From: Octopus sinensis | Taxonomy: Eukaryota | Length of the DNA: 64,000 nucleotides | Reading direction: 5' to 3' | Assembly: GCF_006345805.1 (NCBI RefSeq) | Contig: NC_043000.1 | Coordinates: 68,758,001 to 68,822,000, forward strand | Part shown: piece after piece, positions 1 through 64,000 of the stretch | Layout of the letters: each line of letters opens with the position of its first letter | Numbering within the stretch: position 1 is the first letter of the stretch | Program-made: the position numbers and the translations under genes | Notes under the pieces: generated by a model | The model's input: only the letters and a program-made list of their open reading frames with translations | What the model was told of the DNA's origin: nothing | Databases searched by the model: none

Positions 1-769
1 ATGCAAAAGTTAAAGTCTGCAGTTGAGCAATTCAAAGTAATTTTTGAAATGCAATAAACAATATCACACTTATGTTCTAGGCTAATTCACCTATGAAATA
101 ATGATTTACCACTTATACATAAAAATTATTAAATGCACACATGCTCATACAGATGCCAAGCCTCATCTTTCTTTCTTGGTTCGGCCGTCGTCCGTGCGAA
201 AGATACCTGTTGTTATGTCTTGTTATTTGTATTTGTGTAACATTCTCCGTTAGCTTAGTTTTTCCTTGGGGCTGGCCAGATTGAAGCAATCTCAAATATA
301 ACCAGCCGAAATTGCAAAGATAATCTGGAACTCGACTGAGGAAAGAAAAGCCGAGACGAAAGAAAAAATATTCTGAACGCGAGGACGACGAGCTTATGAA
401 GGAGACAGTATAAGCACGTCCTTTCTTTTCGAAGATTGTGGGCAAAAAGACAGATTATCTTTCGTCTTTCATTTTTACTGTTTTGCTCTTACTGTTTTTT
501 TTTATTATTGTTTTGTTCTCATCGTCCTGTTCATGTTACCAATTTAACCCTCTGCAAAATATCCCAAATATTATTTTGTTTGCTTTGCGGGAAGGACTGT
601 TTCAACGAAATCGCGTATTGTCCCTGCCTTCATAACGTGGGGTAGATGAAACAGGGACAACTGAAGAAGGGGAATATTCTATATAGTGTATGTCTCGTTT
701 CTAAGTTTGTTTCTATGTTTTTGTTTTTATGCTTTCGTTTCTCATTGTGTTCAAAGTTTTTTTTTATGT

Positions 770-1165
770 CCTGTACCCATAAATGCATGTGTATATATAC
801 ATATATATGTAGGTATGTACATGTATGTATGTATATATGCATATATCTATATATTATTTATATTATTATATGATCGAACGCCACGCATGCTTTTCCATGT
901 AAGTTTTATACACACACAAACACACACACACACACACACGCACACGCACACACACATATATATATATATATATGTATATATCATATATATATATTATATA
1001 TATATATTATGTATATATATATGTATATATATTTGTATATATGTTATGTATATATAGGTGTGTGTCTGTATATATATATATATATATATGTATATATCTA
1101 TCTATCTATATATATATATGTATATATATATGTATATGTATATATATGTATATATGTATGTTATA

Positions 1166-1228
<63 letters not shown>

Positions 1229-1230
1229 AT
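770..1230. repeat. (CA)n and imperfect (TA)n/(TATG)n microsatellite tract
   Basis: Direct inspection; explains the spurious YI-rich ORFs. Confidence 0.95.
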
Positions 1231-1231
1231 A

Positions 1232-1600
1232 GATAAATAAATAAATTGAGTTAAATGCAGGTGTTATTCAAGTTCTCTTACTTCGGACATATGTTTCGAT
1301 GACAACGTTTGTATTTTTCCAGAAGGAATAAAATGGTGTAAATCAAGGCAATCTTCACATCAGGGGAAGAAAGAAACTAAATACATCAATAAGACATTTT
1401 AACAGAATGTGATGACAACGTATATGATGAAGTGAACACTCTCAGTTTTTTCTTAAAGAAGCCGTTAGTAGATATAACGTCAAAGGTAGTTTATAGACAG
1501 GGAAGAAGGGAAAGAACGAAACTAGCAGAAAACAAATAGTGAAGAGATATAGAGCAATCGATGAATTAGAATAAAGCTTAAAGACATTGAAGTAGATATA
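1232..1600 (-). mobile_element. Probable Penelope-like terminal (pLTR) remnant with degenerate hammerhead motif
   Basis: Minus strand reads cttccc-CTGATG(t)...tcatc-GAAAC-atat-GTC; abuts (TA)n like the other PLE ends here. Confidence 0.35.
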
Positions 1601-1982
1601 TTTATTCTATCGGTCTCTTTTGCCGAACCGCTAAGTTACGGGAACGTAAACACACCAGCATCGGTTGTCATGCAGTGTTGGGAGAACAAACACAGACACA
1701 CAAACACATACACACACACATACATACATACATACATACATACATACATACATACATACATACATACATACACACTACAATATAATATATATATATATAT
1801 ATCTATTATATATATTACATACATATATACGACAGGTTTCTTTCAGTTTCCGTCTACCAAATCCACTCACAAGGCTTTGGTCGGCCTGAGGCTATAGTAG
1901 AAGACACTTGCCCAAGGTGGACTGAACCTGCAACCATGTGGATCGTAAGCAAGCTATTTACCACACGGCCACTGCTACGCCT
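1600..1982 (-). mobile_element. tRNA-derived octopus-type SINE (family A) with internal (CATA)n/(TA)n tract
   Basis: Reverse complement matches the head aggcg..gtggc.gtgtggtaa and the body gacggaaactgaaagaa...gcggttcggcaaaagagaccgatagaataa seen in copies at 39351 and 49347. Confidence 0.85.
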
Positions 1983-1998
1983 ATATGTTATACATACA

Positions 1999-3232
1999 CA
2001 GGGTGTTCCAAAAAATGTATACACACTTTAGCAGCTGATAACTCAATTGATATTTTTTCTTTCCAGATGAAACCTATAGGATTTAATGATGGCAGTCAGA
2101 TTAAGCTTTGAACAAAGAAAATTCATTCTAAAATGATACTGGAAGTGTGAAAATGCAGTTGAAGTGCAAAAACAGTTCGGGAGGGAGTTTCAAACAGATC
2201 CACCAATGCAACTCCCTATCAATTGAATTAGAGATAAGTTTGAAGCTGATGGAACTGTTCAGAATGTCCACGATAAGCATTCCAGAAGACCCCAAACATC
2301 AACAACCCCAACAAAGCAAGGAGTACTGGAAATGAATCACCAAAGTCCAAGAAAATCTGTGCGGCAAAGCGAGTCATGAGGTAGGTATTCCAAAATCATC
2401 TGTCCAATGCATTTTGAAGCATTGTAAATGGAAAAGTTACATTCCAAGATTAGTCCATGCTATTAATGATGATGATCCAGACGAAGAGTGCAGCATTGCG
2501 AGTGGTACTTGGACGATGTGTAGAAGCTGCACACTTTCCAACAAAGATGTGTGGAGTGATGAAGCCACATTCAATTAAATGGTTCAATTAACTGCCACAA
2601 TTTCACCTACTGGGGTCTGAGAATCTGCATGTTATGGTAAACACCATGTTAATTTGATATTTGTGTGCTGTGGTTTATCATCAAGAGGATTAATTGGACC
2701 ATTCTTTTGTTATGCTACTGTGACTGGTCCCGTTACTTGAACTTGTTGCAAACAGTCGGTTTTATGCCAAGCATTAGAGAAGACTTTGAAGATGAGGAGT
2801 TTTATTTTCAGCAAGATGGGGCACCCCCACACTACCATTGCTATGTTAGATCCTTCCTTGATGAGATCTTGCTAAACAGGTGGATTGGATGAAGAGGCAT
2901 GGTTGAATTCACCAGACCTCACATCACTAGACTTTTTATGGGGATACCTTAAAGACAAATTCTACGCTATGAAACCTACAAGTCGCTGATTTGAGAGCAG
3001 CCATTGGACGAGAGTGCACACAAATACCAAACAAATTCTTTTGTGATATTTGTGATTCAATTCTTTGCGTTGTCAGCAGTGCCCGGACCAGACCGGACAT
3101 CAGTTTGAAAACAGGCATTGACAAAAACAATAAAATAATGTCTGTAGATTCTATTAAATTTGAAAATGAAGTGTCTTTAATAAACAACTACTTTACAATT
3201 GTTTAAAGTGTGCATACATTTTTTGGGACACC

Positions 3233-3235
<3 letters not shown>
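1999..3235 (+). mobile_element. Tc1/mariner-superfamily DNA transposon, probably rosa/DD41D group, transposase pseudogenised
   Basis: TIRs cagggtgttccaaaaaatgtatacacacttta / taaagtgtgcatacattttttgggacaccctg followed by TA. Broken ORF from 2089 (MAVRLSFEQRKFILK) with WSDEATF, QQDGAPPH and PDLTSLDF motifs. Confidence 0.9.
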
Positions 3236-3272
<37 letters not shown>

Positions 3273-3273
<1 letters not shown>

Positions 3274-5801
3274 TCAATAAATGGTGGGGTTGTGTTGACC
3301 GCACGTGGAGAAATGAGAAAGATAAGTAGGAAAAATTTTTTTTAAAAATGCAGAATGCTCAAATGAAAGAAATTTTAATAAAATGAGAAAATGAGAAAAT
3401 AATATAAAAAACAAATACATCACCGAAGCCTGCAAACTCTCCATGACATCCACATCAACATCAAAGCACCGGAGGACCTAAAACTAAGGCCCATCGTGGC
3501 TGGTACCCTGTGAAACACACCGCCTGAGTAACTTCCTAGACATCCTTTTGAAACCTTCCTTACCCACATCAAAAGTTTCATTAGGGATGATCGGACATGG
3601 TCAAACACCTCCCGAAAACAGTTAACGAGGAGGCACTCCTGGATATCTTTGAGTCATCAACCTCTACACCAACATTCCACATGAGTATGGTATAGAGGCA
3701 ATTGACTTCTGGCTAGAAAAAACACCCAGAGACATTCCTGACCGCATTAACAAGTCTTTTATTACAGAATCTCTAAGTTCATTCTGACAAACAATTTTTT
3801 CTCTTCGACGAACAACACTACCGTCAAAATGTGGCATTGCGATGGGTACCAAGGCTGGCACCAGTCCTTGCGAACCTCATAATGGGTTACTTCGAACTGT
3901 CACTCTATGAAATATCAAGCCAGAAATTTGGACATGTTTTCCACACCTACCTAATGGAAAACTGGAAAAGGTATTTAGATGATTGTTTCATCATATAGAA
4001 AGAACCTTATGAAAAAACTCCTGGAATTCAAAACCATACTAAACAACATACATCCCAACATCCAATTCACTATGGAATTAAGCAAAAATCATCTCCCATT
4101 CCTTGATCTCCTAATTATAAAAACACCTAAGAACCAAATCATAACAGACATCTACCACAAAACCTACAGACTCACAACAATACCTCCTCTTTAGTTCATG
4201 CCACCCAAAACACACCAAGACAAATATCCCTTTCAATTTAGCTAAAAGGGTATGCACCATTGTCTCGGATCCAAAAACACGAGAAATACGCCTCAAGACC
4301 TCAAAAAAACACTATTACAACGTCAATATCCCTCCACCCTTATAGAGTATGGAATAAAACGCGCCAAAGAACTAGACAACACTACACTGAAAACCACCCA
4401 ACCTAACACCACACACAACCTCAAAATACTTCCATACATTTCCACCCACACCCCAAAAATATCGAAGCATACACCACAATCATACAAAACCTCAGTCTAC
4501 TGTCAACAGACCCAAAAATGAAAAACATTATAAATACACACAAAATCCTCAAATGCAAAAGGCAACACAAATCTTTAAAAAAAACTCTTGACAAATGCCA
4601 ACTTCACCACACCACACCACCCCCAACAGTAAAAAAATGTGCACGCTCAAACTGTGGTACCTGCCCTTTCTACTTGAAGGCTCTGAATTTACCTTCAAAA
4701 AGTACGAAGTTTAAAATCAAGACTAACTTCTCCTGTTCCTCCGAGAACCTTATCTACGTTCTCACATGCGCTGGTTGCCAACATAATTATGTTGGACAAA
4801 CGAGTCTCCCGTTGCGTAAACGAGTAACGGTGCATAAAGAACAAATAAATCTCCCGGATACCGACAAATTCCACTGAGTGACCACTTAGAATCATGTGCT
4901 AAAGACTTAAACCCCAAATTCTATATATTCCCCTTCTACCAATGTAAAGACGGGATCACCACACAGGAGAGAATTAACAAGGAGAATCTCTTTATTGAAA
5001 AATTCCAAACACAACTTAATATGCAAACTCCTCGTTGATCAAACTTCCTTTCTCTCCTCACTCTTCATGGATGGACTAACACAAATATATAAAGATACCA
5101 TGCATTCATCACTTCAAGCTAAAACTTATATTCTTTAAATATCATTTTTACTATTGTTGTTATTACTATCATTTTTATTATAAATGATATGACAATTTGA
5201 AATGCAATTGTCTATGCAGATTTATATTATTAGAAAATAATATAAATAAAGTGTTAAAATCTGAAAGTTAAGTTAACAAGCAATTATATAAAAAAAATAA
5301 TGCAAATGAAGCTAAAATGATAGTTTTATAATTTGGGTTTTATTGAAGAACTCAAAAGAGTTGTCTCCCCTTACTCACAACACAGGAACTGAAGAAAACC
5401 AGGACCACAATTACTACTACTTCCTGTCCTGCAAAACATGCTGGAATTTAACAACACAACACAACACATGCTCTTAATCCCTTTGGATCTTAACACCTCA
5501 AGGTAATTTTTTCGTAAACAACCATAAAACTCAAGATACACAACGAACTCACAATGTATCGGAGAATTTTTTTTAATTTTTGTACATTTTTATCATTATT
5601 CTTTTACAAAAAAACAATGCAATTTTCTTTTTTTTCCCCTTTCTAATTTTTAAAAAAACTTCTTAAAACATAAATATTCTTGACAAGTCATACAATGACG
5701 AAAACCGGTTGAATAAATATATATTTATATATTTTATCATTTTCTCATTTTATTAAAATTTTCTTTCATTTGAGCATTCTGCATTAAAAAAAATTTTTCC
5801 T

Positions 5802-5803
<2 letters not shown>
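3273..5803 (+). mobile_element. Penelope-like retroelement (Neptune-type), 5'-truncated, with inverted 5' pLTR; RT + GIY-YIG pseudogene
   Basis: Frameshifted RT (LRPIVAG, GIAMGT, RYLDD, LPFLD), CxxxxCxxC linker, GIY-YIG (NLIYVLTCAGCQHNYVGQT). 3273-3420 is an inverted copy of the 5730-5803 terminus. Confidence 0.92.
5675..5715 (+). ncRNA. Minimal type I hammerhead ribozyme motif (U3-A8 core variant) in Penelope pLTR
   Basis: tattc-TTGACAA-gtca-tacaa-tgac-GAAA-accggtt-gaata; stems I and II pair; second copy at 41250-41291. Confidence 0.7.
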
Positions 5804-5835
<32 letters not shown>

Positions 5836-5930
5836 CGGGAAGGTTTACGAAAATAAACAAAAGACGAAGGCAGGTGGAGTACAAACAAACAATTGTATTA
5901 GTATGGCGCTCAGGAATAGAAATAAATCAA

Positions 5931-5970
5931 GTCTTTTACGTTTCGAGCCTACGCTCTTCGACAGAAAGAT
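5931..5970 (-). ncRNA. Hammerhead-like ribozyme motif with atypical core (CUGUCGAA)
   Basis: Minus strand: tcttt-CTGTCGAA-gagc-gtag-gctc-GAA-acgt-a-aaaga; stems I and II pair; palindromic stem III. Confidence 0.55.
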
Positions 5971-6364
5971 ACACAGAAAAGAAACAAGGAGAGAGAAAAA
6001 ATGCGTGCAGGAGCTAACGATTGAACATGACGTTCTGATTTCAGCCAGAAGTCAGAGATCATAATGTCGTATGGTGTAGTGTAGTATAGTGTAACGTCGA
6101 GGAGATAAGGGGAGGGGAGAGAGGATATCATGGGGAGAGGGGAGGAGGGGAGGGAGAGGAGAAGGATAGGAGAGAAGAGGAGGGTATAGGAAGAGGGGGA
6201 TGGGAAAGGAGGGGAGAGGAGGAGGAGGGGAAGGAGATGGGGAGGAGGAGAGAAGGGGAGTGAGGGAGCAGAGAGAAAGAGAGAAGGGGAAGAGGGAAGA
6301 GGAGGGAAAGAGAGTAGGGGTGAAAAGATGAAGGACTGAAGAGAAGTAGGAGTCGGGGGGGAGG

Positions 6365-7735
6365 TTAGATGAAAAGTGGGGGAGAGTTGAGACCAAATGG
6401 CTTAAAAGAGCGAAGAGAGAAGATTAATCCCTGTTCACGGCACAAGCGGGAATCCGGATGACCTCTGTGCAAGGACAATCCGAACACAGACAGGCGTTGC
6501 AAGGTGTGACAGGTGGAGCGGTATTGGCGTGAGACCGGTGTGTCATTGGCAAGGCGGATGTCACGGAGGTGTTCCGCGAACCGGTCAGCCAAGCGGCGTC
6601 CCGTTTGTCCGATGTACAGGGAATGGCAGAGAGAGCAGGAGATGCAATAGATGATATTGCTGGAGGTGCAGGTGAAGGAGTTGATGATGCGATAGGGTCG
6701 ATGATGGGTGCCAGTGAGGAGGGTGGTGTTGGAGAGGTAAGGGCAAGTGCGGCAACGTGAGCGGGAGCAGGGGAATGAGCCAGGTTGAGAGGCAGGGTCA
6801 GGGAAGAAGCTGTGGACCAAGAGGTCTCGTAGGTTATGGGCTCGTTTGAAGGAGGGGAGGGGTCGGTTAGGGAAGAGGTGTGATTTGGACGGGTCGGACT
6901 GGAGATGCCGGAAAGCTCGAAGAATGGTGCGTTGGAGAGGTAGGGTGGTGGGGTGGTAAGTGAGGGGAAAAGGGAGGCGGGAGACTGCAGGGCGGGTTCG
7001 GGGGGAGAGAGCAGATGCACGGTCTACGGAACGTGCTCTGGCAAGGGTGGTGTGGATAGTGGTGAGGAGGTATCCACGTAGGATGAAGTGGCGAGCCATG
7101 AGTTGAGACTGAGTCTCAAAGTCATGGTCGTCACTACAGAGCCTACGTAGACGGAGGAATTGGGAATAGGGGATGGAAAGCTTGGTGTGTTTGGGGTGGG
7201 AGGAAGAGAAGTTTAGGTATGAGTGTGAGTCTGTGTGTTTGTAGTAAATGGAGGTGGTAAGAGTGGAGTGATGAATGCTGACCGAAATGTCGAGGAAGGA
7301 GACAGAAGTGTTGGAGATAGTGGAGGTGAAGTGGAGGGTAGGATGGAAGGATTGAACGAAAGAGAGGAAGGAATCTAGATGTTCACGGGAGAGTGAGGTG
7401 GCACCGATAATGTCGTCAATGTAACGACCGTATAGTTCGGGAGTGGGACCAGTGAAACAAGAGAATATTTGGGCCTCACCATAGCCAACGAACAGGTTCG
7501 CATAGTTGGGGCCCATTCGCGTTCCCATGGCCACTCCCGAGAACTGTTGGTAGAACTCGCTCGCGACGGCCAGACGAATGAGTGTGGAGGTGTCGGGTTC
7601 GGGGTTGGGGCGGAGGTCGAGAAAGTGTTGAAGTGCCCGCAGTCCTTCGTGGTGAGGGATGACGGTATAGAGGTTCTGGATGTCCATTGTAAAAAGTATT
7701 TTGGAGGAGCCGGGAGGAAAGGAGAAAGAGTTATG
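6365..7735 (-). CDS. 5'-truncated Penelope RT (C-terminal part) + Cys linker + GIY-YIG endonuclease reading frame
   Basis: LFTMDIQNLYT, SGVAMGTRMGPNYANLF, YGRYIDD, VSFLD, CSRSRCRTC, NIIYCISC..LYIGQT; lacks RT N-terminus and has a short in-frame deletion after LIRLA. Confidence 0.85.
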   Translation of the reverse strand, partial: HNSFSFPPGSSKILFTMDIQNLYTVIPHHEGLRALQHFLDLRPNPEPDTSTLIRLAVASEFYQQFSGVAMGTRMGPNYANLFVGYGEAQIFSCFTGPTPELYGRYIDDIIGATSLSREHLDSFLSFVQSFHPTLHFTSTISNTSVSFLDISVSIHHSTLTTSIYYKHTDSHSYLNFSSSHPKHTKLSIPYSQFLRLRRLCSDDHDFETQSQLMARHFILRGYLLTTIHTTLARARSVDRASALSPRTRPAVSRLPFPLTYHPTTLPLQRTILRAFRHLQSDPSKSHLFPNRPLPSFKRAHNLRDLLVHSFFPDPASQPGSFPCSRSRCRTCPYLSNTTLLTGTHHRPYRIINSFTCTSSNIIYCISCSLCHSLYIGQTGRRLADRFAEHLRDIRLANDTPVSRQYRSTCHTLQRLSVFGLSLHRGHPDSRLCREQGLIFSLRSFKPFGLNSPPLFI

Positions 7736-7736
7736 C

Positions 7737-7767
7737 ATATATATGTATATATATATATATATATAAT

Positions 7768-7811
<44 letters not shown>

Positions 7812-7888
7812 ATCATATATATAAGATATATATATAGTATATATTATATACATATAGATATATATATATATAATATATATATATATAT

Positions 7889-7952
<64 letters not shown>
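7737..7952. repeat. (TA)n microsatellite
   Basis: Direct inspection. Confidence 0.95.
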
Positions 7953-7955
<3 letters not shown>

Positions 7956-8062
7956 CGGGAAGCTTTATGAAAATAAACAAAAGACGAAGGCAGGTGGAAA
8001 ACAAACGAACAATTGTATTAGTATGGCGCTCAGGAAATATAAATAAAACAAGTCTTTAATTG

Positions 8063-8104
<42 letters not shown>

Positions 8105-8139
8105 ACATACATATACTATATTATATATATATATTATAG

Positions 8140-9444
8140 TCATCTGCTACAAAGGTAGCGGAAACTGGAGATTGACGACTGGTTAATAAGGGCTGTACAG
8201 GCCCTTTACAGAGAGGCTGTTAGTAAGGTAAGTATTGACAATGAGTATAGTGAAGAATTCCGGGTAGAAGCTGGCGTCCACCAAGGCTCAGCCCTCAGTC
8301 CCCTTCTATTCATCATAGTCCTCCAGGTAATAACAGAGGAATTCAAGACGGGTTGCCCTGGGAGGTCCTCTATGCTGATGACCTAGCCCTCGTAGTAGAA
8401 TCACTACCGGAACTAGAGAAGAAATTTCGTATGTGGAAGCTAAGTTAGAATCAAAAGGCCTTAGTGTCAATGTAGCAAAGACCAAAGTTCTAGTAACTAG
8501 GAAGGCAAACTCACCACACACCCCTTTAGGTAGGTGGCCCTGCTCGATCTTTAGAAAAGGTGTAGGTAGAAACTCCATAAGATGTACCCAGTGTAAGCTA
8601 TGGACACATAAGAGGTGCAGCAACATCAAAGAAAAATTAACCGAGAAGATAGCTTTCGTGTGCGACAGATGCACAGGGGCAATAGACACTATTGATACTC
8701 AAACAAAAGATTCCATTACACTCCTGGGGAAGAAACTAGAAGTAGTTGATAGTTTCTGCTACCTAGGTGAGCAAGTTAGTAGTGGGGATGGATGCTCAGA
8801 GAGTGTTACCATTAGAATAAGAATAGCCTGGGCAAGGTTTAGGAAGCTTTTTCCCCTACTGGCGACAAAGGGTCTCTCGCTCAGAGTGAAAGGTAGATTG
8901 TACGACGCATGTGTGCGAACTGCCATGCTTCACGGCAGTGAAACATGGGCCGCGACTGCGGAGGACATGCGTAGGCTCGAAAGAAATGAAGCTAGCATGA
9001 TCTGCTGGATGTGTAATGTCAGTGTCCATGCACGACAGTGTTAGCGCCCTGAGAGAAATGTTGGGCATAAGAAGCATTCGGATGCAGCGTGCAGGAGAGA
9101 CGTTTGCGTTGGTATGGACATGTGCTACGGATGGATGAGGAGAGATGTTTTTTAAGAAGTGCCACTCCCAAACTGTTGAAGGAATCCGGGGTAGAGGTAG
9201 ACCCAGTAAGACATAGGACGAGGTGGTCAAGCATGACCTTCGTACCTTCAGCCTCACAGAGGCTATGACGAAAGACAGACCTCTGGAGATATGTTGTGAC
9301 TTCGAAGACCTGACAATGAAGTGAGTTCATGGCTTGCAGGACGGCCTGCTGTGCTTGAGGAGACCTATTGTGTCAAGTCCATCAACATCAAAATAAAATT
9401 CGTATGGATATTGTAGTTGTGATACCCGTGCTGGTGGCACGTAG
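8140..9444 (+). mobile_element. RTE-clade LINE, 5'-truncated, degenerate RT C-terminus and start of 3' UTR
   Basis: GVHQGSALSPLLF, LYADDL, GLSVNVAKTKVL, YLG, LHGSETW, GRGRP motifs, with a Cys-rich (PHD-like) insert. Confidence 0.9.
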
Positions 9445-9445
9445 C

Positions 9446-9965
9446 GCCTCACAGAGGAAATGACGAAGACCGAGACTTCTGAGATATGCTGTGACTATGA
9501 AGACCCGACAAATGAAGTGAGTTCAAGGCTCGCAGGACGGCCTGCTGTACTAACCTTGGATCGTAGAGTGACACGCTGTGGAGACCTATTGAGTCAAGTA
9601 CGTCAACACCAACATCAAAATGAAAATCAAATGGAAATTGTAAAGATACCCGTGCGGGTGACACGTAAAAAGCACCATCCGAACGTGACAGGTGCCAGCG
9701 CCGCCTGACTGGCGTCCGTGTCGGTGACACGTAAAAGCACCAACCGATCGTGGCAGTTTGCCAGCCTCCTCTGGCCCCTGTGCCAGTGGCACGTAAAAAG
9801 CACCCACTACACTCACGGAGTGGTTGGCGTTAGGAAGGGCATCCTGCTGTAGAAACACTGCTAGATCAGACTGGAGCCTGGTGCAGCCTCCTGGCTTCCC
9901 AGACCCTGGCCGAACCGTCCAACCCATGCTAGCATGGAAAACGAACGTTAAACGATGATGATGAT
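9446..9965 (+). mobile_element. Second RTE 3' end (ORF tail + 3' UTR with ggcacgtaaaaagcacc repeats, (GAT)n tail)
   Basis: 9446-9665 is a diverged duplicate of 9251-9444; ends in aacgttaaacgatgatgatg. Confidence 0.85.
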
Positions 9966-9978
9966 ATATATGATATAC

Positions 9979-10045
<67 letters not shown>

Positions 10046-10115
10046 GCATCTATATATATTATATACATATATATATGTATATATATATGTATGTATATAT
10101 ATATATATGTATATA

Positions 10116-10206
<91 letters not shown>

Positions 10207-10250
10207 ATTATATATATTATATGTATTCTACATATATATATCATATATAT
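9965..10250. repeat. (TA)n microsatellite
   Basis: Direct inspection. Confidence 0.95.
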
Positions 10251-11975
10251 CGGCGACGATAGATTACATCGATATAAAGGAAGACGATGTAATAAAGGCT
10301 ATAGATGAAATGAAAACAGACTCAGCTACTGGCCCCGATGGATTCCCGGCAATCCTCCTAAAAGTATGTAAGAGAGTCCTAGCAAGACCACTGCAGTTCC
10401 TCTTTCAGAGCTTCCTTGCAGCTGGCAAACTTCCAAGAAAACTGAAGGAAGGTAAAATATGCCCTATTTATAAAGGAGGTAGCAGAGCGGAGGCCAAGAA
10501 CTACAGACCTATCTCTCTGACCTCACACATCAGCAAGGTCATGGAACGAATAGTCAGAAGGAAACTGATCACCTTCCTTGAAGAAAATGACTTGCTGCCT
10601 GACACCCAACATGGTTTCCGACCAGGAAGAAGCTGCTTAACTCAGCTCCTACAACACTATGACTGGGTGCTGAAACGACTGCTCAACCACTCAAATGTGG
10701 AAGTGATATATCTCGACTTTGCAAAGGCCTTTGATAAAGTCGATCATGGAATAATATGTCACAAACTGCGTGATTTTAGCATAGTTGGAAAACTGGGAGA
10801 ATGGCTACATGACTTTCTGAAAGATAGGAGTCAGGTGGTAGTAGCCAATGGGGCCACTTCCATTAACACGCAAATAGTGAGCGGTGTTCCGCAGAGCACT
10901 GTTTTGAGACCACTACTGTTCATAATGGCCCTCTCAGACATGCCCTCAGCCACGCAGAGAGCCACGATCACAAGTTATGCAGATGATACAAAAGTTTTAC
11001 AGGCAATACAGAACCCTGAGGACACTAAACGCCTGCAATGTGAGCTGGACAAAATATACAAGTGGGCTGAAAAGAATAGCATGCAGTTCAATGCTGAAAG
11101 TTTCAAGCTTTATGCTATCAGCATGCAAAACTAAATGCAATACCCAATGAATACATAGGACCCGGAGGAATTGCAATCCCAGAGGCACAATCAGTGCGTG
11201 ACCTGGGTATTTACATGAGTGATGACGCAACCTTTCGTGTACATGTTGCTAAATTGGCAATGAAATGTAGACGACTGGCCGGATGGATTCTCAGAACCTT
11301 TAGAACAAGAGAACAAGAAACCATGATGGTCCTCTGGAGGACACTCGTACTAAGCCACTTTGACTATTGCTCTCAGCTATGGTCACCATCAAGTGTCAAG
11401 TTGATCACAGAACTTGAGGCGATCCAACGTAGCTACACGAAGAAGATAGCCTCTGTGCAGAATATAAGCTACTGGGAAAGACTCAAGAGATTAAAACTCT
11501 ATTCCTTGGAGTGTAGGCGAGAAAGATATGCCATAATATATATCTGGAAGATCCTGGAAGGACTTGTCCCAAACTTTGGCATCGAGAGTTACACAAATGC
11601 CAGAACTGGGCGCCACTGCGTGGTGCCTAGGACTCCAAATTTGCCATCAAGATGTAGGACAAGATTCTGTGATAGCCTGGGCTTCCGAGGCCCACAGCTC
11701 TTCAATATCCTCCCGAAGAACCTAAGAGACCTGCATGGGGTGGATGCAGATGTCTTTAAAATGAAACTGGATCTCTTCTTGTCAGGTATCCCAGATGAAC
11801 CAACTTCACGGCAGGAGGTGCAGATGAGGGCAGCTGCATCGAACTCTCTCATGCACCAAATGGCAGTTGCTAAAAAGCATTCGTGAAGTAAAACCATGTA
11901 GTAACACCAAATGGCGGTGCCCCAGCATGGCCACAGCTCGTGAGCTGAAACTAGAATCAATCAATCAATCAATCA
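10251..11975 (+). mobile_element. CR1/L2-group LINE, 5'-truncated ORF2 (RT) with one frameshift and (ATCA)n tail
   Basis: ATGPDG, NYRPISLTS, QHGFRPGRSC, YLDFAKAFDKVDH, SGVPQ, YADD, RDLG, DYCSQLWSP; tail aatcaatcaatc at 11955-11975. Confidence 0.93.
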
Positions 11976-11984
11976 TATAACCAA

Positions 11985-12562
11985 ATCAAATCAGATATCA
12001 GAAAGCAGAACCAAAATCGAAGTCGACCAACATCAATGGAAATTGCAGCTGTGATACCAGTGCCGGTGACAAGTAAGCGAACCATCCGATGGTGACCGTT
12101 GCCAGCGCCGCCCCGACTGGCCTCCGTGCCGGTGGCACGTAAAAAGCACCATCCGTTCGTGGCCGTTGCTAGCCTCGCCTGGCCCCCGTGCCGGTGGCAC
12201 GTAGCACCATCCGTTCGTGGCCGTTGCCAACCTCGCCTGGCCCCCGTGCCGGTGGCACGTAAAAAGCTCCATCCGATTGTGGCCGTTGCCAGCCTCGCCT
12301 GGCCCCTGTGCAGGTGGCACGTAAAAAGCACCATCCGTCCGTGGCCGTTTGCCAGCTCTGTCTGGCACCTGTGCGGGTGGTACGTAAAAAGCACCCACTA
12401 CACTCACGGAGTGGTTGGCGTTAGGAAGGGCATCCAGCCGTAGAAACACTGCCAGATCAGACTGGGCCTGATGCAGCCTTCTGGCTTCACAGACCCCAGT
12501 TGAACCGTCCAACCCATACTAGCATGGAAAGCGGACGCTAAATGATGATGATGATGATGATA
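11985..12562 (+). mobile_element. Truncated RTE 3' UTR copy with internal ~55-60 bp tandem array
   Basis: About six units containing ggtggcacgtaaaaagcacc-atccg; same (GAT)n-tailed end as 9780-9965. Confidence 0.85.
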
Positions 12563-12574
12563 CATATTTTATAG

Positions 12575-12605
12575 ATGTACATATATATTATATATATCTA
12601 TATAT

Positions 12606-12637
<32 letters not shown>

Positions 12638-12690
12638 CATATATATAATATATATATAATATATAGATATATATATATATATATTATATA

Positions 12691-12730
<40 letters not shown>

Positions 12731-12873
12731 TTTATATATATGTTATATATATATATATAATTATATATATATATATATTATATAATATATATATATATAT
12801 ATAATATATATATATATACTATATATATATATAATATATATCTTCTATATATTATATATATATATATATTATA

Positions 12874-12914
<41 letters not shown>

Positions 12915-12948
12915 TATATAATATATATTATATATATATATTATATTA

Positions 12949-12994
<46 letters not shown>

Positions 12995-13045
12995 TCAATA
13001 TATATATATATATATATATTATACACACATACACACGCACACACT
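12575..13045. repeat. (TA)n low-complexity tract
   Basis: Direct inspection. Confidence 0.95.
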
Positions 13046-13844
13046 CACACCTGCGTGTGTGTTTTATATTTAATCACACACTCATAAGTGCGAGTATGTG
13101 TAAATGTGTTCGTACGTGTGTTAATGTTTGATATGATTAGGCAATACTGAAAATTCAAAAGCGAATATAAATACGAAAACAGTTCTGCTGTTGTCTTATC
13201 ATGTAGACGCATAGACACATACAGAACACAGTCGCATACACATACATATACACGCGCATGCATTAACACACTCACACACGCGCAAGTATTCACACTCACA
13301 CACACATACACACGCGTATGCACACATAAAATACACACACATATATACACAAATTTACCAATATACATATATGTATTTATGTATGTGTGTACGTATAAAT
13401 ATATATATATATATATATGCATGTGTGCATTTGTAGCAACAAATGTACGACTACAATAACAAATTTCCCACAAAAAACTAAATGGATGAGACCCAGGAAG
13501 ATTGAGTTATTTCCCCCTTTCCCCTGCTCCTTGCTTTGTAGTATTCAACAGAGGTCGCCACAAGAGGCGTAGCACTCCATTACCTCTCGAGTGTTTTAAG
13601 CTAAGTCGAAAGGAAATAGTCACCCTGAAACGTTTTCTAATCTCTTCAGCGGTTTGGTTTTTTTTCGCTCGGTAAGTGTGCACTCACTTTATTTTGATTT
13701 ATCTCTCACTCCTTCTTTCTCGTCGCTACATATCCTTACCTCTTGTGCATATTCAAGGGTTTCCTGTCGGTGGGTGCTACTACCCTTCCCCTACCCCTCA
13801 AATACACACATACATACTTACATATGTATGTGTGTTCGTGTACC

Positions 13845-14035
13845 ACACGGTCTGCTAGAAATAGCAGACTAATCTCTCGGATGAAACCCCACTGTCTCTA
13901 AATAGTAATAAAAATATATTGGCTGATGTAGTTATAGATATACTATGCCTAAAAAGCGGATGGGATAGTCATGGCTGGAATGGCTATGATTATGTATCCC
14001 TCTTCGATTGTCTGGGACTAAACTACTACTACAAT
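13845..14035 (+). mobile_element. Degenerate short interspersed repeat (family C)
   Basis: gctagaaatagca...gtcatggctggaatg...ctaaac motif recurs at ~29080-29260, ~56640-56815 and inverted at ~18970-19090 and ~29790-29860. Confidence 0.55.
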
Positions 14036-16817
14036 AGATATAAAAAAAAGAATATATATATATATATAATACCGATATGTAAGGGCTTGTCTATGCTAAT
14101 TTTACAGCGTTGGCTCCAGATTCTATAATGTCCTATCCTCTCATGTTCGATGCTCCCTCTGTATTCAGGGGAAGGAAAATAAAAGAAGGAAGGAAGGAAG
14201 AATCAGGGGGAAAACAATGAACCTACCTCTTTTCTTTCTGCTGTTCTCACCCCACCCTATTTTGGTAGTACGGTCATTTTCTTGTTTGGCTTATATTGAA
14301 GCTTACCACATACAAACGTATAAGTGCGCGTGCACAAAAATACACCATACATATATATATATATATATATATATAATGTTATATATTACATTATGTTGAT
14401 TATGTGTGTAATTTTTTTGTCTGACACATACAACACAATTTCTTCTGTTTTTCTTTCTATCCTCAACCAACTGTCATTTATTCCAGCTCACCAATCCATT
14501 CTGGTTGCTTGTTTACCTTACTGACTTTTTCGCTCTACTCTAGATAGCTTCACTGCATGTTTGTTTTCTTTCGTTTGTTAGATATATGTATACATAAACA
14601 TAAGCGCGCACACACAATTCTCTCTCTCTTTAGATACATACAATGTATGTGTGTCTGAAACACTTGTACGAATTACACGCATGGATTCGAGTAATTGTTT
14701 ACGTGCCTCTCCATCACACACGTGTAAGTGTGTGTGCCTGTGGATGTAAACATGTACATTAGAAACGTGTGTACGTACTACGCGCACATACGTATGCAGT
14801 TAATTTATTCTTAGATTTTTTTTCTTCTATCAACTGCATGTCTACACCTACTTTCTATACGCTCACGAAAACACATTCATATATAAATATATATATATAT
14901 ATATATAAATTGTTGCTCCAGCATGAGATACATCGTAATAGTTATCAATTATAGAACAAACGATCATATAGTCGAGATAGATCAGCATATATAATGTTCC
15001 TATCTAGTCATACTGTATTGTTTGTTGTCTTACAATATGTATTGAGTGTTGGATCGATGTGGTTACAGTTAGATATCTCTAATACACTCGCCACTCAAAA
15101 TATTCTCAAGATGTCTGTTTATCCGCGCTGTCAATTACTACGATTATTTACCAATACACGCATTGTTGGATTTTCCTGTCATCTCTGTCTATCAGCATCT
15201 AACTCATTAGGAGACAATGTAATCGCATGCGATGTAGAAGAGATGAACAATAATCAGCATTAGTTGTTTGTCATTATTTTTATTTATTTTTCATATAGCA
15301 CAAATAAACAAAAACATTTAATTAGCTTGTCACCTGTTATTTAGTTTGAGGAAATTATTTTTTCAATTAACATGTATCCTTCGCAATATTCATACTAGAC
15401 GTAGTAATTAATGCTTGCGTCATTTTTCACATTCAAACTCGCACAAACACGTGCATGTTTGGTTATCTTCAAGTCCTCACAACAACTTATTGCTGAGAAC
15501 TAGATTCTCAGCATCTTTGAAAAGAATATTTTACTGCAATGATGGTTGATGCTGCCTTAAAACATTCTTTACATCTCTCGTCTCATTTTAGTTCTTGCCC
15601 TCTGAATCTATATATTCGTCGACCTTAATGTGTGTGTGTGTGTGTGTGTGTGTATCGACTTCTGGAAATCTCATTTTGTTGATTTTTAACCCCTTCCTTG
15701 ACGCATAACTATTATCTTTTCCATCCTTTCATTCCTCTTTGAATTTCATGGAACTATACTATATATTACTGCATATAGATATTTTCGATTTCTTCACTAT
15801 AAAACATCTATATCTTCTACCCATTATTTGTTTATTTCTCTCTCTCTCATTCTCTCTCTCTCTCTATATATATATATATTATCGCACATATATTCATACA
15901 CGCGCGCACAAACTTATATTCTGAGGTGGGGGAGAATTATTTTTCTTCATACATATAACATTTAAACCTTTCTTTCTACATTCTATTTAAATTCGAAATA
16001 TACGTTTTGGAAACTTAGTCAAAATACTGGTTCACTATGTGTAACCATGTCGAAATATTCATTTCTGTCGATCTTTGAAGGGTATTTTAAATTTTCAAAT
16101 ATTATTAATTAGAATTCTTAACTCTCAAGGTTTTCTCGTACTATCTCACTCATTCAGTCATATATGGATCTTCAAATGATAATTCGAGATTTTTGGCTGT
16201 TTTATAGACAAATTATTAAATTTTTAGATTCGCTGCTAATATATAGCAAATAAAATGGGTATTCCTAATGCTCTATTTATTTTTTAGTAGTAATGAAGAA
16301 GAGGCATGTAGAGCTACATAATTTCAAAGATATGTATACGCACATTTCTACACGTATATAAATATGTGTGTGTGTGTGTAAAATACGTGCATGATATATG
16401 TCTGTGTGTATATATAAATATATATTACCTGAACAATTAGTTCTATTCTTTAAGCACTAACAAGACGACGGTGAAAATATTAAAGTCGCTTGTCTATCAT
16501 AGGAATGCCTGTCTTTCCTCAGTCTCTTACGTGAGACATCGAGACATGACACATCTTCCACTCGATACCTAACCGATCAGTTTCCTTTACTCTTTCGCCT
16601 ATCTTTTATTATTTCCCCACAACTGCTTTCTTTTCTTTCTTCACTCATACACACACGTGTGTGTATGTAGAATTCCCCTTTGTCCTTAGGCTTCCCTCTT
16701 AGCCGTACTCTTACGTGATTCATTGTTGAGTTAGTAAAACATATTCTTCACCTGGCCGTCAGTTTGCATTCTAACACTTTTCGCGCTTTTGTTCCTTCGC
16801 TCAACGAAACAGATGTG

Positions 16818-16855
<38 letters not shown>

Positions 16856-17054
16856 CTATACATGCCCGTCCAAAAGAGTCAGTGTACACACCGGCAACGA
16901 CTTGATGAAAATGGAAATGAATAGTTCAGGATCAAATGGCGTCGGGTCCTACTTTTCCTCAGATAACGAAAGGTATACCACTATTAAACTGGAGACCATA
17001 CAATCGGTTGTCAACCTCCTTTCAGTATTTTGTGGACTGGTTACTATGAGAATG

Positions 17055-17225
17055 ATAGGTTGGTAGAATCGTTTGAGAGCCGTGTAAAATACCTTACAGT
17101 ATTTCTGCCTTTTTCTGTGTTCAAATCCAACCGAGGTCAACTTCCCTTTTCATCCATCCAGAGACTATATAATCGACTGTCCCCACCCCCAAATTTCAGG
17201 TTTTGCGTCTCTGTTAATAGCATTA
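17055..17225 (+). mobile_element. Degenerate tRNA-derived SINE (family B)
   Basis: gttcaaatcc..ccgaggtcaactt..ttttcatcc...aatcgact..cccc..aaatttc; same family as 55601-55796. Confidence 0.6.
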
Positions 17226-18292
17226 TTATTTACATTGACAATACACCACCCAAATATAACAATAGCTAAGAGAGATAGGTTTACCAGTCAATATACAGGA
17301 ATGGAACACATAAAACAATAGATATATATTTATTAAGTCGGCAGCCAATTTCTACTCTCAGTCTTCAACTATCTCATTCGCATCTACTGTAATGCATTAT
17401 AGGAATATAAATCGACTCCAGTATTTGTCTTGAACTTTATTTTGTCGATCCCAGAAGACTGACAGTTAACCTCGGCGAGATTTGAACTTAACAACATACA
17501 CCAAGGCATATTCTCCGATCTTTATTTGTAAATTTAGCTTTGTGATAGACCAAATTTAAAGATAAATAACGAGATGCCATTATCTCTTATATGGCGTTCT
17601 CCCGTTTTCCATACTGAATTGTGATTGTAACTCGAGAGGCATGAGCGACACAACTTCCCGTTTATTTTTACAGGCCTGGTTAAAAATAATAATTTGTAAC
17701 CTATCTGGACTACTTTCAACTTTAAAAAAAAAAATCTCTTCAGAGTTGATAAAATGAGTATTATCATCACAAGTTCTCGAAAATTGTGTCAATTCAAACC
17801 ACTACCTATTTTCATACACCGGACCACACTTAACTTCTTGAAGTTCTTGTCAGCATACATACATCATGTTTGTCTAGTCCAGCACCCGGCTGTTGTTGAA
17901 GTATATGAATATTAAAGACAGCGTACCTACATTTGAATGACTACAGAGTTAGATGATGTATGTCTATAAAATCTTTTTCATTAATATACAGTTAGCGTAT
18001 AAGTAGAGCGGACCGGGTCTATTTTTAAATACACTACCCGAAGAAGTTCTTTGTGTAAATATGATACGTGTGTAAATGTTGTTTCATAATTATTTACACG
18101 TGTTTTATTTTTTTCTCCTTTTCTTTCATATCTTCGACTAAAGGTTGTCGTCGCACTTTTTTTTTTTTTGCTCCACTAAATTTACTTTTTATTTATTTTA
18201 CCTTTGTTTCTCCTGTATCTCCTTCCTCACAACATCAATACAATCTTGAAATGACCGTTTATACTTACATACCAATATATATGTATCTGTCT

Positions 18293-18380
<88 letters not shown>

Positions 18381-19315
18381 CGCACACACACACACTTTAG
18401 TTTGCCCTGTTCTTTCCCATTCCATATCCATGTCTTTCATTCAAGTTGGTGTTATGTGCGGTTATGCACGCGTGTCATTTACTATCATCAACTAAATTTC
18501 TTTGGTTCATGTGTTGCAAACAACTAACGATTTCTCTTTCGATGCACAAAAGGCTCTTTTTATTAAAAGCTAGAGAATAGTTGGATTGGATTGGATCAGT
18601 ATATTACTGGTATTTATTTTACAGACTCTAGCAGCTTCCAAGCAGGGCTCAACGAACTATGGTGTCCTACTAAAATAGCATTTTCAACTTCCCATTGTAT
18701 TAAAAACGCCATTATCAAAACATGAAGTCTGGTATTGTTAGATGTCTCAGTATCTATGCAGCTATATAACACTATTTCATTAAACTGTTATTATTGACAA
18801 CATCCGTTCAAGGTAACACAACTATAAACCACATTACAAGCTCATGTATAAACATATATATCTATACAACCAATATTGTGGAGTGATATAAACCAATTTC
18901 ACAGTTCATGTCACCAATATCAAATAAGGTTCATGTTTCATTGTTGTTCATCAAATCAAAAGTATTGAAGTCGTGACCATCCCGTCTTTTGATGTAACAC
19001 ATGCTGAATTTTGTTCGATATATCTTCATAGTAGAATGCGATTCGAGGAAGATTTGGCTGCTACTTCAAGAAAATATAGCAACCTCGTTTGCTAACTATT
19101 GTTTTAAAAGCTAAAAATCCATTGTTGTGTAGATCAGTTCAATGCTTTTAAACACTATGATGATGTTTGTTATAAACTGAAATCTCGTCTGCATTTGTTT
19201 ATTATATTTTAGTGTTTCTGAAATTGCCTGCTACACATTTATATAACTTCTGCATTTACCTTCTGCATATCAGAACCGTCTTAGCAGCATTATAGACAAT
19301 GAACTTGGTCCTATA

Positions 19316-19500
19316 TCATCATCATCATTTAACGTCCATTTTCCATGCCAACATAGGTTAGACGGTTTGACCGGATGGTAAGGCCGGGGTTCGCATCAGG
19401 CTCCATTGACTGTTCTGACATGGTTTCTGCGGCTGGATGGCCTTCCAAACACCAATCACTCCACAAAGTAGCACCAGTGTTTTTTTATGTAGCACCAGCA
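19316..19500 (-). mobile_element. RTE 3' tail fragment
   Basis: catcatcatttaacgtccattttccatgc...ggctggatg is the reverse complement of the (GAT)n-tailed end. Confidence 0.75.
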
Positions 19501-20518
19501 TCGGTATCAATTCTCCTGTGGTGGACAGGTCTTCTTAAGTACAGCAAGGCGCCAGTATTTATTTATTGATTCCCAGCAACTGCATATATTCATTAGGATT
19601 GAGTCCCAAGACTTGTATGGACCCCTGGACAACTGTTCAGTGTCGGCGCAGCTGTACATTGATGTGAATCGCATTCATCTACAATACGTTCTTATGATTT
19701 CTGAATTTGCCCACTATTGTAAATTAATGTGGCTTTTGCACATATCTGTTCTTACACCTCTCTGTAGCTTTTACTACACATCGGCGACAATCTAGGGGCT
19801 ACTTAGGTGCCTTAGCACAGAGTAATTTTGTTGCAAGTATTTGAACCGGAAAACTGTGGTTCTTTCTCTCCCTACGTTTTTCTGCAGACATTCAGGCTGC
19901 ACATCGATTGCAACAATCAATCATGCCAACTGAGAGGACCAGCAAATATCATGGGGCCCATTCCTCTCAACCAACCAATAAAAATATGATTTGTGCGCTT
20001 ACTTCCCACTAAACATTAAATATGACATTGCCCTTCTCTTGATGTTAGACGTCAGTCTTCTGAATTCGCATGTTTCTACACACCCTTGTGATTTCTGTAT
20101 ACAGATCTATTCTTTTGCTTCTCGTTATAGCTAGATTCTCTTCAGAGCTCCTCCATTGATAGAACTTTCACACACGCACACCTTTCGTTTTCATTACCTC
20201 CGCCTTCGCCAAAGCGGTGGGATTGTTTCCAGTCGCGTTTGTTTGTTTGTTTGTTCGTGAACAAGATAGCTCAAAAACTGCTGAATGGGTTCGGATGAAA
20301 CTTTCAGGGATGTTTGGCCTCCTGACTGTCACGAACTGATTAGATTTTGAGATCGATCCGGTACCGGACAAGGATTCTGGATTATTTTTCCGTTTTTTTT
20401 TACTCAATCTTTGAGAGCTTTCGGGTTCATTTTTAGTAATCTCGTTTGCGAGAGCAGTCGATTTTTATTTCAGATATTCTCATTTTAAAAATCATCTCTG
20501 GCTAGAGGACATTGGTGT

Positions 20519-21772
20519 CTCGGAGTAACAACTTGTTTGTTTGAGTCTCGTCAATTTTGACCACGGTTGGATTGTTGAGGACTTTCTCTTTGAGACTGTC
20601 CGTTGTTAAAATTGTTTTATATTACTGTTTAAAATTATTGTTGAAGTGACTCGTGCGTAACTGGTTTTTCTTTTTCTGTTTTTCTCCCCATTGTGGGGAG
20701 CTTTTATTAGCTTTTATTATGGAAAGCTACGCAAAAACCGCTGCAGTGAGAGCTGCTACTCTGTTGGATGCAAAGCAGATAAAAATTAATATGGAAGTGA
20801 TAATAAGAAGCGAACAGTTTGTGCAAAGAGAGGGAGACACAATAAAGCTGGTCTCCCCAGAGGAGAATCCCGTATTGGGACCAGTGGGGAGAACGAGCAT
20901 GTTAAACTGGTGGGGATGCAGTGTCGAGATGTGACTTTTTGCCACTTACGAAGACATTCAGAGGATCCCCTACCAGATAGAGATCACGGGAGAAAGTTCC
21001 CCCAAATTGTTGAGGGTCGTCGACCGAATTGTTACGAATGTGGAGTGAGAGGCCATATGAGGACGCAGTGCCCCAAGCACAAGCCTGCTCAGAGTAAGAA
21101 GACTGTGGAAAAAGACCAAGAAGTGGAAATTGGAGAAAAAAATTGAAGCACTGAAATACGGAGATGGCAAAAGCGATAAGGAGTGCTCCAGAGATACAGA
21201 GGAAGTGAAGTCGAAGGAAGACTGAACGAAAGCGGCAAAGGATAGGAGTGACGGATTTGTCTGCCCCAAAAGTAGGTAAACGTCGAAATCAAAAGAACAC
21301 TCGCATGGACCAGCAGCAGAAACAGAGAGGACGCCCCCCAAGACGGTAGGGAGCCGCCTAAACTCAAGTATTCAGTAGAGACAGAACCAAGAGAGAAATA
21401 ATTTAAACATAAGGCATTCTTAGTCTACTGCGTAAAGAGTGTAGAGGTAGAAAGGAGAATAGCCAAGTGGAAGAGACTAGTAAAGATAAAGCTGCCCAGA
21501 GAGAAATTCAAGGAGAATGAAAGGTGTTTTTCTATTGAATGACGAAAGATACGACGTGTTCATGAATTCATATCGTGAATTGGTGACTGATTGACGGACC
21601 GGTGTTGTATGATACCCTGCCGCTCGTGGTGGAGTATGAAGATTTGAGAGATTTTAGACAAAAAATATATATGAACAATATAAAAAAAATTATCAAAATG
21701 TGAACTCTTTCTTTTTTTTAAAAAAAAAAGAAAACTGTCCAAAATAAGGTCTAAATGTAACTACTCGACTTC
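20519..21772 (+). mobile_element. ORF1-only (HAL1-like) Tx1/L1-related retroelement, unit 1 (internal deletion, 3' end lost)
   Basis: MESYAKTAAV start at 20719; CCHC knuckle CYECGVRGHMRTQC; homologous to units 2 and 3. Confidence 0.8.
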
Positions 21773-23540
21773 ATTTTCTTTATTTACCATATAGGTTAAA
21801 GAAACAGGGGACGATACAAGGACAGACAAACAAATAAGAGGTCGGGGATCGAATGAGATTAACAGTATAAATGATCAATTTTAAAAATTCAAATTAAAAT
21901 ACGAATGTATGATTAATAAAGTGAAGCGGAGGACGTGGTTGACCCCACAAACCACATTCTCACACTGAAGACTTCGTTTTTCCTTTTTATGCTCTCGCTT
22001 AAACAGGTTCTTTCACTCTCAACATACTTGCCACAGACTTCCATATTTTACGAAAGCCACTTTGCGACAGGCATTTCTTCTCCAGCCATATTTTTCTTTT
22101 CATGTGGAAAACGAAAAAGTTAACTAACCCAAGACTGAAGATAAAAATGCCTATCACAATCCCTTTCACTCTCGTCTTCCATACTACCTCCTTCGCAGCA
22201 GCAACTACCGAGAGAAAAGAAACCTGCTCTTCCCAATTTAGGGAGGACGGCAGAACAATCTTAATTATAGATTCGCGCGACAGTTGTACTTTTCTCGAAT
22301 GTGACAGCAAGTGTTCGACATAATAAGCCCAGAGTTCCGAAACCTTCGAGCATTGCACAATCGCATGCAGAAGTTTCACTGTCCTGCCCGCATCTTGGAC
22401 AAGCAGGCGAAGGCGCAGACCCGTGTCTAAAAAGCGTATCTCGAACAGGTAAAGTGCCTCTGTAACATTGCCATGCCAGGGACTTCTGGTAATTATTCAG
22501 AGGCCCTGGCCCAAATGTTCTTCGGTATAGGCTGGTGAGTTGAGCTTTATCGAACCCAGGGTTTCTCCCAGGACGTCGTCACACTTGAACTCTACTAACC
22601 CTCTATTGAAGGACGAGGTAGCACCCCCGCCACTACATTGCCCGACTGTGAGAGAAGCACGAGGGCCTAATGACATTCTGCATGCCACGCGCCCAACATC
22701 GGTCTACGCTTAATCCATGAGTCCAGTTCAGTAAAGGATGTGAACCGTGAAAATAACAGCTTGACGAACGGAGACCACACCTGTTCACCGTCCAGGTAAA
22801 GCCAGAGGTGCCTAAGCCTCAACGCATTTTTGGCCATGGCATCCTTATCCCACCCTTCAGTGGTTTTTGGCAGCAGATAGAGCGCCTTACAAGAGGTCCC
22901 CTGCCCCTCCACAAAAAGTGGAAGAGCATGCGTTCCAACTTGTTCAGCCACGAATCGGGACAAGGGACGACGATCAGGCGGTAGGTAATAACAAATACTA
23001 TAAACACCTCTGCGACCTCCGACCTCCCTTTCAGGGACAGCTTCCGCTCAGACCAGGTTTGAGTTAGGAGAGCAACCCCGCCCGCCACCTCGCACCACTT
23101 CTTCTTTATCTGGAAATCCGGACCTAACCAGATTTCAATGCTGTCGGACGGCATCGACTTGCCCCTCCAGGTTCCGAGTAGCAAGCTGACCGATTTATCC
23201 CGGTTAATTTTTGCTCCTGCCACCGCTTTGTAATCCCTTATGGCTTCACCTACCCACTGTAGGTGCTCGACCCGGGATACGATGACGGTGATGTCATCCG
23301 CGTATGCCGAAGCTGACTTTCCGCACCCTAGATCTTGCGGAGTGCCCCTCATAGCCTCCAACTTTCTCAGCAATGGTTCGAGGGCCAAAACGTACAAAAG
23401 CGGGGAGAGAGGGCATCGATCGTTCAATGCAGAACGGCTCCGAAAAGAAACCATTCACCTGAACTATCGATTCGCTGTCGCTGTATAAAGCAGTGGATCC
23501 ACCCACGGAAGGCCGGGCCGAAACCAGCGGCTGCAAGGAC
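21773..23540 (-). mobile_element. L1/Tx1-clade LINE, 5'-truncated ORF2 (RT C-terminal half) + 3' UTR
   Basis: VLAAAGFGPAF.GWI, CPLSPLLY, AYADD, GAKINRDKS, W..RKLSLKGR, PLKGG, HAIVQC; 3' end ...ggtaaataaagaaaa. Confidence 0.88.
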
Positions 23541-23548
23541 GTTGGTGT

Positions 23549-25320
23549 CGCAGACTAACAACTTATTTGTGTGAGTTTCGTCATTTTTGACCACGGTTTT
23601 GAATTGTTTTTACATGTTGAAGGCTTTCTCTTCGAGACTGTCTGTTATTGAAACTGTTTTTTGAAAATTATTGTTGAGCGACACGCGCGCGATTGTTTTT
23701 TGCTGTTTTCTTGCCATTGTGGGGCTGAAAAGTAACTTTTTCATTATGGAAAGTTATGCAAAAGCCGCTGCAGTGGGATCAGCTACGCCATTGGAAGCGA
23801 AACAGATAACGTTAAAAATGGAAGATGTTATAAGAAGTGAACAGTTTGTGAAAAGGGAGGGAAACGCAGTAGAGCTGGTCCCTCCAGAAGAAACGGTCGA
23901 GGATAAGAGTGATAGGACGGTGGTGTATCGCACGCAAGCGGTCGCCACCAATAAAATTGAAATCATATCAGAAGACGACGTGGAGGAATGTTTGGGATCC
24001 CTGATGAAAACGGCAACTTTCGTTGGCCGAGGAAAGAAATATGGTACGGTGGGGGTGAGGTTTGCCACCAAAGAGACGTCCTCACATTCCACCACTATTT
24101 TACCTACAGAAAAGGTTACGCTGCAGCCCACGAATAGGGGCAAGCGTAATGTTCGGATTCGAATAGTAAGAGTGCTACCAGAAATAAAGACAGAGTGGTT
24201 GGTGGCGACTGTTGTGGCTGCCACCGAGGAGAATCCCGAATTGGGATCAGTGGGAAGAACGAACACGTTAAACTGGTGGGGATGCGGTATCGGGATGTGG
24301 CTTTTTTCCACTTTCGAAGACATTGAGATAGAGATTGAGGGAGAAAGTACCCTCAAAGTAATTGTTGAGAGTCGTCGGCCGAATTGTTACGAATGTGGAG
24401 TAGAGGCCATATGAGGACGCAGTGACCCATGCACAAGCTTCCTCAGAGTGAGAAGTTTGTGGAGAAAGACCAAGAAGAAGCGGAGATTGGTGTACCAATT
24501 GATGCAATGAAAGACAGAGATGGCAAAAGCGATAAGGAGTGCGCCAGAGATACAGAGGAAGTGAAGTCGAAGGAAGACTGAACGGAAGTGGCAAAGAAAA
24601 GGAGTGACGGGTTTGTCGGCCCCAAAAAGAGGAAAAAGTCGAAATCAAGAGAACACTCGTAGGAACCAGCAGTAAAACCAAATAGGACGCCCCCCACTCC
24701 CCAGGTAGGGAGCCGCCTATTTTCAAGCATACGCAGACAGTAGAGACGGAACCAAGAGAGAAAGAATCGGTGGAAGAGAAGATAAAGCACAGGTTGGAAA
24801 ATAAAGCATACGTAATATACAAGCAAAAGGATGTAGATGTGGAAAGGAGTGATAAGGGGAAACTACCCAGGGAGAATTTTAAGGAAGAAGAAAAATGTGT
24901 AATATTGAGTGTCGATAGATACGAGACGTTCATAAATTCATATAGAAGCTATATAACTTCATTGGGTGAGCCGGTGTGGTTTGATGCCCTACCAACCGTA
25001 ATTGAATATAAAGATTTTAATTTTTTTTTTAATATGAACAATATATTAAAAAAATGATGAAGATGTGAACTTTTTAAATTATACAAAAAAAGTGTGGGGG
25101 GGGGGAGAAAATATCCCAAAAATGTCTAAATGTAACCACTCGACTTCGGAGGTTGAGTAGGTGTTGGGCCTCATTTTATCATTTTCATATTTTCATTCGT
25201 TATTTTATTTTTCATCCTTACTCGATTTCTTTTTGTATTTTTATTTCCTCGATTATGTGTTTTGTATTGTCTTTGTAATGTACAACCTCTACTTTTAGCC
25301 CCTTGTAGGTAATAAAAAAT
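23549..25320 (+). mobile_element. ORF1-only (HAL1-like) retroelement, unit 2
   Basis: ORF from ATG 23746 to ~25057 with frameshifts; CYECG..GH knuckle; ends cccttgtaggtAATAAAaaa; no RT inside. Confidence 0.82.
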
Positions 25321-25335
25321 TATAGACGTTGGTGT

Positions 25336-27016
25336 TGCAGACTATGAGTTTCGTTACTTTTGACCACGGTTTTGAATTGTTGTTGCATGCTGAGGCTTTT
25401 CTCTTCGAGGTTATCCGTTGTTGATATTGTGTCATTGTTGAGCGACTCGCGCATGATTGTTTTTGTTTCTGTTTTCTCCCAATTGTAGGGGTGAAAAGTA
25501 AGTTTTTCATTATGGAGAACTATGCAAAAACTGTTGCAGTGGGAGCGGCTGCGCCGTTGGACGCGAAACTGATAATAGTAAATGTGGAAGAGATAAGAAG
25601 AAGTGAACAGTTTGTAAAAAAGGGAGGGAAACGCAGTAAAGCTGGTCCCTCCAGAAGAAACGGTCGAGGATAAGAGTGATAGGACGGTGGTGTTACCGCA
25701 CGCAAGCGATCGCTACCAATAAAATTGAAATTCTATCAGAAAATGACGTGGGGGAATGTTTGGGACCCCTGATGAAAACGACAACTTTCGTTAGCCGAGG
25801 AAAGAAATATGGTACGGTGGAGGTGAGGTTTGCCACCAAAGAGACGGCCTCACATTCCACCACTATTTTATGCACTGAAAAGGTGACGCTGCTGCCCACG
25901 TATAGAGGCAGGCATTCGTATTGGAAGGGTGCCACCAGAAATAAAGCTAGAGTAGTTGGTGACAGCTGTTGTGGATGCCACCGAGGAGAATCCCGAATTT
26001 GAGACAGTTGGAAGAGGGAATACGGAGTCGAGATGTGGCTTTTTTCCACTTTCGAAGACATTGAAAGGATCCCCTATCAGATAGAGATTCTGGGAGAGAG
26101 ATCCCTCAAAGCGATTGTTGAGGGACGCCGACCAAATTGTTACGAATGTGGAGTGAAAGGCCACATGAAGACGCAGTGCCCCAAGCACAAGCCTCCTTGG
26201 AGTGAGAAGGCTGTGGAGAGGGATCAAGAAGTGGAGATTGGAGTACCAAGTGAAGCAATAAAAGACGGAGTCGGCAAAAGCGATATGGAGTGCACTAGGG
26301 ATACGGAAGAGATGAAACCGAAGAAAGACAGAACGAAAGCGGCAAATGAGGGGAGTGACGGGTTTGTCAGCCCCAAAAGGAGGAAAGAGGCTAAAGCAAG
26401 AGAACACTCGAAGGGACCAGTAGGACGCTCAAAAAAGGTAGGTAACCGCCTATCTTCAAACATACGCAGACAGTAGAGACAGAACCAAAAGCGAGAGAAT
26501 CAGTAGAAGAGAATGTACAACACGTTTTAGAAATAAGGCATTCATAGTATACTAGGAAAAGAATGTAGATGTGGACAGGAGGATTTCCAAGTGGAAGGGA
26601 TTAATAAGGGTGAAACTGCCTAGGGAGGATTTCAATGAAGAACAGAAGTGTGTAGTATTGAATGAGGATAGATACGACACATTTATAAAAACATATAGAA
26701 AGTATTTCATTTCATTTGGCGGGCCAGTGTGGTTTGATGCTCTACCAACCGTAATTCAACATAAAGAGCTGAAAAGCCTAAAAAACTATGAACAATTAAA
26801 AAAAAAAGGAAAAACAAAACTGTTCAAAATAACGTGTAATGTAACCACTGGATTTCGAGGGTCGAGTGCGCATTGCGCTCATTTTATCATTTTCATTCGT
26901 TCTTTTTATTTTTCTTCTTCACTCGATTTCTTTCTGTATTTTATTTCCCCGAGTATGTGTCCTGTATTGTTTTGTAATGTCCCATCTATGTTTGGCCCCT
27001 TGTAGGTAATAAAAAA
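25336..27016 (+). mobile_element. ORF1-only (HAL1-like) retroelement, unit 3
   Basis: ATG 25512; CYECGVKGHMKTQC; same 3' end cccttgtaggtAATAAAaaa. Confidence 0.82.
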
Positions 27017-27389
27017 TCGGGACGTTGGTGTTGCCTTGGCGGAGGTTTGCGCTCTCTGAGTGCTCTTGTTTGCATTGGTGTTTATTTTTACCGTATATGG
27101 ATTATATTCTTAAACATTTTCCTTTACCTATTCAACGTCCCCCTCCGCCTTTTTTTTTCAAGTGTACTTACATGTAATATCAGGCTGGAGTAATTTAGTT
27201 CCGGGTGCTAGTTTGAGGTGTCTACTTACCAAAGTACCACCCGACGAGTATCTCATGCACACTCTCTTGACCTCGTTTCGACTAACTTTAGGTACATATT
27301 CTGTGTGCTTCACAATATCCCCTCTAGCTACTATTTGAAGTTTATCGTTACATTCTGATTTACAGTTGTCTTACCTCTATATTTACATT

Positions 27390-27615
27390 CATTGCGAGTG
27401 AATTTGGTTGACGGAAACTGTGTTGAAGTCCGTTGCAAATGTGTGTGTGTGTGTGTTTGTTGTTTCCCACCACCATTTAACAATCGGTATTGGTTTGCTT
27501 GCGTTCCCGTAAACTAGCGATTCGGACAAAGAGACCGATAAAGTACCAGACCGATGGAATAAATACCCTTCAAAGTGGTGCTCCAGCATAACCACACTTT
27601 AATGCCCGAAGTTAG
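27390..27615 (-). mobile_element. Degenerate family A SINE fragment
   Basis: gagtgaatttggttgacggaaactg...aaagagaccgata...gtgctccagcat matches the family A body; orientation uncertain. Confidence 0.55.
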
Positions 27616-27624
27616 TATAAGGGT

Positions 27625-28055
27625 ACACTATGCACGTGCATCACAACCATATGTGTGCAACCTGGTGATCTGTGGGGCCCAGTTAGAATTTTGTTCAGGT
27701 CGAGTAGCCCATCCCGCTCAAAAGGTCCCTGACTAAGGATTGTTTGGGGATGTTGAACGAAACATTCATGTTTCCGTAGGTGAATTATTCAAACGCCAAA
27801 ATATTCCTCTCAATGTCGTATCTGTGATGCTTCCCAGCTACTTCTGCTTGTGATCAGAGAAGTACAAATCGTCATCCACCAAGGGACATACTCAACTGAT
27901 TAAGGTCAATCAAGTGACAAGCAAATCTGTGGTATTAAGCAGAATATTTGCTGTAGCCCATTTTTTAATACCAGGACAAAATATGTGCGTGATAACACTT
28001 CTAATCAGTTATGATCAAAAGCCATGAGAGCCACTGCCTGGTACTGCATCAAGGC

Positions 28056-28057
<2 letters not shown>
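27625..28057 (-). mobile_element. Unclassified short retroposon-like repeat (family D), copy 1
   Basis: Homologous to 28270-28716; ends at the (TAT)n tract. Confidence 0.7.
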
Positions 28058-28101
<44 letters not shown>

Positions 28102-28194
28102 GTTATTATTATTGTTATTATTATTATTGTTATTATTATTACTGTTATTATTATTATTGTTATTATTGTTATTATTATTATTGTTGTTGTTGTT
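28058..28194. repeat. (TAT)n/(TGT)n trinucleotide repeat
   Basis: Direct inspection. Confidence 0.95.
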
Positions 28195-28716
28195 GAGTGA
28201 GAGAGCGGTGCATGCCGTCAAAGTGACACTGGGATAAAATATACGGAGCCAAGTATACCCATCATGACTACCCATCACATGCGTCACAACAATATTTGCG
28301 CGACATGGTGATCTCATATCAAGATAACTGCGGTGAGGCCCAGTTAGCATTTTCTTCAGGTCGAGTGGCCCATCCTATTCAAAGATCCTTGAATAAGGAT
28401 TGTTTAAGGATATTGAACGAAACACCCATTATTTCAGAGGTGAATTATTCAAACCCCACAAAATTCCTCTCAACACATGGCTATGATGCTCCCCCACTAC
28501 TTCTGTTTGTGATTAGAGATGCACATATCATCAGCCACTAAGGGACATGCTCAACTGGTTATGGTCAAACAAATGACAAGCAAATCTGTGGTATTGAGCA
28601 GAATATTTACTGTAGCCCATCTTTTATACCAAGACAAAACAATGTACATGATAACACTTCCAGTCAGTTAAGATCAGAAGCCACGAGAGCCACTGTCTAG
28701 TATTGCATCAGGGCGT
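28195..28716 (-). mobile_element. Unclassified short retroposon-like repeat (family D), copy 2, apparently full length
   Basis: Bounded by TAA/CAA-type triplets on both sides; homologous to copy 1. Confidence 0.7.
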
Positions 28717-29324
28717 TTATTATGTGAAGAGTAGACTTATTATTTACTTTCCTGGATTCAAATGCTGTTTCATTCAATCAGACATAGCTCTTTTCATTAT
28801 TCTAAGTTTGATAACGAAGTACCATTATCCAAGATAAATAAGTTTTAAATAGAAAATTAGTTGAGTGGGGTACCAGCGCGTGTGTTTTGAGTTCAAATCT
28901 AGTGCATGAGTACGTTATCTCTTTGAGCATTTTATTTTATATCTCGATTAATCTGGACTGTTAGGAATAAGCATGAACTCTGGAAATGTTACCAGCAATA
29001 AACATTGGTAAACTATCAAGACATAAATTTATCTTTACTTGAAACAAAAGTGAAGAGCAGACTGTATAACGAAGGAACCTCTACTTGGTCGAACAACTCG
29101 CTAGAAATAGCAACCAAATTTCTCTCAGATCATATCCTACTATCTTTAAAAAGGAAGAGCATTGAATAATGTTGGTATTATGTCTGGAACAAAAAATGAG
29201 ATGTCTACAAATACCTTGACCACTCGATCTGAACTGACGTGATTTTTCTAAACGAAAACAAGTTCGTTAGCCATTAATAGATAGCATTTACATTTGTATT
29301 TCGAAGTATATCGTTTGATATATA

Positions 29325-29355
<31 letters not shown>

Positions 29356-30608
29356 CATGCACACATACATACAAAATCAGTCTTGAAATATTGGGGAAGT
29401 GTGAGTGCGTTTATACACTGGATTCAGTTGGTACTTGGTATCTTTTTTTTTATATAGTTATAAATCACTGTTAAAACATAAAGTAATACCAATCTTTTGT
29501 TGCACATCAGCTTCACATTAATACCAGTGATTGTTAGAATAGATGTTAAAAACCGAAGTTCGAGAACATACTCGTTATTGCTCAAGACATTCTGATATTG
29601 TCACCGTCAGTGTTGCAAGATTTTCTCGCAGTAGAACTAAACTTCCTTCCTATAGCAACAACAAAAACTACTCCATTGGATTCTGTATTCCCAATATAAG
29701 TGGGGTTGTTTTTATTGTGATCAAGCAGACTTTACAATCAAAGGCCGCGAACATCCCATACTTTGTGTGTGTGTGTCCTTTGTAAATTAGTATTGTAATA
29801 TGAGAGGCATTTAGCTGCTATTTCTAGCAAGCCAAACGGATACGTTGAAGCTCCCTCACCTACAACATCACGTTTGTGTATGCAAGTTATATTATGATAT
29901 TTTTATAAATGTAGAAACCATTGAACAGCAATGTATAATATATACATGTGATATTCATGCAGTAAACAACTTTTTTTTTTGATCTCTCACTTTTTCATGT
30001 ATATGCACCTTTGTACACGAACGCATGCATTGTACTGCATATCAATATCCACATCTAATGATATTACACACATTTCAATATGTTATACTTACAGAGTTGA
30101 AAATAGAAATACTTCGTATATGTTGGCTAATTATTTCATTGATACATCACACTACGTGTAGTTTCATTTCCCCTAAACACCTAATAATTAAAAGTTAGGT
30201 GAGAGCTACTGTTTCTTCTGCATTTCCCAATTAGTTGCCCCCTTTTCCCATCTCTTTTCTTTTTCCTTTTTCTTTTTATTTATTTATTTATTTATTTATG
30301 ATACCCTTCTATTTTGTTGTAGCAGAAAACTGGAAAGCTTTTTTAAGTGCGAGCTGCTTTATACTTTGTTTTATCTACGTTACTCTGACCGTGTGTATGT
30401 GTATACAAGCAGCTTTTTGTACGTGTATTCTATGCACTTATAACATAGATAGACAGGCGTTCCACTTGACAGTGTATTAAAAGTACTTGTCAATGTGACA
30501 ATCACACTGGTCCTACTTTATTTGTTCATTGTACCCCACTCTCTATCATAGAGAACAGAGTATTTCAGGAAGCAACAGATAGATCCATGAGCGTTTGGTT
30601 GATGGAAT

Positions 30609-30658
<50 letters not shown>

Positions 30659-30750
30659 GGGGTTGGGAAATAGTGGGTTTTCTTTTTCTACATTTGCTCA
30701 GTTTTTTTTTTATGAACTCGTTGCTGTTATTTTATTTTTATCATATAGAG

Positions 30751-32407
30751 CAGGGGTCACCAAACTTCAGCCCGCCGTTGCACTGTATCTTTTGTGTAAG
30801 TACCTGCAATGAGAGTTCATTCCTGCAGCGATCGTGTTTTAACTTGCATTCCTGTGTTTAAACATTCTTTTCATGAGAATGTTTGCTGAAAATGAATCTG
30901 TCACTCGTACAAGTTACAAAATAGTGCATAAGATGGCAGAGCGAGGAAAACCGTTTACTGACGGCAACTTCATCAAAGAGTGTATGATGGAAGCAGCAAA
31001 TGACTTGTGTCCTGAGAAAGCTGATTTGCTTCGAAGTTTCAGCCTTTCAGCAAGTTCAGCTGTGTGGAGAACACAAGAATTTGGAGAGAACAAAGTGCTA
31101 CAGATACGCGAGAAAGCTAGGAACTTCTTGTGATTTTCTTTGGCACTGGATGAGTCTACTGATCTCTTGAGTACGTCACAACTTCTCGTGTTCATTCATG
31201 GTGTTAATTTGGTCTTTTAGATCACAGAAGAGTTGTCATCTGTTTGCAGCATGCACAGAACAACAACTGGAGAAGGCATTTTTCATGGAAGTGCAGAAAA
31301 CTTTGCAAAGCTATAACCTCAGTGGAATCAGCTTTAATGTGTTACAGTTGATGGAGGAAAAAATATGGCTGGAGTGAGGAAGGGTTTAGTGAGGAAGATC
31401 AGGACTAAGTTGGAAGATCTTCAACTTCTGGTTGCTCTTTTATACACAGCATTATACATCAGCAAGCACTCTGGGAAAGACAGATATTTCTTGCGTACTG
31501 AAACCAGTCGTTTCTACGGTGAACTTCGTTCACCGTTTCTGTGTTTAAACATTCTTTTCATAATTCGTTTCTATGGTGAACTTCATGATCTTCACTGCCA
31601 GTTTCAGGCTTTTTTTGAAGAAATTGATTCTGAATCCTGTGATTTGACTTATCACACAGCAGTGGGGTGGCTCAGCTGCGATAATGTCCTCTTTTGTTTT
31701 TATAAGCTCTGAAGAGAAATAGATATTTTTCTCACTGGAAAGGATAGAGCTGATCAACTTGTCAGATCCTACCTGGCTGTCAAAGTTGTCATTTTTGGTT
31801 GACATCACAATCCACATGAATGAATTGAACTTGAAACTTGAGGGAAAGGATACCCTTAACTGAGATCTCTACAGAATCATCAAAGGATTTTGGAGAAAGC
31901 TATCATTGGTTGAAGCACAACTGGAAAGAGGAAACTTCTCTCATTTTCAGTGTTTTAAAGATCTTCGCGCTGGAATTGCAGATGTCAACCTCGAGTTTCC
32001 AAAGATTATTATTCATGATTTAAATAAGCATTTTTTGGAGAGATTTTCAGATCTTAACAGAATTGATTGACATTCTTCTGTTTCAGAATCAGTTTTATTG
32101 TAAACTTCATGTGGCAATTGAACTACTGCTGGTGCTCATTGATTTGCAAGTAAAGGACTTGTTGAAAGAGATGGAAAACTTGTTGAATTATATCGTTGTT
32201 TACTTGATGATGAGTTTTCAAATTTGATGAAACTTGCCTCTGGTATGGCATCAGTATTTGGAACAACTTATGTCTGTGAAGTCATCACATCAAATGAGGT
32301 TAACTGATGAACATTTGAAAAGAATTCTTTTGGTTGGATGCAGCAATTCCAAGGCAAATATTGATGATATCTTAAAATCTAAGCATCAGTTTTACAAATC
32401 ACACTAA
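30751..32407 (+). mobile_element. hAT (Charlie/SPIN, GTF2IRD2-like) transposon remnant
   Basis: Left TIR caggggtcaccaaac; GKPFTDGNFIKECM, SLALDESTD, VTVDGGKNMAG, WLS, FGTTYVCE motifs, interrupted by stops and frameshifts. Confidence 0.88.
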
Positions 32408-32828
32408 CCCATTTTGCTGCTTAGTTTGTGAGATTTGGGTACCGTCACCACCACCACCCCTTGGTGACTGATATTAGTTTAAAGGTTATAGCAATGTAAC
32501 ATTGCTACCGTCGTTATAATAACAACCACTAGCACTACCACTACAACAGTTTCACTGCCATAGTTGTTATCATTGTTGGTGGTGACAGTGATATGCAATA
32601 CTATCACCACAGCTATCAAGTAGTAGTAGTAGTAGTAGTAGCAATAGTGGTGATGGTCTGGATACTTTTTGTTATTGTTACTTAACTCCAGGTCAATTTG
32701 ATCAAACACCTTTCATTTTTAAGACCAGAAATGTGTGGCTATTCTGATCTCCAGTGTACTTTGATTAGCTGAAGTTCCAGAACAATAAATAGATAAATAA
32801 CATTTTGTGATTAGCATGGAAACTAGAA

Positions 32829-33010
32829 ATCTATATAAATAAAAGTAAAATTCTGTCAGTCTGGGACCCTTGTATCTCGGTCTACATTTGCTCTATGTAG
32901 ACATATAATACCTTTTTTGTAATTAGGATGATCCCGGGATTGAAAATCTGACCTTCATTTGGTTCTTAAACATTCAGCACTGGGATCTATTGTAAGCGCA
33001 TTTGGATTTC
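32829..33010 (+). mobile_element. Possible non-autonomous Helitron 5' end
   Basis: a|tctatataaataaaagtaaaattctgtcagtctg resembles Helitron 5' termini; 3' end not found. Confidence 0.35.
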
Positions 33011-33291
33011 AAACGGTCTACCTTGGCTATAATAATAAATACAACTTTCTGTGTTAGAAAACTGACCAAAACTTTGTGACAGTTACAGTGGTGCCATTTA
33101 TTTTAAGAATACTAATATACTAATGTTAAAATGGCATTTTTTTTTATATTCAAGTTGTAGATTGTGAATTAAGCTGTATATCAAAATAAAGAAAATTTCA
33201 CAAGCTTTTATATGGTATACAGCTTCAACATATTAATTTTGAATTAAAAATAAATCTTAATTATCGTAATTTATAGTGCCATTTAATTTAA

Positions 33292-34368
33292 CCCTTTCGA
33301 TACCAAACCACCCAAAACCACCCGAAAAAAATTTTGGTTAATGTGACCAAACCGCCCAAAGCCACCCGAATTTACCTATTCATATTTAAATGAGAATATC
33401 AGAGCAAATCTCTTTAGTACATTCGTGAAAATACGTATTATACTTCGTAAACAGTTCAACTACAGTTTTGTACAAAAATCGAAGTCTAATTTTAATTCCG
33501 TGAATTTTGGGAGATTTTTTTCCGAAATTTGTTCCTATTGTGTTTTCAAAATTTGTAATTCTGACAAAAAATGGATACAAATTTCATTATATCAAGCAGC
33601 GAGTCAGAATTCGAAGGATTTTCTACTGAAGACCTTCATAAATCTAACTCTATGACTGAAAAAAAAAAGCACGTGGTATTTGATAATGAATCTGATGTTT
33701 CATTTTCCGAAAGTGAAAACAGTGAATCCGAGAGCTCCGACAGCGATAAAGAAAATGAATTGGCACCAGAATAGAGTGAAAATTTAAAAACTGTTTCTTT
33801 CGGTGATTTTTCTGAAGAAACTGGACCAAGCCACAGACTTTCCCAGAAGAGTAAAGCCTTAGACTATTTCTTTTTCGAATGAGCCTATTTGAAATCATTA
33901 CGGCGGAAACGAACCGTTACGCTAAATGTAAACAAAACGAAAGAAAGGATACTTTGTGGTTTCCCACAATCTTAAATGAAATTAAGGCTTATTTTGCCAT
34001 AAATATTATGGGTATCAGAAAGTTACCCAGAATAACAAATTCTATAGTAAAATTTTGTTGTATACCCAATTGAATATTAGCTAATAACCCATTTTCTATA
34101 GCGATGTTTGAACAAAATTTTAATAATTTTATATTTTGTTGAATTTACCTGTATCTACCTGCAATTAGAGTCACTTTGTGACAAAAATTATAGTATAGAA
34201 TTGGTTGAGAACATTTCATTAAATTATCTTCCAAAATTCACGTTAATATATTGATAAATAAAAAAGTTATAGTTGTTTAATGAAACCAGACTAAATTTAT
34301 GATTACGTTAGAAATTAATTGAAACACATAAGGGGTGTATTTTGGTCAGAAATATAGTAACGAAAGGG
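33292..34368 (+). mobile_element. Internally deleted non-autonomous piggyBac, copy 1
   Basis: TTAA TSD, ccctttcg.tac TIRs, acidic N-terminus SSSESEFEGFS, FEIITAETNRYA, EIKAYFAINIMGIRKLP. Confidence 0.92.
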
Positions 34369-34579
34369 TTAAGAACGATTTGTAAAATTTCATTTTATTG
34401 GTTTAAATCAATAAAAAAACTGAGATTAAAAAAAAAACAATAAGTTCACACAGTCAGTATTTGGTTGGGTATCCAAAATTACTTAATACAGCTTTGCATC
34501 TGTGAAACATAGAATTGTTCAGATCATTAATTGTCACTGTTCCTGAGATTTTTTCCTAGTTTTGGCTAATAATGTTTAA

Positions 34580-34799
34580 CCCTTTTGTTACTGCATTTAT
34601 TTTGAGATGCTCTGGGTTTCTTTCAATTATTCTAAATATAAAAAAGAATTTAGTAAAATAACTTAGTTATCATTAAACTAGTGTTAGGAATGTAACTAGT
34701 GACTAAGGCTTGGTGGAATATTCTAATTCAAAACTTATGGAAACAAGACATTTTACCACAGAGCCAGAGCCGGTTTTGGCCAGGTTAGTAACAAAAGGG
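34580..34799. mobile_element. piggyBac-type MITE (220 bp)
   Basis: TTAA-cccttttgttact...agtaacaaaaggg-TTAA; a decayed relative lies at ~54955-55167. Confidence 0.85.
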
Positions 34800-36941
34800 T
34801 TAAAAAATCAACCTTATTCTTTGGCTTACTACATTGGACAGCTCTACCCAACTTTTCCAAAGATTTTCGATGGGATTTAGGTCGGGCAATTGCACCAGCC
34901 ACTCCATCAACTGAATTCTCTTAGACCTAATGTAATCTCTCAATAGGTGCATGTTGTATTTCAGGTCATTGTCATGCTGGAAGGTCCAAGATCAGCCCAA
35001 ATGCTTTTGGACATATGGAAGCATAGTCTTATCCAATATTTCTAGATAGGACTTACTATTCATAATTTCTCTTGATTCGGATTATAGGACCAATGCCTTT
35101 TCCAGACATGCACCCCCACACCATCACACTTCCACTTAATTGTCGGTCAGATGCATTCTGGATGATATTCTTTGCCTAAACCCTTCTTACATACTTCTTG
35201 CCATCACTGCCGAACAAGTTGAACTTTGACTCATCCGACCACAACACATTCAACCAATCTGCTGAACTCCAATTCAAATGCTCTTTTGCAAACTGTATTC
35301 AGGCACATCTATTTTTTAAAGAAATGTATGGCTTTTTATGAGAGTCTCTTCTTAGAAATCCAAATTCTTTGAGACAGTTTTTTTATGGTGGACACTCCAA
35401 TAGTAAGTCCATATTTTTGCCAAATTTTTTTTTAAATGTCAACAGCGGTCATTTTTAGTTTTTTTGAGGACAGTCTATGAATGTATCTATCCATTCTTGC
35501 TGTTGCTTTTTCTTGGTTGCCCAGGTTGAGAGCAGTCTTTATAATAATTAATTTCCTTATAAAGATGGACAGCATTGTAGAGCATTCAGTTTCGTTTGAA
35601 ATAGCTTTATATGACCATTACAGCCTACAAAGCTGAGCGATCCTTGCTCTGGTTTCTGGTGCTGTTTTGTCTTCTTACCCATTACAACTATTAAGTAACT
35701 TAAATATTGTAACAGCATGCAAATTACTTTACCTATATTGGTCAATAAGGCAAAAATAAAGCTTTTTTTTAAATTAACATGTTGATGTTACACTGTAAAG
35801 TTGTATACCATATTAAAGCTTGTGAAATTTCCTTTATTTTAGTATCCATCTTAATTCACAATTTACAATTTGAATATATAAAAAATGTCATTTTAAGGTT
35901 AGTATACAAGTGTTCTTAAATTAAATAGTGCCACTGTATCTCCATTACCTACAATAATACAATTAACAAGAGTCAAGGACAGTCACTCAAAATTTTGGAC
36001 TTCTCTTCATGCTGCATTGCTTTTCCCATGGTCAGCTCTATGCTGGTTGTTCCAGAGTTGGAAATGGTAAAACCAAGAATGTTGTTCATCCTGCTATTTT
36101 ACAGTTATCTCCAAATGTCACAGTGAAACAAAATTCTCCAACTGTTATACTGTGATATAAATCTAAAATGTTAGCTTAAAAGTCTGCACAGTCACTCTGT
36201 TACTTCTAAATATTAATAAAAATATAAATGTAATCATATTTTGAGCTCTATTTTCCTGTTTACACCAACATATCTATATGTGTATATTATATATAGGCTC
36301 AGTGGATGGATTACCTGTTTCAGATTGCGAACTCTCATCAGGAGCCTTAAGCAGATAATTCAGTGGTAAGGCCAATATTCTAACAAAAATATTTAAATTT
36401 TACCATTTAGATGCAGATATATCCATGAGGTTGTACTTAAGATATTTGCTTCACAACCTGGTGATAGCCTGGAAGAAATGCTTTCTACTATAGCCTCTAG
36501 TTAACTAATGCCTACTGAGTAGAATTTGGTAGATAGAAACTATAGAAGTCAGTTATCTGTGTATGTGTGTCTATCTGTCTGTTCTGTTTATTGTAACACT
36601 GCTTAAAGGAAATTTGGCTTCTGTTTCTAGAAGTGAGCATTTAGAGGTTCCTTGCTTATTGTATGTGAGAGAGAGAGAGAGAGAGAGAGAGGAACATATT
36701 ACATAATCTACACCATTCTGGGGCTCTTACTAGTACTGTGCAATTACAAGATTTTTGTAGTAAGGATGGTTATACTTGAGCTTTTGTTTAAAGACCAATA
36801 TGGAACCAAATCAATTATCTGGCATGCTTGGGACTGGAAGTATCTGTATTTTCCAGGTTTCTGGTGGCAATCTAAAATATACACTTAAAATATAAAATAA
36901 ACTATGAAACGTAAAGAACTAAATTGTATTTAACAGATTCA

Positions 36942-38841
36942 ACATCGTGCTCAACCGACCAGCCCAGATCAATGAGGAAGCCATCGCACGACTCCCCCAG
37001 ATGCCGACAAACCATGAGCTGGCTGTTCCCCCTGCAGTCAAGGAAGTGAGCAGAGCCATCAAAAAAATGTCCACCGGCAAAGCTCCAGGCTTTGACGCCA
37101 TCCCTGCAGAGGTGTTCAAGTCAGGTGGCCCCACCATGATCAGTCAGCTCACCAGCCTGTTCCAGTCGATGTGGGACAGGGAACAACTCCTTCAAGATTT
37201 CCGGGACGCAACAATCGTCTACATTTATAAGTGGAAAGGAGATTGGCAGTCCTGCGACAACCACCGAGAAATCTCCCTCTTGTCCATAGCAGGCAAGATC
37301 CTGGCCCGATTCCTGCTTGACCGCCTTCTGGAACACTTGGAGCAAGGCCTTCTCCCTGAGAGCCAGTGTGGCTTTTGTGCGGGTCGAGGGACCACTGACA
37401 TGATATTCGCCGCCCACCAGCTCCAGGAGAAATGCATGGAGCAGCACCTTGACCTCTGCATGACCTTTGTTGACCTCACCAGGGCTTTCGATACAGTCAG
37501 GAGGGAGGGACTCTGGAAGGTCGTGGGAAAATTTGGTTGCCCCAGCAAATTTATTGCAATTGTCCGCCAGTCCCACGACGGAATGACAGCCAGAGTCCTT
37601 GAAGACGGCAACTCATCTGAAGCCTTCCAGGTGACCAACGGAGTCAGGCAGGGCTGTGTCCTGGCCCCAACACTGTTCAGCATCATGTTCTCGGCAATGC
37701 TGTCCGACACCTTCAGGGACTGCAAGTCCAGTATCGACATCAAGTACAGGACGGATGGGAAACTTTTCAACTCCAGAAGATTGCAGGTCGTCACAAAGGT
37801 AAGGGAGACAACGTCAGAGACTTTCTCTTTGCTGACGACTGCGCCCTTAATGAAATCGATGAGCAGGAGATGCAGCTCGGGATGGACAGGTTCTCATCAG
37901 CCTGTGAAAACTTCGGTCTTACCATCAGTGCCAAGAAAACCAAGTGATTTTTTCAGCCAGCCCCCGGCAAATAATACCATGAGCCTCAGATAAAGGTGAA
38001 TGGACGGATCCTACGAGCGGTTGAAAACTTCACCTACCTGGGTAGCACTCTCTCCTGCAATGCCAACATAGATGCTGAAATCATCAACAGAATCTCCAAG
38101 GCAAGCAGCGCGTTTGGGAGACTGCGAAAGAAAGTCTGGGAGCGGAGAGGAATCAGCCTCAACACCAAGCTGAAAGTCTACCGGGCAGTTGTGCTTACCA
38201 CCCTACTATACGGCTGCGAGATGTGGACTGCTTACCGAAGGCACGAGTGCCAGATAAACCACTTCCACTTCAGGTGTCTTCGGAACCTCCTTCACATCCG
38301 CTGGTAGGACAAAGTCCCAGACACGGAAGTTCTGAAGCAGGCAGATCTCCCTAGCACCATCACGATCATGCGCAAGGCCCAGCTGAGATGGGCAGGCCAC
38401 GTCTCCCACATGTCCAACACTCGCATCCCAAAACAGCTCTTCTACGGTGAACTCAGCCAGGGCAAACGCAAAGTCAGAGGGCAGAAGAAGCGCTTCAAGG
38501 ACAGTCTCAAAGTCTCTCTCAAAGACTTCTCCATCGGCACAGAGACTTGGGAGACACTTGCTGCCGACCGCTCATCCTGGCGCAGCGTAATCACCACAGG
38601 AGCAAAGACAGCCGAGGAGAGACGGATTCAGTCAGCAGAACAGAAACGCCAGATGCGGAAAGCCAGAGCCACCTGCACCAATAGCACAGCCCCTACCCAC
38701 TTCTGCCCCACCTGTGGGAGGGGCTTTCTTGCCCGGATTGACCTCACCAGCCACCTCCGGTCTCACAGCAGCAATTCCACCAAATGATGTCAATGGTCAT
38801 CTTCGAAGTCGAAGGACGAACATTCATTCATTCATTCATTC
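36942..38841 (+). mobile_element. RTE (BovB-like) LINE, 5'-truncated, 14-bp TSD, (CATT)n tail
   Basis: KAPG.D, LPESQCGF, FVDLTRAFD, NGVRQGCVLAP, LFADD (frameshifted), YLGS, C2H2 finger CPTC...HLRSH; TSD atttaacagattca at 36928-36941 and 38842-38855. Confidence 0.95.
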
Positions 38842-39094
38842 ATTTAACAGATTCATATTAATAAAGCAGAGTCTGTTTGATATTTATTAATCCACTTAAA
38901 CTATATCGTACCATGTATTAAGTATAATGCTTATAGATGAAAAGTAAATAACTGATTTTATTTTGCAGATAAGGGTTCAAATTAATTACTCCTAAAGAGT
39001 ATGATTAATTTTTATTAATCCTTTTAAAAGATACCCCTTTTAACACACCATATGCAAAAACAGGGTTTGTTTACTCAATACAGTGTATGATAAC

Positions 39095-39314
39095 CTTTTA
39101 TCTTTTACTTGTTTCAGTTATTTGACTGTGACCATGCTGGGGCCCCACCTTGAAAGGTGTTTTAGTTGAACCAATTGACCCCAGGACTTGTTTTTTTAAA
39201 CCTAGTACTTATTCTATCAGTCTTTTTTGCCAAACTGCTTAGTCATGGGGACATAAACACACCAACACCAGTTGTCCAGCAGTGGTGGGGAACAAACACA
39301 AGACACAAAAACAC

Positions 39315-39351
<37 letters not shown>

Positions 39352-39885
39352 GGCGCAGCAGTGGCTGTGTGGTAAGTAGCTTGCTTCCCAACAATATGGT
39401 TCCAGGTTCAGTCCCACTACACGGCACCTTAAGCAAGTGTCTTCTACTATAGCCTCAGACTGACCAAAGCCTTGTGAGTGGATTTGGTAGACAGAAACTG
39501 AAAGAAGCCTGTCAGGTCAGTGTTTGTCTTTCCAGCATTGACAACCAATGTTGGTGTGATTAAGTCACCGTGACTTAGCAGTTCGGCAAAAACAGACCAA
39601 TAGAATAAGTACTAGGCTTACAAAGAATAAGTCCTGGGATTGATTTGTTTGACTAAATGTCGTGCTCCAGCATGGCCGCATTCAAATGACTGAAACAAAG
39701 AAAAGAATAAAAAGAAAGAAATGAATATGTTGGGCTTCTTTCAGTTTCCATCTACCAAATCCACTCACAAGGCTTTGGTTGGCTCGAGTCTTTAGTAGAA
39801 GACACTTGCCAAACGTGCCATGTCATGGGACGCAATCTGGAACTATGTGGTTGGGAAGCAAGCTTCTTTCCACACTGCTATACCT
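39095..39885. mobile_element. Cluster of three family A SINE pieces (-, +, -)
   Basis: 39095-39315 (-), 39351-39720 (+, full length with A/B-box-like head), 39730-39885 (-). Confidence 0.85.
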
Positions 39886-41096
39886 GCATCTTTGCATGAT
39901 ATTGCACAATAATTCTGGATTTCTGGAAATTTCGGATTTTTTGAAGCATGGTAACAGGTCCTGTACAGTATTTGAAAGTAATAAAGTAACAAAGCTATGT
40001 AATATTCACATTACTTATTCCAGTGAGCTGTACCTTCTCATAGCACAGGCTGGTGAACCTGGCCACTGAAAGTGACTTGAAATGTGTTTTAAGACAGGAG
40101 GTATGATATACAGGCTGTCAGCTCTCCTACATAGACAGAAAGAACTAAAGAAACATATATCCTCTCCTTCACACTGAAACCATATTAGTCACTCACTGAG
40201 CTACATTTACAAAAAAAGAATTAGTAAACCATGAAAGATTGCCAAATACAGAGCAGGGTTGTTTTTTTTATGCTTTTTTGTTTTGTTTTTTAAGTTATAG
40301 TAATAGATTACAAGCATCTTGAATGTCTGCTAATAGAATTGTATGAGAGATTTGAAAGCAGTGATATATTAAGTAAGTGTGTAGGAGAAAATGAAAACCA
40401 TTGAGTTGGCATCAAAAAAGCTAGATATATTGAAATGGAATGTTGAAGTAACAATATATTATGGTGAATTATTGGTGTGTTATTATTTTATGTACTGAAT
40501 TCTTGAAAATAAACAGACTGAAGAGAAATGAGAGATGTTGCTAAAGAGTGGATATGTTATTGAAATTTTTATAACCATGAAAGTTTTTATAGACAGGCAT
40601 AAGCTATAATATAAATAGACAACCAATGGTAATGCAATAATTGAAAGATTATAACAATCCTTTTTGTCTCACACTCCACTTAGATTTTTAAAAAGAACAT
40701 GCACCTTTCCAAGTACATAACATAATTATATTCAAAAGAAGTTTGATTAAAACTTTATTGTAAGTTTTAATCACTTGTTACTTCCACCCCATTCTGAAGT
40801 AGCCTAAACCCATCAGTAAGGTGTTTACCCCACTTTGAGAAACACTGGATTTGTAATAAACTTGTCTCCACCAATAGTAAAGTATATTTGAAAATCTATT
40901 TGAAAACTGTTGCAAAAATATTTTAAGATTCAAACTGAAATTTCTATTCTTAAAAAAAAAAAAAAAAGAGATCTAATAATGTTTCTATTGTTTCTCCATT
41001 TTCCATTCTTTGTTTTTTATAATTCCAAACTATATCCCAACTTACAGCATCACACTCTCAAACTGTCAGTGATATTATATATATATATATATATAT

Positions 41097-42355
41097 ATCA
41101 ATAAATGGTGGGGTTGTGTTGACCGCACATGGAGAAATGATAAGCAAGGAAAAATTGTAAAAAGGCAGAATGCTAAATTGAAAGAAAATTTTAATGAAAA
41201 TGGGTGTATGGAAAATTTTTTGGAAAAATTGGTAAAATATATATATATTAATTCAAACCGGTTTTCGTCATAATGTGACTTTTCAAGAATTGTAAAGAAA
41301 AGAAATTTTTTTAAGTGTGAGGAGGTGGAAAAAAAGAAAATTACATTGTTTTTTGCAAAAAAATAATAAATATATATAAAAATTAAAAAATAGGTACTCC
41401 GATACATTGTAAAGTCTTTGTGTATCTTGAGTTTAATGATTGTTCACGAAAAAATTACCTTGAAGTATTGAGATCCAATGGGATTAAATCCATGTGTTGT
41501 TTAATTTAATTAAGGGTGTCTCTTAAGTGCATGGCAAAACAGGAAATAGTAGTAGTAGTAGTCCAGTTCCTGTGTTGTGAATAAGGGGAGACAACTCTAT
41601 GGGTTTTAAGCTCTTCAATTTGTGTTTATCAATTTTTTGTAATAAAGGGTGTTAATAAACCTTAAATTATAAGATTATCATTTTAGCTTCATTTGCATTA
41701 TCTTTTTTATATAATTGTTTGCTAATTTAGCATTCAGATTTTAACACTTTATTTATATTGTTTTCTAATTATATAAATTTGCATAAACCAATTTATAATT
41801 ACATTTCAGATTGTTATGTCATATATAATAAAAATAATAATAATAATAATAACAACAATAATAATAATGATATTTAAAGAATATAAGTTTTAGCTTGAGG
41901 TGATGACTGCATGGTATCCTTATATATTTGTGTTAGTCCATCCATGAAGAATGAGGTAGAAAAAAGAAGTATGATCAACAAGGAGTTTGCATATTAAGAT
42001 GCGTTTTGAATTTTCAATAAAGAGATTCTTCTTGTTAATTCTCTCCTGTGTGGTGATTCCGTCTTCACATTGGTAGAAGGGGAATATGTAGAATTTGGGA
42101 TTTCTGTCTTTAGCGCATGAGTCTATGTGGTCACTCAGTGGGATTTGCCGGTATTCCGGGAGATTTATTTGTTCTTTATGCACCGCTACTCTTTTACGTA
42201 ACGGGAGGCTCGTTTGTCCAACATAATTATGTTGGCAACCAGCGCATGTGAGAACGTAGATAAGGTTCTCGGAGGAACAGGAGAAGTTGGTCTTGATTTT
42301 AAACTTCGTTCCTTGTTTGAAGATAAATTCAGAGCCTTCAAGTAGGAAGGGGCGC
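41097..42355 (-). mobile_element. Penelope-like element, 3' part (GIY-YIG + pLTR), same family as 3273-5803
   Basis: NLIYVLTCAGCQHNYVGQT; same terminus atcaataaatggtggggttgtgttgaccgcac; abuts (TA)n. Confidence 0.92.
41250..41291 (-). ncRNA. Minimal type I hammerhead ribozyme motif (U3-A8 core variant)
   Basis: Minus strand: aattc-TTGAAAA-gtca-catta-tgac-GAA-aaccggtt-t-gaatt. Confidence 0.75.
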
Positions 42356-42379
42356 CCCTTCATCTTGTATTCATCTTGG

Positions 42380-43110
42380 CTTAGGAAAAATGACTAAATT
42401 GTGGGGATTAAGCTCCCCTTTTAGGGGTCTTAATACCCACCTAAGAAGTTGAAATTTTTTGAATATTGCATCCACCCTTGTGCATAGAATATAATTTCCA
42501 ATAAAGACCCATTCAGTACTTTTGACCATGTTTTGGATCATAAAAAATGACTAAAATTTGGGAGTTAAGGCCCTCATTAGGGGGTCTTGGAATCCTCATG
42601 AGAAGTGGAAACTTTGGGAATACTTCTTGATTTGTGTCAATTACCTATGGTTGAAATTTCATCAGCATCAGAAATTTATGAATTTTCATGGGCATTCTGC
42701 CCCCTTTAAGCCCCCTCAAATTCAAACCAAATGTACTGCATTATACCCGCACTTATGCATTGAATCTAACTTCCAACTATCATAAGGATCCATTCAATAA
42801 TTTTGGTTCATGAAAAATTGGTGTTAAGCCCACATCAGGGGGTCTTAGAATCATCCAAAGAAATGGAAGTTTTGGGTATATTTTTAAATTTATTTCTAAT
42901 ACCTATGGTTCAAATTTCATCAAAATCCGAAGCATATGAATTTTCACAGGGGGTTCTGTCCCACCACTCTTTATGCCCCCTCAAAATTGTATGAACCATG
43001 CAGCATTACCCTTCTCCTTAGGCTTGGATTTTGTATTCCAAATTTCATTAGGATCAGTCCAGTAGTTTTCGAGTCTATAAGTAACACATGAACACACATA
43101 AAGACATTGA

Positions 43111-43120
<10 letters not shown>
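42380..43120 (-). mobile_element. Non-autonomous Helitron-like element with ~250 bp internal diverged repeats
   Basis: Minus-strand start tatataaaagtcaatgtc...aaaactactggactgatcctaatgaaatttgg; repeated block acctatggtt.aaatttcatca at ~42643 and ~42901. Confidence 0.55.
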
Positions 43121-43157
<37 letters not shown>

Positions 43158-44738
43158 ACACTGACATACATAAGATGCCTAGATAGATAATTATTATTTA
43201 TATATTATTATTTATTTATTATTATTTATGCACACACAGAATAGAGAAGGGGGTGAAAGACCTCCTTCTCTCTTTCTTATTTACTGAAAAACACTGCATC
43301 TCACTTCCTACTTGCAACCTATTTTTTATCAATTGTTAACCTTCAATTGCACCAAAAAGAAAAGGTTTTACTTGTACTTAATCTTTACTTCATTTTACTT
43401 CAAGAGATTTCCATAGGCTCTGGTTACAGATCTTCCTTTTTGAACAATAAAGAGAAGTATTAAAAAACCACAAGTCATTATTCTGGATTTTGTTTTTATT
43501 CATCTACTTTTGTTACCTGTAAGTGTCACTGAATCAGCTATAATCATCAGCTCTGTAAAACAGGATTAGCTAATTAAACATTTAGTACTGACCCTTTTAA
43601 CACACTATACCATCTTTAGCTTTGTATTTCATCACTTATATTATACTTTTTGCTCACTGAAGACTGAGTCTTCATATATGCCACATTCCTAGGGGAAAAT
43701 CTTTCCTTTCAAGTTCTCCTTTCACTGTAGCTAAGCCTTGTAGAACAAAATAATGCTTTTTGTACTTGAATATAATACCATTGCAAGTGGAAGGTTTCAA
43801 CCATTTTGACTGACTTACTGTACACACTTCTGTTACATATTTTGATTATGAAGAAAAGTATTCAGAATTGAAAGCCATCAAACCTCTTATTATTTATATT
43901 GTCTAGTATTTTTTTTTCTGGTTTTAAAACATCTGCCAACATTTATCTCTATAAATTGATAATCAAAAAAAGGTACTGACCAGTTATTTTCAATTAATCT
44001 AATTTCCTGGTCCCATCTGATGCTTTTTATTAACATTCTTTATAGCCAATTAGTTACTACAGTACCAGCTATACTTCTGCTGATAAAACCTAATAGTCCA
44101 GAAATCTTCAGGGTTTTCTTCTCCATTTACTGGATCCTCATCAAACAGCTGTGCTACCTAAGTCCAAGTATATTTTTCTAATCACCACAGTTAACCATAC
44201 TGTGGTTATTTCTGGTGTTGAAAGTATGGGAAATAATCAAACTACATTTTCTTCTATAATTGCATGTTAGTTGTTTGATACCTCTGATATTTTAAAAAGT
44301 TATTTCATATTCTCATGTTTCAATTAATGATCAAAGCTATTACAACTTGTTTGAGACATTTAAACGTTTACATAAGAATTTTTATTAGGTTGCTGGTTTT
44401 CTCTAATTAATACTTGGTAATCAAAACAGTCATACTACACAAATCTCATCTTCCATGATTGTCTGCAGAGTTTAGGTGATAGGTGATATCTTACATGTTT
44501 CTCCTATATATACAATTTTGTAATTCCTATTAGCAAATGAAACACATGTAATGGTGAATAATTAATACCAAATATCTTTTCCAATCTTCTGTTTTGACAT
44601 GTAATTACTCTGCAAATACTATTATTCAGTATTTTTCAACTCTTATGCAGGCTTCACACTATTACGATATCTATATACACATTTGGAGTACTGGATTTTG
44701 CAGATGTACTTCATGAGGACACTGCATTGATTATAACC

Positions 44739-45162
44739 CTGGCACAGAAGCCAGTTAACTGCCAGAGCAGCTAACTGGCTTCTGTGCCAGTGGCATATAA
44801 AAAGCACTATTCGAGCATGATCGTTACCAGCATTGCCTTACTGGCGCTTGTACTGGTGGCACGTGAAAAAACATTCAAGCCAGGTTGTTGCCAGTGTCGC
44901 TGGACTACCTCTTGTGCAGGTGGCACATAAAAAACACTATTTGAGCGTGGCCATTGCCAGTAACACCTGACTGGTCCTCGTGCCGCTGGCATGTAAAAGC
45001 ACCCACTACACTCTCAAAGTGGTTGGCATTAGGAAGGGCATCCAGCTGTAGAAACTCTGCCAGATCAAGATTGGAGCCTGGTGCAGCCATCTGGTTCGCC
45101 AGTCTCAGTCAAATCATCCAACCCATGCTAGCATGGAAAGCAGACGTTAAACAATGATGATT
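44739..45162 (+). mobile_element. RTE 3' UTR copy (CpG-decayed) with 5' inverted duplication
   Basis: ggca(c/t)(g/a)taaaaagcac units and (GAT)n end; hairpin at 44739-44790. Confidence 0.85.
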
Positions 45163-45208
45163 ATATATATATATATAAATATAGATAGATAGAGAGAGAG
45201 AGAGGCAG

Positions 45209-45666
45209 GCAGATAAACAAATTAGATATATTAAATATAACAATTTGGGCATGAAATACACAATATTATATATGAATACATGCAAATCAAGAGAAAGCAA
45301 AAAGTGAAGAACTTCTCTGCCTTAAGATCTGAAATGTAAAGTCTTTTCTTCCCTGATGACAGAGGCTCATCTTATCCAATGTTGATTGCTTCCATTATGG
45401 CTGCATATTGTGGTGAACTACATCTACCAATATTATTATGGATCTCTGAGCCCCCAGAAACACTTGTTGGACTTATAACACCTTTCTTCCTTCCCTTTAA
45501 CTTTCTTTGTGATTTGTACTTTGTGTAAATTAGATCTATTGATATAAATATATATACTTAAATATTCATCGTCTGAAGGTCTCCTGTTTTGCATGTATAC
45601 ATATAAACATATTTTGTATTTCATACTCAGACTGTTATATTTAATATATCTAATTTGTTTATCTGC
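45209..45666. repeat. Inverted repeat with ~85 bp arms (45209-45294 / 45580-45666)
   Basis: gcagataaacaaattagatatattaaatataaca and its exact reverse complement, with continuing imperfect match. Confidence 0.85.
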
Positions 45667-45821
45667 ACAGTTGCCTCTATATCTGCTCAACATGATCCCT
45701 CTTATAGCCATTCTTCACCCCACTGGAATTGATCCCTAGTAAAGACATCGAAGTCTAAGTTTGAATCATTTGAGCTCTACTAAGTGTCTTCTTTACTGAG
45801 GATCTCTGGGTCTCATCTGTG

Positions 45822-45907
<86 letters not shown>

Positions 45908-47452
45908 AGTCATGTGCTTCCAAGTTTGATTCCACTTTGAGTAAAATCCATTTCATTATGCAAGGATATTCTTATGGTTCACTGTACCTGTTTAGGAATG
46001 TTAGACTTAAACTTTCTTTCAGTTTAATGCCACCACTTAGCACTTGGGTGCCTTTGGCAGGGTCTGCTTTGTTGCAAGCATTCAGACCAGTTCTCCAGTC
46101 TAAAACTAACCCTTGAATCCTGGTTTCTTTCTCCCTTTCTTCACCACAGTTTCAGCCACTCTAAAAATCTTATGAGCACTGCCTTTCCTCCTTTGACTAG
46201 GACATGGAAATTTTTACAAAGGTTGATTATTCAAATTTTGTTACCAGCACTGAGCTGTCTTTACTGAAGATAGTATTTAGTAGCTCAGTTCACCAAACTG
46301 CAAATACATACTACATGGAAGCACATTTTAAAGCCTTAAGCAATGACAGCACTGTGTAACTGGTAAATGTTTCTATTAATTTGCAATGTTGAGTTCAAAT
46401 ATACCCATGGTCAAAACAAGAATTAGACTAGTGTTCCTGTCCAGGAGGAGAAAGACCTAACATAAACTCCAACATACCTCACCTACTTCAGATAAAATAT
46501 TAGGTTCTATCAACCAGCATTGCTGCTTCCTTGAACACCCCAACCTGACTCCAACCCCATCCCAACAATTAATATATGAACTACCACTTGGCATATTTCT
46601 GTTTCTCAGAAAATATATTTATCAATCACTACTACATGTTTAACTAACATTATTTGATTCACCAGCTTTTCTGAAAACTCTATACAACATATAATTATGG
46701 GATAATATGAATTATAAATTTATAATCTTCCAGTTATTACTAACTATATAATATGTACAGTCATGCTGAATAACTTCTTCCTTGTGTGTATGTGTGTATA
46801 TATATATGTGTGTGTGTATATATATATATATGTGTGTATGTGTGTGTGTGACATAGGACAGACCAGAACAAATAAGGTAGTGAAAAAATACATTAAATAT
46901 AAATAAATGTTTTGCATTTATAATCTTTGACTGTCCTATCACTGCTGAATTATTCATTGTGTGTGTATGTGTAATAAACTATACTTTGTGTTGACCTAAG
47001 TCCAGTCATATACAGCTATGGCAGAAGAGAAGAAAGGCATGAACGTAGCCTGACTGTAATGTCAATGAAATCAGAGGGTTAAAGCTAGTTTGTTCAGTGT
47101 AGTTAATATTTGCTTAGAGATGATATATGTAGAGACTATAAATCCTCAAGTATATTGGACATATAGACGAAAGATTGGACATGCCCTTTAGTAAAAATTT
47201 ACTGGGAAAGAATTATGGAAGTGTTTGAAAGAAATAGATTAAAGGATTTTGTTAAACTCAGAGAAGCAATAGCTATGATAATAAATATAGATGATAAGAA
47301 GGAACATGTGTTAAAAGAAAGAAAATATCAAAGCTTATTTGTAGTATTTGTAATTGAAATAGATAGCTTTCACAGGAAATATATTCAAGAATGTCAGTAA
47401 CAAAATAGATATATTGCATAATTTTAGGGAAAAAAAATATTATGAACTAAAT

Positions 47453-49735
47453 AGGCACAGGAGTGGCTATGTGGTAAGAAGCTTGTGGTTTGCAGCAGAC
47501 AAAAGTTGTTACTGAAAGAGGCTCTACTGTAAGGTAAGACATTTTGCTTTTTGGGTCCAGTGGGGTTCGTTGTTTGTGAAATTTATTTTTTGTACAAGCA
47601 AGGAGTCCTCACTGGATTCTGGGCTTTGGTCTGCCTGTGGTAGAGCAGTTTGTTTTTCTCACTTAATTGTGAGAATTGCTGTTTGGAGGAGTATTCTGCC
47701 TCCAAACTTACTTTGAGAATAGTGTTGTTCTCAATTAAATTGTTCCTGTTGAAGAATAACTTTGTGAAATATTTTTGGAATAACTTTTCAACAACTGTGA
47801 GAAGCTGTGTTCCAGTTTCAAGTGAAGGCCGGGAGTACCGTGTGGCCTAAAAATTTTTTGCTGTGTATTGAATTGTTGCTTTCTTCTATCTTTCATTTTG
47901 GAACCCTTTATTTGAGCTGTTTATTTTTCTTCTTCCTTTTTGTTGGAACTTTCTTTCTTTTTCTCTCAAATTATTTGAATTTTATGAACTGTCTTTGGAC
48001 GTTTTAATTAAACATGGCAAAGAACAATGAAAGACTTGTGTTGCTATTTGACACCACTGAAGAGGCTTTCAAGGGCAGGGAAATTTTGTTTCTTCCCACT
48101 TATTATGGGAAGAAGTTGACGAGGGCTTGGGCCTGTGGTTTGCCACTCGGAATTGAGCCCGAGTGGATAGAGGATACTATCTGCTGGGGTCTGGGTGGCA
48201 GCAGTACCAAGCTACTCAATGTGAACATTCTGCCTGTGGCTGATTGGGAGGGGTCAAAAGCTGTTTTGACCCTATGGACCGAATCATCCGAAAATCTGGT
48301 ATTTCCAGATTTTTTAAGAATGGCCAGGTCTATGTATTCGGTGATGCTTGAGCCCCCCCCTCCCCCAAGTGTCACCTGTGCCTGGAGCCAGGCCATATCA
48401 AAAAGAACTGCCCTAAGGACCAAAATAAGGTCCTGGAGGAGTTGATAAAAATACCACTCCCTGCTCCCTCGTTGGAGGAAGAGAGGGAGGAAGTTGAGAT
48501 GGAAACCGCCTCGAAAAAAGGTAAAAAACGAAAAGTGGGCAACCATTGTTGCTCACCGAAGGCTGCGGGAGGAAGGCAGGATCTGCTGGACAAAGTGGAG
48601 GAACACCACCCTCCCGTGGCTCATGGGAAAAAAAAAAGAAAAACGGGACATTGCCAGCTGTTTGTGATACACTGCCGGCATGTCCCAAAGTACCTTCCAT
48701 GGGAGTTGTGTCACCGAAGGTAGAAACTATAGATCCCTCCCATGCTGTGGAGGAGGAGTTTGTGGTCCTCTTCCATAAGGAAGGGACAATAGAAAACTTC
48801 ATCAAGAACTTTAAAGAGAAAAGCCGAAGGGAAGGGATTCTGTCCTGCACGGAGGACCCTGACTGGCCTTTGCAGGTGGCTGCGGAGGTCATATGGGAAA
48901 CGGATCTGTGCAGCATAATGAACTCCTTCCCGGCGGACACTTTTAATTTTGTATTAAAGCGGCCTGACTTGACACCGTCCAGGTGTCTGACAAAGGCAAG
49001 AAGTCTAGTCAGGCAGGAAGATGTGTAATTAATTAAAGTAAGAGGCTTGGTGCCTCATTTGTATTGTTTGATTGATTTTTGACTTGTGTAAGGGGTTTAC
49101 TGCCTCACAATGGCTTTCTTGTTCTAAATGTAAAAGGTTTATTGCCTCCTTGATGTTTTACTATGTAAGAAGTTTGTTGCCTCAATATGATACTTATAAA
49201 GAATAATGTGCTCGGGTAAACAACAATTGGCGGGCGTTGCTGTTGCCCTCATTATTATCATATCGTCTATCATTTCATCTCATTATGTCCTTGTACAGCC
49301 CAGTTTCCTTTCTTTGTAAGGCCTTTATGGCCACTTTAATGAATAAAAGAAGCTTGCTTCCCAACCACATCATTCTGAGTTCAGTCCCATTGCGTGGCAC
49401 CTTGGGCAAGTGTCTTCTACTGTAGCCTCGGGCTGACCAAAGCCTTATGAGTGGATTTGGTTGACAGAAACTGAAAGAAGCCCATCATATATATAATATA
49501 TATATATATGTGTGTGTGTGTGTATTTGTGTGTCTGTGTTTGTTCCCCCAACTTGACAACCAATGTTGGTGTGTTTATGTCCCTTTAACTTAGTGGTTCA
49601 GCAAAAGAGACTGATAAATTAAGTACTGGGCTTACAAAGAATAAGTCCTGGGGTCGATTTATTCGACTAAAGGCTGTGTTCCAGCATGACCATAGTCAAA
49701 TGACTGAAACAAGTAAAAGAATAAAAGAATAAAGG
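47453..49735 (+). mobile_element. Family A SINE interrupted in its tRNA-like head
   Basis: Head aggcacaggagtggctatgtggtaagaagcttg (47453-47485) resumes at 49347 as aagaagcttgcttcccaaccac... Confidence 0.9.
47486..49346 (+). mobile_element. ORF1-only (HAL1-like) Tx1/L1-related retroelement, second family, with 10-bp TSD
   Basis: ORF from 48014 with frameshifts to ~49028; knuckle CHLCLEPGHIKKNC; ends AATAAA; TSD aagaagcttg at 47476-47485 and 49347-49356; no RT. Confidence 0.82.
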
Positions 49736-51247
49736 AGATAACTTGAGTAGACCAATAATATGTTGAAAGGAGAATGTACTGAATAGGAACGACAAAAAAT
49801 TCCCAATAAATTGAAATTTCTTTTAGCTAGTAAAAGAAGCAAAAACCTAGCCAAGCAAAATGTGTTCCTTGTTTGCAGATGGGAAAGAGGACAACTGTGT
49901 ACCTGTTTCAATCATATTTAACCTCACCAGTAATATAGTCTACTCAACTCTGTGTTAACATTAGCTTTTACTAATAAAAAAAAATGTTACAAACATTTTT
50001 TGCATCCCTCATTTTGTACACCACTCCTGACTGAGTAAATTGATAGCACAGAAAGTGCATATGAATATATATGATAAACTTCAAAACACTGTTTCAGATT
50101 TCTCAGATAAACTCTTCTTGTACTATACATAGTTACTGAATGGTAATATCATTTATTCAGTCATCTCTAATGTTGTATCCAATTTGGTATTTTGTAAAAT
50201 ATGAGAGAATTAGGTATACTCAGACAACAGTTATCTAGATGGGAAACTGTCAGGGAGTATTTTGTTCAGATAACTAATCTGATCATAAAGAAAGCCATAT
50301 TGAATGTAGATTCTTAAATAGGAAAAAAAAAAAGAAACATATTTCCAGAGTTTTTGTCATTCAACTGATAAAGTGTGGAGCTCTTGTGCTGTTTTTAATA
50401 CCTTTTTCACTACAATCCAGACACTGTAAAATCTTTTTTCCATTTGTTTGTCAATGGTGTTTGATTTCTCTTCACAAAGATGATAACAGTAACAAACTTT
50501 AATTCTTGTAACAGATGGGTATTCTGGAAAAAGTCATTGAGTGAGTGTAAAATACTACTGATTTTGCCATACCCTTAAATCCTTTAGCATGTCAGTCATT
50601 TTCTTTGTTAGAGCAATCATCACATAGTATTTCTGACAGCTGCAGACAGAAAGTGCAGTTGTCACAACAATATCAGTAACAACTCTTTGATGTAGTGTTT
50701 TTCCATGTTCTTCAGAAATTCAAATTTATTTTAATCATTGTAAGCAAATGACAAAATGGTAGAACTAGTATTGTTTGGGAGTTCAAACTATACACAGTAT
50801 GGCCAATATGATCTCAATTTAGTTAATTGATATTTGGATAACCATGGTTTTACTATATATGAACTTCTAAAGAGGGAAACTAAACTCTGCTGCACATTTT
50901 TGAAATAGCCATATAACTTGAAAGAAAAGAGTTAGAGAATTATTTTTCATTAGGAAAAATGCATTGACAGGCTCTAAACTTTTCATAGTTTATGAATTGG
51001 ATTATTAATTTATATTACAGAGGTTCACATTAATTCTTATACTTAATAAAGAATACATTTTGCTTTATTTAAAACTCACTTAAATCAGCTGTTTAACTTT
51101 GGGATAAAAAAATTAAATGTAATAACATTTAATTTTTTAATGCCAACCTTTTGGGTTTCCTCTTGTAAACAGAATTTATTCAGATACTAAGAGAAGTATT
51201 TGTATTTATTAAGTGCATACTGTAGTTGGTCTGTAGGTTTATTATTT

Positions 51248-51420
51248 GTAAAAAGCACCCACTACACTCACGGAGTGGTTGGCATTAGGAAGGACATCCA
51301 GCTGTAGAAACACTGCCAGATCAGACTGGAGCCTGGTGCAGCCTCCTGGTTTCCCAGACCCCAGTTGAACCATCCAACCCATGCTAGTATGGAAAACAGA
51401 CGTTAAACGATGATGATGAC
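51248..51420 (+). mobile_element. RTE 3' tail fragment
   Basis: gtaaaaagcacccactacactcacggagtggttggc...cgttaaacgatgatgatg. Confidence 0.85.
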
Positions 51421-53412
51421 TGCACTCTCTAAATGTGGGAGGTAATCTCCATTTTGTGACTAACCACTTAGCTTTCACTGATTAACTGTATCATTTCTAC
51501 CATGGTTGAAGTTATAAGACTATAAATATAATACAGTTAAATTTTTAACCACTATAAAATGAAGAAGCTGGATTAAATGTTTAATTTATTATCAGTTTTA
51601 TTGCTATCTTTATTTATCATTTACATGTAAAGCTTATATTAGCTTTACACATTGAAAGTGGATTCAGTTTTTAATTAGTAAATCTTATTTACGTTAAGTT
51701 GGAAAATATATATTTTCAAGATAAAAAGTATCAAAATTTCTTTTTGTATCCCTATAGTATTTCCTCTTGTTATTCATATTGATATATAATCATTTTATTT
51801 TAAGCAATAACAATTTCACATATTTCTGAACCAAAAATAAGTTATGACGCATTTCTATATTCTTATGTTTTATTTGGTGCAGCGAAGATCATCACATGTT
51901 ATTTTAAAAAGCAAGTTTCAATTATGAGAGGAAATGTTGGCTTACTGATAAATTTCAATTTCTGATGGGGAAAAAAAAATCTTTTGTGTCAGCTTTTTTT
52001 AAAAATTGCAACATAAATTTAGAAGAAACTATTTTTCATAAATAAATCTGTGCTAAAATAATACTCTTTCCATCAATCATGACAGCCAACTTGTTTGTGA
52101 GTGGTATATTGATTTAGCTATTTAGTTTAATTTTAAAATCTAGCCCTAGAAGCAATTTAATACCTGAATAAAATGCATTGCTGCACTCCATTCAATGTTG
52201 TGGGTTTTGAAGAAGGAATGTTCCAAATTGATTGCCATGCTAAAATTTTAACCTGAAATGCAGATGTATAATTTGTATTATTTATATAGTTATACTTTAC
52301 AGTAAACAACCTCCTCCAAAATAGGGGTGGGGAGATGTTTTTTAATAATTTAGCTGTCTGTTGGTTAATTTTGTGCCATATTAGTTATTAGGAAACAAAG
52401 TGAATCAAATTGTGTTAAATCATTTAATGTAGTAATTTTATGTTGACTGAGTTTTAAAGAAATACTGAAATTATCTGTAATCATAACTGCAATTGATTGG
52501 AAAAATTGAAAACTATAGATGCTTCCAAACGAAACTGAGCTGAAACTATTTTTTAATATTTTATCCTACCAATTTCAAAGCTCAAAAATAGTACTGATAT
52601 TTTTTTTTTTGTAGAGTCTATAGTTTTCTTTTTATAGACTTACATAATTAGCTCTAATATTTCATTTCCTTATTTCATCATTACATTATTGCTGAGTGTG
52701 TTTTTGTTAGGTTTTTAAACTTATAGGATTTCTTTTCTTGTACTGAAGCCATAAATAGTGAATTTGTTTGTAGCACTCTCTATTAATAGTATAGGAATTA
52801 AGTAACATTTTTGAACTCAGCACAGATCATTCAAAAACAACAAATCCTGTTCAATTATCTGTTTTCCGGTTGACGTCATGATACTGAAACTAAAACCTTG
52901 GGGGTCTTGACTTTACAAGTATGATAGTTAATTTATACTTTTTAACTAACAACACATTTTGTATTAAAATTCTTTTAAAAGAATGATGCTAATTAGAAAG
53001 GTTGCTTGACTAATTGAATAATCACAAATCTGATAGGAGCTAATTAGTGCTGCTTGTTGAATATTGCTTTTTACCACTTATAGAATAAATAGTTGAATTA
53101 TTTACCTAATTAACTTTTAAATCATTGGCTAGCAAATTAGTTTCCATAAACAGATTGTTGCAGGAACTAAGTGGGGAATGGTTACCAAGAAAAGCATTTT
53201 TAATCCCTGTCATGAATAATAAAACTAGTAATATAAACAGTTATTTTTTCACATCCATATTTCTATGCTTGCATGGATTAGATGGATATATTATTGAGAC
53301 ATTGTTTTACAGCCAGATGCCCTTCTTGTCATTACCCTAACCTGTTTTTAAAGTAAAGAATCTATTATTTGTTATGGCTTTGAATGCACAAAACAAGCAA
53401 GAACTACACACA

Positions 53413-53869
53413 TAGGCATGCCTGTGTGCTTAAGAAGCTTGTTCCCCAACCACTTGGCTTTGAGTTCAATTCCACTGCATGGCACCTTGGGCTAGTGTCA
53501 TCTACTATAGTCCTGGATCAACCTGAAAGAAGCCTGTCATATACATACATATAGAGCTTTCCTCTTGTAGCTGTTTCAGCCATTGGACTGCAGTCATGCT
53601 AGGGTACTGTCTCGAAGGGGCTTTAGTTGAACTAATCAACCTCAGTACTTATTTTTCTGAAGCCTGGTACTTATTCTATCAGCCTCTTTTTTTTTAACTG
53701 CCAAGTTACGAGTATGTAAACAAAACCAACATCAGTTGTCAAGCAGTGGTGTTGGAAACACATACACATGCATACGCACACATTTCTGGCTACCAAATCT
53801 ACTCTGAACCTGGAACCATGCGGTTGGGAAGCAAACATCTTACCACATAGTTATGCCTACACAGACAGG

Positions 53870-53900
<31 letters not shown>

Positions 53901-54240
53901 ATATATGATTGTAAATTTGCATCACTGTCATACAAGTGATATTCATTTTCAGTCTTTCATGTAAAACATGTCTGGTAACATGGAAAAATAGTACCTTGCA
54001 TGGAAACAAGTGTAAGTTGGTGATAGGACAGGCATCTGGCTGTAGAAAATTTGCCTCAACAAATTTCATCTGACTCCCGCAAGCATGGAAAAGTGAAATA
54101 ATTATGATAATGTATAAAATGTCTTTTCAGTTTCTGTCAACCAAATCCGCTCACACAGTTTAGGTTGGCCCAAGGTTGTTGTAGAAGACATTTGACTATG
54201 GTGCAAAGAAAACTTCTTACCCACACAGCCTTGCCTACAT
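53413..54240. mobile_element. Cluster of decayed SINE and RTE-tail-like fragments
   Basis: Family A head at 53414 (+), body fragments (-) at 53570-53860 and 54125-54235, and a (GAT)-tailed piece at ~53920-54110. Confidence 0.65.
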
Positions 54241-55600
54241 TATAATGCTCTATAAATAACTTGCCAGTCATAAAAATGTTGTTAACTAATCAGATTATAT
54301 ATTTAAGCATTCTGATGAACATTTGAGAAAATTTGATTGGTTTTCCACTTACTCTTAATAAATTGCTAAATTTGTGACATAGTTCTTTCAGTTTTCTTGA
54401 AATATGTTTAGCTTCCTGTTTTCCTTTAAGAATAACCTCATCTTACAATGTAATAGAGATCTGAATGGCAATTATTATTAAAAAAAAATTTATGACTCTG
54501 TTACTAAATGTTACATTTTTACATGGATAATTTTCCATTAAAAAATATAATAATTGTGGCCAGTATAAAAGATTAATATCAGCATTTATATACCCTCAGT
54601 TGAAGGAGGGGGCCAGTCTACATTTTCAAGTTGTAACATAATACAAAGACTGAAAGTCAGTATACATGTATAACATCTGAAATCAACATGAATGAGCAAG
54701 TTATAAACTGTATCCTGGAGTAAGAATTTAACATTGGGATTCTCAAATTACTTTTCTCCATTCAACCATTTTAGATCAGTATACATTAAGTAAGTATAAC
54801 ATTAACATAAACTTATACAATAAATTAAGTTGGGTAAAATCTTAAGATTTTCCTGCATGTATCCCTGTTTTATTTATTTGTTTAAAAGGATCAATGGAAG
54901 CTACATGGGTTTTATAGATAATATCTATTTTTTTTAATTCATCAACTCAAATATTAATCCTTTTTTTTACCACATTGCCACAGAAATACACTGCTTTTTT
55001 AATAAAGAATTTAGTAAAATTAATTCTATCACAATTAGTTGGTCATTCAAAACATAAGCTATCATGGAATTTTGCAGTCAGGTTTTACTTCAGATCATTT
55101 TGAAAAGGGGAAGTTTATATTATAGAATCATGGTCTTTCTCAGGTTAGTTGGTATCAAAAGGACTAATACACATATTTTATGCATAGAGAAATCTGTTGT
55201 AAATTGTGTTCTGTCAAAATTTGAGCTAGAAACGTTAATACTATATTACATTTAATCTGGCACTCTGCTCTCTTTGCCATTGGTTCTTCAAGTCACAAAT
55301 AATTCCATGAGCATCATTTATATTCAAACGTTGAGAGAAATTTTAGATTTTTATCATTTGTGAAGCATCTCACTTTCTTACTTTAGATTGTTCATTGACT
55401 AAACAGTTACTGTTCAAAGTATCAAAGCATGTTTCATATCTTCTCTTTTTCATATCAGCAACAAGTTTTACTTGTTTTTTACTAATGTTTATTCTAAATT
55501 TTATCCTGAATTAATCCTCTTTTTTATCTCAGTGTAGTACAAACCATTTTTATGGTTGAGATACCTTTTTAAAATATACATTCAGCTTTGTACTCAATAT

Positions 55601-55796
55601 ATTCTTTTCTACTCTAGGCACAAGGCCCAAAATTTTGGGGGAGGGGACCAGTTGATTAGGGAGACCCCAGTATGCAACTGGTACTTAATTTATCAACCAT
55701 GAAAGGATGAAAGGCAAAGTCGGCCTCAGTGGAATTTGAACTCAGAGCGTGAAGACAGACGAAATACCGCTAACATTTCTGTCAGCTCACTGCCTT
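55601..55796 (-). mobile_element. Family B tRNA-derived SINE
   Basis: attcttttctactctaggcacaaggccc...gaatttgaactcag...gctcactgcc; B-box-like gagttcaaattcc on the minus strand. Confidence 0.8.
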
Positions 55797-57770
55797 ACTG
55801 TACTCTATATATTACAAGTGCAAATACATGCTTCATTACACACATATGCCTATGTTACTATTTCTCGATAGTAATAATTATAATAACAGATACAAGGAAA
55901 GCTCGATGGACTTCCTCGTGACCTCTCCACTTCTGACACTAATTTATAAATTAATTACTATTTGTTAGAATTGAATTATATCTTCAATTATTTCCTGTAA
56001 AAGCCCATTGTATACAACAGGTGAGTTATATCTCCTGTGTTTTTACAATCTACTTAGATCATACTGAAAAGTTGTATATGAGTGCCTTGGGTTGAAGAAA
56101 CTTAAAACCTTTTTCATTTATTTCCTTTTTAACTAAACCATGCCTAAAGGAAGAGGTTACCACCATCCTGTATTCTATAAACTGAATGAAAAGAAAGGAA
56201 GAGCTAAACATCTTATATTAAGAATTTTTATAAGAAACTATTCCTTGGATAATAATATCATGTATTATACGATTGTCTGTAGCAGGTGCCATGTATAGGC
56301 ATTATGTGTTTGCCTATTGATACTCTTCCACTAATAATAGAATTGAAAGATGGTACAATTTTTATATATACAAAATCAGCATTGTAAAAACTTAAAATTA
56401 GTTTTTTTAGAAAAATGCATTTTTACTCCCCCTTTTTTTTATACCTGAACTATGAAATGTGTTTGGTGATTTTCTTTTGTACTTTACCTTAAAGCAATAA
56501 GATTACTTTAGACATTGAAGAGATTCTAAAACTAGTTGAGTTTATACCTCAGTAAAACATTGTAATATAATGCTGCAGAGACTTCCTGTTGATCTTTACC
56601 TTAGGTTAACTCTATGTTAACCTAAAAAGAAAACCTCTATGTTATCACTTAACCTACTAGAAATAGCAACCAAGTCTCCTTCAAATGACGTGTATTCAGA
56701 ATAATGTATCCTTGAATACAATATACCTTTAAAAAAAAAAAAAGACTGGATGATCATGGCTCCAACTTCTTTGATTATAAGATTGCTGAATCAGGACTGA
56801 CCTAGAGCTAAACAAGTAGATGTATGTTTAAAAGTACTACAGCCATGTAATGAAATGCATGATAAGTGCTATAAATCAATAGATCAACAGGAGTTGGAGA
56901 AACTTTGAATAATTTCTCATGCCATATGTATTAAGCAAGTCAACGGAATAGGGCTTATATCCTTCTCTAATCTGAATCTAAAGGCAGAGTTCATCTTACA
57001 ACTGTAAGCTGTTGAAATACTCATCAAATCTGTAATGCTGCTGCTGTTTCACTAGATTTTAATTCTCTGGAACAGTTTGGCCAAAGATGCAAAGCACTGA
57101 TACCTACTGTGTGTATGCAAGTATATATAAATATGTTTCTGTGTGTGTGTTAGTGAGTGAGTGAGTGTGTGTAAGTATACTTACAAATGTGTATAAATAA
57201 ATGCACGTATACAATTGTATGTGTGTGCATGTAGATCTCATCTTTATTATCATTATAATCATTTTAAAACTCTCTTTCTATGCTGACATAGGTCAGTTAC
57301 TGTTAAACAGAATTCATTACATTAGAGGACCATGTCTTGCTCTAGTGTTACTGTTTTGGTATGGTGTTGTGCTTTATTCATGGCACAAACACAGATGAGA
57401 TTGCCTTGTAATTTGCAAGATTAACAAACTTGCCTGAGAGGAAGAATTGGAGATAGGATGGTTGCTTTATGTGTGATGGGAAAAATAGGAACAAATAGGT
57501 TTGTTGTGGAGGAAATTCATGACTACTTTGCATTTCACATGGTTGGGTGGCATGGGTATCTCCTCATTAAGAGAGGTAAATATGGTGGTGACAAGATGCC
57601 AGAACACACCCTTAAGGTAACATGTCTAAAAAGTGAAGAGAAGGGAGCATGGAAACAGGAGAACCACATTGCAAGAGTGTGAGGAGAGAATGAGAAGTGG
57701 ATATAAGCATGGAGTGGAAATGGTCATATGTATATAAACAGTGAGTGTAGTGGATGGTGAATAGAATTAA

Positions 57771-58835
57771 CCCTTTCGTTACTATATTTCTGACCAAAAT
57801 ACACCCCTTATATGTTTCAATTAATTTCTAACGTAATCATAAATTTAGTCTGGTTTCATTAAACAACTATAACTTTTTTATTTATCAATATATTAACGTG
57901 AATTTTGGAAGATAATTTAATGAAATGTTCTCAACCAATTCTATACTATAATTTTTGTCACAAAGTGACTCTAATTGCAGATAGATACAGGTAAATTCAA
58001 CAAAATATAAAATTATTAAAATTTTGTTCAAACATCGCTATAGAAAATGGGTTATTAGCTAATATTCAATTGGGTATACAACAAAATTTTACGATAGAAT
58101 TTGTTATTCTGGGTAACTTTCTGATACCCATAATAATATTTATGGCAAAATAGTCTTAATTTCATTTAAGGTTATGGGAAACCACTTTCTTTCGTTTTGT
58201 TTACATTTAGCATAACGGTTCATTTCCGCCATAATGATTTCAAATAGGCTCATTCGAAAAAGTAAAAAGAAATAGTCTAAGGCTTTACTCTTCTGAGAAA
58301 GTCTGTGGTTTGGTCCAGTTTCTTCAGAAAAATCACCGAAAGAAACAGTTTTTAAATTTTCACTCTATTCTGGTGCCAATTCATTTTCTTTATCGCTGTC
58401 GGAGCTCTCGGATTCACTGTTTTCACTTTCGGAAAATGAAACATCAGATTCATTATCAAATACCACATGCTTTTTTTTTTCAGTCATAGTTAGATTTATG
58501 AAGGTCTTCAGTAGAAAATCCTTCGAATTCTGACTCGCTGCTTGATATAATGAAATTCGTATCCATTTTTTGTCAGAATTACAAATTTTGAAAACACAAT
58601 AGGAACAAATTTCGGAAAAAAATCTCCCAAAATTCACGGAATTAAAATTACACTTCGATTTTTGTACAAAACTGTAGTTGAACTGTTTACGAAGTATAAT
58701 ACGTATTTTCACGAATGTACTAAAGAGATTTGCTCTGATATTCTCATTTAAATATGAATAGGTAAATTCGGGCGGTTTTGGGCAGCTTGGTCACATTAAC
58801 CAAAACTTTTTTCGGGCGGTTTGGTAACGAAAGGG
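57771..58835 (-). mobile_element. Internally deleted non-autonomous piggyBac, copy 2 (inverted relative to copy 1)
   Basis: TTAA-ccctttcgttac...gtaacgaaaggg-TTAA; near-identical to 33292-34368, including the deletion junction. Confidence 0.93.
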
Positions 58836-58935
58836 TTAAGGAAGACCAGTAGTAGTTATGAATGGAGCACAATAAGAAGCATGGCAGATGTTTATTGGTA
58901 CTAACTAAGAGGAAAGCGAGTGATAATTGGAAGTA

Positions 58936-59215
58936 CATCATCATCATCGTTTAATGTCCATTTTCCTTGCAAGCATGGGTTGGATGGTTGACAAGAGCTG
59001 GCCGGGTAGAAAAACTACCCTAAGCTACTGTTTTGGCAGGGATTTTACGGCTGGATGCCTTTCCTAACACCAACCACTCTGCAGAATGGACTCAGTGTTT
59101 TTTATGTGGCACTAGCACAGGTGAGGTTAGTTTTGGTGTGATATTTGCAGCTGGATGCCCTTCTAAGTGCCAACCATGTTACAGTGTTTACTGGATGCTT
59201 TTAACGTGGCACCAG
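58936..59215 (-). mobile_element. RTE 3' tail fragment
   Basis: catcatcatcatcgtttaatgtcc...ggctggatgcctttcctaacaccaaccactc. Confidence 0.75.
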
Positions 59216-59243
59216 AATGGTTTATAGTAACAGGCTCTGTGTA

Positions 59244-59525
59244 TATGAGGAAGGTCAACTGAAAAGTTCATAGGCAGACCAAGATACTCTCATGGAATAT
59301 AACCAAATTAAGCTTATTTTTCAACATATTCCCTCTTGCAGTCCACACACTCCTTCCATTGGTGCTGCATTGCTTGAATCCCATTAGTGAAGAAGCTTTC
59401 ATCCTGTTGCTTTAAAAGTCATCAACAACAGCTATAATGTCATCTCTGCAATACTGGTTCCTATCCAAGTGTTTTTAATGTCGGAGGACAGTTGATAGTG
59501 AGATGGAACCAAATCAGGAGAATAG
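59244..59525 (-). mobile_element. Mariner transposon 3' end remnant
   Basis: TIR-like tatgagg..gtcaactgaaaagttc; minus strand encodes QQDESFFTNGIQAMQHQWKECVDCKREYVEK*, a typical mariner C-terminus. Confidence 0.75.
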
Positions 59526-60689
59526 GGAGGGTTCTTTTCTCTTCCTCTCTCTCTCTCTCTCTCAGAAACAACTACATTGCATTATAAGAAGTTATGGCAG
59601 AGAAGGTGGGGGTGGGGGTCTACTCTTAGTGTCTCTCCAGAAATTGAGCAGAGCTGACCAAGGGACAATATGCTACAAAAACTAGCTGAGGATAGACCAA
59701 TGTGCAATACAGGGTAGAACATAAGTAACACCAGCATGAGATCACTACATTAGCTCTTTCCTAGATTGCTGGGAAAACAGCAATTAATGAGGATCAAACT
59801 AAAACAGCTAGTAAAAACAGAATGGAGTGACTATGATAATTAGTTGGTCAAGACACCAAAATATATCCTGAAACCATGCACAAGATATAAGCAGGGTGGG
59901 TTATACATGTGTGCAAAAATGCAAATGAATCTGTGGCATATGTGCTAGCTGCAAATGAGTTCTTCATCTGTATACATGTCTGTTGAATGCAAGTGATTCT
60001 GCAAGTTATAGGTGATAGACTAGGTAAATTATGTTTAAACAGTTAAAAAGTTGGAATGTTTAATTTCAAAGAAAAACTGAAACAAAAATATAAACTATTT
60101 CTATACTAGTAATTATTAATAAAATAGAAAAATGAAGTGTGTTTGAATAAATCAGGCATTTTGACCATAATTGTACTGATCTTTGTGTTTATTTATTCTT
60201 GAAGTCTGTTGAGCCATTCTGTTATGTTGCCATTGATTTGGTCAATGTTCTGCATGCTGCAGTACTATTAACTATTGGAATTTCTAGCTGAAATGAAATG
60301 GATATTCTGGTGAAAGTTGAATTCAAATTGTAAAAAACAGCTAGCTGGATTGGTAGCCAGAAGGCTCATAAAAGGAGCTGGATTGGTAGCCAGAAGGAGC
60401 TGGCATAGTTAATGTTATCCTAGGAATAGTTGTATGTCAGTATTATAAATAAAACATGTCCAACCATATAAAAGTATGTAAATGAATGTTCTGCTGGGTT
60501 TTTTTTTGTTGTTTTTTTGGGGTTTTTTTCAGAAAATGCTTGTTGAAAAAATTTTCCAGTCACAAACTGTGGGCTGCTTTGAACATTGAACTGTCAAATC
60601 AGAAATAAATCTACTTTCTTCAAATTTTAGAATTTCACAACATTTTAGAAACTAAAAGTTTGTTCATAGATATAACAACAAAATTTGGT

Positions 60690-61225
60690 TATATCTAAAT
60701 AATTATTAGTGACACAAGCAACATTAATATCAAAAAGCAATCTTTATATCCGACTTAATGTGGTTGTATTGTTAAAGCACTGAAGATTGTATTATTTACC
60801 TTGAGAGGACCTCTTATATGGATGCATGGTACATAAAAAGCACACATTTATATTGCTAGAAGTTAAGTATCATTTGCTATGGATTTCAGAACAGCCAGAT
60901 CACATGATTTTGATGTACTCCACCTCTTTAGTGGCAGACATCTGGTAGCCACATACACCCAAATATCAGTGCCAGCAATATATGGCATTTCAGCAACTGT
61001 TTAGGCTCTGATGTCACAAATAGCAAACAAACTTATTAAGAAATGATTATTTACAACAGAAGCAGTATTAATACCAAAAAGCAATCATACATCCTTATGA
61101 GAGGCCTTCTCAAGGTAAATAATCCAGTATTCAGTGCTATAACAATACATCTACATTAAGTTGGATATAAATATTGTCTATATTCTCAATAGTGATGTGA
61201 TTTATTATTGTTATTTTATATAACT
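60690..61225. repeat. Degenerate foldback / long inverted repeat (MITE-like)
   Basis: 60743-60824 matches the reverse complement of 61090-61171, with weaker matches inward and outward. Confidence 0.75.
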
Positions 61226-61339
61226 TTGTAAACATCCAAATGAAATACAGTTTAAAATTTACTAGACTCTTCCAGAGTTTGCTTAATATTGATTATGTTT
61301 GCCCATAATTGAAATAGAATTTGTTTTGTACAGAAGGGG

Positions 61340-62560
61340 AAAATGTAAGCAAATTCTTAATTGCTTTTCATACCTTAATGACAAGACTGTCAACAGTGTC
61401 ATACATGTAACATGTCAAATAATGGAAATGAAATAAGAAACCAACTAACTGACCACAATCACAATTACACACCATATCCAGCATGCTTTGAAGTGGAAAA
61501 AGTAGTATCTAGAATGCTAGGAAGAGCTACTATCTCAGATGAACAGACATCAATTATCATTCAAAGTATGCCTCTGAGCTTTTCAATAGAAGCTGCTTAG
61601 CTGCTGGTATTCTTAAAAAACAATATAGCCTTTATGCAAATGATTTAATGAAAGCATCATGATCTTGAAGGTTGATGGTTTCATAGATAAACTACATGTT
61701 ACATGATTCCAGAAGAATTTTATTGAATGAAGATTATGACTACGGTCATTATAGTTTTACATACCAAAGAAATCTAGACTTGCTTGCTGAAAATTGTAGC
61801 TGGTTCAGTAATGAAACATTTAATGTTGTTCCATCTGTTTATTAGTTATATATCATTCATGATCTGATAAATGGCTTCCACACTATTCCTTTGGTTTATA
61901 GTGTTGCATATGATAAATCTCATGCAGCCTACAGAGAAATCCTTTGAATTATAAGGAAACAAAAAGCTTAGATTTCACCTGAGATAGTGATCTTTGACTT
62001 TGAAATTGCTATATTTAATGTTTGTGATTAACTTCTCTACCTACATCAGAGATTTTGGGATATTTTTTCTTATTTCAGACAGTGTTGATTTAAAATCCCA
62101 AACATGCTTTGCTAATAAAATCTTTTCAAGCTCAAGCTTCCAGCTGATGCTGTATGACAATTTGCAGAACTTAGAATTTTCAGTGTTGATGATAAGTGAC
62201 TGCTTGAAAGTTATTGGCTATTTTGAAACTATATGATTATGTCTGCACAATGTGGAAGATACCAAAATTTCCCAATACAGTATTGTTCAAATATGTAAAA
62301 ACATGAGCAAAACAACTTGCTACATAGTAATACTCAAACATTGTGTAATTACTCATCCTACATTATGTAGACATGAAAAAAATTAAATGCAAAGTGCAAA
62401 TGTATTATTATTGAGCAGCTACTTGGCTATATATGGTCTGCCAAGAAAAAGACATGCTACAGTGATCCAATGCTTAAAGAACATTGTAACTAGATATCAT
62501 GCCCTTAATGATCATATAATTATCAGTAATCTATAGCACAAATGGTACAGTTAGAAATTT
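61340..62560 (+). mobile_element. Decayed MULE (Mutator-like) transposase
   Basis: HNH..PYPACFEVEKV, NLDLLAENCSWFSNETFNVVP (cf. W..DGTF..VP), LYIIH, PLVY, IVIFDFEIA, HPTL motifs in the correct order with many stops. Confidence 0.75.
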
Positions 62561-64000
62561 TATAAGTTGTTAGTTTTATAATTAAATCTTTAGTTCAAAA
62601 TTCTGTTTTTATGTTATACTTTAAAAAATTAATCTACAAACCTATGAAAAGTTGTTTAGAAAAAAAAATCATTTGATGAACTGGTGTGGCAAGCGAATAT
62701 CAGTATGTGTATGTAGGTGTATACAAATTTGTACATATATATATATAGATAGATAGATAGATTTGGTGATGCAAACAGGAAAATAGAACTTAAAACGTGT
62801 GTGTGTGTTATTACTATTTTTAATTTTATTATTATTAATGATAATAATCTTTAGAAGTTACTGACTTACCTAATAAACAGATTTTTCACAATGTATCCCA
62901 ATATTACAATGAAGCCTTTGCCAGAAGTTTTAAGGATGAAATGTATAACATAGCAATACTTACCTCCCAGCTCCAATAAAAACACTTGGCTCAAATCTTG
63001 GTTCCTAAGGAAGTATTTCATATGAAACCATAAATATTACCTGGTAACAATATTGTCATCCTTTCATATACAGCTACCCCAAATTTTGACTTATTATAAA
63101 CACTTCTAAACTTAGTGACTAAAACAAAACTTAACTATGCAACTGCCCTAATCCCAGCAACTATCCTTCAGGATCTTGCTGCACAGCTAATGATATTGTA
63201 TACTAATGTTTAGTTACCATCAAAAGCTTGTGTCAGCATGACCTTACACACATTTAAATCAAAGTTTTATTTATACACTCATTCCTTTCAAAACCAGACA
63301 GACTTCTCTGGTTTTATACATTTGATCTTTAAAGGATTATTCAACACCTTAAATGGTACATAGGTTTCAGAACCAAAGAATAAAGTTGGTCATCTTTCCA
63401 CTCTGCTAACAATGGCCTATATTTTTCCATGCTTTAATTAGCTTGTGTTCCTTTACATTATTCTTTTATTTCTTTATTCATAAGTTATTACATATTCTTA
63501 ATTCATCTCCTAGCTAATAGTTTTTCATCTCATTCATTAATTATTGTAAATTCATCACCACTATCTCTGTATTGATGCCAAAAATCATTAGCATTATTTT
63601 GTTTTGACTTTGATTTGGTTACTATTTTCACCAACTTAATCCACATTTCATCTTTCAGTCATTGTACTCACTCTTCTGAAGAATATTAAGTTATTCGTTA
63701 ACTTCACAGTGAGAGACCCCTCAGGAGGTTAGCATGTGGTGTTAGATTTGGTTTTAAACACTAACATCTTTATATTATTATAGTAAAGTGTAGAGAGAGT
63801 ATTTCTGCCTTCATTATGTTGCTATTGAGTAAATAAATGTGTGTTGTGAAGGCTTGATAGCAAAAAATGTTATTATAGTAATGTTCGCAGGAACTTTAAA
63901 TGTCCTGACATAAATTATGTCCAGGTTAAAAAAAAGATACCAGTTCATCAGTTACCAGAAAATGGGTTATGTATGTGTATGTGTGTAGAGGGGTAGCTGA

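What the first reader, a model, noticed from the sequence alone, without database searches (positions are those of the whole stretch)
5931..8058. Atypical hammerhead-like core (CUGUCGAA), with a second terminus copy starting exactly at the predicted cleavage site
Seen (minus strand): stem I ucuuu/aaaga, core CUGUCGAA (A6 to U plus an extra A), stem II gagc/gcuc, GAA, palindromic ACGU, predicted cut GUA^aaagac. The upstream pLTR copy (7953-8057) matches the downstream terminus only up to aaagac and stops there (plus strand gtcttt|aattg vs gtcttt|tacgtttcg), exactly at the predicted cut. Inference: the RNA template's 5' end was made by self-cleavage, so this unusual core may be active.
Basis: partly seen in the sequence, partly recalled or inferred. 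Interest (0 to 1): 0.7.

Follow-up and report, generated by a model that had tools for sequence, protein, structure and literature searches.

The report
Penelope hammerhead with family-wide U6 core
A very abundant family of Penelope-like jumping genes in this animal carries a small hammerhead-shaped RNA motif in which a normally invariant core adenine is replaced by uridine throughout the family; it likely still cuts itself slowly, but the neighbouring short copy that seems to start at the predicted cut is only a coin-toss as proof.

Summary
On the minus strand a 5'-truncated, decayed Neptune-type Penelope-like element (ORF 7735-6368) ends in a minimal type I hammerhead-like motif (5969-5932) and a 102-nt tail. 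The extra A and the ACGU palindrome are standard for these motifs; only A6-to-U is unusual. U6 is not a private mutation. In 44,275 contigs from four runs (four species labels), position 6 shows no other letter at 2% or more, while neighbouring N7 takes all four letters. An unrelated contig (L001) has the same U6 core with a different, fully paired stem I. I found no natural U6 core in print, but could not read the key 2017 survey. The copy at 7955-8057 is a separate tail-only insertion, not this element's pLTR. Its end lies at the cut or 2 nt before it (about even odds), and no truncation peak was visible in this family. In a related family, 3 of 36 short insertions start at or one base before the cut, but 24 start at the motif's 5' edge. 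Cleavage is untested. Verdict: new variant of a known kind.

The parts
6368..7735 (-). 5'-truncated ORF of a Neptune-type Penelope-like element: C-terminal part of the RT, CxxxxCxxC linker, GIY-YIG-type endonuclease. Decayed: 10-residue in-frame deletion in the RT and loss of one conserved His in the endonuclease.
   Evidence: ORF; RVT_1 E 2.4e-6, below the Pfam cut-off, no GIY-YIG call on this protein; 411 homologs, best 50-54% identical, several with PF01541; alignment A1
5970..6367 (-). 3' untranslated region: pyrimidine-rich stretch, then the start of the pseudo-LTR region upstream of the hammerhead motif
   Evidence: sequence; this copy departs from the family majority from about 6021 onward (table 3)
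5932..5969 (-). Minimal type I hammerhead-like motif with core CUGUNGA (U at position 6, window 5961; N7 at 5960), extra A, 4-bp stem II, palindromic stem III stub, 4-5-bp stem I
5936..5937 (-). Predicted self-cleavage site, after GUA (A17 = 5937)
   Evidence: inferred from hammerhead numbering; not shown to be cut
5835..5936 (-). 102-nt tail 3' of the predicted cut; its 3' end abuts a (TA)n target and likely marks the internal start of reverse transcription
   Evidence: both copies end at the same base; analogy to the Anolis element, where RT starts 85-92 nt 3' of the cut (computed from positions in PMC11167929)
7955..8057 (-). Solo tail-only copy, a separate insertion in the TA microsatellite. 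5' end at the predicted cut (8057) or 2 nt before it (8059).
   Evidence: (tables 3 and 7)
8058..8065 (-). 8 junction bases between the solo copy and the next (TA)n. The first two match a U17 subtype; 7 of the 8 also match a palindromic word inside the tail.
7736..7954 (.). Degenerate (TA)n tract between the truncated element and the solo copy; further (TA)n at 5806-5834 and from 8066
   Evidence: sequence

Best explanation
This is a minimal hammerhead-like motif with a family-wide U at core position 6 in the end module of a Neptune-type Penelope-like retrotransposon, and it likely works as a slow, dimer- or protein-assisted self-cleaving ribozyme. Shown: the motif, its place between ORF and tail, the fixation of U6 and the freedom of N7. 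Inferred: the element's RT starts internally about 102 nt 3' of the cut, primed at a nicked (TA)n target. Most cDNA is made from uncut RNA and gives ordinary 5'-truncated copies such as 5835-7735. A minority of templates has been cut, so the cDNA runs off at the new 5' end and inserts as a tail-only stub. The copy at 7955-8057 is an independent stub that has about even odds of being such a run-off product. This locus holds one full motif only, so it could not form the dimer in cis.
For: (1), four runs (X1, X2, X5, X6; four species labels, four studies; 14,521, 14,519, 9,581 and 5,654 contigs laid at 80% or more): no A>T, A>G or A>C change at 5961 reaches 2% in any run. (2) The motif is a depth island: hundreds of contigs match only 5929-5968 and run on unlike (loose ends 377, 370, 292, 240 before 5929; 305, 356, 231, 200 behind 5968), so diverged relatives keep the motif with U6 and not the flanks. 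(3) L001, the one match in the metagenome collection, has the U6 core, and its stem I, which was not in the pattern, pairs over 6 bp with different letters. (4) On four motifs from four families, 8 of 9 pairs change on both sides and 94% of cells pair; 0 of 500 shuffles reach this and slid controls give 21-60%. (5) In a related family (G001, about 50% protein identity), 3 of 36 short insertions start at or one base before the cut, among them L050, a tail-only insert with a 13-bp target duplication; P = 0.027 against all 36, 0.002-0.005 against the 12 outside the main cluster. (6) Natural A6C hammerheads still cut slowly (PMC3088659, PMC7151607), and the Anolis PLE hammerhead cuts only with its protein (PMC11167929).
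Against: No cleavage assay exists for U6. Changes in the CUGA turn gave low activity in a mutational scan (PMC9901934, passage), and A6C cost several orders of magnitude in Mg2+ (PMC7151607). In this family one search shows no place where many molecules end (table 6) and no loose-end row at 5936/5937 among the 24 shown (556 hidden), and depth rises rather than falls across the cut. The solo copy's rare insertion is shared with X5 contigs that read U at position 17, which would put its end 2 nt before the cut. U17 is under 2% of depth overall and the number of contigs long enough to show it is not given. In G001 the main class (24 of 36) starts at -50 to -28, at the motif's 5' edge, not at the cut; that family has another core (C4, A6); the range for the smaller P values was chosen after seeing the data. 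Frangieh et al. found no RNA reads ending at the cut and no need for cleavage in vitro. Contigs were recruited by likeness to a U6 reference, so a distant A6 sister family would be under-counted.
Confidence: 0.6

Rival explanations
1. The motif is real and selected, but the solo copy is an ordinary 5' truncation of a U17 subtype that stops two or more bases before the cut, so it says nothing about cleavage.
For: table 7: the X5 loose end (12 contigs, agreement 1) is identical to 8038-8059, two bases past the cut. No peak at the cut is visible. Junctions at -10, -11, -15 and -21 occur in G001.
Against: Two A's after the junction would arise by chance about one time in ten at the window's base composition (A 0.32). 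U17 is under 2% of depth at 5937 in all four runs. Exact-cut stubs exist in the related family (L050).
Confidence: 0.5
2. The U6 motif no longer cuts and is kept as a folded RNA signal (for example for binding the element's protein) or as part of the promoter or initiator region.
For: A6 is in all cores read in the 56-motif alignment of PMC4209133 Fig. S3 and its change is damaging in vitro (PMC3088659, PMC7151607, PMC9901934). Cleavage was dispensable for insertion in vitro (PMC11167929). Short copies in G001 start mostly at the motif's 5' edge, 36 nt downstream of the start of a TATA-like box.
Against: The conservation pattern is the catalytic one: N7 free, G8, G12, A13, A14, A15.1-U16.1 and an H at 17 kept apart from low-level changes, most at CpG sites. 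Both stems covary across families. A DNA-level element would not need stem I complementarity in L001.
Confidence: 0.3
3. A6-to-U is a private mutation in one dead copy of a canonical minimal hammerhead.
For: The copy is truncated and its ORF carries lesions.
Against: No A at position 6 at 2% or more in any of four runs. The same core occurs in L001.
Confidence: 0.02

Closest known systems
Minimal hammerheads (min-HHR) of metazoan Penelope-like elements (Cervera and de la Pena 2014, PMC4209133; main text parts 1-2 of 4 and supplement file 2 parts 1-2 of 3 read)
   Same: Type I layout, short stem I, extra nucleotide between 9 and 10.1, G10.1-C11.1, palindromic 15.2-16.2 without stem III, place in the pLTR behind the ORF. 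The Neptune motif listed there for Acropora digitifera has nearly the same stem II.
   Different: U at position 6. Their consensus is CUGANGAH; every core read in their Fig. S3 has A6, the only core variant being U3-A8.
Poseidon element PAc of Anolis carolinensis (Frangieh et al. 2024, PMC11167929; parts 1-2 of 4 read)
   Same: Hammerhead followed by a tail whose end marks internal RT initiation (85-92 nt after the cut there, 102 nt here); AT-rich targets.
   Different: Core described as conserved (C3 and G8 tested; its letters not read here); motif overlaps the ORF start; no RNA ends seen at the cut; no tail-only stubs reported in the parts read.
Natural A6C hammerhead of phage Bcep176 (Perreault 2011, PMC3088659, passages; Naghdi 2020, PMC7151607, parts 1-2 of 4)
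   Same: A natural change at core position 6 that is tolerated; slow cleavage, better in Mn2+.
   Different: C, not U; a single phage example, not a variant fixed across a high-copy retroelement family.
Neptune clade of EN+ Penelope-like elements (Craig et al. 2021, PMC8557442, passages)
   Same: RT, Zn-finger-like linker, C-terminal GIY-YIG; 5' truncation, tail, microsatellite targeting.
   Different: Clade assignment here rests on the linker motif, on homologs and on motif likeness; no tree was built.

Membership tests
PLE minimal hammerhead (min-HHR) | Core C3 U4 G5 A6 N7 G8 A9 | tested here: not met
   Position 6 is U in the window and in over 98% of depth in four runs; hence filed as a variant, not as a canonical member
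PLE minimal hammerhead (min-HHR) | Extra nucleotide between 9 and 10.1; G10.1-C11.1 pair | tested here: met
   A at 5957; G5956-C5945
PLE minimal hammerhead (min-HHR) | G12 A13 A14 A15.1, palindromic 15.2-16.2, U16.1 H17 | tested here: met
   5944-5937
PLE minimal hammerhead (min-HHR) | Stems I and II with covariation | tested here: met
   8 of 9 pairs change on both sides across four families; within the family only low-level changes that keep pairing at the stem II closing pair
PLE minimal hammerhead (min-HHR) | Lies in the terminal repeat behind a PLE ORF | tested here: met
   about 400 nt behind the stop codon, followed by the repeated tail
PLE minimal hammerhead (min-HHR) | Self-cleavage as a dimer or with protein | not testable with these tools
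   Two copies can pair through the palindrome in a cofold, which shows no activity
Rfam hammerhead families | Match to a curated covariance model | tested here: inconclusive
   No hammerhead match in window 3000-12000, but none either for canonical minimal motifs in L005 and L009
Neptune-type EN+ Penelope-like element | RT followed by C-terminal GIY-YIG endonuclease in one ORF | tested here: met
   Weak RVT_1 match; endonuclease by aligned motifs and by PF01541 on homologs; Pfam did not call it on this protein
Neptune-type EN+ Penelope-like element | Zn-finger-like CX2-5CxxC linker | tested here: met
   C323, C328, C331 in alignment A1; Nematis and Naiad share such a linker
Neptune-type EN+ Penelope-like element | Phylogenetic placement in the Neptune clade | not tested
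Neptune-type EN+ Penelope-like element | Partial tandem forming a 5' pLTR | tested here: not met
   The upstream copy lacks the motif, is separated by (TA)n and carries other family alleles; this is a truncated copy, not a complete element

The most novel reading that the evidence does not exclude
CUGUNGA is an active natural hammerhead core, fixed by selection in a high-copy Penelope-like family and present in other animals, and tail-only 'strong-stop' inserts that begin at the cut are a genomic fossil record of in vivo cleavage by Penelope ribozymes.
Probability: 0.35. Interest if true: 0.72.

Novelty: new variant of a known kind. Interest (0 to 1): 0.5.

Why it matters
A6 is counted among the invariant hammerhead nucleotides and is part of the standard core consensus, so descriptor searches built on that consensus would miss a family-wide U6 core in any number of copies. 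If it cuts, it widens the natural sequence space of the best-studied ribozyme and offers a test of protein- or metal-assisted rescue. Separately, whether Penelope hammerheads cut in cells is an open question (PMC4209133, PMC11167929). Counting 5' junctions of genomic stubs at the cut versus at the motif's 5' edge makes it testable from assemblies alone.

Tried and rejected
No RNA holder listed. Rfam: no hammerhead match, uninformative by control. Folding energy against shuffles: no signal. Viral contigs: no match to the motif pattern, the tail pattern or the protein. A U6 pattern in G001 gave 3 matches against 6 for the control, so none. A second PLE family in G001 (L005) gave too few short copies to test; two began at +10 and +20. 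Rejected: that the extra A is atypical; that the upstream copy is this element's pLTR; that U6 is decay. Rows left out of the G001 tally: copies extending upstream of -50, fragments starting at +73 and +94 and beyond, second arms of inverted insertions, L078 and L079 (no match); L081-L089 and L070/L075 were each counted once (same flanks). Only 40 of 93 candidates were scored; pattern searches added others but not all were fetched. Literature: no paper held 'hammerhead ribozyme' + 'catalytic core' + 'A6U'; by title and abstract start, none of the 20 listed of 56 hits for hammerhead plus CUGUNGA-type words concerns a natural core; one search returned only Frangieh 2024. Lunse et al. 2017 (about 150,000 PLE-associated variants, recalled) is not held and may already list U6; supplement file 1 of PMC4209133 could not be searched and figures were not seen. 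'Octopus' was my guess at the host from memory and was not tested.

Full report
What is there. The window is animal-type DNA rich in TA microsatellites and retroelement fragments. On the minus strand an ORF runs from 7735 to 6368. It gives a weak RT match below the Pfam cut-off and has 411 homologs, the best 50-54% identical, several carrying GIY-YIG hits. The alignment shows RT motifs, a CxxxxCxxC linker and a C-terminal endonuclease, plus a 10-residue deletion and one lost His. It is a 5'-truncated, decayed Penelope-like element of Neptune type; the clade call rests on the linker and on motif likeness, not on a tree.

Check of the motif. Stems I and II are predicted with pair probabilities of 0.75 to 1.0, although the fold is not more stable than shuffles. 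A strict descriptor with position 6 left free finds this single site in the window and none in 300 shuffles. Rfam does not match it, but it also misses canonical minimal motifs in L005 and L009. Cervera and de la Pena (PMC4209133; main text parts 1-2, supplement file 2 parts 1-2) list the extra nucleotide after A9, the G10.1-C11.1 pair and the palindromic 15.2-16.2 as common traits of Penelope minimal hammerheads. So the only unusual feature is U at position 6.

Is U6 a lesion or a trait? I laid contigs of four runs (four species labels, four studies; 4 of the 24 runs listed) on 5827-6126 at 80% likeness: 14,521, 14,519, 9,581 and 5,654 contigs. Position 6 (5961) has no row of other letters. 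Position 7 next to it takes all four letters (U 31-46%, C 23-41%, A 20-24%, G 7-13%). That is the known hammerhead pattern, N7 being the free position, and it shows that a mismatch at this spot does not stop recruitment. The other listed changes in the motif are low (up to 8% at 5933, 5939, 5940, 5944, 5948, 5953; up to 18% at the outer stem I base 5969) and lie mostly at CpG sites; a C>T at a core G cannot be excluded in X1 and X2. Depth peaks over the motif, and hundreds of contigs match only 5929-5968 and then run on unlike, so diverged relatives share the motif and not its flanks. Depth here is summed contig depth, not a copy number. Recruitment by likeness would under-count a distant sister family with A6.

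An independent occurrence. A pattern with the U6 core and stem II found one match in the metagenome collection, L001. One match of 21 fixed letters in so large a collection could be chance, but stem I was not in the pattern and it pairs over 6 bp with letters unlike the window's, and base 17 is a C. Aligned with two motifs from G001, 8 of 9 pairs change on both sides, 94% of cells pair, 0 of 500 shuffles reach that, and slid controls give 21-60%. One of the four motifs (L005) was picked by a scan that asked for pairing.

The upstream copy. 7955-8057 matches the tail with 8 differences in 103 columns. Four of them (5879, 5880, 5919, 5927) are alleles that segregate in the family at 17-86% of depth, and about 220 nt of TA repeat separate it from the truncated ORF. 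It is therefore most likely a separate tail-only insertion, not the pLTR of this element. Against the downstream copy it stops exactly at the predicted cut. However, 12 contigs of run X5 share its rare one-base insertion and give a loose-end consensus identical to 8038-8059, which continues into the palindrome with U at base 17 (table 7). If the copy came from that subtype, it ends 2 nt before the cut. U17 is under 2% of depth overall, the number of contigs that reach it is not given, and two A's would occur by chance about one time in ten. I put the odds that this copy is a run-off from cut RNA at about one half; this is a judgement, not a computed value.

In this family one search shows no place where many molecules end, and none of the 24 loose-end rows shown lies at 5936/5937 (556 hidden). 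Depth rises across the cut, though relatives that match only the motif confound this. A large peak is unlikely; a small one cannot be excluded.

A related family as a stand-in. A protein search of genome contigs returned nine loci, eight of them in one 12-Mb assembly, G001, that holds animal-type DNA. One family there (about 50% protein identity) has a motif nearly identical to the Neptune motif printed for Acropora in PMC4209133 Fig. S3, but with C at position 4 in 44 of 51 matches, some of which may be the same copy fetched twice. I mapped the 5'-most end of each short insertion. Of 36 events, 24 start at -50 to -28 from the cut, five simple junctions exactly at the first base of stem I, 36 nt downstream of the start of a TATA-like box; I read this as the transcript start (inference). 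Three start at or one base before the cut: L050, a tail-only insert with a 13-bp target duplication, and the inverted junctions L053 and L068. P is 0.027 against all 36 events and 0.002-0.005 against the 12 outside the cluster, a range chosen after seeing the data. So run-off at the cut appears to happen, as a minority class. Earlier notes of this scan on other genomes also describe starts at the motif's edge with at most a mild excess at the cut; these are unchecked and not counted as support.

How it most likely works. Shown: anatomy, family-wide U6, free N7, paired stems. From the literature: in the Anolis element the RT starts inside the RNA, 85-92 nt after the hammerhead cut, at AT-rich nicks; the ribozyme cuts only with the protein; cutting is not needed in vitro and no RNA reads ended at the site (PMC11167929, parts 1-2). 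Inferred for this family: RT starts 102 nt after the cut on a (TA)n nick. Uncut RNA gives most copies. Cut RNA gives tail-only stubs, or, if ligated or bridged, longer copies. The U6 core is expected to be slow: natural A6C cuts at under 0.1 per minute and prefers Mn2+ (PMC3088659 passages, PMC7151607 parts 1-2), and CUGA changes gave low activity in a mutational scan (PMC9901934 passages). Slow cutting fits a cycle that needs mostly intact RNA. The rival, a conserved but non-cutting signal, stays at about 0.3.

Novelty. Minimal hammerheads in Penelope pLTRs, tails and microsatellite targeting are known. A natural U6 core did not turn up or in the supplement parts read, and a genomic excess of 5' ends at the cut did not turn up. 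The 2017 survey by Lunse et al. could not be read and may hold U6. Verdict: new variant of a known kind, interest 0.5; most novel reading at probability 0.35, interest 0.72 if true.

Noticed in passing
window 3653-5800 (+) and 42351-41148 (-): A second, distant Penelope-like family, tail to tail with the finding's element across the (TA)n at 5806-5834. Both copies (80% identical) carry a hammerhead-like motif with a U3-A8 core (at 5675-5713 + and near 41291 -) and a compensatory change in stem I. U3-A8 is published.
   Followed up: partly
G001, loci L003, L011-L056, L067-L080: Neptune-type family whose minimal hammerhead has C at core position 4 in 44 of 51 matches, where the published Acropora motif has U; tails end at about +65 or +120; many inverted insertions join at short palindromes at -38 and +4.
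   Followed up: partly
L050:321-442 (-): Tail-only insertion that begins exactly at the predicted hammerhead cut and is flanked by a 13-bp target duplication.
   Followed up: yes
L001:1494-1535 (-): U6-core minimal hammerhead-like motif in an unrelated animal-type contig; whether a Penelope ORF lies nearby was not examined.
   Followed up: partly
L081-L089: A 57-nt piece of the G001 tail (from +8) embedded in another repeat with identical flanks in nine loci.
   Followed up: no
window 8160-9330 (+) and about 10250-11886 (+): Two non-LTR retrotransposon fragments: one with a PHD-finger match, one with a clear RT match.
   Followed up: no
window 9637-9964, 12111-12555, 44769-45163, 51248-51419: A dispersed repeat with short tandem units of about 62 bp followed by a common 172-nt end (families D13, D14, D16).
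   Followed up: no
window 33315-34372 and 57767-58822: About 1 kb present twice in inverted orientation at 98-99% identity, 23-25 kb apart; a young mobile element or its termini.
   Followed up: no
G001: A record titled as a bacterial MAG holds many contigs of animal-type DNA with Penelope-like elements.
   Followed up: no

Follow-up and report, generated by a model that had tools for sequence, protein, structure and literature searches.

Several described systems resemble the locus reported here. HAL1 (half-L1) is a non-autonomous LINE derivative that codes for ORF1p alone (PMC5753468). In Drosophila, HeT-A and further telomeric Jockey elements that have ORF1 only rely on the ORF2 of another family and form mixed head-to-tail arrays, HeT-A Gag targets TAHRE particles, and the ORF1-only lineages have yielded further lineages; two species were found to have no telomeric ORF2 source (PMC6719617, PMC13534243). 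Within the Tx1 clade, Tx1L (into Tx1D of Xenopus) as well as Kibi and Koshi of fish insert sequence-specifically into a transposon or a microsatellite (PMC4494074, PMC1950540, PMC6719617). The crocodilian SINEU-3, a non-autonomous passenger of Tx1-Mar, is flanked by Mariner-N4 in 90% of cases, and its tandem insertions, which enclose a 16-bp duplication, were interpreted as sequential insertion (PMC4494074). Finally, HINE/DINE-1 elements are non-coding, non-autonomous Helentrons described with subterminal inverted repeats, a nested 5' inverted repeat, a microsatellite and T-rich flanks (PMC4067079).

The window, meaning the whole 64,000-nucleotide stretch of Octopus sinensis contig NC_043000.1 that was analysed (positions 68,758,001 to 68,822,000), contains a stack of retroelement units inside a HINE-like element. 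With a probability of roughly 0.85, we interpret this stack as three independent, now dead insertions of an ORF1-only Tx1 derivative at a fixed HINE site, most likely through target-primed reverse transcription with a borrowed Tx1 ORF2 protein.

Organization of the stack

As the sequence-only reading had proposed, three ORF1-only Tx1-derived units (family A) lie on the forward strand between two HINE arms. The left arm (20190..20506) comprises, in order, a 5' subterminal repeat with a nested inverted repeat, (GTTT)n and a core, and is 84-89% identical to 29 other genomic copies, none with a unit. The first copy of the target motif, GGACATTGGTGT (20507..20518), has an 8-bp deletion immediately on its 5' side. 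It is followed by unit 1 (20519..21772), identified by BLAST and zf-CCHC with a broken ORF1 from 20719, a ~340 bp internal deletion and the final ~175 bp of its 3' end missing. After the second motif copy (23537..23548) comes unit 2 (23549..25323), full length, with AATAAA at 25311 and an ORF1 from 23746 that holds two predicted RRM-like domains, a CCHC knuckle, a charged linker and a C-terminal domain (~24820-25030). The third motif copy, AGACGTTGGTGT (25324..25335), carries one mismatch and precedes unit 3 (25336..27019), also full length, with a broken ORF1 from 25512, its C-terminal domain at ~26560-26775 and AATAAA at 27008. The fourth copy (27020..27031) adjoins the right arm (27032..27070), which consists of the 3' subterminal repeat CCTTGGCGGAGGT, a short 3' palindrome and a TT end; loose ends lie at 27070-27071, the outer edge of this arm. 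The motif is thus present at every unit start and at the final junction, as had been claimed, and removing the insert joins the arms as in empty copies, apart from the 8-bp deletion. Contigs of three other studies span the HINE/unit 1, unit 1/ORF2 and unit 2/unit 3 junctions, and the stack is therefore not an assembly artefact.

None of the three units contains ORF2, but the earlier description overlooked an antisense, 5'-truncated fragment of an autonomous-type Tx1 ORF2 between unit 1 and the second motif copy (21773..23536, reverse strand), so that the stack contains more than ORF1-only DNA. This 1.76-kb fragment includes reverse transcriptase (RVT_1, E 5e-9), zf-RVT (under the cut-off), a 3' UTR and AATAAAGAAA, meets the second motif copy through 4 nt of microhomology (GTCC), and is 79-83% identical to an abundant family whose members mostly end in (TC)n.

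Pairwise identity of the three units is 70-76% (BLAST). ORF1 is broken in all of them; units 1 and 3 both clear the Pfam zf-CCHC cut-off, and in unit 2 the knuckle is split by a frameshift. Units 2 and 3 both finish in CCCTTGTAGGTAATAAAAAA plus 3-4 nt, directly followed by the motif. Of 69 junctions examined genome-wide, 61 had a scorable AATWAA signal, and the motif followed 6-10 nt past it in 60; the 3' end of the units is fixed and is not a variable poly(A).

The target site in the genome

The motif GGACRTTGGTGT is part of the HINE, single in empty copies and repeated at each junction of filled ones, where it flanks every unit on both sides. Within the window, seven matches were found at no more than one mismatch versus 0.37 expected; three fall within ORF1s and the other four are the junction motifs. 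Since empty HINEs have the motif and copies at other places lack it, it is not the unit's own 5' end. A pattern search located 627 exact empty sites; the pattern for filled 3' junctions matched in 35 places, of which one is an empty HINE carrying a deletion. The site was empty at 27 of 29 HINE loci and held a unit at none of the 29.

The host resembles HINE/DINE-1 as described in PMC4067079 in its subterminal and nested 5' inverted repeats, microsatellite and absence of coding capacity, and may do so in its T-rich flanks, but its subterminal repeats match perfectly over 9 bp. In most copies ACCTCCGCC lies close to the 5' terminus and GGCGGAGGT close to the 3' terminus, and most begin after TT and finish in TT. 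The nested 5' inverted repeat forms a predicted hairpin (z -4.5 in copy L035); the 6-bp stem predicted at the 3' end of the window copy folds about as well as shuffled sequences do (z -0.08 and -0.91).

Dozens of relatives occupy the same 12-base HINE site across the genome, interstitially and on many large contigs, with HINE arms flanking. They fall into ORF1-only families A, B and C, whose ORF1s are about 30% alike, and form mixed arrays (B-A, B-C-A, B-B-B, A-A-A) in which every junction carries the motif. Among tails found by homology, 22 of 29 in the search with A and 25 of 29 with B end at the motif; with C the count was 9 of 24, and the remainder belong to more distant lineages, which have different targets or none. 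Five tails of the A search end off target, and some sublineages use targets other than the HINE site. Off-target copies are flanked by duplications of their own, 14-21 bp long (L028, L192, L202, L225), and both target-site duplication and frequent 5' truncation were found. Same-strand ORF2 lay within 1 kb upstream at one of the 69 distinct tail-plus-motif junctions, a chimera, in a test whose positive controls matched in 6 of 6 cases; these junctions passed a strict filter that loses some true ones, a looser filter having taken in many chance matches. Most copies with an intact tail in the A and B searches thus end at the motif, and they do not run on into ORF2, contrary to what random flanks or continuation into ORF2 would give. 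The mixed arrays, together with the duplications of off-target copies, support the proposal of a non-autonomous, target-specific family that inserts successively.

We considered it improbable that the units are mainly cargo of a composite HINE, few insertions having been spread by Helentron rolling-circle transposition. Filled HINEs do keep both ends, because the site sits just inside the 3' subterminal repeat, Helitron-like Rep genes are numerous in the genome (150 of 150 scored candidates match Helitron_like_N), and a small number of filled pairs are almost identical (L012/L013, L208/L209). However, the left arms of 28 filled-class loci, three of which look empty on inspection and have a damaged right arm, are on average 84% identical with a maximum of 91%, each being nearest an empty arm, an outcome favoured by an empty set made up of best hits. 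Arrays also vary in family content and order, and 5'-truncated and off-target copies carry their own duplications.

ORF1 and the descent of the units

The unit ORF1 aligns over 134 aa, at 33% identity, with that of a full-length APE-RT Tx1 of the same genome (E 3e-23). Its structural model has two beta-alpha-beta-beta-alpha-beta domains with RRM/ferredoxin-like rows at Z 6-7.8 (mean pLDDT 62), and no match to the L1 ORF1p Pfam family was found, the nearest relatives being the Tx1-like ORF1s of the genome. With its RRM-like domains and CCHC knuckle, the unit ORF1 is homologous to Tx1 ORF1. The related autonomous elements probably belong to the Tx1 clade, a label that derives from architecture (ORF1 CCHC, APE, RVT_1, zf-RVT) and target specificity. 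Several Octopus proteins annotated as 'CCHC-type' or uncharacterised are in fact these ORF1s.

The C-terminal domain gave no Pfam or PDB sequence match and none in the (TC)n-family Tx1 loci, and its fold retrieved only generic ferredoxin-like rows (best Z 6.4, rmsd 3.5, 72 aligned). It may not be exclusive to ORF1-only units, as a conserved segment in a similar position turned up in the T3-type autonomous ORF1. The match between the two is weak (hhalign E 0.049, score 14.3 versus 8.2 +/- 1.4 with a maximum of 11.8 in 40 shuffles), with a probability of 0.3% in the single-sequence comparison.

Among copies, the non-synonymous/synonymous ratio, computed with CpG columns removed, was 0.92-1.71 for private variants and 0.17-0.49 for variants present in at least three copies (Fisher p 2e-3 to 4e-17), a pattern reversed in shifted frames. 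The source lineages therefore kept ORF1 under purifying selection. This selection on shared variants argues against the very doubtful view that the units are dead-on-arrival deletion products of autonomous Tx1 elements, with ORF2 lost copy by copy. Such a view would suit the commonness of internally deleted copies and the fact that no intact source copy was found, but every subfamily of A, B and C shows one and the same layout from ORF1 to 3' UTR, and none of 20 ORF2-followed ORF1s nests among them in a noisy 150-row tree. All copies are 5-20% decayed, so that no activity can be demonstrated.

The window units are not sisters. The trimmed alignment puts their similarity at 77-83%, each stands between 6th and 25th place in the neighbour lists of the other two, and the AU test rejects a single clade (p 9.5e-5); branch lengths gave no array polarity. 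Local tandem duplication, or unequal crossing-over between motif copies, is thereby refuted for the window, even though one B pair (L185, 99% identical) and an array of another family (L250, 96-98%) indicate that local duplication also makes some arrays. We give hardly any credence to site-specific recombination of a circular form through an element-borne 12-bp core, which would fit a 3' end that is fixed and lacks poly(A) and the recurrence of one short motif at every junction, but not the off-target copies with duplicated local sequence and no motif, the common 5' truncation or a Tx1-like ORF1 with no recombinase encoded.

Proposed mechanism and known systems

In our preferred reading of independent insertions, a source copy would be transcribed to a fixed 3' end ~8-10 nt beyond AATAAA and would make its own ORF1 protein. 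A helper endonuclease may then cut the bottom strand at GAGA/GGAC, where the terminal (G)AGG of the RNA would pair with the primer, and a second nick 12-17 nt downstream would duplicate the site; unit ends are similar to the target, which leaves the edges of this duplication ambiguous (12-17 nt). As the duplicate would be a fresh target, families A, B and C could pile into mixed arrays, presumably growing just upstream of the 3' subterminal repeat with both HINE ends intact. In the window, an unrelated (TC)n-type Tx1 would later have entered the 3' UTR of unit 1 in antisense, removing ~175 bp.

The family of the antisense ORF2 ends in (TC)n at most of 29 other loci, and this fragment was therefore rejected as the helper. 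Searches with 3' junction patterns, 5' junction patterns and the 3' ends of three autonomous groups revealed no autonomous Tx1 at the HINE site, although exact patterns catch only a fraction of decayed junctions, and a pattern for the T3-type 5' end at this site gave 0 matches. A weak search for longer proteins (430-2000 aa) with the B ORF1 found none, and Rfam gave no confirmation of a hammerhead-like motif at the T3 target. At other targets, autonomous Tx1 elements do stand in the same array as ORF1-only units and have junctions in common with them (L249/L273, L311, L319, L320). The helper was probably a lineage, by now rare or lost, within the low-copy, target-specific Tx1 group of this genome; one of the abundant microsatellite-targeting Tx1 families is a less likely source.

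An unlikely extension is that the passenger, and not the helper endonuclease alone, picks the target. Octopus genomes might then contain a long-standing radiation of ORF1-only Tx1 parasites, with the conserved C-terminal ferredoxin-like domain of ORF1p, or else the fixed 3' end of the RNA, guiding the borrowed ORF2p much as HeT-A Gag guides TAHRE, at a DNA sequence and not a telomere. Three families with ORF1s only ~30% alike converge on a HINE site free of any autonomous Tx1 that we found, and close sublineages switch to other repeats. If the passenger does redirect its helper, this would bear on the retargeting of site-specific retrotransposons. The octopus, a lineage with poorly curated repeats, offers a naturally occurring range of targets, passengers and candidate helpers with which the determinants of LINE target choice in trans could be studied, and its arrays record the order of insertion.

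Each ingredient is already known from HAL1, HeT-A and Tx1-Mar/SINEU-3; a literature search, with Repbase and Dfam outside the comparison, found no report of the whole combination. HAL1 is not known to show sequence-specific targeting or stacking. As HAL1 is described in PMC5753468, the units resemble it in encoding only ORF1, kept under selection, but HAL1 derives from mammalian L1, whereas the units are Tx1-derived and site-specific, without a variable poly(A) or L1-type ORF1p. Tx1L, Kibi and Koshi are autonomous with their own specific endonuclease, which the units lack; like Kibi, the abundant Tx1 of the octopus genome ends in (TC)n (PMC4494074, PMC1950540, PMC6719617). Tandem stacking of a non-autonomous Tx1 passenger at a fixed site in an abundant non-autonomous DNA transposon is already known from SINEU-3, which as presented there is a non-coding snRNA derivative whose helper has the same target, whereas the units encode a selected ORF1, occupy a HINE-like host and have no helper found at their site (PMC4494074). 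Like HeT-A, the units are ORF1-only and form mixed head-to-tail arrays; HeT-A belongs to the Jockey clade and is added at chromosome ends, whereas the units are of the Tx1 clade, interstitial, and directed to a sequence target with a duplicated internal site (PMC6719617, PMC13534243). The strategy of HAL1 and HeT-A, keeping ORF1 and borrowing ORF2, would thus extend to Tx1 and to sequence-specific interstitial targets.

The motif-bounded stack and its units

In this 2.72-Gb genome, the 12-bp motif GGACRTTGGTGT was located in the window at positions 20507, 23537, 25324 and 27020, and matches at one mismatch numbered 7 in the window against 0.37 expected by chance. Each of the three ORF1-only units (units 1 to 3) directly follows one of the first three motifs. 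The units are mutually homologous (70-76% by BLAST), their ORF1 is broken in all three, and the CCHC knuckle scored above the Pfam cut-off in units 1 and 3. Contigs of three other studies spanned three window junctions. The motif-bounded stack of ORF1-only units is real. Its description as three ORF1 units by the sequence-only reading stood for units 1 to 3 and overlooked a 5'-truncated ORF2 with a Pfam RT domain on the antisense strand (21773-23536). The family of this ORF2 is abundant, with a 3' end that is mostly AATAAAGAAA then (TC)n, and the window copy stands in place of approximately 175 bp at the 3' end of unit 1. This lost 3' end, together with 4 nt of microhomology at the junction with the second motif, fits what would be a later insertion with target deletion. 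Elsewhere in the window, two copies of another repeat (27721-28064 and 28381-28723) are approximately 83% alike and 660 bp apart, with a (TTA)n/(TTG)n tract between them (28058-28195).

The predicted ORF1 model places two RRM-like domains ahead of the knuckle (mean pLDDT 62, core 70-83). Past a charged linker, family A, to which the window units belong, and family B, another ORF1-only family at this target, have in common a domain of approximately 80 amino acids with a predicted ferredoxin-like fold (pLDDT 81), for which sequence and structure comparison gave no specific match. It is absent from the (TC)n-ending autonomous Tx1 family, but in the low-copy autonomous T3 group a conserved segment occupies the corresponding position and resembles it weakly in profile comparison. 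Related proteins with an organism name (2 of 5, and 9 of the 10 examined out of 23 found) were from Octopus bimaculoides or O. sinensis, and on these grounds we treat the genome as that of an octopus. ORF1s of these elements are annotated as Octopus 'CCHC-type' or uncharacterised proteins (P0007, P0009, P0010, P0013, P0015, P0025); in P0025, the ORF1 piece interrupts a gene model that is presumably an RGS-domain gene.

The target site and its host repeat

The left arm of the host element was found at 29 other loci, none with a unit and 27 with a single motif between the arms, and exact empty sites numbered 627. Copies off the HINE (non-autonomous Helentron) lack the motif, are flanked by 14-21 bp duplications particular to each (L028, L192, L202, L225) and group in subclades of their own in both A and B. 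The motif is part of the host repeat; single in empty loci and missing from copies elsewhere, it is the host target and not the 5' end of the element. The host repeat has subterminal inverted repeats, a nested 5' inverted repeat, a (GTTT)n tract and T-rich ends, the feature set described for HINE/DINE-1 (PMC4067079). We kept the label HINE-like because the predicted 3' stem-loop did not reach significance and no link was made to an autonomous partner. As 2 nt separate the target from the 3' subterminal repeat downstream of it, both host ends survive insertion. Within one filled HINE, a 68-bp piece of family B ORF1 forms a minisatellite of approximately 40 repeats (L127:2666-5943).

Copies were gathered by homology, the motif playing no part in the search. 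A tail followed by the motif was observed in 22 of 29 cases with family A, a count that takes in the window's own two tails and four from outside family A; for family B the figure was 25 of 29, bearing out the proposed target specificity. By eye, two of the seven A-search misses were at the HINE, with a small deletion. With family C, the third ORF1-only family at the site, the proportion was only 9/24; the remaining tails belong to lineages further removed, of which three sit in the head of an abundant SINE. The distance from the AATWAA signal to the motif is 6-10 nt (mode 8), hence the 3' end is fixed. Duplications at the HINE measured 12-17 bp, their edges blurred because the units finish in (G)AG and their 5' ends resemble the continuation of the target.

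One site in the SINE head holds a C-related ORF1-only lineage (L217, L220, L224). This very abundant SINE has its last ~40 bases in common with family A (L003, L022, L026, L039, L104, L111, L326 and others) and is often tandem, its tail joined to GGTATTTCG in the head of another copy. Such sequences suggest that it is Tx1-mobilised, and it may also be site-specific.

Independent insertion of units without ORF2

Families B and C turned up as array neighbours, a window ORF1 and a B ORF1 being 32% identical. The motif stood at each junction both of mixed-family arrays, including B-A (L145, L242) and L147, where several B units precede C and then A, and of the single-family arrays B-B-B (L131) and A-A-A (L146). 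Family A came after B in four cases and after C in one (L145, L010, L184, L242, L147), with no A-then-B junction in a loosely filtered list, cases too few for polarity. A fourth ORF1-only family, D, forms an array of four units 96-98% identical with AGCTGGCTCCAAGCTAT at every 3' junction (L250:2000-8950), which could reflect local duplication or activity of recent date, or else a repeat created in assembly.

Local duplication of the window units gave way to independent insertion, since they rank 6th to 25th among one another's neighbours and an AU test rejected them as a clade (p 9.5e-5; 31 of the 43 catalogued A units, each with 950 or more matched bases). The left arms of filled HINEs formed no tight group. 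Column-wise selection counts, with CpG columns removed and made for transitions and for transversions, covered 31 copies and 321 codons for A and 38 copies and 292 codons for B. Across both families, private variants gave non-synonymous/synonymous ratios of 0.92-1.71, and variants in at least three copies 0.17-0.49, indicating that the source lineages needed ORF1 and that copies decayed after insertion. Shifted reading frames reversed the pattern and contained stops. The median end branch measured 0.098 changes per site; the burst is therefore old.

A strict filter retained 69 distinct junctions (52 terminal, 17 internal), and at one of them the 1 kb upstream showed similarity to ORF2 on the same strand, autonomous controls being detected in 6/6; the units do not continue into ORF2, in agreement with the sequence-only reading. 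At that sole junction (L137), a piece of the ORF2 of an (ATC)n-ending Tx1 is joined to the terminal part of a B ORF1 and its tail, which may stem from template switching or from an insertion accompanied by deletion. The ORF1 is 33% identical to that of full-length APE-RT elements. In a noisy ORF1 tree of 150 rows of degraded copies, 16 unclassifiable for too little downstream DNA, 20 endonuclease-followed ORF1s cluster, along with two rows on long branches and two in which no endonuclease was detected; none of the 20 was nested in A, B, C or D in this tree.

The helper question and known systems

We put at about 0.85 the probability that the mechanism of the sequence-only reading holds. The real question left by the stack is its missing helper, the presumed ORF2 donor. 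Three autonomous Tx1 groups were observed: T3 and two others that end in (TC)n and (ATC)n. Copies of T3 occur in tandem and have their 3' ends at fixed positions in other repeats. In mixed arrays, ORF1-only B-like units carry the same junction sequences as T3 (L249/L273, L311, L319, L320), which shows the pairing of passenger and helper at targets other than the HINE. Because of these shared junctions, a T3-type lineage is the most likely helper for the HINE site, and none was found there. Either this helper has become rare or has disappeared, or a different one is redirected by the passengers, which we consider improbable.

In one T3 subgroup the 3' end falls at CAGCTAGCAAGCC, and a CTGATGA...GAAAC stretch lies downstream of it (L329, L331, L335, L340, L344, L345). 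We take this stretch to resemble a hammerhead ribozyme from a repeat of Penelope type; scanning three such loci against Rfam did not confirm a hammerhead. Among young (TC)n-ending autonomous Tx1 copies (L153-L165), similarity is 90-98% and ORF2 stays open over long stretches (859 aa in L155), and another near-identical young autonomous Tx1 set has a different tail (L346-L353).

An ORF1-only, sequence-specific Tx1 was not found in the literature searched, mostly by listings and outside Repbase, Dfam and most subscription papers; within it, the parts are known singly and their combination was not found described. A recent O. vulgaris repeat annotation lists L1-Tx1 families, and its text and one supplement, searched by term, name neither ORF1 nor Helentron nor targets (PMC13282606); its consensus library, outside that search, may hold these families. 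Among known systems, Tx1D is the target of Tx1L (PMC1950540, PMC6719617), HAL1 is ORF1-only (PMC5753468), and ORF1-only telomeric elements of Drosophila are described as widespread and as giving rise to new lineages (PMC13534243). Nearest in behaviour to the HINE-site units is SINEU-3, which, as described, is mobilised by Tx1-Mar, goes into Mariner-N4 and builds tandem stacks around a duplication (PMC4494074).
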